From NCBI RefSeq assembly GCF_000189295.2, contig NC_016803.1, positions 30,001 through 62,000 of the forward strand: a stretch of 32,000 nt of DNA, in the 5' to 3' direction. This DNA comes from Pseudodesulfovibrio mercurii (lineage in GTDB: Bacteria > Desulfobacterota > Desulfovibrionia > Desulfovibrionales > Desulfovibrionaceae). Both the position numbers and the translations under genes were made by a program. Below the pieces are notes generated by a model. The model ran no database searches, was not told the origin of the DNA, and saw only the letters and a program-made list of their open reading frames with translations. This document shows positions 1 through 32,000 of this stretch, in pieces. The first letter of the stretch is position 1. Each line of letters begins with the position of its first letter.

Positions 1-1294
1 TCTGTTCTTCGCTGGTCTTTTCCGTGCAGGCCACCAGCAGGCCGTTTTCCAGTCCCTCGAAGTAGCGGCCCAGCGGGAAGCCCGGGACAAAGCCGCGCTC
101 GGTCAGCTTGGCGATGACCTCGAAGGCGTTGACCGGCAGGGTCACGGCGAACTCGTTGCCGAAGGCGCCCTTGGTCAGCATCTCCACGCCGGGGATAGCG
201 GTCAGCTTCCCGGCGCAGATGTGGGCGCGTTCCACCGACACCCTGGCCGCGCGCTTGAGGCCGAGCTCGCCCAGCGCGCACATGTGGACCAATGCGCGCA
301 GGGCGCACAGGGACTGGTTGGAGCAGATGTTGGACGTGGCCTTCTGGCGGCGGATGTGCTGCTCGCGCGCCTGGAGGGTGAGCACGTAGCCCGTGCGGCC
401 CTTGGTGTCCGTGGTCCGGCCCACGATGCGGCCGGGCATCTGGCGGACCATGGCCTTGGTGCAGGTCATGATGCCCAGGTACGGGCCGCCGAAGGAGAGC
501 GGCAGGCCCAGGGACTGGCCCTCGGCCACGGCCACGTCAGCGCCCATGGCGCCGGGCGTCTTGAGCAGGGACTGGAGCACCGGGTAGGCGGACACGATGG
601 ACACGGCCTTGACCTTGGCGGCGGCCTCGAACAGCCCCGTGAAGTCGTTGATGGAGCCGAAGAAGTTCGGGTTCTGGACCAGCACGGCGGCGATGGAGTC
701 GTCCAGGGCCGCCTTGAGCCCCTCGATGTCGGTCATGCCGTCCTTGTGGGGCACGGTGACGAACTCGAGGTCCAGGTTGGAGGTGTAGGAGCCGAGCATG
801 ACCCGGTAGATGGGGTTGAGCGCCTCGGAGACCACGATCTTGCGCCGTTTGGTCTTGCGCACGGCCATCATCAGGGCCTCGTACAGGGCGGTGCCGCCGT
901 CGTAGACCGAGGCGTTGGCGCACTCCATGCCCAGCAGCCGGGTCACGGCGGTCTGGTACTCGAAGATGGCCTGGAGGGTGCCCTGGGAAGCCTCGGGCTG
1001 GTAGGGCGTGTAGGCGGTGTAGAACTCCCCGCGCATGGTCAGGGCGTCCACGGCGGCCGGGATGTAGTGGTCGTAGAAGCCCGCGCCCAGGAAGCTGACG
1101 CTGTTGGTGGCGTTCTTGGCGGCCAGTCCCTCCAGCTTGGAGAGGACGTCCATCTCGCTCAACCCCTCGGGGATGTCGAAACTCTTGGGGCGCATGTCCG
1201 GGGTGATCTCGGCAAAGAGGTCCTCCACGGAATCCACGCCGATGGTGGCGAGCATCTCGCGCACTTCGTCTTCGGTATGCGGTACAAACGGCAT
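1..1294 (-). CDS. gcvPA: Glycine dehydrogenase (aminomethyl-transferring) subunit 1, GcvPA; the last few C-terminal codons run off the window edge
   Basis: Absent from the ORF track because no stop lies inside the window. The reverse complement from 1294 downward reads MPFVPHTEDEVREMLATIGVDSVEDLFAEI... and stays open to position 2 (...LLVACTEKTSEEQ), which is typical GcvPA sequence. It lies directly downstream of gcvH. The + strand ORF 221..1789 is its antisense shadow. Confidence 0.9.
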   Translation of the reverse strand, partial: MPFVPHTEDEVREMLATIGVDSVEDLFAEITPDMRPKSFDIPEGLSEMDVLSKLEGLAAKNATNSVSFLGAGFYDHYIPAAVDALTMRGEFYTAYTPYQPEASQGTLQAIFEYQTAVTRLLGMECANASVYDGGTALYEALMMAVRKTKRRKIVVSEALNPIYRVMLGSYTSNLDLEFVTVPHKDGMTDIEGLKAALDDSIAAVLVQNPNFFGSINDFTGLFEAAAKVKAVSIVSAYPVLQSLLKTPGAMGADVAVAEGQSLGLPLSFGGPYLGIMTCTKAMVRQMPGRIVGRTTDTKGRTGYVLTLQAREQHIRRQKATSNICSNQSLCALRALVHMCALGELGLKRAARVSVERAHICAGKLTAIPGVEMLTKGAFGNEFAVTLPVNAFEVIAKLTERGFVPGFPLGRYFEGLENGLLVACTEKTSEEQ

Positions 1295-1316
1295 GATGAA
1301 ACCTGCTCGGTTATGG

Positions 1317-1352
1317 GGAAAAAGAAAAGGGCCGAGACATGTGCCCCGGCCC
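1317..1352 (-). terminator. Hairpin plus U-tract between gcvH and gcvPA (intra-operon terminator/attenuator candidate)
   Basis: The minus strand reads GGGCCG-N12-CGGCCC followed by UUUUCUUUUUCC, inside the 72-nt gap between the gcvH stop and the gcvPA start. Confidence 0.4.
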
Positions 1353-1366
1353 CGTCGGCGTTTCGC

Positions 1367-1747
1367 CTAGTGGGCCTCGGATTCGACCACCGCGGCGTAG
1401 CCCTCGGCGTCCAGCAGCCCCTCGGGGGCGCCCTTGATCCGGAACTTGAGCATCCAGCCCGCGCCGTAAGGCTCCTCGTTGACCCTCTCGGGCGCGTCCG
1501 CGAGCTCCTCGTTGACCTCGATGACCTCGCCGGAAACCGGGGCGTAGATCTCGCTAGCGGCCTTGACGGATTCGACGGAACCCATCTCCGCGCCCGCCTC
1601 GAAGGTGTCGCCCACCTCGGGCAGCTCCACGAAGGTCAGGTCGCCGAGCTGTTCCTGGGCGAACTGGGTGATGCCCACGGTGGCCACGTCGCCCTCGACC
1701 AGGACCCACTCGTGGGTTTTCGCATACAACAGATCTTCGGGAATCAT
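1367..1747 (-). CDS. gcvH: Glycine cleavage system protein H (lipoyl carrier)
   Basis: 126-aa [40 protein letters not shown]...[18 protein letters not shown]... with the lipoyl-lysine motif ESVKA. An AAGGAGAG Shine-Dalgarno lies upstream of the ATG. Confidence 0.95.
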
Positions 1748-1985
1748 ATCTCTCTCCTTGATTCGAAAAGGGGGTTATCGGGTGGTTGATCGCTAGTCTT
1801 TAGCATGGGATGAATGTGTTGGAAACAGTAAAAATAATGACAGTTTCATGGTTTTCATCCGTAATTTCCGACGAACGTGCGAATTCGCCAAAAAGCTGAC
1901 GAATCCGATTCGGTCCCGCCTGAAATAGCCCCATGTTTTCGGGCGATTGGGCAAGTCCTCGTATCCCATAACGTCATACATGTTT
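1748..1985 (-). promoter_or_regulatory. Long (~235 nt) AT-rich structured 5' leader of gcvH; candidate variant glycine riboswitch
   Basis: Minus-strand RNA 1968..1911 reads GGGAUA CGAGGACUUGCCCAAUCG CCCGAAAACAUGGGGC UAUUUC AGGCGGGACCG. The P1-like pairing is GGGAUA/UAUUUC. CGCCCGAA..GGGGC and UCAGGC..GGAC resemble the conserved CGCCGAAGGGGCAA and CUCAGGCAAAAGGAC cores but carry indels. A second nested hairpin, GGAUGAA...UUCAUCC, spans 1808..1860. The 62-aa ORF 1793..1981 here looks non-coding. Confidence 0.3.
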
Positions 1986-2047
1986 TATTCTGATGGTGTA
2001 AAAAGTATTACGAAGACGGTTGACCATGGCACGGGGCAGGGGTAATC

Positions 2048-2758
2048 TTGTGGGTGCGTATGAGCAGTGCACCGTCCATATCCCCCCCCGCGGCCCGCTT
2101 CTGCGAGCCCGACCCCGGCTCCCGCGTGGAGGTGGCGGTGGGCGGTCGCGTCTGGCTGCTGGACCGCGCCGCCGACATGGAGGCCCTGTGGGACGCCATG
2201 GACGGCCAGGACCTGGACGAGGACGAGCGGCTGCCGTACTGGGCCGAGGTCTGGCCCGCCAGCGTGCTGCTCGGGCGGCACATCCTGCGCAACGCGGAGC
2301 GCCTGCGGGGCCGGACCTGCCTGGACATCGGCTGCGGGCTCGGCCTGACCGGCATGATCGCGTCCTCGGTGGGGGCGCGGGTGGCGGCCTTCGACTACGA
2401 GTGGCCCGCCGTGCGCTTCGCCCGGCACAACGCCGCGCTGAACGACGTCCCCCAGCCCCTGTGGCTGCTCATGGACTGGCGGCATCCCGCCCTCAAACCC
2501 GGCGGCTTCGACTTCATCTGGGGCGGGGACGTGCTCTATGAAAAGCGATTTTTCGACCCCCTGATCCGGCTCTTCCGCCACGCGCTCGCGCCTGACGGAC
2601 GCATCTGGATCGGCGAGCCCGTGCGCACCGTGTCCCGGCCCGTCTGGGAGCGGCTCGAGGACGAGGGGTTCGCGACCGAGAAATTGACCGTGGAGAAGGT
2701 CGCCCTGTGCGGCCAGAACGCCACGGTAAACCTGTGGGAAATCACCATTCCCCGATAG
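2048..2758 (+). CDS. Class I SAM-dependent methyltransferase, protein-lysine methyltransferase-like (Methyltransf_16 type)
   Basis: The 236-aa ORF carries [18 protein letters not shown], the SAM motif [17 protein letters not shown], the acidic AFDYE, and [19 protein letters not shown]. The start is GTG 2048 or ATG 2060. A TTGACC-N17-TAATCT sigma-70-like promoter at 2020..2048 would favour 2060. Confidence 0.75.
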
Positions 2759-2769
2759 TGGAGGACACT

Positions 2770-3189
2770 ATGGGCAAGACCATCCGATTCGGCGTGTCTC
2801 TGGACTCCGACCTGCTCGAAAAGTTCGACCAACACTGCGAGGAGCGCAGCTACCAGACCCGCTCCGAAGCCATCCGCGACCTCATCCGCAACACCCTGGT
2901 CCAGCGCGAATGGGAACAGGCCGAGGGCGACCTGGCCGGGACCCTGACCCTGGTCTACGACCACCACAAGTCCGGGCTGTCCCAGAAGCTGACCGAGATC
3001 CAGCACGATTCCCACGAGGTCATCCAGTCCTCGCTGCACGTGCACCTCGACCACTTCAACTGCCTGGAGGTCATCATCCTCAAGGGCGATGCCGAGACCA
3101 TCAAGGAGCTCGGCCAGAAGCTCATCTCCACCAAGGGCGTCAAACACGGCAACCTCGCCTTGACAACCACGGGCAAAGACTTGATTTAA
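2770..3189 (+). CDS. nikR: Nickel-responsive transcriptional regulator NikR (ribbon-helix-helix plus metal-binding domain)
   Basis: [20 protein letters not shown]... is an RHH N-terminus. The C-domain HVHLDHFNC has H-x-H-x5-C spacing identical to the E. coli NikR high-affinity Ni site. GGAGGA sits 6 nt upstream of ATG 2770. The track ORF start at 2707 is an upstream extension overlapping the methyltransferase gene. Confidence 0.9.
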
Positions 3190-3193
3190 GAGG

Positions 3194-3312
3194 GCCTCCG
3201 GCGGCCGGTGGAAGGGAGAGAAAAACCCTTTGGAAAGGGTTCTTTCCCTCCCTTCCACCGGACCCCCATCCCTCCCTTTTCCCAAACTTTTTGGGGCCGC
3301 TTCGCGGGGCCG
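3194..3312. repeat. Composite palindromic intergenic repeat, copy A (forward orientation)
   Basis: GCCTCCGGCGGCCGG + long hairpin GGAAGGGAGAGAAAAACCCTTTGGAAAGGGTTCTTTCCCTCCCTTCC + CCGGACCCCCATCCC + AAACTTTTTGG + CCGCTTCGCGG. It aligns end to end with copies at 4748, 6284 and 6493. Confidence 0.9.
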
Positions 3313-3364
3313 GGGGAGGGGATGCGTCATCCGGCGCGAGTGGGGAAGGGGGAGAAAGTAAGGG

Positions 3365-4144
3365 ATGATATTTATGGAAGACGTACAGCAGAGTCAGGCG
3401 ACCATCGCCATGCCCATCGACCGTGTGGGCGTCAAGGGATTGCGGCTGCCCATCGTGGTCCGCGACCGCGAGTCCGGGGTCCAGCACACCGTGGCCCAGG
3501 TGTCCATGTCCGTGGACCTGCCCGCCGAGTTCAAGGGCACGCACATGAGCCGCTTCGTGGAGGCCCTGGAGCACTGGGAGGGGACGCTCGACTACCACTC
3601 CTTCCTGACCCTGCTCGACGACATCGTGGACCGGCTCCAGGCCCGCAGCGCCCACCTGCGCTTCGTGTTCCCCTATTTCCTGCGCCGCCGGTCGCCGGTC
3701 TCCAAGGCGGGCGGCATGATGGACTATACCTGCCGCGTGGACGGCTACCTCAAGGACGGCAAGCTGACCTTCACCCTGGGCGCGGACGTGCCGGTCATGA
3801 CCGTGTGTCCGTGCTCCAAGGCCATCTCGGACGAAGGCGCGCACTCCCAGCGGGCCGAGGTGCGCATCCTGACCCGCTTCGAGGGCTTCCTCTGGCTCGA
3901 GGACCTCATCGAGATCGGCGAGCGCGCCGGGTCCTGCCAGGTCTACTCCCTGCTCAAGCGCGAGGACGAGAAATACGTCACCGAGACCGCCTTCGCCCAC
4001 CCGACCTTCGTGGAGGACGTGGTCCGCGAGGCGGCCAAGGGGCTGGACGAGCACCCCAAGGTCACCTGGTACAAGGTCGAGGTGGAGTCCTTCGAGTCCA
4101 TCCACAACCACTCGGCCTTCGCGGTCATCGAGAGCGACGGGTAG
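3365..4144 (+). CDS. folE2: GTP cyclohydrolase FolE2 (GTP cyclohydrolase IB, MptA/FolE2 family)
   Basis: 259-aa ORF with family hallmarks: DVQ near the N-terminus, [23 protein letters not shown]. The start is ATG 3365 or ATG 3374. Confidence 0.9.
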
Positions 4145-4232
4145 CCGTTTCCCTCCCGGTTTGCATCCCGCGCCGCAAACGGCTATGGTGAATCCCGGCT
4201 GCTTCCCCAACCCCGCCAGGGGGTGATCTCTC

Positions 4233-4559
4233 ATGTCCGACGCCAATGTCTCGGCCCTGTCCGCCCTGTCCACCGTGCAGGAGGTCTCGGCCAACAACAT
4301 CGCCAACATGAACACCGACGGCTTCCGGGCCGGCGCGGTGAGCCTCGAGTCCGGCCCCGGTGGCCAGGGCGTGGAGGTGGCCTCCATCACCGAGTCCACC
4401 GCGCCCGGCGCCTTCATCAACGGGGTGGAGACCTCCAACACCGACGTCGGCCGCGAGATGGTCGACATGATCGTCACCAGCCGCGCCTTCGAGGCCAACA
4501 CCACCTTCATCCGCGCGTCCGAGGAGATGACCGGCCACCTGCTGGACATGATCGCCTGA
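4233..4559 (+). CDS. Short flagellar basal-body rod family protein, FlgC-like (108 aa), orphan location
   Basis: The N-terminal rod motif is VSANNIANMNTDGFR. The C-terminal rod motif is SNTDVGREMVDMIVTSRAFEANTTFIRASEEM. The central GVEVASITESTAPG parallels E. coli FlgC GGVKVASVIESQAP. GGGGGTGA lies 7 nt before the ATG. Confidence 0.75.
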   Translation: MSDANVSALSALSTVQEVSANNIANMNTDGFRAGAVSLESGPGGQGVEVASITESTAPGAFINGVETSNTDVGREMVDMIVTSRAFEANTTFIRASEEMTGHLLDMIA

Positions 4560-4747
4560 CCCTCAGCCCGGGGGCGGCCCGGCCGCTTTCCGCCCCGCCT
4601 TGACAGCCTCCCTTTTCATGTCTTACGGTCTATCATGGCCCGTCTGTGCGCGTTCCCCTTTTTCCCGGACGCACGGCACGGGCCATACTTGCGTGACAAC
4701 ACCAAACCCCTGAGCAGGGGATTCACTTCCGCTCTCCTTCGATCCGC

Positions 4748-4863
4748 GCGCACTGCGCCGACAAAAAGTTTTGGAAGGATGAGGGGATGGGGGTCCGGTG
4801 GAAGGGGAGAAGGAAACCTTTTTCAAAAGGTTTCCTTCTCCCCCTCCCCCGGCCGCCGGAGGC
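4748..4863. repeat. Composite palindromic intergenic repeat, copy B (inverted orientation)
   Basis: Its reverse complement aligns with copy A: GCCTCCGGCGGCCGGGGGAGGGGGAGAAGGAAACCTTTTGAAAAAGGTTTCCTTCTCCCCTTCCACCGGACCCCCATCCCC...AAAACTTTTTGT + GCGC-AGT-GCGC hairpin. Confidence 0.9.
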
Positions 4864-4871
4864 ATCACACC

Positions 4872-6266
4872 ATGACCAAGACCGTGAAGACCGATTACGA
4901 CGTCATCATCGTGGGCGCGGGCCCGGCCGGGCTGTTCGCCGCCTACTACCTGGGCGAGCATTCCAACCTGGACGTGCTGATCATCGACAAGGGCAAGCGT
5001 TCCCTCAAGCGCAACTGTCCCCTGTCCGGGGACCAGGAGTGCGTCAAATGCCGCCCGTGCAACATCCTGTGCGGCGTGGGCGGGGCGGGGCTGTTCTCCG
5101 ACGGCAAGCTCAACTACATCCACAAGCTCGGCAAGACCGACCTGACCCAGTTCGTGGGCACCTCCGAGGCCCTCCGGCTCATCGACGAGACCGAGCACAT
5201 CTTCAATACCTTCGGCATGGACGGCAAGGTCTTCCCCACGGACATGGAGGCGGCCAGGCAGATCCGCAAGGACGCCCGCAAGCACGGTATCGACCTGCTG
5301 GTCATCAAGCAGAAGCATCTGGGCAGCGACAATCTGCCCGGCCACATCGCGGGCATGGCCGACCACATCCGCGACAAGGGCGTGGCCTTCCACACCTCCG
5401 AGACCGTCACCGACGTGGTCGTGACCAAGGGCAAAGTCACCGGCGTGGTCACCAACCGCCAGACGTACACCGCCAAGAACGTCATCCTCGCCCCCGGCCG
5501 CGTGGGCGCGGAATGGGTCGCCCATGAGGCGCGCAAGCACGGCATCCAGGTGTCCCAGCGCGGCATCGAGGTGGGCGTGCGCGTGGAGGTCCACAACGAG
5601 ATCATGCAGGACCTCTGCTCGGTCATCTACGACCCGACCTTCTTCGTGCGCACCAACAAGTACGACGACCAGACCCGGACCTTCTGCACCAACTACGGCG
5701 GCTACGTGGCACTGGAAAACTACCAGGACTTCGTCTGCGTCAACGGCCACGCGCTCATGAACAAAAAGTCCGACAACACCAACTTCGCCTTCCTCTCCAA
5801 GGTCGTCCTCAACGACCCGGTGGAGGACAACCAGGCCTACGGCGAGTCCATCGGCCGGTTGGCCACCCTCATCGGCGGGGGCAAGCCCATCCTTCAGCGG
5901 TTCGGCGACCTGCGCCGCGGCCGACGGTCCACCTGGGACCGCATCGGCAACGGCTACATCGAGCCGACCCTGCGCAACGTGGTCCCCGGCGACATCGCCA
6001 TGGCCCTGCCCGAACGCATCCTGACCAACCTCATGGACGGCCTGGAACAGCTCAACAACGTGGTCCCCGGCGTGTCCAACGACGAAACCCTGCTTTACGC
6101 CCCGGAGATCAAGTTCTTCGCCACCCAGGTGGATACCCGCAAACACCTGGAAACCAGCGTGGACGGCCTGTTCGTGGCCGGCGACGGACCCGGCGTGGCC
6201 GGCAACATCGTCGGCGCCGCCGCCACCGCCCTCATCCCCGCCAAGGAAATCATCCGCCGCTCGTAG
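4872..6266 (+). CDS. NAD(P)/FAD-dependent oxidoreductase, COG2509-type uncharacterised FAD-dependent dehydrogenase
   Basis: MTKTVKTDYDVIIVGAGPAGLFAAYYL is a Rossmann GxGxxG. The Cys cluster CPLSGDQECVKCRPCNILCGVGGAGLFSDGKL and the C-terminal DGLFVAGDGPGVAGNIVGAAATA are also present. The track ORF start at 4635 is an extension through the repeat. ATG 4872 is preceded by GGAGG. Confidence 0.85.
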   Translation: MTKTVKTDYDVIIVGAGPAGLFAAYYLGEHSNLDVLIIDKGKRSLKRNCPLSGDQECVKCRPCNILCGVGGAGLFSDGKLNYIHKLGKTDLTQFVGTSEALRLIDETEHIFNTFGMDGKVFPTDMEAARQIRKDARKHGIDLLVIKQKHLGSDNLPGHIAGMADHIRDKGVAFHTSETVTDVVVTKGKVTGVVTNRQTYTAKNVILAPGRVGAEWVAHEARKHGIQVSQRGIEVGVRVEVHNEIMQDLCSVIYDPTFFVRTNKYDDQTRTFCTNYGGYVALENYQDFVCVNGHALMNKKSDNTNFAFLSKVVLNDPVEDNQAYGESIGRLATLIGGGKPILQRFGDLRRGRRSTWDRIGNGYIEPTLRNVVPGDIAMALPERILTNLMDGLEQLNNVVPGVSNDETLLYAPEIKFFATQVDTRKHLETSVDGLFVAGDGPGVAGNIVGAAATALIPAKEIIRRS

Positions 6267-6283
6267 GCGGCGGATGCGTGAGC

Positions 6284-6404
6284 CGCCTCCGGCGGCCAGG
6301 GGGGAAGGGGGAAAGAGGGCACCCTTTGAAAAGGGCTGCCCTCTCTCCCCCTTCCCCCCTCCCTCTCACCCTCCTAAACTTTTTGGTGCCGCTTCGCGGG
6401 AGGC
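6284..6404. repeat. Composite palindromic intergenic repeat, copy C (forward orientation)
   Basis: GCCTCCGGCGGCCAGG + hairpin GGGGAAGGGGGAAAGAGGGCACCCTTTGAAAAGGGCTGCCCTCTCTCCCCCTTCCCC + ...AAACTTTTTGG + CCGCTTCGCGG + GGAGGC. It is followed by GGTTGTTTTTTG and starts 17 nt after the oxidoreductase stop, so it likely acts as that gene's terminator. Confidence 0.9.
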
Positions 6405-6492
6405 GAGGGCGGTTGTTTTTTGTGGAATGCCGGGATTCGAGCGTTGGCGAAATAAAAGCTCAAAAGCATGGTTGGTGCTTCCGCACGGACCT

Positions 6493-6553
6493 GCCGAAGG
6501 CACACAAAAGGTTCTTGAGCGGGGTCCGGGGCGGCGCCCCGGCCGCCGGAGGC
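6493..6553. repeat. Composite palindromic intergenic repeat, copy D (inverted, central hairpin deleted or replaced)
   Basis: The reverse complement reads GCCTCCGGCGGCCGGGGCGCCGCCCCGGACCCCGCTCAAGAACCTTTTGTGT + GCC-TTC-GGC. It keeps the end modules of A-C but has a short GC hairpin in place of the 45-nt core. Confidence 0.75.
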
Positions 6554-6722
6554 GTTCTTCTCCCCACAGGGCAGGGGGGTGGTTTTCCAGAATTTCTTTA
6601 TATGAGGGGGTTATAGTCGTTGACATGCCGTCAGTAAATTGACAGAGAAGACGTATAGTAAAGATATGGCTGCGGGGCAGGGGGTCCCGTCGGTCGTGTA
6701 TCCATGCGTATTCGGAGGGGAA

Positions 6723-7739
<1,017 letters not shown>

Positions 7740-7803
7740 CCTGCGGGGTAGGGCAAGAGCTGCCCGTTTCACGGGTAGCACGACAATTGCATAACTGCTT
7801 GCC

Positions 7804-10800
7804 GTGACTGTGAAATATGTCAAAAGCATAGCCTGGCCCCTGGCGGCCGCCCTTGTCTTGGGACTGATCCTGGCCGATCCCGCCCAAGCCCTGCGGGTGG
7901 ATTTTTCTTCCCAGGGCGGTGGAGATAGGCTGGTTTTCGCTTTTGATTCCGCGACGTTGCCCAAGTCGTCCGTGGCCCGGACAGGCAAGACGTCCGTGAA
8001 GGTCCTGCTGCCTGTCGGCATCTGGGACCGCGAGGCCAGGCCCGAGTCCCGGAATTTCCCCGGCAGGCTGGTCAAATCCATGGCCATCACGGACAACGGG
8101 GTGGAGATCACCACCTCGACCGACGCCTTCGGCTACATCCGCGTGCCCGAGCAGGGCAAACCCGAATTTGTGCTCCAGGTCTATGGCGACCCCATCGGCG
8201 CGCGCTGGCAATCGCCCGACGCGCCGCCCGCCCGGACCGCCCAGGCCGCCCGGATCGCGACCCCGGCCGTGAAACCCCAGGTTGCCCAGGCCGCGAAAGC
8301 CCCGGCGGCCGCGCCGGCGAAAGCCCCGGCCGTTCCGGCTCCCGAACCCAAGGCCCCCACGGCCGCCGATGTGGCCCGCAATCTTTCCACGGTCCGTCCG
8401 GACCAGCCCGGCCCGGCGCGGGCCGAGGCGGACCTGCCGCCCGAGACCCCGCCCGCCGACCGCAAGCCGTTTTTCGCGGTGCCCTATTCCGTGCGCGACG
8501 AGGTTAAGGCCCCCGGCGACCAGACGGCCGCCCCGGCAGGGGGCGCGGCGCCCGCCGAGACCGTGACCGGCGACTATCCGCCCGCCAGCGAACTGCGCTT
8601 CAAGGCGGTGAACAAGTCGGCGGAACAAGTGAAATTCGCGGAACTGGCCGGTGACGCCGGGACCGGTTCCCCGGCGGCCGCGCCGGCCGGGACCGACGCC
8701 GAACCGGCCGCCGAACCGGCCATGCGCCAGGCCGTGACGCCCCCGCAGCAGGGAGGTGCGCCCGAGCCGCAACCAGCCGTCGAAGTTCCTGCCCCGGCGC
8801 AGGAGCCCCAGGCCGCCAACGAGGTGGTCGCCGAGGTGACGCCGCCCCCGGCCCCGGTCGAGGTCTCGGGCGCGGGCCAGGCGGGTGGCGCTGTGTCGCC
8901 GCCTCCGCCGCCGGTATCCGGTGCGGGACAGGCTGGCGGCGCGGTTTCGCCGCCTCCGCCTCCGGCCGCCCCGAGCGCCCCGATCGCCGAGACAGTACAG
9001 CCGGTTGAGCCGCCCGTGCAGCCCGTGGCCGAACAGCCCGCCCCCGAAGTCCAGCCCGAGGCCGAACAGGCCGCGCAGCCGGCAGAGGCCGCGCAGCCGG
9101 AGCAGGCCGCCGCACCCGGCGCCGAGGGAGCGCCCGCCCCGGAATTGTCGCCCGAGGAAAAGGAGAAGGCCCGGCTTGAGGCCATCAACGATAAGCTGGG
9201 CGAGGCCCAGTCCCTGATGTTCAACGGGGCCCTGGACGAGGCCCTGCCCCTGTTCGAGGACATCCTCAAGCAGCCCAAGCTGCCGGACGACGTGCGCGAG
9301 GAGACCCTGTACGCCGTGGCCGACATCAAGAAGCAGCTCGACGCGAACGACCTGCCGGGCAAGTTCGACGAGGTGGCCCAGGCGTACATCCAGGCCATGA
9401 ACGCCAACCTGCGCTCCAACCGCGTGCCGCGCGCCCTGCTCAACCTCGGTCTGCTCAACCTCCAGGTGGGCAACTTCCCCGAGGCCCGGGCCTATTTCAA
9501 GATCCTGCAGGACAAGTACCCGGACGACGACAACATTCCGTCCATCAGCTACTACTGGGGCGAATACTGGTACCGCAAGGGCGACTACAAGAAGGCCGCC
9601 GACCAGTTCCAGCAGCTCATCCAGACCTATCCCGAGCACCAGCTGGCCAAGCAGGCGGCCTATTACCTGGCCGATTCCCTGGACCGGTTGGGCTACCTGG
9701 ACCAGGCCTACCAGATCGTGGACTACATCGACAAACGCTGGCCCGACTACTACATGGAAAACATGGAGTTCCTGCGGTTGGCGGGCGGCGTGGAGATGCA
9801 GCTCAAGAAGTGGGACCCGGCCAAGAATCACTATTTCACCTACTACAACCTGAACCCCGAGGCCGACGGCGCGGACGTGGTCCTGGCCCGCATCGGGGAC
9901 ATCTATCTTCGCAAGAATCAGAAGGACGCGGCCAAGCAGGTCTACGAGAAGGCGGTCAAGGATTTCCCGGACAAGGAGGGCGGGCTCATCGCCAAGATGC
10001 GTCTGGCCGAGGAGGGCATCTACGACGATCCGGCCATGAACGAGATGGTCGATGTCTTCAACCGCCCGTACAACCTCAATCCCAAGCGGGTCTACACCGA
10101 GATCGTTTCGCAGCACCCGGACAGCCCGTTGGCCCCCATCGCCCAGCTCAAGCTGGCCATGTGGCACGCCTTCCACAAGCAGTACCCCGAGGCGCTGACC
10201 GCCGCCCAGGACCTCATCGAGAAGTACCCGGACAGCCCGCTGGCGGACAAGGCCCGGACGCTCGGCGACTCGGTCTTTGTCAGGGCCGTGCCCGGCATGC
10301 TCGCCGAGCAGCGCTACGGCCGCATCGTCCGCTACTGGGAGACCTACGACTTCATCGGCAAGAAGGACTCCAAGGTCGACGACAACACCCGGCTCGCCAT
10401 CGCCACCAGCTACTGGAAGATCGGCCAGCCCGCCAAGGCCCTGGAGCTGCTCAAACCGTATCTGACCAAGAAGCAGATTCCCGGCATCTCGGACCAGGCC
10501 CTGGGCCTGGCCGTGAACATCCACCTGGACCAGCTGGCCTGGCAGGACATCTCGGACCTGGTGTCCATGGCCTCGAAGAACTGGAAGCTCAAGCCCGAGC
10601 AGCAGCGCCAGCTGGACTACGCCAGGGCCATGGCCCTCCAGAACCTGGGCGACAGCCGACGCGCCGTGACCCTGTGGGCCGATCTGGCCAAGGACATGAC
10701 CGTGGACCCGGCCTTCCGGGCCTACGCCATGTACTACATGGCCAAGGACGCCATGGAGCGCCAGGACCTGCGCCGGGTCTTCGTCTATTCCCAGGAGGCC

Positions 10801-11142
10801 CTATCCCTGCTGCTCCAGACCGACGGCGACCCCGAGAAGATCAAGGATGCCGTGCTCATGTCCATCTACGCCACCGAACGGTCCGGCCGCTACGAGGAGG
10901 CCCTGAAGTGGGCCAGGGAGTATGACAAGTACATCTCCCCGGACAACCCCGAGTGGGCCTCCACCCGGTTCAAGCTGGCCCGCATCTACCGAAAGGCCGG
11001 GGCCATGGACGAGTGGAAGCAGCTCCTGCAGGACATCATCGACAAGAAGCCGGACTCCCTCCAGGCCCAGCTCGCCAAGTCCGCCCTGGAGACCTACGAC
11101 CTCGAACAGAAGGCCAGCCAGTACGCCCCCAATCCGGGGTAG
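7804..11142 (+). CDS. Secreted/periplasmic multi-TPR protein with a beta-rich N-domain and a ~330-aa Pro/Ala-rich linker
   Basis: The 1112-aa ORF has a signal peptide MTVKYVKSIAWPLAAALVLGLILADPAQA. Residues ~130-460 are P/A/E/Q low-complexity. The C-terminal ~650 aa contain many TPR-like repeats (e.g. ALLNLGLLNLQVGNFPEARAYFKILQDKYPDD, YYWGEYWYRKGDYKKAADQFQQLIQTYPEH). The GTG start has no strong SD. Confidence 0.8.
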   Translation: MTVKYVKSIAWPLAAALVLGLILADPAQALRVDFSSQGGGDRLVFAFDSATLPKSSVARTGKTSVKVLLPVGIWDREARPESRNFPGRLVKSMAITDNGVEITTSTDAFGYIRVPEQGKPEFVLQVYGDPIGARWQSPDAPPARTAQAARIATPAVKPQVAQAAKAPAAAPAKAPAVPAPEPKAPTAADVARNLSTVRPDQPGPARAEADLPPETPPADRKPFFAVPYSVRDEVKAPGDQTAAPAGGAAPAETVTGDYPPASELRFKAVNKSAEQVKFAELAGDAGTGSPAAAPAGTDAEPAAEPAMRQAVTPPQQGGAPEPQPAVEVPAPAQEPQAANEVVAEVTPPPAPVEVSGAGQAGGAVSPPPPPVSGAGQAGGAVSPPPPPAAPSAPIAETVQPVEPPVQPVAEQPAPEVQPEAEQAAQPAEAAQPEQAAAPGAEGAPAPELSPEEKEKARLEAINDKLGEAQSLMFNGALDEALPLFEDILKQPKLPDDVREETLYAVADIKKQLDANDLPGKFDEVAQAYIQAMNANLRSNRVPRALLNLGLLNLQVGNFPEARAYFKILQDKYPDDDNIPSISYYWGEYWYRKGDYKKAADQFQQLIQTYPEHQLAKQAAYYLADSLDRLGYLDQAYQIVDYIDKRWPDYYMENMEFLRLAGGVEMQLKKWDPAKNHYFTYYNLNPEADGADVVLARIGDIYLRKNQKDAAKQVYEKAVKDFPDKEGGLIAKMRLAEEGIYDDPAMNEMVDVFNRPYNLNPKRVYTEIVSQHPDSPLAPIAQLKLAMWHAFHKQYPEALTAAQDLIEKYPDSPLADKARTLGDSVFVRAVPGMLAEQRYGRIVRYWETYDFIGKKDSKVDDNTRLAIATSYWKIGQPAKALELLKPYLTKKQIPGISDQALGLAVNIHLDQLAWQDISDLVSMASKNWKLKPEQQRQLDYARAMALQNLGDSRRAVTLWADLAKDMTVDPAFRAYAMYYMAKDAMERQDLRRVFVYSQEALSLLLQTDGDPEKIKDAVLMSIYATERSGRYEEALKWAREYDKYISPDNPEWASTRFKLARIYRKAGAMDEWKQLLQDIIDKKPDSLQAQLAKSALETYDLEQKASQYAPNPG
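8863..8964 (+). repeat. Tandem 51-nt duplication inside the TPR gene, encoding VSGAGQAGGAVSPPPPP twice
   Basis: Units 8863..8913 and 8914..8964 encode identical 17-aa peptides but differ at about 10 third-codon positions. Confidence 0.9.
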
Positions 11143-11278
11143 CGACCGGCCCCGGCCGCCGTTCCCACCTTCGTTTCCCCTTTCTCGCGATTTTTCGCCT
11201 TGCCGGTATGGTTGCCCGCGAAAGTGTGGTACACAGGGGGCGTGGAGTTGTGAAACGCTTGTTCATCGAGGTGGAAAT

Positions 11279-12088
11279 ATGGACAGACATCCCATAGTAG
11301 CCGGGCGGTTTTACGATGCGCAGCCGGACGAATTGTACGCCATGGTGGACGGTTTCCTCGGCCTTGCCGAGAAACGGCAGGCGGAACAGACCCTGCTGGC
11401 CATGGTGCCCCATGCCGGGTACGTCTTTTCCGGGGCGGTCTGCGGCAAGACCCTGGGCACGGCCGACCTCGCGTCCACCGTGCTCCTGCTCGGGCCCAAC
11501 CACACGGGCCGGGGCGAGCGGTTCGCCCTGTGGCCCGACGGGTCCTGGCTCATTCCGGGCGGGTCCCTGGCCGTGGACACCGGGCTGGCCGAGGCGCTGC
11601 TGGCCGCCGATCCGGCCATCATGGCGGACACGGCCGCGCACATGGGCGAGCACTCTCTGGAGGTGGTCCTGCCGTTCCTTTTCCGGCTGAATCCGGCCAC
11701 GACCATCGTGCCCGTGTGCGTCTCCGCGCCGTCCCTGGACTCCCTGGAGCGCGTGGGCCGGGCCGTGGGCAGGGTGTTGGCGGACTATCCCGAGCCCGTG
11801 TCCATAGTGGTCAGCTCGGACATGAGCCACTACATCTCCCACGAGGACGCCCGCGAGATGGACGGCATGGCCCTGGAGCCGATGATGACCCTGGCTCCGG
11901 CCCGGCTCTACGACACCGTGCGCTCCCGGCGCATCTCCATGTGCGGGGTCCTGCCCATGACCATGGGGTTGTTCGCGGCCGGGGAACTGGGTGCGGAGCG
12001 CGCGGAGCTGGTGGCCTACGCCACCTCGGGCGAGGTCTCGGGCGACTTCGAACAGGTGGTGGGCTACGCGGGCGTGCTGGTCGCCTGA
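11279..12088 (+). CDS. MEMO1-family protein (AmmeMemoRadiSam system protein B)
   Basis: MDRHPIVAGRFYDAQPDELYAMVDGFL...MVPHAGYVFSGAVCGKT...LGPNHTG...HMGEHSLEVVLPFL...SSDMSHY...GVLPM are the family motifs. GAGGTGGA lies upstream of ATG 11279. The track ORF start at 10922 overlaps the TPR gene. Confidence 0.9.
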   Translation: MDRHPIVAGRFYDAQPDELYAMVDGFLGLAEKRQAEQTLLAMVPHAGYVFSGAVCGKTLGTADLASTVLLLGPNHTGRGERFALWPDGSWLIPGGSLAVDTGLAEALLAADPAIMADTAAHMGEHSLEVVLPFLFRLNPATTIVPVCVSAPSLDSLERVGRAVGRVLADYPEPVSIVVSSDMSHYISHEDAREMDGMALEPMMTLAPARLYDTVRSRRISMCGVLPMTMGLFAAGELGAERAELVAYATSGEVSGDFEQVVGYAGVLVA

Positions 12089-12112
12089 CCGTCGGACGCC
12101 GCGTTTTTGGCG

Positions 12113-12150
12113 TAGTGAAAAATAAGGCCATCCGATGGATGGCCTTTTTT
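12113..12150. terminator. Bidirectional rho-independent terminator shared by the convergent MEMO gene and the glutaredoxin-like gene
   Basis: Perfect 10-bp stem AAGGCCATCC-GAT-GGATGGCCTT, followed by TTTT on the + strand and by ATTTTTCAC on the - strand. Confidence 0.85.
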
Positions 12151-12154
12151 CGTG

Positions 12155-12171
12155 CCCGGCTGACCGCCGGG
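12155..12171 (-). promoter_or_regulatory. Candidate bacterial SECIS hairpin for the glutaredoxin-like gene
   Basis: The mRNA reads UGA CAC GUC UGA UC CCCGGC-GGUCA-GCCGGG. The 6-bp stem begins exactly 11 nt after the first UGA. The apical loop starts GGUC, as in the minimal E. coli fdhF SECIS. Confidence 0.6.
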
Positions 12172-12173
12172 GA

Positions 12174-12386
12174 TCAGACGTGTCAGGAGCCCCGCTTGAA
12201 GCCGACGCAGGCGTGGCCGTCCTCGACGATGACCGGGATGCGCCGCTGCCCGCCGGAGAGCTTCAGCATCTCCTCCATGTTGGCCTCGGAGGCCAGGACG
12301 TCCACGAAGCGCGCCTCGGGGTGGGCGGCCAGGGCCCGCTTGGTGTGCGGACAGGTGGGTTTGCCGTAGATGACGATCTCGCTCAT
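12174..12386 (-). CDS. Small glutaredoxin-fold protein, probable selenoprotein ending Sec-His-Val-stop (conventional call 12183..12386, 67 aa)
   Basis: MSEIVIYGKPTCPHTKRAL...RRIPVIVEDGHACVGFKRGS shows the Grx fold with CPHT in place of CxxC and the cis-Pro IPV motif. The ORF ends at TGA 12183..12185, followed in frame by CAC GTC TGA and a SECIS-like hairpin. GAGGA lies 6 nt before the ATG. Confidence 0.65.
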
Positions 12387-12469
12387 TGCGGTTCCTCGGT
12401 TTTTTTAAGGCTACCACCCGGTCCCCGGTCCCACAACCCCCAGGGGGACGGCCGGGGGAGGGGGGCCGC

Positions 12470-12508
12470 AAAAAAAAACGCCCTGTCCGGCGGGAGCCGG
12501 GCAGGGCG
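12470..12508 (-). terminator. Rho-independent terminator of pnp
   Basis: The minus strand reads CGCCCUGCCCGGC-UCCC-GCCGGACAGGGCG (12 bp with one mismatch) followed by nine U, 22 nt after the pnp stop. Confidence 0.9.
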
Positions 12509-12530
12509 TCGTGTTTACAGCGTATGGGGC

Positions 12531-14792
12531 CTAGCGGCGGTCGCGGCCACGTCCGCCACGGTCACGGTCACGGTCACGGCCACGTCCGCCACGGTCGCCG
12601 CGATCACCGCGGTCGCCACGGTCGCCACGGTCGCCGCGCGGGGCGGGACGCTTGAAGTCGTCCAGGTTCACTTCCTGGCCGGCCTGCTCCATGAGCCATG
12701 CCTTGCGGGACAGGCGGATGCGTCCGCCGGGCTCCAGGGCGATGCACTTGACCCATACTTCCTGGCCGAGCTGGACGACGTCCTCCACGCGGTCCACGCG
12801 CTCGAAGTCGAGCTGGGAGACGTGCAGCATGCCTTCCTGGCCGGGCAGGATTTCGACCAGCGCGCCGACCTCGAGGATCTTGCGCACCACGCCCTTGTAG
12901 TTCTTGCCGGGCTCGGGCTTCTGGTCGTAGTAGAGGACCATTTCCTTGGCCTTTTCCATGGACGCCAGGGTCGGGGCGAAGATGGAGATCTTGCCGGAAT
13001 CCTCGATGTCGATGTCCGCCTCGGTCTCGGCGGTGATGGCCTTGATGTTCTTGCCGCCGGGTCCGATGACGGAACGGATCTTCTCGGGATCGATGTAGAC
13101 CACGTCCATCTGCGGGGCCAGGGTGGACAGTTCGGGGCGCGGCTTGGCGATGACCTCGGCCATGTGGTCGAGGATGTGGGTGCGCGCCTCCTTGGCCTGC
13201 TGGAGGGCCTTCTTGAGGACGTCCTGCGGGATGCCGGCGATCTTGATGTCCATCTGGATGGCGGTGATGCCGTCACGGGTGCCCGCGACCTTGAAGTCCA
13301 TGTCGCCCAGCGCGTCCTCGTCGCCGAGGATGTCGGTCAGGACGAAGTACTGGTCGCCCTCCTTGCACAGGCCCATGGCGATGCCCGCCACCGGGTCGGA
13401 GATGGGCACGCCCGCGTCCATCAGGGACAGAGTCGCGCCGCACACGGAGGCCATGGACGAGGAGCCGTTGGACTCCATGATCTCGGAGACCACGCGGATG
13501 GTGAACGGGAAGTTCTCCGGGTCCGGGATGACCGGGGTCAGGGCACGTTCGGCCAGGGCGCCGTGGCCGACCTCGCGGCGGGAGGGGCCGCGCAGCATGC
13601 GGGCTTCACCGACGCAGTAGGGCGGGAAATTGTAGTGCAGCATGAACCGCTTGGTGGCGTCGCCGAGCAGGGAGTCGTAGCGCTGCTCGTCCCGGGTGGA
13701 GCCCAGGGTGGCGGTGGCCAGGGAGCAGGTCTCGCCGCGACGGAACAGGGCGGAGCCGTGGGTCTGCTGGAGCACGCCGACCTCGATGGACAGCGGGCGC
13801 ACGGTGGTGGTGTTGCGGCCGTCGATGCGCAGACCTTCCTTGACGATGCGCTCGCGCACGATCTTCTTGGTCATGTCGCCGACGATGTCCTCAACGGCGG
13901 CCAGCTTGGACGGGTCGTCGGGGAACTTTTCGGCCACGGCCACCTTGGCCTTCTGCTTGGCCGCGTCCTTGGCGGCGTAGCGGACCATCTTCTCGGGGGT
14001 GGTCAGGGCCTTCTTGAGGTCGTCGGTGAGGATTTCGCCGAGGTATTCGGCCACCTGCTCGTCGCGCTGGGGCGGAGTGACCTCGAGCTTGGGCACGCCG
14101 ACCTTCTCGCGCAGCTCGTCCTGGATGTCGAAGAGCGGGCGGACCTGCTCATGACCCCAGGCCAGGGCGTCGGCCACCAGGTCCTCGGAGACGAAGTTGC
14201 CGCCGCCCTCGACCATGACCATGGCATCGCGGGTGGCCGCGAAGATCAGGTTCAGGGAGGAGCGCTCCTCGATGCCCTTGTAGGAGGGGTAGAGGACGAA
14301 CTCGTTGTCCACGTAGCCCACGCGGGCGCCGACGATGGGGCCGAGGAAGGGCATCTTGGAGATGTGGCAGGCGGCGGAGGCGCCGGTCAGGGCCAGGACG
14401 TCCGGGTTGACGCGCTTGTCGGCGGACAGGACGGTGGCGATGATCTGGACCTCATCGGTGAAGCCCTTGGCGAACAGGGGCCGGATGGGACGGTCGATGA
14501 GCCGGGAGACCAGGGTCTCGCGCTCGGACGGGCGGCCCACTTCGCGGCGGAAGTAGTTGCCCGGCACGCGACCGGCGGCATAGGCCATTTCCTGGTAGTT
14601 GCAGGTCAGGGGGAAGAAGCCCCGGTCTTCGGCCAGGGGCTGGGTCACGGCGGTGACCAGCACGGTGGTGTCGCCGGACGAGATGGTCACGGCGCCGGAG
14701 GCCTGGCGGGCGTATTTTCCGGTTTCAAGGGTGATGTCGAGATCGCCGACCCTCGCGGTGACGCGGGTGGCGTTGAACGGAATCATCGTCAT
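12531..14792 (-). CDS. pnp: Polyribonucleotide nucleotidyltransferase (PNPase) with an unusual C-terminal RGD/RG-rich tail
   Basis: [35 protein letters not shown]..., two RNase PH domains, KH ([11 protein letters not shown]) and S1 ([15 protein letters not shown]). AGGAG lies 7 nt before ATG 14792. The track ORF start at 14933 is a leader extension. Confidence 0.95.
12534..12638 (-). repeat. Short-period coding repeat forming the PNPase tail (RGD)5[20 protein letters not shown]
   Basis: On the + strand, cggccacgtccgccacggtc occurs twice (12544 and 12577). Runs of cacggt and gtcgccacg units are also present. Confidence 0.85.
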
Positions 14793-15005
14793 AGAGATTC
14801 TCCTGCCTTGGATGCAAGGCAATAAAGGTGAATCACTTTCTGCGAGTATCCCTCGGGTGGGGTTAGCCGGCTTGGGGAGGAGCTTTTGGGGCAATGGAAC
14901 CGAATTGGTCCCAAAAACGCCTTCCGCAGCCAACTAAACTGTGCGTGGGGATTTCGGAGCTGGGTCCGGAAAGACGGCTCCGACGCAGAAAGTGACATAC
15001 GTGAC

Positions 15006-15027
15006 GGGGGAGGTGCGACCCTCCCCC
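15006..15027 (-). terminator. GC-rich stem-loop just downstream of rpsO (partial terminator or processing hairpin in the rpsO-pnp spacer)
   Basis: GGGGGAGG-GUCGCA-CCUCCCCC is a perfect 8-bp stem 22 nt after the rpsO stop with no U-tract. A second hairpin, UCGGAGC-N16-GCUCCGA, lies at 14954..14983 in the pnp leader. Confidence 0.35.
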
Positions 15028-15048
15028 GAACATCAATTCTTCAAAGAA

Positions 15049-15318
15049 CTACTTGCGCAGACCAAGGCGACTGATGAGGTCGCGGTAGCGCTGGATGTCC
15101 TTGTTCTGCAAGTACTTGAGCAGCTTGCGGCGCTGGCCGACAAGCTTGAGCAGACCGGTGCGGGAGTGGTGGTCCTTCTTGTGGGTCTTGAAGTGCTCGC
15201 CCAGGTAGGTGATGCGCGCGGTCAGCAGCGCGACCTGGACCTCGGGAGACCCGGTGTCGCCTTCGGCGGTCTTGTACTCGTCGATAATCTTCTGTTTTTC
15301 TTCAGCAGTCATCACCAC
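15049..15318 (-). CDS. rpsO: 30S ribosomal protein S15
   Basis: The 89-aa ...[51 protein letters not shown]... is collinear with E. coli S15. AGGAGG lies 8 nt before GTG 15318; an ATG at 15312 is the alternative start. Confidence 0.95.
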
Positions 15319-15382
15319 AGCGGTATCCTCCTAAGTTGGATGTTGCTTGTATCGTTTTGCCGGACCGAATGCCCGAAGCGGA

Positions 15383-16324
15383 TCAGTCCCGGTTCCAGAG
15401 TCCCCGGAGAATGGCCCATCTGGGCTTGCCGTCCTGAAGCTTGGCCTCCACCAGTGCCAGGGGTTCGTCGTCGGGACCGAGCAGCATGGCCTGGTCGCCG
15501 AGTTCGCCCGCCAGCAGGGTGCCGGGCTGGTCGGCCACCGGCAGCCAGGACCCGTTCATGACGAGTCCGGCCAGCGGTTCGGTCAACCGAAACCTCGGCC
15601 AGTGGGGCAGGGTGTCCCGCAGGGGGATCACCCGTTCCGGAAACAGCTCCGGATGCTCCAGGACGTCCTCCAGGGAGTAGGCCTGTTCGAGCCGAAAGGG
15701 CTCGCTGGCCTCCCTGACCAGGCTGGTCAGCGCCGCGCCGCACCCCATTCGTGTCCCCAAGCTGTGGACCAGGGATCGTATGTAGGTGCCCGCGGAACAG
15801 CTGACCCTGAATGCCGCGTTGAGCGGATTCGCGTCCAACACTTCCACATGAGAAACAACAATGGGCTTTGTCTTGACCGGTGTCTCCAGGCCCTCGCGGG
15901 CCAGGGCGTACAGCGGCTTGCCCTGGTGTTTGGCAGCCGAATAGGCAGGAACTTCCTGCTCTGTCAACTCTTTCCAAAACAAAATTTCACGTTCGACATC
16001 GCCGGGGGTGGCGTCCACCGGGCATTCTTTGAGGACTTCTCCTTGGATATCAAACGTATCGGTGGTGATTCCGAGCCGAAACGTGCCGGAATAGGTCTTG
16101 GTCCCGCCGGTCAGGTACGGCGCGAGCTTGGTGCCGTTGCCGAGCAGGACCAGGAGCACGCCCTCGGCCATTGGGTCCAGGGTCCCTCCGTGGCCGATCT
16201 TGTACTGCCTGAGGCGGTGCTTGATGTCGTTCAGGCAGGCGGCCGAGGTGGGCCCGGACGGTTTGTTCAGGATCAGCAGGCCGTCGAGCTGGAACGGGCT
16301 GCGCTGGTTGCGTCGGCGTCCCAT
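15383..16324 (-). CDS. truB: tRNA pseudouridine(55) synthase TruB
   Basis: 313 aa with LDGLLILNKPSGPTSAACLNDIK...KIGHGGTLDPMAEGVLLVLLG, including the catalytic Asp motif GTLDP. Confidence 0.95.
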   Translation of the reverse strand: MGRRRNQRSPFQLDGLLILNKPSGPTSAACLNDIKHRLRQYKIGHGGTLDPMAEGVLLVLLGNGTKLAPYLTGGTKTYSGTFRLGITTDTFDIQGEVLKECPVDATPGDVEREILFWKELTEQEVPAYSAAKHQGKPLYALAREGLETPVKTKPIVVSHVEVLDANPLNAAFRVSCSAGTYIRSLVHSLGTRMGCGAALTSLVREASEPFRLEQAYSLEDVLEHPELFPERVIPLRDTLPHWPRFRLTEPLAGLVMNGSWLPVADQPGTLLAGELGDQAMLLGPDDEPLALVEAKLQDGKPRWAILRGLWNRD

Positions 16325-17293
16325 CTAGGCGATCCCCAACTGGTCGGCCACGGCCCGGACAAGCCGCGCCTTGACCTCGGCCAGGGGGCCCTGGATGGAC
16401 CCGCCCGCCGCGTTCTTGTGTCCGCCGCCGCCGAAGCGGGCGGCCACCTTCTGGACGTTGTCGTCGCCGTAGGAGCGCAGGCTGAACTTGTAGAGGTCCG
16501 GCCCCTCCTCGCGCAGGATGGCGGCCACGCGCACGGTCTTCAGGCGGCGCAGGAAATTGATCAGGTTCTCGGTGTCCGCGTTGGTCGTGCCGGTGCGCGC
16601 GAACATCTCCTTCGTGATGACCGTGGCGCTGACCCGCTTGTCCAGGAAGAGCTCCATGGCGGACATGGCCTCGGTCCAGAGCTTCATGCGGTTCTCGGAC
16701 CACTGCTTGGTGATGCGCTCGTTCATGCCCGCGATGTCCAGGCCGTTGCGCAGCATCCCGGCGGCCAGCTCCAGGGACTCCGGGGTGGTGTTGCCGTAGG
16801 TGAAGAAGCCGGTGTCCGTGGCCACGGCCAGGTAGACGCACTCTGCCAGGGGGCCGGTCAGGGGCACGCCCAGGGCGTCGGCCAGCAGGGCGATCATGCC
16901 GCCCACGGACGGCTGCTTGGCGTCCACCCAGTTGACCTCGCCGAACAGGTCGTTGCCCAGGTGGTGGTCGATGTTGACGATCCTGGTCTCGCCCGCGCGG
17001 GCGGCCAGGGCTTCGCCCATGCGCTCCCCGCTGCCGCAGTCCAGGACGAAGGTCCAGGCGGGCAGGGCGTCGGGCAGGTCGCGCTCGATGGGCGCGGGCA
17101 GGTCGATGAAGGCGTAGCGCGAGGGCAGTCCGGACGGATTGTACAGGGAGACCTTCCTGCCCAGGGCGGCCAGGATGTGGCCCAGGGCGCAGATGGACCC
17201 GATGGCGTCGCCGTCCGGGCTGTAGTGCGAGGCGACCAGGAACTCGTCGTGGCCCGCGATGACCTCGCTAATCCGTCGGATGGGGCTTTCCAT
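16325..17293 (-). CDS. nrnA: DHH-family phosphoesterase, NrnA-type bifunctional oligoribonuclease / pAp phosphatase
   Basis: MESPIRRISEVIAGHDEFLVASHYSPDGDAIGS is DHH motif I-II. NIDHH and the DHHA1 GGGGHKNAAGG are also present. The stop abuts the truB ATG. The start overlaps the rbfA 3' end by 26 nt. The track ORF start at 17419 lies inside rbfA. Confidence 0.85.
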   Translation of the reverse strand: MESPIRRISEVIAGHDEFLVASHYSPDGDAIGSICALGHILAALGRKVSLYNPSGLPSRYAFIDLPAPIERDLPDALPAWTFVLDCGSGERMGEALAARAGETRIVNIDHHLGNDLFGEVNWVDAKQPSVGGMIALLADALGVPLTGPLAECVYLAVATDTGFFTYGNTTPESLELAAGMLRNGLDIAGMNERITKQWSENRMKLWTEAMSAMELFLDKRVSATVITKEMFARTGTTNADTENLINFLRRLKTVRVAAILREEGPDLYKFSLRSYGDDNVQKVAARFGGGGHKNAAGGSIQGPLAEVKARLVRAVADQLGIA

Positions 17294-17609
17294 AGACCAC
17301 GTCCTCGAGAAATTCGTCGAATTGGAACCGCAGTTCCGGGGTGTATTGCAGTTTGAGGATGCGCCCGAGCCGGGAGCGCAGGAAGCCGGTGGCCTTTTCC
17401 AGGCCCTCCTGGACCTCACGGCGGTGCTCGGCGTCGCCGGACACGGTGTAGAAGATTTCGGCGATGCGCAGGTTGGAGTTCATGCGCACCCCGGACAGGG
17501 TGACGAGGTTCAGGCGCGGGTCAGCGGCCTCCTCCACGAGGAGGGTGCCGATCTCGCGCATGATCTGGTCGCCCATGCGCACGGCGCGGCGGGAAGTGGA
17601 TGCTTTCAT
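17268..17609 (-). CDS. rbfA: Ribosome-binding factor A
   Basis: 113 aa: RRAVRMGDQIMREIGTLLVEE..DPRL..VTLSGVRMNSNLRIAEIFYTV...LRSRLGRILKLQYTPELRF. Confidence 0.95.
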   Translation of the reverse strand: MKASTSRRAVRMGDQIMREIGTLLVEEAADPRLNLVTLSGVRMNSNLRIAEIFYTVSGDAEHRREVQEGLEKATGFLRSRLGRILKLQYTPELRFQFDEFLEDVVYGKPHPTD

Positions 17610-17620
17610 AACCGTATCCT

Positions 17621-17914
17621 CTATTCGGAATCCGAGAAGATTTCCGTGTTGCAGCGGGTCAGCTCCGCCGGAGAGATGGCCTCGACCATGGCCAGGGCCT
17701 TGGACAAAGTGCTCTCCACGCGGCCGGACTCGTTGGCCGTGGTGACCACGGCCAGGACCAGCTTGTCATGTACGTCGAGGGCATCCACCTCGGCAACGGA
17801 AACATTGAACTTGTTCCGCAGCTTTTGTTTCAGGCTCAGGGAAACCTTGCGCTTGTCCTTGAGGGAGCGGTTGCCGTGGAGCCTGAACTCGAGGTGGAGC
17901 ACGCCGATAATCAT
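17621..17914 (-). CDS. DUF503 domain protein (YlxP-like)
   Basis: MIIGVLHLEFRLHGNRSLKDKRKVSLSLKQKLRNKFNVSVAEVDALDVHDK matches the DUF503 pattern and sits in its usual position between infB and rbfA. The start chosen is Met15 of the track ORF. Confidence 0.8.
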   Translation of the reverse strand: MIIGVLHLEFRLHGNRSLKDKRKVSLSLKQKLRNKFNVSVAEVDALDVHDKLVLAVVTTANESGRVESTLSKALAMVEAISPAELTRCNTEIFSDSE

Positions 17915-17986
17915 GCCGGTCCCCTGTAAAATAAACACGGGCGGCCCATTGTCCAATGAGCCGCCCGCGATTTTCGATCCGTTGCG

Positions 17987-20920
17987 CTAGTCGATGGTGC
18001 GGGCGACTTCCTTGGTCTCGAAGACCTCGATGGTGTCGCCGACCTTGACGTCGTTGAACTTCTCCAGGCCGATGCCGCACTCGTAGCCCTTGACCACTTC
18101 GCGGACGTCGTCCTTTTCGCGGCGCAGGGACGCGACCTGGCCGGTGTAGATGACCACGCCGTCGCGCAGCAGGCGCGCCTTGGCGTTGCGGGTGATCTTG
18201 CCGTCGGCCACGAAGCAGCCCGCGATGACGCCGACCTTGGGCACGTTGAAGGTGGCGCGCACCTCGGCCTGGCCCAGGTAGACCTCCTCGATGTCCGGGG
18301 TGAGCATGCCGCTCATGGCGTCCTTCACTTCCTGCACCAGCTTGTAGATGATGTCGTAGAAGCGGATTTCGACGCCTTCCTGTTCGGCGATCTGCTTGAC
18401 CTTCAGGTTCGGGCGCACGTTGAAGCCGATGATGATCGCTTCGGAGGCTCCCGCCAGGAGGATGTCGGACTCGGTGATGGCGCCCGCGCCGCCGTGGACC
18501 ACGCTGATCTTGACCTCGTCCGTGGACAGCTTGTTCAGGGCCTCGGTCACGGCTTCCAGCGAACCCTGCACGTCGGCCTTGAGGACCAGGTTCAGGGTCT
18601 GGGCCTCGTCGTTGGGCCTGGAGGCCAGGAAGGACTCCAGGGTGACCTTGGTCTTGGCGGACAGGATCTTCTCGCGTTGCTTCATGGCGCGGCTTTGAGC
18701 GATGCGGCGGGCGACCTTCTCGTCGTCCACCACGAACAGCTCGTCACCGGCCTCGGGCAGGCCGTCGAAGCCCTGGATTTCCACGGGCAAGGCCGGTCCG
18801 GCGGATTTGATCTTCTTGCCCTGGTCGTTGAACATGGCCCGGACCTTGCCGAAGTGGATGCCGGACACGAAGGAGTCGCCCTGGTTCAGGGTGCCTTCGC
18901 TGATGAGCATGGTGCCCACCGGGCCGCGGCCCTTGTCCAGGCGCGCCTCGACGATGTGGCCCCGGGCGTGCTTGTCCGGGTTGGCCTTGAGCTCCATGAC
19001 CTCGGCCTGGAGCAGGACCATCTCGAGCAGCTCGTCGATGCCTTCCTTCTTCTTGGCAGAGACCGGGGCGAAGATGGTGTCGCCGCCCCATTCCTCGGGA
19101 GACAGGCCGAGTTCGGCCAGCTCGCGCTTGACGTTGTCCGGGTTGGCCCCTTCCTTGTCCATCTTGTTCACGGCCACGACGATGGGCACGCCCGCCGCCC
19201 TGGAGTGGGAGATGGCCTCGCGGGTCTGGTCCATGACGCCGTCGTCGGCGGCGACCACCAGGATGACGATGTCGGTCACCTGGGCGCCGCGCATGCGCAT
19301 GGTCGTGAAGGCCTCGTGGCCGGGGGTGTCCAGGAAGACGATCTCGCCCCGGTCGGTCTGCACGTGGTATGCGCCGATGTGCTGGGTGATGCCGCCCGCT
19401 TCGCCCTCGGTCACGTGGGACATGCGGATGGCGTCGAGCAGGGAGGTCTTGCCGTGGTCGACGTGGCCCATGATGGTCACGACCGGCGGACGCGGCTTGA
19501 GGTCCTCATCCTTGTCCGCCTGGGTGGGGACGAGGAATTCCTGCTCGTCAAAGGAAATGTTCTCCACCTCGTAGCCGAACTCGCCGGCCAGCAGGGAAGC
19601 GGTGTCCAGATCCAGGGACTGGTTGATGGTCGCCATGACGCCCATGCCGAACAGGGCCTTGATCAGGTCCTGGGCCTTGACGCCCATCTGGTGGGCCATG
19701 TCGGACAGCCGGATGGCCTCGTCGAATTTGATCTTGCGCTTGGCCGCCTTCATGGGCTGCGCCTGACCCTGTTCCTGCTGCATGATGGGCTGCTGGCCGC
19801 GACGTGCCCCTCCCTTCTTCTTGCGGCCCTTGCGGCCCGCCGGGAAGTTGCTGTCGTTGTACAGCTTGTTGGTGTGGTCCTGGCCGCTCTCGGTGGCGAA
19901 CTCCACCACGCGGCGGTCCTTCTTGCCCTTTTTCTTCTTGCTGCGGCCGTCGCCCACGGACGGATCCGGCATGGGACCGTCGGAACCGCCTTCGGGACCT
20001 GCGCCGGGCCGACCGGGACGTCCGGCCGGGCGAGCGCCCGCCGGACGGGGGGACGCGGGGCGTCCGCCTGCGGGACGGCGTTCGGGCTGGGCCATCTTGG
20101 CCGCTTCGCGGGCCTGCACCTCCGCCTCGGTGGGCATGGAGATGATCTTGACCTTGGGGGCCTCGACCTCGCGCTTCTTCTTTTTCTTCTTCCGGGGCTC
20201 GCCGCGTTCGGCCTTGTCCTCGTCCTCGAAAGAGGCTTCGGGCTCCTCGCGCACGGCCTTGCCGGCCGGCTTTTCGGGAGCGGCAGCCTCGGCGACCGGG
20301 GCTTCGGGTTCGGCAACGGGTGCGGCTTCGGGTTCGGCGACGGCTTCGGGTGCGGGTGCGGCTTCGGGCCGGGCTTCGGCAGGCGCGGGTTCGGGAACGG
20401 CCTCTTCTGCCACGGCTTCAGCGACCGGAGCCGGTTCGGCTTCGGCGGCCACCGGTTCGGGGGCCTGAACGGGCTCCTCCACGGCGGGCTTGATGATTCG
20501 GACCTTGGGCTCGGCCTTGCGCGGGGCCGGCTTGGGCGCGGGCTCCTCGACGGGCTCGGCCACGGGCTCCTGCGCGGCGGGTTCGGCCTCCACGGCCTCG
20601 GGCGCTTCGGTCTCCGGGACGGACTCCTCGGACTCCTCGTCCGATTCCTCGATCTCGGGGGCCTCGGCCTCTTCCCTGGGGGACTTGGCCTTCTTGCGCC
20701 TGCGCCGGATGATGACGCCGGATTCGCCCACGCGGCGGACCTCCTTCTTGCCGGAGCCGCCTTTCTTCAATTCCGCCTTGAGGCGGTCCACATCTTCGTC
20801 TTCCACGACGGTCTTCTGGCTTTTCGCCTGAACGCCGATCTCACGAAGCTGCTGAATGATCTCCTTGTTGCTGAGACCGAGCTCAGCAGCCAAGTCTTCT
20901 ACCCGAACCTTCGCCGTCAT
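17987..20920 (-). CDS. infB: Translation initiation factor IF-2 with a long acidic/Pro-Ala-rich N-terminal region
   Basis: 977 aa with G-domain [29 protein letters not shown] and the C-terminal domains. A GAGGTGA SD lies inside the ylxR 3' end. Confidence 0.97.
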
Positions 20921-20924
20921 CTAA

Positions 20925-21161
20925 TCACCTCGCACGTTTCTTCATCAGGCCCGCGATCATCTTGGGGAATATTTCCCTGCACCTGGCCTGGCCGCATACG
21001 TAATATCCACGTCCCGGCCGGGTCATGGCCGGGTCCGGCACCGGACTCGCGTCCGGTCCGTCCGTCTCCACCGGGGGCACGTACCGCGACAGCTCCCCCT
21101 TGGGGAACCGCCCTCGGCAGACTACGCACATGCGTTCGGGTTCGTGTCCCTTGCCGCCCAT
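20925..21161 (-). CDS. ylxR: YlxR/RnpM family (DUF448) small RNA-binding protein
   Basis: 78 aa with ERMCVVCRGRFPKGEL.R...GRGYYVC, in the canonical position between nusA and infB. Confidence 0.85.
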   Translation of the reverse strand: MGGKGHEPERMCVVCRGRFPKGELSRYVPPVETDGPDASPVPDPAMTRPGRGYYVCGQARCREIFPKMIAGLMKKRAR

Positions 21162-21181
21162 GCGTCGCCCCCTTGCGGAGT

Positions 21182-22561
21182 CTATTTGTTCTCCTCGCCC
21201 TCGGCGGGAGTTTCGGTTTCGTCTTCGATTTCGTCTTCGGTCTCGTCTTCGGCCGCTTCCTCGACCACTTCCTCGACCGCCTCGGGGGCCGTCTCTTCGG
21301 CCTCATGGGCGTCGGCCGGAGCGGTGGCCTCCAGGTCGGGAGCGAGCATGTTGATGGCCAGGCGCATGTCCCCGATCTTGGACTCGGTCATGCCCTTGAT
21401 GGCCAGCAACTCCTCGTCGGAGGCCTGGACGATGGACTCGATGGACTCGAAGCCCGCGCTGAAGAAGTTCTCCATGGGGACCTCGGCCACGCTGGCGATC
21501 TGGTCCATGCCCTTGCGGGCGGCGTTGAGCTCGCCGTACCGGGATTCCGTGAAAATGTCTATTTTCCAGCCGAGCAGCTTGGCGGCCAGCTTGACGTTCT
21601 GTCCCTTGCGGCCGATGGCCAGGGTCAGCTGATCGTCGGGGCAGACCACTTCCAATGCCTCTTCCTCGTCGTCCACGGTGATCCGGGTGATCACGGCCGG
21701 GGACAGAGCGTGCTGGGCGTACATGGCGATGTCCGGGGACCAGACCACGATGTCGATACGCTCGCCCTTGAGCTCCTGGACCACGTTCTGGATGCGCGAG
21801 CCGCGGATGCCGACGCAGGCGCCCACCGGATCCACGTCGCGGTCGCGGGACATGACCGCCACCTTGGCGCGCAGGCCCGGATCACGGGCCACGCCCATGA
21901 TCTTGACCGTGCCGTCGGCCACCTCGGGCACCTCGCGCTTGAACAGCTCGACCATGTAGTCCGGGTGGGAGCGGGAGACGATGACCTGGGGTCCGCGCGA
22001 CTCCTTCAATACATCTATGATATAGGCCTGCACCCGGTCACCGCGCTTGTAGCGCTCCCTGGGGATCTGCTCTTCCTTGGGCAGCAGGGCCTCGGTCCGG
22101 CCGAGGTTGATGATCCAGCCGGTGCGGTCGCGGCGCTGGATGATGCCGCTGGCGATCTCGGACACGCGGTCCTTGTATTCTTCGTAGATGATTTCCTGTT
22201 CGGCGTCGCGCATGCGCTGGATGATGACCTGCTTGGCCGACTGCGCGGCGATGCGGCCGAGGTCCTCGACCTTGACCGGGAAGCCCATCTCGTCGTCCAG
22301 CTGGGCGTTGGGATCGTGGGTCCGGGCGTCTTCGAGGGAAATTTCGCTGATGGGGTCGTGGACCTCGTCCACGACGACCTTGAACTCGAAGACCTCGATC
22401 TCGCCGCGCTCTTCGTTGAAGGCCACCTCGATGTCCATGGTCTCGCCGTACTTGCGGGCCACGGCCGAGCGCACGGCCTCCTCAAGGGTGTCGATCAGCA
22501 GGTCGCGGTCGATGCCCCTGTCCTTGCTAATCTGGTCGATGGCTCTTTTCAGCTCCGACAT
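21182..22561 (-). CDS. nusA: Transcription termination/antitermination factor NusA with an acidic C-terminal tail
   Basis: 459 aa: MSELKRAIDQISKDRGIDRDLLIDTLEEAV..., S1 and two KH domains (RAKVAV...DPVGACVG.RGSRIQ), tail ...EEVVEEAAEDETEDEIEDETETPAEGEENK. Confidence 0.97.
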   Translation of the reverse strand: MSELKRAIDQISKDRGIDRDLLIDTLEEAVRSAVARKYGETMDIEVAFNEERGEIEVFEFKVVVDEVHDPISEISLEDARTHDPNAQLDDEMGFPVKVEDLGRIAAQSAKQVIIQRMRDAEQEIIYEEYKDRVSEIASGIIQRRDRTGWIINLGRTEALLPKEEQIPRERYKRGDRVQAYIIDVLKESRGPQVIVSRSHPDYMVELFKREVPEVADGTVKIMGVARDPGLRAKVAVMSRDRDVDPVGACVGIRGSRIQNVVQELKGERIDIVVWSPDIAMYAQHALSPAVITRITVDDEEEALEVVCPDDQLTLAIGRKGQNVKLAAKLLGWKIDIFTESRYGELNAARKGMDQIASVAEVPMENFFSAGFESIESIVQASDEELLAIKGMTESKIGDMRLAINMLAPDLEATAPADAHEAEETAPEAVEEVVEEAAEDETEDEIEDETETPAEGEENK

Positions 22562-22614
22562 GATAAACCTCCGCTTGTGCCGGTCGGGGCCTCTCCCCCC
22601 GGCAGTGATATCTG

Positions 22615-23073
22615 CTAGAATTCGTGGACCAGGGTGATCTTCTTGATGGCGGTCCAGTCGAAGTTCATGGTCTGGTCATCGACGTTCACGGTGACCGTGT
22701 CGCCCTCGACCCCGGTCAGCTCGCCCTTGAACTTGCGGCGGCCGTCCAGGGGTTCGAAGAGCAGGACGTCCACTTTGCGGCCCACGTAGTCGGCCAGCTG
22801 GGCCGGGGCGAAGAAGGGGCGCTCCAGGCCGGGGGACGAGACCTCGAGCACGAAGGCGCCGGGAATGACGTCCTCCACCTCGAGCATGAGTCCCACCTGG
22901 CGGCTGACTTCGGCGCACTGGTCGATGTTCACGCCGCCGGGGGCGTCGATGTAGATGCGGACGACGCGCTTCTTGCCCGACGACGGGGAGGCCAGGCCCC
23001 AGAAGACATAGCCGAGGTTTTCCACCTCGGGCCGGATCATGTCCGACAACATTTCCTCGAAAGTCTGGCGCAT
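22615..23073 (-). CDS. rimP: Ribosome maturation factor RimP
   Basis: 152 aa: ...VENLGYVFWGL...VVRIYIDAPGGVNIDQCAEVSRQV...VLEVSSPGLERPF, first gene of the nusA-infB operon. Confidence 0.95.
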   Translation of the reverse strand: MRQTFEEMLSDMIRPEVENLGYVFWGLASPSSGKKRVVRIYIDAPGGVNIDQCAEVSRQVGLMLEVEDVIPGAFVLEVSSPGLERPFFAPAQLADYVGRKVDVLLFEPLDGRRKFKGELTGVEGDTVTVNVDDQTMNFDWTAIKKITLVHEF

Positions 23074-23090
23074 CGCGGTGCTTCTCCCGC

Positions 23091-23109
23091 CGGACCGGGA
23101 CCCGGTCCG
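23091..23109 (-). promoter_or_regulatory. Perfect 9-bp inverted repeat in the rimP 5' UTR
   Basis: CGGACCGGG-A-CCCGGTCCG ends 17 nt upstream of the rimP ATG, immediately 5' of the GGGAGAAG SD region on the mRNA. Confidence 0.3.
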
Positions 23110-23113
23110 ACAA

Positions 23114-23141
23114 ATAAAAAAAAGGTGAGCCCGAGCTCACC
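23114..23141 (-). terminator. Rho-independent terminator between tRNA-Gly and rimP
   Basis: The minus strand reads GGUGAGC-UCGG-GCUCACC followed by UUUUUUUUAUUU. Confidence 0.85.
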
Positions 23142-23187
23142 TACGCGAACCCCGCACGGTCCTTTTATTGAACCCTGCGAAAGGCTT

Positions 23188-23263
23188 TGGAGCGGGTGAC
23201 GGGGGTCGAACCCGCGACACCAAGCTTGGGAAGCTTGTACTCTACCAACTGAGCTACACCCGC
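23188..23263 (-). tRNA. tRNA-Gly (anticodon CCC), CCA encoded
   Basis: The hand-folded cloverleaf is GCGGGTG TA GCTC AGTTGGTA GAGT A CAAGC TTCCCAA GCTTG GTGTC GCGGG TTCGACC CCCGT CACCCGC T CCA, 76 nt with U73 discriminator. Confidence 0.93.
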
Positions 23264-23276
23264 TCGGAAACGAGCC

Positions 23277-23305
23277 TATTTATACATATACAACAGGGTT
23301 GTCAA
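23277..23305 (-). promoter_or_regulatory. Sigma-70-type promoter for tRNA-Gly (and possibly read-through into rimP-nusA-infB)
   Basis: The minus strand reads TTGACA-N17-TAAATA. The -10 ends about 13 nt before the mature tRNA 5' end. Confidence 0.6.
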
Positions 23306-23352
23306 CAACCATCGTGCAGGTCGTTTCCGGCCCGGAAAGGGGGGGGCTGGGT

Positions 23353-23368
23353 TGGCATGCATAGTGCA
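23353..23368 (+). promoter_or_regulatory. Sigma-54 (-24/-12) promoter of the flgF operon
   Basis: TGGCATGCATAGTGCA compared with consensus TGGCACG-N4-TTGCA: GG and GC have the exact spacing. The motif lies 30 nt upstream of the flgF ATG, with the AGGAGGA SD in between. Confidence 0.75.
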
Positions 23369-23397
23369 AATCCTCCGTCGAACAGGAGGATCACCCT

Positions 23398-24174
23398 ATG
23401 CGGGACAGTACACAGAGCGCCATTTTCGGGGCTTTATCCAATGAATTGAGGATGTCGTCCATCGCCAATAATTTGGCGAACGTGAACACGTCGGCCTTCA
23501 AGAAAGACAAGCTGGCCTTCCATGACACCTTCATTCGTTTCGCCCATGACTATCTGGTAGACGCCAAGACCTACATCCGGGGCGAGGACATGTTCCCGGA
23601 GGGGCACATCATGGCCAAGGCGCGGCTGTCGGCCCAGCAGGCGGACCTGTCCCAGGGCAGCATGGAGCGCACGGGCAACCAGCTCGACTTCGCCCTGTCC
23701 GGGCCGGGGTTCTTTTCCGTCCAGGGCGACACCGCCATGCTCTACACCCGCGCCGGGAACTTCGTCACCGACGGCGACGGAATGCTCAAGACCGTGGACG
23801 GCTATCCGGTCATGGTCGGCGGCGGCCCGCTGATCATCCCGCAGGGCGGGCGCATCCAGGTGGACGACGAGGGCAACATCCAGGTCAACGGCGAGCCCGC
23901 CGGGTCCTTCGACGTGGTGGACTTCGACAGCCCGGAACTGCTCGAACGGGTGGGGTCCAACAACTATATCATGCCCACCGGCGGGGCCCAGATTCCGCCC
24001 CAGGACGTGTCCGTGGCCCAGGGCTTCATCGAGAAGTCCAACGTGGAGGTCGTCACCGAGATGGTCTCCATGATCGAAACCCAGCGGGCCTTCACCATGT
24101 ATACCAAGATGATCCAGGGCGACAGCGATCTGGACTCCAAATTGATCAACCAGGTGGGACGTCCCACCGCCTAG
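23398..24174 (+). CDS. flgF: Flagellar basal-body rod protein FlgF
   Basis: 258 aa with N-terminal SIANNLANVNTSAFKKD and C-terminal GFIEKSNVEVVTEMVSMIETQRAFTMYTKMIQ. Confidence 0.9.
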   Translation: MRDSTQSAIFGALSNELRMSSIANNLANVNTSAFKKDKLAFHDTFIRFAHDYLVDAKTYIRGEDMFPEGHIMAKARLSAQQADLSQGSMERTGNQLDFALSGPGFFSVQGDTAMLYTRAGNFVTDGDGMLKTVDGYPVMVGGGPLIIPQGGRIQVDDEGNIQVNGEPAGSFDVVDFDSPELLERVGSNNYIMPTGGAQIPPQDVSVAQGFIEKSNVEVVTEMVSMIETQRAFTMYTKMIQGDSDLDSKLINQVGRPTA

Positions 24175-24192
24175 CCCAGGAGGCTTGCCATC

Positions 24193-24975
24193 ATGATGCG
24201 TTCACTGTGGACATCCGCCACCGGCATGATCGCCATGCAGACCCAGATCGACACCCTGTCGAACAACCTGGCCAACGTCTCCACCACGGCCTTCAAGAAG
24301 AGCCGGGCGGAGTTCGAGGACCTCATGTACCAGACGCTGAAGATCGCCGGCGGGGAGAACGCCGACGGCACCCAGACGCCCGTGGGCATGCAGATCGGCA
24401 TGGGCGTGCGCCCCGTGTCCGTGCACAAGTTTTTCACCCAGGGCGACTTCCAGAACACCGGCAACCCCCTGGACATGGCCATCGAGGGCGAGGGCTTCTT
24501 CCAGGTCATGGTCAACGGCGACGAGGTCTACACCCGCGACGGCTCCTTCGAGCTGGACAGCGACGGCCGCGTGGTCACGGCGGGCGGCTACCCCCTGCAG
24601 CCGGAGTTCACCGTGCCCCCGGAGACGTCGAGCATCTCCATCTCCGAGACCGGGACCATCTCGGCCCTGGACAAGGACGGCACCGTGCTGGCCACGGCGG
24701 ACATCGACCTCTACCGCTTCCAGAACCCGGCCGGGCTCATCGCCACCGGGCGCAATTTCTATCGCGAGAGCGACGCCTCGGGCGTGGCCGTGGCCGGGAC
24801 CCCGGGGGACGACAACTACGGGACCATCGCCCAGGGCTTCCTGGAGGGGTCCAACGTGGAGATGGTGGACGAGATGGTCGGCCTGATCGTGGGCCAGCGC
24901 GCCTTCGAGATCAACTCCAAGGCCATCACCACCTCGGACGGCATGTTGCAGACGGCCATCAACATCAAACGGTAG
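24193..24975 (+). CDS. flgG: Flagellar basal-body distal rod protein FlgG
   Basis: 260 aa: MMRSLWTSATGMIAMQTQIDTLSNNLANVSTTAFKKSRAEFEDLMYQ... and GFLEGSNVEMVDEMVGLIVGQRAFEINSKAI. AGGAGG SD upstream. Confidence 0.95.
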   Translation: MMRSLWTSATGMIAMQTQIDTLSNNLANVSTTAFKKSRAEFEDLMYQTLKIAGGENADGTQTPVGMQIGMGVRPVSVHKFFTQGDFQNTGNPLDMAIEGEGFFQVMVNGDEVYTRDGSFELDSDGRVVTAGGYPLQPEFTVPPETSSISISETGTISALDKDGTVLATADIDLYRFQNPAGLIATGRNFYRESDASGVAVAGTPGDDNYGTIAQGFLEGSNVEMVDEMVGLIVGQRAFEINSKAITTSDGMLQTAINIKR

Positions 24976-25011
24976 CGGCTGATCGGGATAATCACGCGGC
25001 GAGGCAGGTTC

Positions 25012-26025
25012 ATGTCCATGAAGAGCAAGCAGCATCCGAGCATCGACACCGGCGGCGTGGTCCGCTGCGTCCTGGCCGCGTGCCTGGCCGCGATCCTTCT
25101 GGCCGCTCCCGCACCGACCGGCGCGGCCAAGGGCGAGCGCTGGAAGGGGCTGGTCCGGGACGTGGCCTGCGTCAAGGGACCGGACGTCCTCCTGGGCGAG
25201 ATCGCGGACCCGGTGGACGGCGCGGCCCGGCGGCAGTGGCCGACCCTCTCGACCATCCGGCTCTGGAAGGCCTCGGACAAGACCGGCCATGTGGTCACCG
25301 TGCCCCGCGACAAGCTCGGGAAGGTCCTCAAGTACTACATGGGCGACGCGGCGGCCAACCTGGCCCTGCCCAGCCAGCTGACCGTGCAGACCGGCGGGCG
25401 GGTCATCACCTCGGCCGAGCTCAAGGAGCGCGTCGTCGCCTTTTTGACGCCGAGGGCCAGGGACCTGGGGGGCGACGTGCACTTCAAGGACCTCCAGATG
25501 CCCAACCACATCTTTTTTCCCAACGACTACGACAGGCTGGTCATCAGCATGACCGACAACCTCGAACCGGGCCGCAACGAGATCCTCCTGAGCGGCATGA
25601 CCCCGGACGGCAAGGTCCTTTCGCGCCGCTCCGCCGTGGTCTTCGCGGACGTGTGGAAGGCCGTGCCCGTGGCCAGCCGGCCCATGAACCGCATGGAGCG
25701 GGTGACCCGCGACAAGGTCTCCTTCAAGCGCATGAACCTGGCCTACAACCGCGACGTCTGGGACGGCACGGGCGGGCCGTGGCGCATGGCCCGGACCCTG
25801 GGCCGGGGGCAGGTCTTCACCCTGTCCCACCTGGAGCCAGTGCCGCTCATCGAGCGGGGCGAGATGGTCAACCTGGTCTACAACGGGCGGGGCATCCACC
25901 TGTCCATCAAGGCCGAGGCCATGGGCGAGGCCGGAGCGGGCCAGCAGGTCGAGGTCCGCAACATCCAGAGCAACAAGATCATCCTGGCGACCGTCGTCGA
26001 CGGCGAGACCGTGGTCGTCAGGTAG
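25012..26025 (+). CDS. flgA: Flagellar P-ring assembly chaperone FlgA (long form, 337 aa)
   Basis: Signal-like N-terminus VVRCVLAACLAAILLAAPAP. The C-terminal ...RGEMVNLVYNGRGIHLSIKAEAMGEAGAGQQVEVRNIQSNKIILATVV is typical FlgA. It sits between flgG and flgH. Confidence 0.85.
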   Translation: MSMKSKQHPSIDTGGVVRCVLAACLAAILLAAPAPTGAAKGERWKGLVRDVACVKGPDVLLGEIADPVDGAARRQWPTLSTIRLWKASDKTGHVVTVPRDKLGKVLKYYMGDAAANLALPSQLTVQTGGRVITSAELKERVVAFLTPRARDLGGDVHFKDLQMPNHIFFPNDYDRLVISMTDNLEPGRNEILLSGMTPDGKVLSRRSAVVFADVWKAVPVASRPMNRMERVTRDKVSFKRMNLAYNRDVWDGTGGPWRMARTLGRGQVFTLSHLEPVPLIERGEMVNLVYNGRGIHLSIKAEAMGEAGAGQQVEVRNIQSNKIILATVVDGETVVVR

Positions 26026-26040
26026 ACAAGGAGCATCGTC

Positions 26041-26736
26041 ATGAGACGCTATTTTCTGATGGTCATGGCCGCCATCCTCCTGGCCTCGGGCTGCGCCCGG
26101 AAGTACGAGAACGAGCCCATGCCCGTACTGACCCCGCCCGCCTACGAGGAGCAGGACCCGGCGTCCAATCCGGGGTCCCTGTACGACACCAACCGGTCCG
26201 AGTTCCTGTATGACGACAACCGCGCCAGCCGCGTGGGTGACATCGTTCTGGTCCAGGTGGCGGAGACCGCGACCACCAAGATCAAGTCCGAGACCACGGC
26301 CGACAAGTCCAACGACGTGGACACCTCGGTCTCGGCCATGCCCACCACCGGGATCGTGGGCAACGTGCCCCTGGCCGAAACCCTGGGGGCCAAGGCGGGC
26401 GTCGGCATCCTGGCCAACCAGTCCTCCAAGTTCTCGGGCACCGGCGAGACCAAGCAGGAGTCCAACTTCGAGGCCACGGTGGCCACGCGCATCGTGCGCA
26501 GGCTGCCCGGCAACATCCTCCAGGTGGAGGGCGCGCGGCGCATCCGGGTGAACAACGAGACCCAGTTCCTGGTGGTCCGCGGCCTGATCCGCGAGCGGGA
26601 CATCTCGTCGAGCAACACCATCCCGTCCACCAGCCTGGCCGAGGCCCAGATCGAGATCTACGGCCAGGGCGTGCTCGCCGACAAGCAGAAGCCCGGCTGG
26701 CTGTCGCGCATCCTGGACAACGTCTTTCCCTTCTAG
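26041..26736 (+). CDS. flgH: Flagellar L-ring lipoprotein FlgH
   Basis: Lipobox LLASGC, then GSLYD......DNRASRVGDIVLVQV.E...A...GTGETKQESNF.ATVATRIV..LPNGNL-like motifs. AAGGAG SD upstream. Confidence 0.95.
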   Translation: MRRYFLMVMAAILLASGCARKYENEPMPVLTPPAYEEQDPASNPGSLYDTNRSEFLYDDNRASRVGDIVLVQVAETATTKIKSETTADKSNDVDTSVSAMPTTGIVGNVPLAETLGAKAGVGILANQSSKFSGTGETKQESNFEATVATRIVRRLPGNILQVEGARRIRVNNETQFLVVRGLIRERDISSSNTIPSTSLAEAQIEIYGQGVLADKQKPGWLSRILDNVFPF

Positions 26737-26784
26737 CCGAGCCGGCTGAACAATGCATTTGAAGAGGTTCGAGGAGTGAACGCC

Positions 26785-27942
26785 ATGACCCTGAATGAAC
26801 GCACCAACCCCGTGGACGCAGGCCAAGCGGCCAGGACCCTGGTCCTGACGGCGCTGTTCGTCCTGCTCGTCCTGTATCTGGCGGCCCTGATCGCGCCGGT
26901 GGAGGCGCGGGCGGCCCGGCTCAAGGACATCGCCTCCTTCAGCGGGGTGCGGACCAACGAGCTGGTGGGCTACGGCCTGGTGGTCGGCCTGGCCGGCACC
27001 GGCGACGGCACGTCGAGCACGTTCACCATGCGTTCCATGTCCAACATGCTGGAGAAGATGGGCGTGGAGACCAACCCGGACGACCTCAAGCCCAAGAACG
27101 TGGCCGCGGTCATGGTCTCGGCCAAGATGCCGGTCTCGGCCAAGCCCGGTTCCAGCCTGGACATCACGGTCTCGTCGCTGGGCGACGCCAAGTCCCTGCT
27201 CGGCGGGGTCCTGCTGGTCACGCCGCTCAAGGGCCTGGACGGCCGTGTCTACGCCGTGGGCCAGGGCTCCCTGACCATCGGCGGCTTCACCGTGGGCGGG
27301 GTGGCGGCCGACGCCCAGAAGAACATCCCCACCGTGGGGCGCATCCCCAACGGGGCGGTGGTGGAGCGCAGCGTGCCCTTCAAGTTCAACAACCAGGACC
27401 ACATGACCGTGAACCTGGACGTGCGCGACTTCGGCACGACCATGCAGGTGGTCAACAAGATCAACGCCAGCATGGGCGGCCAGTTCGCCAAGGCCAAGGA
27501 CATTTCAACCATCGACCTGGAGCTGCCGGATCGGTTCCGGGGCGACATGGTCCCGCTGATGGCCTCCCTGGAGGACCTGGACATCTCGCCCGACGGCAAG
27601 GCCAAGGTGGTCGTGGACGAGAAGACCGGCACCGTGGTGCTCGGCCAGGACGTGCGCCTGAGCCGCGTGGCCGTGGCCCACGGCAACCTCCAGATCGTGG
27701 TCTCCGAGACCCAGCAGGTCAGCCAGCCCGGCCCGTTCTCGGACGGCGAGACCGTGGTCACCCCGCAGACCGACATCCAGGTCCAGGAGCAGAACAACAA
27801 GCTGATGCTCATGGAGGGCGCCACCCTCCAGGAGCTGGTGGACGGCCTGAACTCCATCGGGGCCACCCCGCGCGACCTCATCTCCATCATCCGGACCCTC
27901 AAGGCGGCGGGCTCCCTGCACGCCGAAGTGGAGGTTATCTAG
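26785..27942 (+). CDS. flgI: Flagellar P-ring protein FlgI
   Basis: [30 protein letters not shown]...IPNGAVVER...[41 protein letters not shown] 26785 lies 8 nt after GAGGAG; the track start GTG 26776 is the alternative. Confidence 0.95.
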
Positions 27943-27943
27943 C

Positions 27944-28678
27944 ATGATCGACGGCAACATGGACCCCCGGCTGGCCGCGAACGTGGCCGAGGCCGACGAC
28001 CTGGAGCGCTTCAAGTCCCGCATGGAGGGGCTGAAGAAGGACTTCTCCGACAAGCGGCCGGACAAGCTGACCCGGCTGCGCGAGGCCTGCCAGAATTTCG
28101 AGGCCGTGTTCATCGGCAAGCTCTGGGACCAGATGCGCCAGACCGTGCCCAAGGAGGGCTACCTGCACTCCAAGCAGGAGGAGTCCTACATGGGCATGTT
28201 CAACCGGGACTTTTCCGAGAAGATGGCCCAGTCGGGCGGCATCGGCCTGGCGGACATGATCTACGACCAGCTCAGCCGCAAGCTCAAGGAGGCCAGCCAG
28301 GAGACCCTGTCCGGCGGGGTGTCGATCCAGGCCGTGGAGGGCGGGGGCATCCCGCTGAAGCGCGGGCAGGAGCCCATCGCCCTGAACCGCCGCCAGGGCA
28401 TGACCCTGGAGGACTGGGGCGGCAGCGAGGTGGTCGATTCCCGTGGCGCGGCCCAGGTCGAGGCAGTGGCCGTGGAGCGGGAAGAGCGGACCGACCCCGG
28501 CCTGCTCAGCGACGTGGAGGTCAAGGCCCGGCTTGAGGAACTGACCCGCAGGCTCGAAGCCCGGCGCATCCGCGACGGACTGGCCGGAACGACCGCGTCC
28601 GGGGCCAGGCGGACCGGCTACGCGACGGGCGCTGACGACGACGGCATGGTTGGCCGGAAACTTGCAGAAATCGGGTGA
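27944..28678 (+). CDS. flgJ: FlgJ-type rod-binding protein (N-terminal rod-binding domain only; no peptidoglycan hydrolase domain)
   Basis: LREACQNFEAVFIGKLWDQMRQTVP......GMFNRDFSEKMAQSGGIGLADMIYDQL is the Rod-binding motif. The C-terminal ~130 aa are charged low-complexity sequence without muramidase motifs. The start lies 1 nt after the flgI stop. Confidence 0.8.
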   Translation: MIDGNMDPRLAANVAEADDLERFKSRMEGLKKDFSDKRPDKLTRLREACQNFEAVFIGKLWDQMRQTVPKEGYLHSKQEESYMGMFNRDFSEKMAQSGGIGLADMIYDQLSRKLKEASQETLSGGVSIQAVEGGGIPLKRGQEPIALNRRQGMTLEDWGGSEVVDSRGAAQVEAVAVEREERTDPGLLSDVEVKARLEELTRRLEARRIRDGLAGTTASGARRTGYATGADDDGMVGRKLAEIG

Positions 28679-28755
28679 GCTCCCGGGAGCGAAAACGGAA
28701 GACGATTAAGATTTGTTAAGAGAATATAACAGATTAGCCATGATGAGGTAGCAGG

Positions 28756-29235
28756 ATGATCCGCCTGATAGAGGAAAATTTGGTCCGCCAGAACAAGGCC
28801 ATGCTGCTCATGTTTTTCCTGCTCGAGGAAGAATTTTCCCGCCTCACCCAGCTCAAGCCCCAGTCCGTGTCCCAGGTGGAGCTGTCCATCCAGGAACTCA
28901 TGCGCCAGGTGGCGGCCGAGCGCGTCTCCCTGCGCCGTCTGGTCGCCCGGGTGGAGCCGTCCGCCAAGCGGGTCCGCGAACTGATGCCCGTCATCAGCGA
29001 GGAGGAGGGCGCGGCCCTGACCGAGCTGCTGGCCCGTCTCGACGGTACCGAGCAGCGCTGCGGGGTCCAGGCAGCCAAGAACCAGCAGATGGCCATGGCC
29101 CTGTTCGACCAGTCCAAGGGGCTGCTCAACTTCATGCACAACCAGATCAAGCCCAAGTCCACCACGGCCTACGCCCGCACCGGCCGTTTCGCCAAGGGCA
29201 TCAACGACGCGCGCCTGCTCAGCGGGAGGCTGTAA
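28756..29235 (+). CDS. FlgN-like flagellar export chaperone (putative)
   Basis: The 159-aa helical protein (MIRLIEENLVRQNKAMLLMFFLLEEEFSRL..., ...EQRCGVQAAKNQQMAMALFDQSKGLLNFM) lies immediately upstream of flgK and is translationally coupled to it through a TAATG overlap. The family assignment rests on position and composition and is not strong. Confidence 0.5.
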   Translation: MIRLIEENLVRQNKAMLLMFFLLEEEFSRLTQLKPQSVSQVELSIQELMRQVAAERVSLRRLVARVEPSAKRVRELMPVISEEEGAALTELLARLDGTEQRCGVQAAKNQQMAMALFDQSKGLLNFMHNQIKPKSTTAYARTGRFAKGINDARLLSGRL

Positions 29236-31370
29236 TGTCCTTCGGCGCCAACTCCATCCTGGACATGGGCCGGTGGGCCCTGTTCGCCTCGCAGGCCCAG
29301 TTGCAGGTCACGGGCGAGAACATCGCCAACGTGAACACCGAGGGGTATTCGCGCCGCTCGGTGAATCTGGAGGAGGGCACCTACATCGACTATTCGCCCG
29401 GCCAGCTCGGCACGGGCGTCAAGGCCACGGAGGTGGTCCGCAGCTTCGACGAGATGGTCGAGGCCATGTATCTCCAGCAGTCCTCCCTGAGCAACATGTG
29501 GGGCAACCTGTTCGAACAGCTCCAGGGCGTGGAGGACCTGCTCAACGAGTCCAGCGACAGCGGGGTGAGCGACGCCCTGTCCCAGTATTTCAACTCCTGG
29601 AACGAGGTCTCCCAGCGGCCCGACAACTACGGGGCGCGCCAGACCGTGGTCAACGACGCGGCCACCCTGATCACCACCCTCAAGGCCGTGGAAACCAACC
29701 TCTCGCTCATGCAGGAGCGGATCAACAGCGAGGTGGCGTCCCAGGTGGCCGAGGCCAACTCCCTGATGGAGGACATCGCGGACCTGAACAAGGAGATCCA
29801 GATCCACGACGTGCCCGGCCAGAACAACGCCAACGCCCTGTACGACGAGCGGGCCCGCAAGGTCCGCGCCCTGGCCGAGCTGGTGGACGTCAAGACCATC
29901 GACAACGGCGGCGGTAACTTCACGGTCCTGACCCAGTCGGGCCAGACCCTGGTGGACGGGGCCAGCTCCTTTTCCCTGGATTTTCGGTCCGCGACCAAGA
30001 CCACGGATCTGCGCCCGGACTCCACCTTCGAGGGCAACATCTATTTCGACGGCAACGACGACTACGAGTACACCATCCAGTTCGTGGCCTCCAACGCGGG
30101 CGACCCCGTGGGGCAGGTGGGCTCGGGCGCCTCGGCGGCCAAGTTCAAGGTCTCCCTGGACGGCGGCGTGACCTGGCTGACGGACGAGGCGGGCAACACG
30201 CGGTATTTCTCGGCCCGGGAATACGACGACCGGGTCAACGTCGAGGGGCTGCAGATCTGGTTCGGCTCGGCCACGGACTCCCAGGGCTCGCCCACGGGCA
30301 CCTTCGTGGACGGCGACCGCTTCATCATCAGCCCGCACCAGGGGCTGTACTGGGTGCAGAACACCTCCCACGCCGAGGAGATCACCCCGCAGCTGCACTT
30401 CAACGGCGAGGAGAACACCGAGCGGCTCACGGGCGGCTCCATCGCCGCGCTGCTCTCCTTCCGCGACAACTACGTGGGCAAGTACCGGTCCAAGCTCGAC
30501 GAGCTGTCCGGGACCGTCATCTGGGAGACCAACCGGCGGCACAGCCAGGGCGCGGGGCTCCAGGCCTTCACCGTGGCCGACGGGACCTACGGGGTGGACT
30601 ACATCGACAAGGCGCTGGGCAGCGACTCCACGGGGCTGGCCTTCGGCGACAAGCTCCAGTCCGGCAGCTCGTTCATGTACATCTACAATGCCTCCACCGG
30701 ACTGCTGGCCTCCAGCGCGGCGCTCGACTTCGACGGCAGCGGCGGGACCTTCAACCCGGAGATCCACACCCTGGAGGACGTGCGCGACGCCTTCAACCGG
30801 ACCTACGCGGGGGCCATCAACGCGACCATCGTCAACAACAAGCTGCGCCTGGAGGCCGAGGACGGCTACACCTTCGCCTTCGGCACGGACACGGCCGGGC
30901 TCTACGCGGGGCTGGGGCTGAACACCTTCTTCAAGGGCGACGACGCGAATTCCATGGCCATCAACGAGAAGATCACGAGCGACCTGGACTACCTGGCCAC
31001 GGGCCACGTCAACGGGGCCGGAGAGATGAACACCGGCGACAACACCACGGCCCTGTCCATGTACGCCCTGCGCGAGGTCAGCGTGACCACGTCAACGGCC
31101 TTCGAGGGGACCACCTCGCAGACCATCCTCGACTACTACAACGGCATCGTGGGCAACGTGGGCACGGACACCAACCGGGCGCAGTTCAATCAGAATTTCT
31201 ACCAGACCCTGGCCAACGACCTGAACGACCGCCAGCAGGAGGTCTCGGGCGTGAACCTGGACGAGGAGATGAGCGATCTCATCCGGTACCAGGCCTCGTA
31301 CACGGCGGCGGCCAAGCTGATCACCACGGCGGACGAAATGCTCCAGACCATCCTGTCGCTCAAACCGTAG
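29235..31370 (+). CDS. flgK: Flagellar hook-associated protein 1, FlgK
   Basis: 711 aa with N-terminal SILDMGRWALFASQAQLQVTGENIANVNTEGYSRR and C-terminal VSGVNLDEEMSDLIRYQASYTAAAKLITTADEMLQTIL. Confidence 0.93.
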   Translation: MSFGANSILDMGRWALFASQAQLQVTGENIANVNTEGYSRRSVNLEEGTYIDYSPGQLGTGVKATEVVRSFDEMVEAMYLQQSSLSNMWGNLFEQLQGVEDLLNESSDSGVSDALSQYFNSWNEVSQRPDNYGARQTVVNDAATLITTLKAVETNLSLMQERINSEVASQVAEANSLMEDIADLNKEIQIHDVPGQNNANALYDERARKVRALAELVDVKTIDNGGGNFTVLTQSGQTLVDGASSFSLDFRSATKTTDLRPDSTFEGNIYFDGNDDYEYTIQFVASNAGDPVGQVGSGASAAKFKVSLDGGVTWLTDEAGNTRYFSAREYDDRVNVEGLQIWFGSATDSQGSPTGTFVDGDRFIISPHQGLYWVQNTSHAEEITPQLHFNGEENTERLTGGSIAALLSFRDNYVGKYRSKLDELSGTVIWETNRRHSQGAGLQAFTVADGTYGVDYIDKALGSDSTGLAFGDKLQSGSSFMYIYNASTGLLASSAALDFDGSGGTFNPEIHTLEDVRDAFNRTYAGAINATIVNNKLRLEAEDGYTFAFGTDTAGLYAGLGLNTFFKGDDANSMAINEKITSDLDYLATGHVNGAGEMNTGDNTTALSMYALREVSVTTSTAFEGTTSQTILDYYNGIVGNVGTDTNRAQFNQNFYQTLANDLNDRQQEVSGVNLDEEMSDLIRYQASYTAAAKLITTADEMLQTILSLKP

Positions 31371-31386
31371 GCGGGGAGAACCGGCA

Positions 31387-32000
31387 ATGCGCGTGACACA
31401 ACAGATGCTCTTCGACCGGTACGTGTTCAACCTGAACACGTCCCTGACCTCGCTCATGGACCTGAACATCAAGGCCCAGACCCAGAAGGCGATCAACAAG
31501 CCCAGCGACGACCCCACGGGCATGACCCGCATCCTGGACCACCGCGACACCCTGCGCTCGCTGGATCAGTATTCGGAGAACATCTCCACGGCCAAGGGGT
31601 GGCTGGGCAGCGCGGACGAGGCGCTGATGCAGGTCTCGACCATCCTGACCCGGGCCAAGGAGCTGGCCACCCAGGCGGCCACCGGCACCGTGGACGACAA
31701 CAACCGCGAGCAGATCAGCTACGAGATGCGCTCCCTGTTCGAGCAGCTCGTCTCCCTGTCCAACTCCGACTTCGAGGACAACTCCATCTTCGCCGGGCAC
31801 AAGACCGACGGCGCGGCCTTCAAGCAGATCATGTGGCTGACCACCAACGACGAGACCTTCGGCAACGCGGAGTTCACGGTCAACGGCTCGTCGGACACCA
31901 CGGTCCTGGTCCAGTATTACGACACCACCGGGGCCACCCCGGTGGGCGGGGACATGAACCTGTCCGACCCCAACCTGGGCGTGCGCTACTCCATCGACGG
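31387..32000 (+). CDS. flgL: Flagellar hook-associated protein 3, FlgL (5' part; continues beyond the window)
   Basis: Not in the ORF track because no stop lies in the window. ATG 31387 reads MRVTQQMLFDRYVFNLNTSLTSLMDLNIKAQTQKAINKPSDDPTGMTRILDHRDTLRSLDQY...LTRAKELATQAATGT..., a flagellin-N type domain following flgK. Confidence 0.85.
   Translation, partial: MRVTQQMLFDRYVFNLNTSLTSLMDLNIKAQTQKAINKPSDDPTGMTRILDHRDTLRSLDQYSENISTAKGWLGSADEALMQVSTILTRAKELATQAATGTVDDNNREQISYEMRSLFEQLVSLSNSDFEDNSIFAGHKTDGAAFKQIMWLTTNDETFGNAEFTVNGSSDTTVLVQYYDTTGATPVGGDMNLSDPNLGVRYSID

Follow-up and report, generated by a model that had tools for sequence, protein, structure and literature searches.

What kind of element is repeated four times around the genes of this locus, and what has preserved its structure? 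The DNA analysed here (the window) is a 32-kb stretch of Pseudodesulfovibrio mercurii, the letters of which had suggested four copies of a composite palindromic intergenic repeat. These copies are real, and their positions and parts are as follows.

3194..3312, + strand: unit A, long subtype (nhmmer E 6e-27); 13-mer 3194-3206, purine (R) arm 3207-3231, loop 3232-3233, pyrimidine (Y) arm 3234-3259, GGA turn 3260-3262, third strand CCCCCATCCCTCCCTTTTCCC 3263-3283, AAACTTTTTGG 3284-3294, small hairpin CCGCTTCGCGG 3297-3307
4694..4747, - strand: tail segment that arrived with unit B; holds hairpin CCCCTGAGCAGGGG and has no counterpart at the empty orthologous site
4748..4863, - strand: unit B, long subtype, inverted (nhmmer E 4e-31); on the window's + strand, small hairpin 4748-4758, CAAAAAGTTT 4762-4771, purine third strand GGAAGGATGAGGGGATGGGGG 4773-4793, TCC turn 4794-4796, purine arm 4797-4822, loop, pyrimidine arm 4825-4850, inverted 13-mer 4851-4863
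6285..6404, + strand: unit C, long subtype, degenerate (nhmmer E 2e-21); 13-mer 6285-6297, R arm 6298-6327, loop 6328-6330, Y arm 6331-6360, truncated third strand 6361-6374, AAACTTTTTGG 6376-6386, small hairpin 6389-6399
6405..6492, no strand: centre of the C-D composite, richer in A+T
6493..6553, - strand: unit D, short subtype, inverted (exact 13-mer and module-by-module similarity); on the + strand, small hairpin ~6492-6502, internal deletion, CGGGG 6520-6524, TCC 6525-6527, mini hairpin GGGGCGGCGCCCC 6528-6540, inverted 13-mer 6541-6553
6285..6553, no strand: composite of C, centre and inverted D, 269 bp, each end bearing the 13-mer as terminal inverted repeat

Read 5' to 3', a unit of 85-130 nt consists of the 13-mer GCCTCCGGCGGCC, a hairpin with a purine-rich 5' arm, a 3-nt GGA turn, a pyrimidine third strand in mirror relation to the hairpin's 3' arm, AAACTTTTTG, and a terminal small hairpin of G+C. 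GCCT opens every one of the 130 units whose alignment extends to profile position 1. What had been taken for a constant module, CCGGACCCCCATCCC, is actually the GGA turn plus the co-varying third strand. The 13-mer has exactly four exact occurrences in the 32 kb (3194 and 6285 on the + strand, 4851-4863 and 6541-6553 on the - strand), every other match carrying one or two mismatches, while AAACTTTTTGG and CCYTTTNNAAARGG are each found three times, against 0.06 and 0.14 expected. Unit D falls below the length needed by the nhmmer profile and was identified via its 13-mer and modules (compare L065 and L036); it is a true short member of the repeat family. Two R-arm positions of unit A have drifted, with Y arm and third strand still mutually consistent, and in unit C the turn is deleted together with the first half of the third strand (compare L035). 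As originally proposed, no transposase lies nearby, and the units do generate spurious proline/glycine-rich ORFs, a practical nuisance alongside the breaks that the family causes in short-read assemblies.

The original prediction of a dispersed, multi-genome intergenic repeat is borne out: one exact-pattern scan places the family at 88 sites in ~15 genomes, mostly Pseudodesulfovibrio, the retrieved loci (688 kb) hold 150 units, and in D. caledoniensis copies are dispersed along the entire 4.15 Mb chromosome. There has been recent gain and loss within the family. Unit A also occupies the orthologous D. caledoniensis site (L053 2532-2647), while unit B is missing from its site in this ~90% identical relative, where window positions 4694-4870 are represented by only 16 nt and the gene has its own GAGGA. 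Likewise, an L027 unit fits precisely between a TAG stop and the GAGAA of the following gene, a site that is empty in L086; presence/absence polymorphism, proposed earlier as a check, is found in both cases. Truncated and decayed copies exist as well. Searches for a viral or plasmid carrier of the units gave no hits, the 688 kb of sampled flanks contain no recurrent transposase-like ORF (RAYT included), and an autonomous IS with matching ends did not turn up, 13-mers outside units heading only other short modules and never an ORF. Replication-strand bias is absent among the 26 solo units.

Units C and D are one composite element. All 37 of the 37 close unit pairs are arranged tail to tail, with gaps of 44-225 nt, and 32 of them are heterotypic (one long and one short unit) as opposed to ~18 expected. 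Such composites, which with their 13-nt terminal inverted repeats had gone unnoticed, span 250-470 bp between outer inverted 13-mers, and their centres are not conserved from one to another; that of C-D has weak terminator-like sites at 6392-6408 (+) and 6483-6461 (-). No direct repeat that would mark a target-site duplication is seen at 21 composite junctions or in two filled/empty site comparisons, and AT flanks both sides in only 3 of the 21.

It is the 13-mer end that lands on gene boundaries. With the latter drawn by a crude GC3-based ORF filter, this end lies downstream of a stop codon in 65 units (mode 3-5 nt) and upstream of a start codon in 48 (mode 5-9 nt); the tail end is a median 86 or 208 nt from genes. 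Upstream of start codons, the complement of the 13-mer provides a ribosome-binding GGAGG. That of unit B (4858-4862) is 9 nt upstream of ATG 4872, the start of an oxidoreductase gene that uses it, and the family would in this manner rewire the ribosome-binding sites of core Pseudodesulfovibrio genes. This exact abutment and the Shine-Dalgarno donation had both been overlooked. The earlier claim that all copies lie 5-20 nt from stop codons survives in part, as only A (4 nt from the nikR stop at 3187-3189) and C (18 nt) follow stops; the 13-mer end of B is 8 nt before the oxidoreductase start, and the outer end of D is 169 nt from the next gene. The suggested check for orientation bias relative to genes finds none, with 24 sense versus 28 antisense units between co-directional genes.

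What, then, is being conserved within the unit? The big hairpins are very stable on both strands (-35 to -42 kcal/mol, z -4.9 to -6.6, by ViennaRNA, whose model leaves triplexes out), and compensatory changes occur family-wide in 13 of 30 consensus pairs, the small terminal hairpin included. Covariation of the hairpin arms and persistent pairing of the terminal hairpin had both been predicted, and hold; the proposed selection on structure over sequence is further supported by covariation in parallel columns. A three-way, triplex-type covariation had escaped the earlier reading. The third strand mirrors the pyrimidine arm and is therefore the parallel complement of the purine arm. Among 56 long-type copies (45 distinct purine-arm/third-strand pairs, 34 distinct purine arms), it is on average 2.7 edits away from the parallel complement of the purine arm in its own copy, compared with 4.9 for the arms of other copies and 7.7 for an antiparallel or direct-repeat model; 0 of 100,000 permutations reach the observed edit sum. 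In the minimum-energy folds the third strand is unpaired, and no Watson-Crick partner for it was found downstream.

A fuller parse of 62 long-type units, with 58 distinct three-strand haplotypes, reveals the substitution rule. Opposite G, the third strand has C at 691 of 738 positions (94%); opposite A, it has T at 268 of 358 (75%) and A at 85 (24%), with hardly anything else. On the complementary strand, this spectrum is exactly that of the canonical purine-motif triads, T in the third strand at ~4% of G positions being non-canonical in either motif. Haplotypes average 17.1 canonical triads (range 12-21), the lengths of the three strands change together (17-22 nt), and 80% of positions match at register 0 as opposed to 58-61% at +/-1. 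Joint change at the position level has an odds ratio of 16. In alignment A2, parallel columns 28-33 and 92-99 are 93-97% matched, and in 56 cells both sides have changed; none of 500 shuffles scores as high, and sliding the columns always lowers the score. The short subfamilies obey the same rule (AGGGAA to ACCCTC, AGAGAA to ACTCTC, AGAGGGGAAA to ACTCCCCTTC), although with only 4-5 triads they are singly not significant, and a Desulfocurvus variant follows it too. For 52 of 127 elements, 0 of 300 shuffles reach the observed third-strand run. Because the copies are related by descent, they count as more independent in these shuffle statistics than they are; the direction of the covariation rule holds regardless of shared ancestry. 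The top strand has the core fold order of class III (R-Y-H) and the bottom strand, which is G-quadruplex-prone as well, that of class I.

We therefore read these units, with a probability of roughly 0.6, as a non-autonomous, REPIN/MITE-like mosaic family of Pseudodesulfovibrio and its relatives, the core of which appears to be selected for a predicted intramolecular triplex. A single strand would fold back twice to give a triple helix of ~17-21 triads, most likely on the purine-rich strand as DNA, in the purine motif (G.G-C, A.A-T, T.A-T). Since the purine arm is kept on the same strand, a single strand would be self-sufficient, and folding could occur when the purine-rich strand is transiently single-stranded, during replication or the element's own movement. 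We infer both the mobility mechanism and folding in vivo; the fold would serve propagation or persistence of the element, not host gene regulation. Three observations favour DNA over RNA: A opposite A, the one exception that is tolerated, is canonical (as T.A-T) only in the purine motif of the complementary strand, the purine motif does not form in RNA (PMC4666352), and orientation is unbiased with respect to transcription. The E. coli BoxC/TMECO repeat does fold into an intrastrand triplex as ssDNA, as judged by CD and NMR (PMC4666352); for BoxC, triplex formation could not be demonstrated in vivo or in duplex DNA. More speculatively, the predicted 17-21-triad triplex might be the functional core of a mobile element, a putative recombinase or transposase recognising the folded strand and placing the element at stop and start codons, a proposal we regard as doubtful. 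If it is true, natural selection on a DNA triple helix in living cells would have its first comparative (covariation) proof in these dozens of co-varying haplotypes.

Might the unit instead act as RNA? Once transcribed from the upstream gene, it would form a very stable hairpin in the 3' UTR, with a pyrimidine-motif RNA triplex (C+.G-C, U.A-U) as a possible clamp, and would block 3' exonucleases or end transcripts in the manner of REP stabilisers or an ENE-like clamp. The extreme stability of the hairpin fits such a role, 65 of 124 units are sense-oriented and only a few nt away from a stop codon, and the R-Y-H order (class III) of the top strand can form in RNA (PMC4666352). We nevertheless consider it improbable, given the even split of orientations, the 48 units that face a start codon, and the lack of a U-tract after either hairpin. 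Runs of adjacent C+ are disfavoured at neutral pH, and this fold would need 4-5 of them side by side; the conserved A opposite A is non-canonical for the pyrimidine motif. Rfam 15 returned, for the repeat region, only generic miRNA-hairpin matches far below threshold, and across the whole window only one tRNA, elsewhere, reaches it. The earlier suggestion that the units double as terminators fails: a T-run is found within 45 nt of the tail in only 10 of 119 units, and 11 of 129 lie just downstream of an existing terminator T-run that is not their own. As intrinsic terminators the units are rejected, neither hairpin being followed by a T-run and the terminator scan having flagged no unit hairpin.

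We give similarly little credence to an ordinary hairpin-type REP/MITE, in which only the hairpin and conserved ends matter, the mirror segment is a by-product of low complexity and ancestry, and the triplex never forms. The sequence is indeed of low complexity, core motifs such as CCCTCTCCC and CCTTTCC being mirror-symmetric themselves, and the copies do share descent; the few triads of each short subfamily, and BoxC without its in-vivo triplex, can be read in the same way. A mirror or parallel-complement sequence, however, is not the product of any copying process, and each of the 34 distinct purine arms, including asymmetric ones (L006 and L007, for example), is matched by its third strand over the full 17-22 nt. 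The much poorer fit of the direct-repeat and antiparallel models, the register and slide controls that favour register 0, and a substitution spectrum confined to canonical triads also run counter to such an origin.

Less probable still is a non-B structure of the duplex, in which negative supercoiling converts the mirror repeat (Y arm plus third strand) to H-DNA and/or the inverted repeat to a cruciform, the element serving as a supercoil sink, a candidate gyrase or nucleoid-protein site, or a BIME-like replication or transcription pause at gene boundaries. What H-DNA requires by definition, a perfect homopyrimidine mirror repeat, is indeed present in Y arm, GGA turn and third strand, at a BIME-like intergenic location; but H-DNA needs the mirror repeat only, and the purine arm on the same strand is left unexplained. 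Finally, a local duplication or chance similarity limited to this locus, to which the crowding of all four units into 3.4 kb, with none in the other 28 kb, might have pointed, is refuted by the multi-genome and chromosome-wide copies.

The preferred reading, an apparently mobile mosaic repeat with a predicted triplex core, shares features with several known systems. Like bacterial MITEs (Correia/CREE, ERIC, RUP), the composites are 250-470 bp long with 13-nt terminal inverted repeats, and the family is non-coding, intergenic, polymorphic in presence, and a donor of expression signals to neighbouring genes, here Shine-Dalgarno sequences. Unlike MITEs, the composites show no target-site duplications, the retrieved loci yielded no autonomous IS with the same ends, and their arms are different subtypes rather than inverted copies of each other. 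With REP/BIME/REPIN elements the family has in common high-copy extragenic palindromes, the inverted doublets with short spacer of REPINs, the mosaic subtype combinations of BIMEs, singlets that resemble decayed doublets, and the lack of target-site duplications and of a terminal inverted repeat in the single unit. It differs in unit length (85-130 versus 20-40 nt in REP), in having a third strand, and, unlike RAYT-mobilised REPs, in that no RAYT gene is seen in its sampled flanks. The original assignment as REP/BIME- or MITE-like is upheld by inverted doublets, mosaics and terminal inverted repeats, but strict REP membership is not, as the GTAG/CGTC tag is absent from the units.

With H-DNA mirror repeats the family shares a homopyrimidine mirror repeat, made up of Y arm and third strand and centred on 3 nt; it differs in carrying the purine partner, too, in inverted-repeat arrangement on the same strand, so that one strand suffices for the full predicted triplex and its complement is not needed. 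Major-groove triple helices at transcript 3' regions are known from the ENE of PAN, MALAT1 and some transposon transcripts, and hence from mobile elements, where U-rich internal loops clamp an A-rich 3' tail via U.A-U triads. The candidate triads of the present family are instead mostly C.G-C or G.G-C, an A-tract is lacking, and both orientations are equally frequent.

The closest precedent is the E. coli BoxC/PIT/TMECO group of intrastrand-triplex repeats (Hoyne/Maher 2000; Holder et al. 2015, PMC4666352), since the description of which a role for DNA triplexes in bacteria has been debated. Here, too, R arm, Y arm and mirror third strand are ordered for a double fold-back into canonical triads, in elements that are multi-copy, strictly intergenic, over-represented versus chance, and not linked to a transposase. 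Both are G/C-rich, with three consecutive purine/pyrimidine blocks per strand and a 3-nt second loop; both permit the purine motif in one strand and the pyrimidine motif in its complement, form frequent inverted pairs of two different subtypes, and undergo local gain, loss and decay. The domain order is class II/IV in BoxC/PIT and class I/III in Pseudodesulfovibrio, and the TMECO consensus, CCCTCNCCC N3-6 GGGNGAGGG N3 GGGNGAGGG (class II), has no match on either strand of the window and all loci (688 kb); these are therefore the same kind of element, but another family. Its 17-22 triads exceed both the 9 of TMECO and the 6-15 range of the ITxF search, its core is embedded in a bigger modular unit with conserved termini, and its sharp preference for stop and start codons has no TMECO equivalent. 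Because BoxC/PIT copies are almost identical, sequence comparison could not test selection on their fold. The many divergent Pseudodesulfovibrio haplotypes, in contrast to the near-identical TMECO copies, give rise to three-way covariation, with three strands changing together, and this is the type of evidence that established RNA secondary structures.

The four repeat copies that the original prediction placed around folE2, a rod-like gene and an oxidoreductase gene are real, as judged by the counts of their leading 13-mer, the over-representation of internal modules and the stability of the hairpins. The exact 13-mer, GCCTCCGGCGGCC, occurs four times in the window, at exactly those sites; AAACTTTTTGG and CCYTTTNNAAARGG each occur three times, as opposed to 0.06 and 0.14 expected; and the big hairpins have computed folding energies of -35 to -42 kcal/mol on both strands (z -4.9 to -6.6). 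The four units (A to D), of which A, B and C are of a long subtype, are arranged among their neighbours as follows.

Repeat units and neighbouring genes in the window (gene identities from Pfam)
2707-3189, nikR
3194-3312, plus strand, unit A
3365-4144, folE2
4233-4559, rod-motif protein, 108 aa
4748-4863, minus strand, unit B
4872-6266, FAD oxidoreductase
6285-6404, plus strand, unit C
6493-6553, minus strand, unit D, a short member of the family
6723-7739, sigma-54 activator

Unit A begins 4 nt after the nikR stop and unit C 18 nt after that of the oxidoreductase, and the GGAGG of unit B lies 9 nt upstream of the ATG at 4872. The window also holds tandem 12-nt repeats (GGCTTCGGGTTCGGC...; 20300-20446) within infB (IF-2, 17987-20920, minus strand), where they encode the repetitive N-terminal region of IF-2.

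The family is, as had been supposed, a repeat dispersed over many genomes rather than a local duplication. One pattern scan for GCCTCCGGCGGCC-N62-92-AAACTTTTTG against 185,579 species genomes matched 88 places, 36 of which lie in 'Desulfovibrio caledoniensis' lm2024, scattered over chromosome positions 32 kb to 4.11 Mb, and 11 in P. karagichevae; the remainder fall in several Pseudodesulfovibrio isolates and MAGs and in Desulfocurvus, Desulfobulbaceae and 'Oscillospiraceae' MAGs. With a profile made from the scan copies, 688 kb of fetched sequence yielded 150 non-overlapping units, 122 of them near full length. Window positions 663-8955 are ~90% identical to D. caledoniensis, and the orthologous locus there bears out the expectation of presence/absence polymorphism: unit A is present, while unit B and its 54-nt tail are absent, the oxidoreductase having its own GAGGA. 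Where C and D would lie, the D. caledoniensis locus (L053, 5497-5530) has a strong terminator and then a truncated unit of 13-mer and purine arm only, which shows decay in place. In another pair of loci, one filled (L027) and one empty (L086), a unit is inserted precisely between a TAG stop and the next gene's GAGAA.

The original prediction listed a module of fixed sequence following the hairpin. It is not constant, as the copies differ there: behind a GGA turn, a pyrimidine segment repeats the 3' arm in mirror image and hence matches the purine-rich 5' arm as its parallel complement (C for G, T for A), from the very base of the stem. Two loci fetched from other genomes serve as examples of this "third strand."

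Purine arms and third strands at two loci
L006: purine arm GGGGGAAGGGGGAAAGGAA; third strand CCCCCATCCCCCTTTCCTT
L007: purine arm GGGGGAAGGGGAGGAAAA; third strand CCCCCATCCCCTCCTTTT

Among 56 long-type copies (34 distinct purine arms, 45 distinct arm/third-strand pairs; window unit B included, A and C left out), the third strand is 2.7 edits away from what its own arm predicts and 4.9 from what the arms of other copies predict, and the observed edit sum was reached by none of 100,000 permutations. In a fuller parse of 62 long-type units, comprising 58 distinct three-strand haplotypes, the base opposite G is C at 691 of 738 positions, and that opposite A is T at 268 of 358 and A at 85. Sliding the register lowers the match from 80% to ~60% at +/-1 and ~45% beyond. 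In comparisons of two similar haplotypes, a change in the purine arm is accompanied by one at the matching position of the third strand (odds ratio 16). An independent tool (alignment A2) finds the parallel column pairs 28-33 with 92-99 to be 93-97% matched, with 56 cells changed on both sides; all slid versions score lower, and none of 500 shuffles reaches the parallel-pair score, such shuffle statistics being inflated by the shared ancestry of the copies. To our knowledge, no copying process produces a mirror sequence, and the direction of the rule is therefore not accounted for by common descent. The short subfamilies and a Desulfocurvus variant follow the same rule with quite different sequences, their 4-8 triads being individually not significant. 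The compensatory changes anticipated in the ordinary hairpins are likewise seen, in 13 of 30 pairs, the small terminal hairpin included.

Minimum-energy folds leave the third strand unpaired. Pairing with the G-rich 3' flank fares poorly, the best runs (5.9-6.1, as opposed to 5.5-5.8 for shuffles) in no case being significant, and no Watson-Crick partner is found in the 110 nt downstream. A third strand antiparallel to the purine arm, or one that directly repeats the pyrimidine arm, fits far worse, at 7.7 edits vs 2.7 for the mirror model.

The mirror arrangement could support an intrastrand triplex on either strand. The top strand reads purine arm, pyrimidine arm, Hoogsteen strand (class III, pyrimidine motif), and its complement reads reverse-Hoogsteen strand, purine arm, pyrimidine arm (class I, purine motif). 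The former would contain runs of four to five adjacent protonated cytosines, which are unfavourable at neutral pH, and the purine-rich strand is favoured for this reason. The sole frequent exception to the third-strand rule, A opposite A, is T.A-T on the complementary strand and completes the canonical purine-motif set of G.G-C, A.A-T and T.A-T (PMC4666352), which likewise favours single-stranded DNA of the purine-rich strand. DNA is further favoured in that RNA does not adopt the purine motif (PMC4666352) and in that units between co-directional genes are not biased in their orientation to transcription (24 sense vs 28 antisense). From sequence, then, we infer that single-stranded DNA of the purine-rich strand would be the triplex former, a fold that may be adopted in vivo.

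Placement at gene boundaries, these being set by a crude GC3-based ORF filter, is sharp at the 13-mer end. This end follows a stop codon in 65 units (mode 3-5 nt) and precedes a start codon read away from the unit in 48 (mode 5-9 nt), the complement of the 13-mer supplying a GGAGG to those starts; from the tail end to genes the median is 86 or 208 nt. The flank preceding the 13-mer is poor in C, with a tendency towards GRAT. There is no target-site duplication. The frequent AT beside the 13-mer either belongs to the end itself or reflects the preference for GRAT in the flank, and is found on both sides in just 3 of 21 composites.

Such composites consist of two units tail-to-tail. All 37 unit pairs <600 nt apart have this arrangement, with gaps of 44-225 nt, and 32 of them combine long with short (~18 expected). 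The composites span 253-465 bp with inverted 13-mers at both borders, that of the window being C plus D (6285-6553). Units that occur alone, A and B among them, probably represent remnants or half-elements. A G-rich stretch after unit A (3313-3355; GGGGGAGGGGATG ... GGGGAAGGGGGAGAAAG) looks like the purine strands of a partner unit in inverted orientation, and a decayed composite extending to the folE2 start may have had unit A as its left half. The only public contig encoding the exact FolE2 (L001, Logan SRR3926153), identical to window 3333-5467, ends 33 nt before folE2, a short way downstream of unit A; this repeat may be a breakpoint for short-read assemblies. Units A and B are themselves tail-to-tail, 13-mers outward and 1438 nt apart, with folE2 and the mini-rod gene between them. 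Since D. caledoniensis has the same genes without unit B, the arrangement is probably coincidental rather than a composite transposon. The 108-aa protein encoded between them has an N-terminal (PF00460) and a C-terminal (PF06429) flagellar rod motif and nothing else, and its gene is remote from the flagellar cluster (23.4-31 kb). After the window's one tRNA gene (23191-23263, minus strand) lie two paralogous FlgF/FlgG-type rod genes (23398-24174 and 24193-24975, both plus strand) that share a 104-nt stretch of 73% identity (24005-24108 / 24818-24921).

Further families of short modules in the same genomes likewise begin with the 13-mer, GCCTCCGGCGG(C/G)C (fetched loci L006, L013, L046, L075, L088 and others), for example cgggtgacttc followed by GCCTCCGGCGGGC AAGGGTTCGCACCCTTG CATCCC...GCGCCTTCGGCGC, and GCCTCCGGCGGCC CCTTCGGGGAGA CCAGGGCGCTGCCCTGG ACCCGC, the latter holding a mini arm/arm/mirror set (GGGC GCT GCCC TGGA CCCG). 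This suggests that the units and these modules belong to a wider mosaic, BIME-like superfamily. Loci of an 'Oscillospiraceae' MAG (L057, L064) and of Desulfovibrio sp. UBA2564 (L050, L071) have the same termini (13-mer, AAACTTTTTG) around inner hairpins that are wholly unlike those of the other units, which points either to the ends as the functional sites common to distant hosts or to contamination of the MAG bins.

As to known classes of element, the proposed terminator role fails, there being no T-run after either unit hairpin; 11 of 129 units closely follow the T-run of a separate terminator. An integron attC or dif-like site is rejected, with no core motifs by inspection and copies beside core genes across the chromosome. 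Classical REPs are dismissed by the missing GTAG/CGTC tag, and no known RNA family matched. No transposase recurs in the flanks of units, the repeated ORF clusters being such proteins as ABC ATPases, chemoreceptors and radical-SAM enzymes, or else artefacts in which an ORF runs across a unit. Neither phage/plasmid carriage (no matches in the collections searched) nor a replication-strand bias of solo units (n=26) was seen, and we found no paper on the family or its 13-mer.

The analysis demonstrates the family, its architecture and the covariation; triplex folding in vivo, the strand that folds and the mechanism by which the element moves are inferred. The family should be of real interest to those who study non-B DNA and bacterial repeats. 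By analogy, the closest known system is the BoxC/PIT/TMECO intrastrand-triplex repeat of E. coli, whose triplex has been demonstrated for isolated single strands only, not in duplex DNA or in vivo (PMC4666352). Both are intergenic and multi-copy, have a 3-nt second loop, form inverted pairs of two subtypes, and combine local instability with the lack of a linked transposase. The present family is not a member of BoxC, with 0 consensus matches and the opposite domain order; its predicted triplex is about twice as long, its termini are conserved within a modular composite, and its placement at gene boundaries is sharp. The main difference, however, is its many diverged haplotypes, from which the three-way covariation emerges.

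Follow-up and report, generated by a model that had tools for sequence, protein, structure and literature searches.

The window analyzed here, a 32-kb stretch of DNA from Pseudodesulfovibrio mercurii ND132 (formerly Desulfovibrio desulfuricans ND132), carries a small glutaredoxin-like gene on its minus strand (DND132_0039 = EGB13257.1 = WP_014320685.1). The gene shares its strand with the nusA-infB-rbfA-truB-rpsO-pnp cluster, which it directly follows, and it converges with a MEMO1/AmmeMemoRadiSam-B gene (DND132_0038). Its reading frame begins with an ATG (12386..12384), to which a Shine-Dalgarno-like GAGGA (12393..12397) can be read directly from the sequence 6 nt upstream, and runs for 67 codons up to a first TGA (ORF 12386..12183). 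The end of the gene reads TGA-CAC-GTC-TGA. We propose that the first of these TGA codons (codon 68, 12183..12185) specifies selenocysteine (Sec), that the two sense codons behind it (codons 69-70, CAC GTC, 12177..12182) add His and Val, and that the second TGA (12174..12176) is the true stop. On this reading of the sequence, and on the family score given below, the full coding sequence would span 12174..12386 and specify a 70-aa selenoprotein (M1...S67-U68-H69-V70-stop). Beyond the second TGA lies a small hairpin (12155..12171), a candidate bacterial SECIS element by published criteria and by covariation. A bidirectional intrinsic terminator (12124..12146, both strands), with a 10-bp stem and T-runs on both strands, ends the selenoprotein gene as well as the convergent MEMO1/AmmeMemoRadiSam-B gene (stop at 12088). 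A sequence-only reading had already placed a selenoprotein with a C-terminal Sec-x-x-stop end here, and its coordinates and sequence statements were all correct when we re-read the minus strand.

The arrangement between pnp and the MEMO1-family gene is kept in all Desulfovibrionaceae loci with enough flanking sequence and offers no functional clue; more distant family members have other neighbors. The interval between pnp and the selenoprotein gene yielded no sigma-70-like promoter and contains, at 12465..12500 on the minus strand, only a weak 4-bp stem with a T9 run, which failed the terminator scan. The 3' end of pnp itself (12531..12650, minus strand) encodes a repetitive tail rich in Arg, Asp, and Gly, an unusual low-complexity C-terminal extension for a PNPase. 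Upstream of the MEMO1-family gene, a gene at 7804..11142 on the plus strand encodes a protein of 1112 aa whose long N-terminal half is of low complexity and rich in Pro, Ala, and Glu, and whose C-terminal half is TPR-like.

Both public records of the selenoprotein gene end at the first TGA: the GenBank entry EGB13257.1 is named 'glutaredoxin', and the RefSeq entry WP_014320685.1, named 'UXX-star (seleno)protein family 1', stores the 67-aa truncation. Such truncation by gene callers had been predicted from the sequence, and it extends to the database relatives. The 33 relatives recovered by protein search are 66-68 aa long as called, with the sole exception of P0033 (71 aa), which reads through the UGA. 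The 'Uxx-star' family named in the sequence-only reading exists, and the window protein passes the cut-off of its family-1 model. Against NF041114 ('UXX-star selenoprotein family 1', an equivalog; cut-off 72 bits), the 67-aa form scores 89.1 bits, and the 70-aa form, with C written for U, scores 97.6 bits and covers profile positions 1-70 of 70. On the parent subfamily NF041212 (Uxx_star) the protein reaches 58 bits, below the cut-off of 66, which places it at the Desulfovibrionaceae edge of the family. A recent review (PMC13188914, 2026) lists family 1 as 'Distant Grx-like protein 1' among the predicted prokaryotic selenoproteins and credits it to Zhang and Gladyshev (2008), with family 2 and the fusion families credited to Haft and Tolstoy (2025, mSystems). 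The family is therefore already curated and published, and the identification of its member in the window is a correct rediscovery, not a new finding. The window protein shares with family 1 the glutaredoxin-like fold of about 70 aa, the C-terminal U-x-x-stop, and the N-terminal C/U-P-x-T motif, but it would contain one Sec (C12, U68), whereas the representative in the review has two (UxxT plus the C-terminal U). As for the host, ND132 is listed among 'all Sec-utilizing organisms', with six known selenoproteins, in Table S2 of Peng et al. (2016); the 32-kb window itself contains no sel gene and no tRNA-Sec.

The protein matches the Pfam Glutaredoxin family (PF00462, 32.4 bits versus a cut-off of 22.9). 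An AlphaFold2 model of the 67-aa core (pLDDT 82.7) shows the topology b1 (residues 4-8), a1 (13-21), b2 (26-29), a2 (34-44), b3 (52-55), and b4 (58-61), followed by a low-confidence or disordered tail (62-67). No helix follows residue 61, so the model has no third helix; 9 residues follow strand 4 up to the C-terminus. The top Foldseek matches in the PDB are all glutaredoxins, the best being cGrx2 of Clostridium oremlandii (4tr1, TM 0.77). When the active-site motif C12-P-H-T (12342..12353) is aligned on the glutaredoxin CxxC, specifically the CPHC/CPYC of solved structures (3ic4, 2klx), Thr15 stands opposite the second Cys; the resolving Cys of CxxC is indeed missing, as had been noted from the sequence. 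Conserved chalcogen residues are confined to position 12, which is Cys or Sec, and position 68, which is Sec and rarely Cys; Cys60 is not conserved. The protein is not a classical dithiol glutaredoxin: it has no CxxC and scores 23 bits on TIGR02181 (GRX_bact) against a cut-off of 90. The C-terminal helix 3 with the GG-x-D-D glutathione-binding motif of the Grx1/Grx3 type is absent from both its sequence and its model.

Behind the second TGA, the RNA reads UC, then CCCGGC (12171..12166), the loop GGUCA (12165..12161), and GCCGGG (12160..12155). This forms a perfect 6-bp stem, with exactly 11 nt between the first UGA and the stem. The proposed Sec lies within three codons of the end, and the element is therefore wholly outside the ORF; the order of stop (12176..12174), hairpin (12171..12155), and terminator (12146..12124) agrees with the earlier proposal of a SECIS in the 3' UTR. 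The terminator, which starts 8 nt further 3', is a separate 10-bp structure; the small hairpin is therefore not the terminator. Published criteria for bacterial SECIS elements (PMC13188914) describe an upper stem of 4-16 bp topped by an apical loop of 3-9 nt, a G at one of the two leading loop positions, usually with G or U after it, a distance of 16-37 nt from UGA to loop, and a minimum free energy of at most -7.5 kcal/mol. The window hairpin falls within all four, with a 5-nt loop, a 6-bp stem, GG at the start of the loop, 17 nt from UGA to loop, and -12.3 kcal/mol when folded alone. In 19 distinct homologs, the stems are 5-7 bp, the loops are 3-5 nt with a G among their two leading positions, and the loop begins 17-21 nt after the UGA; one loop G is invariant across the hairpin alignment. 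A search of the window against Rfam returned no SECIS-type match at either gathering or permissive thresholds, and Rfam apparently has no model for such an element.

Taken on its own, the window sequence is unremarkable in this respect. Folded in context, the hairpin reaches -13 kcal/mol (z = -0.58 against dinucleotide shuffles), and 52 out of 200 shuffles fold as well; such single-sequence folding statistics are uninformative here because the context is 66% GC. Among the 750 TGA triplets in the window, 3.9% have a comparable hairpin at 9-15 nt and 3.2% have a stop exactly two codons on, and the two features coincide at three triplets where 0.93 would be expected. The pattern is thus not beyond chance in the window sequence alone and is far beyond chance only across homologs, and the case for recoding therefore rests on comparison.

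For this comparison we took 25 loci with homologs of the gene, drawn from both genomic and metagenomic sequence. The 3' end is complete in 24 of them, and 19 are distinct. In all 24 complete loci the first stop, which follows G-[S/T/A/C], is TGA, and a second stop stands exactly two sense codons on; the second stop varies between TGA, TAA, and TAG. Every one of the 24 (19 distinct) ends in Val or Ile, written with five different codons: the four for Val (GTC, GTA, GTT, and GTG) and ATC. Preservation of Val or Ile through synonymous codon changes points to selection at the protein level 3' of the UGA. The hairpin is also present in every homologous locus, 11-15 nt after the UGA and always with GG in its loop, so that TGA-N6-stop and hairpin are kept together in 24 out of 24 loci, the pattern that the sequence-only reading had asked of orthologs. 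The stems themselves differ in sequence (CCCGGC/GCCGGG, ACCAGC/GCUGGU, CUCGAC/GUCGAG, UUCGGC/GCCGAA, ACCUGC/GCAGGU, and GGCUCCC/GGGAGCC). When the 3' ends were aligned with MAFFT alone (A2), four divergent hairpins (L005, L021, L022, and L024) came out of register, and we replaced A2 by an in-register alignment of 15 distinct hairpins (A3), which is anchored on the hairpin and hence biased towards structure. In this hairpin-anchored alignment, 96.7% of cells are paired, compensatory double changes occur in four of the six pairs, and none of 500 shuffles reached the same covariation score; sliding the 3' arm reduced pairing to 18-58%. Moreover, RNAalifold predicts the same helix independently. 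The covariation check that had been suggested for the hairpin thus came out in its favor, with the anchoring of the alignment as its qualification.

At the protein level, an exhaustive profile search of 1.84 billion representatives yielded 457 relatives. Among 142 short relatives, 98 end exactly at the position of the window's UGA (48 with Cys12 and 49 without the N-terminus). Three others are natural Cys forms, P0064 (..GTCGV), P0118 (..GYCGI), and P0104 (..RYCAV), whose Cys aligns on the UGA column. All three reach the 72 bits that NF041114 requires (108, 75, and 72.2 bits, respectively; P0104 scores higher on the broader NF041212, at 85.1 bits), and they supply the Cys-containing homologs by which the earlier reading could be judged. 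A further 13 of the 142 read W-x-[V/I/L] at position 68, and 12 of these 13 also have W at the position of Cys12. We considered a genuine UGA=Trp code in these relatives and rejected it, because W falls precisely on the Cys12 position and position 68 and co-occurs there in 12 out of 13; the entries are evidently TGA codons mistranslated as Trp by code-4 gene calling, as judged from the protein sequences.

Several features of individual family members deserve mention in their own right. Trp at both positions 12 and 68 (e.g. GWPYT...GGTWGV) is seen in P0039, P0040, P0045, P0046, P0053, P0057, P0061, P0068, P0071, and others; some of these entries also read through the second TGA. All of them look like double-Sec genes mistranslated with genetic code 4/25. 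About 49 entries are fragments of 38-56 aa that start after position 12. In three metagenomic loci, codon 12 is itself TGA, within K-S-T-TGA-P-H-T (L014:1534-1536, L015:1534-1536, and L017:837-839); judging by their codons, these would be double-Sec members, as the review records ('UxxT, 2 Sec'). A dedicated second SECIS was sought after the N-terminal UGA in L014 and L017, and the small GG-loop hairpin seen there about 15 nt on occurs equally in Cys forms and so does not tell the two apart. Finally, a low-GC member (L021:1501-1713) ends in ..GFNGK-C-TGA-CGA-GTT-TAA, with a Cys directly before the proposed Sec (KC-U-RV).

The resemblance to the SECIS of Escherichia coli fdhF, on which the sequence-only reading had leaned, was confirmed in E. 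coli genomes: a 47-nt fdhF string matched fdhF at 47 out of 47 positions in 5419 genomes, including UGA-CAC, the 11-nt spacer, and GGUUGC-AGGUCU-GCACC. Common to both elements are the UGA-CAC context, a spacer of 11 nt, a loop with GGUC, and a short G+C stem with G-C/C-G closure. They differ in position and shape: that of fdhF is within coding sequence and includes a lower stem and a bulged U, whereas that of the window is a plain 6-bp stem with no bulge, past the proposed true stop. Among selenoproteins, C. oremlandii cGrx1 (UxxC; Kim et al., 2011, cited in PMC13188914), a paralog of cGrx2, is likewise a bacterial selenoprotein with the glutaredoxin fold, but its Sec occupies the first position of a UxxC motif and it has a C-terminal helix, whereas the window protein has CPHT, the proposed Sec on a C-terminal tail, and no helix 3. 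Other bacterial '-star' selenoproteins, such as KCU-star (NF033934; bioRxiv 10.1101/2022.07.06.499078), have the same near-terminal Sec and the same truncation by gene callers. The Gly-Cys-Sec-Gly tail of mammalian thioredoxin reductase also has its Sec close to the end of a flexible C-terminal arm, in a product that gene callers truncate; it differs in its adjacent Cys-Sec pair, its eukaryotic 3'-UTR SECIS, and its flavoenzyme core, whereas the window protein would use Cys12, within the fold itself, as the partner, and its SECIS is of bacterial type. Yeast Grx5 (Cys60/Cys117) has a single active-site Cys, and a second Cys after b4 can close an intramolecular bond, at a place comparable to that of the chalcogen here. 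Grx5 differs in its CGFS motif, its binding of Fe-S and glutathione, and its full C-terminal helix, none of which is evident in the window protein.

By analogy with E. coli fdhF, we propose that when UGA68 is at the ribosome, the hairpin 11 nt downstream would sit at the mRNA entrance, where its GG-containing apical loop would recruit SelB-GTP-Sec-tRNA(Sec), and Sec would be inserted in place of termination. His69 and Val70 would be added next, the ribosome would stop at the second TGA, and the transcript would end at the terminator. The predicted product is a minimal thioredoxin/glutaredoxin fold in which a nucleophilic Cys12 stands where helix 1 begins and strand 4 leads into a flexible tail bearing Sec68. 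We infer both the actual insertion of Sec and a Cys12-Sec68 bond; most likely, these two residues would form a reversible intramolecular selenenylsulfide. Sec68 would then stand in for the missing resolving Cys, which would make the protein a thiol/selenol oxidoreductase.

The obvious competing account is that UGA 12185..12183 is a real stop, that the gene makes a 67-aa monothiol glutaredoxin-like product, and that the hairpin is an RNA-stability or terminator-associated structure. The ordinary energy of the hairpin for its composition would fit this account, as would the three TGA triplets of the window that show a similar pattern by chance, the lack of an Rfam SECIS match, and the 67-aa form stored in the databases. 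A real stop would, however, leave unexplained why the first stop never departs from TGA although the second varies, and why an untranslated stretch should keep a fixed two-codon gap and a Val/Ile end. It is also at odds with the homologs that end in Cys-x-[V/I], with the distinct terminator downstream, and with a hairpin that covaries and whose GG loop keeps a constant spacing to the UGA, and we regard this account as extremely improbable. A second account accepts recoding and makes it partial: if decoding of UGA68 were inefficient or dependent on selenium, the gene would yield both a 67-aa monothiol form and a 70-aa Sec form, and their ratio could act as a switch responsive to selenium or redox state. 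Sec insertion in bacteria competes with RF2, and the truncated form keeps a complete fold, both of which would allow for a dual output; yet U/C68 and the V/I terminus are strictly conserved, which suggests that the full-length form is the selected product, and we consider such a switch rather unlikely. The homolog UGA pattern, hairpin covariation, Cys relatives, and family score together support the original interpretation of a C-terminal Sec-x-x-stop selenoprotein. DND132_0039 thus very probably encodes a selenoprotein of 70 residues that belongs to the published UXX-star glutaredoxin-like family 1, and not the stored 67-residue protein.

The remaining alternative concerns the function of this selenoprotein. 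A role as a soft-metal ligand has been suggested for the family (PMC13188914), and the Cys12/Sec68 pair could form a two-coordinate soft-metal site, in which case it would mainly bind soft metals or organometals (Hg(II), methylmercury, and arsenic), for trafficking or detoxification and not for disulfide reduction. ND132 is the model Hg methylator, and in one uncultured high-GC metagenomic lineage (L018-L020 and L026) the UXX-star gene lies in a tight co-directional row of marR, hgcA, hgcB, Fer4_16, UXX-star, and a membrane protein gene. The row is seen at L026:4872-8874 (which contains L020), where the Fer4_16 protein has 303 aa and the membrane protein 209 aa; hgcA scores 444.8 bits on NF040863 (cut-off 275) and hgcB 120.8 bits on NF040864 (cut-off 99). 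The UXX-star gene of this lineage scores 103 bits on family 1 and ends in ..GLRGS-TGA-CGG-ATC-TGA. We found no report of an adjacency of hgcAB and UXX-star in the literature searched. The adjacent Cys-Sec of L021 can be set beside this row, since Haft and Gwadz associated the rare CU dipeptide with Hg-related selenoproteins. Against a metal site, the gene follows pnp and is not near hgcAB in the window and 15 related loci, the hgcAB of ND132 (DND132_1056/1057) is far from DND132_0039, and a search for further hgcAB-adjacent members returned the one lineage only. In addition, some carriers, e.g. Maridesulfovibrio salexigens, are not known to be methylators. We therefore hold a mainly metal-binding role to be possible but unlikely. 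The more specific idea, that UXX-star family 1 may be accessory to mercury or soft-metal methylation, with Cys12/Sec68 delivering Hg(II) to HgcAB or removing methylmercury, is a very unlikely one on present evidence, and a redox role through the Cys12-Sec68 pair is the function that we prefer.

The practical value of these findings lies in annotation quality, as both the GenBank and the RefSeq entry lack the residue that is probably catalytic, in an organism that is a genetically tractable model. The problem reaches well beyond ND132: dozens of relatives are misannotated, in that they are cut by a second UGA in the N-terminal part or carry Trp through mistranslation. Bacterial SECIS elements are stated in textbooks to reside in coding regions. 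Contrary to this statement, UXX-star family 1 offers a clean natural case of a bacterial SECIS that lies entirely beyond the reading frame.
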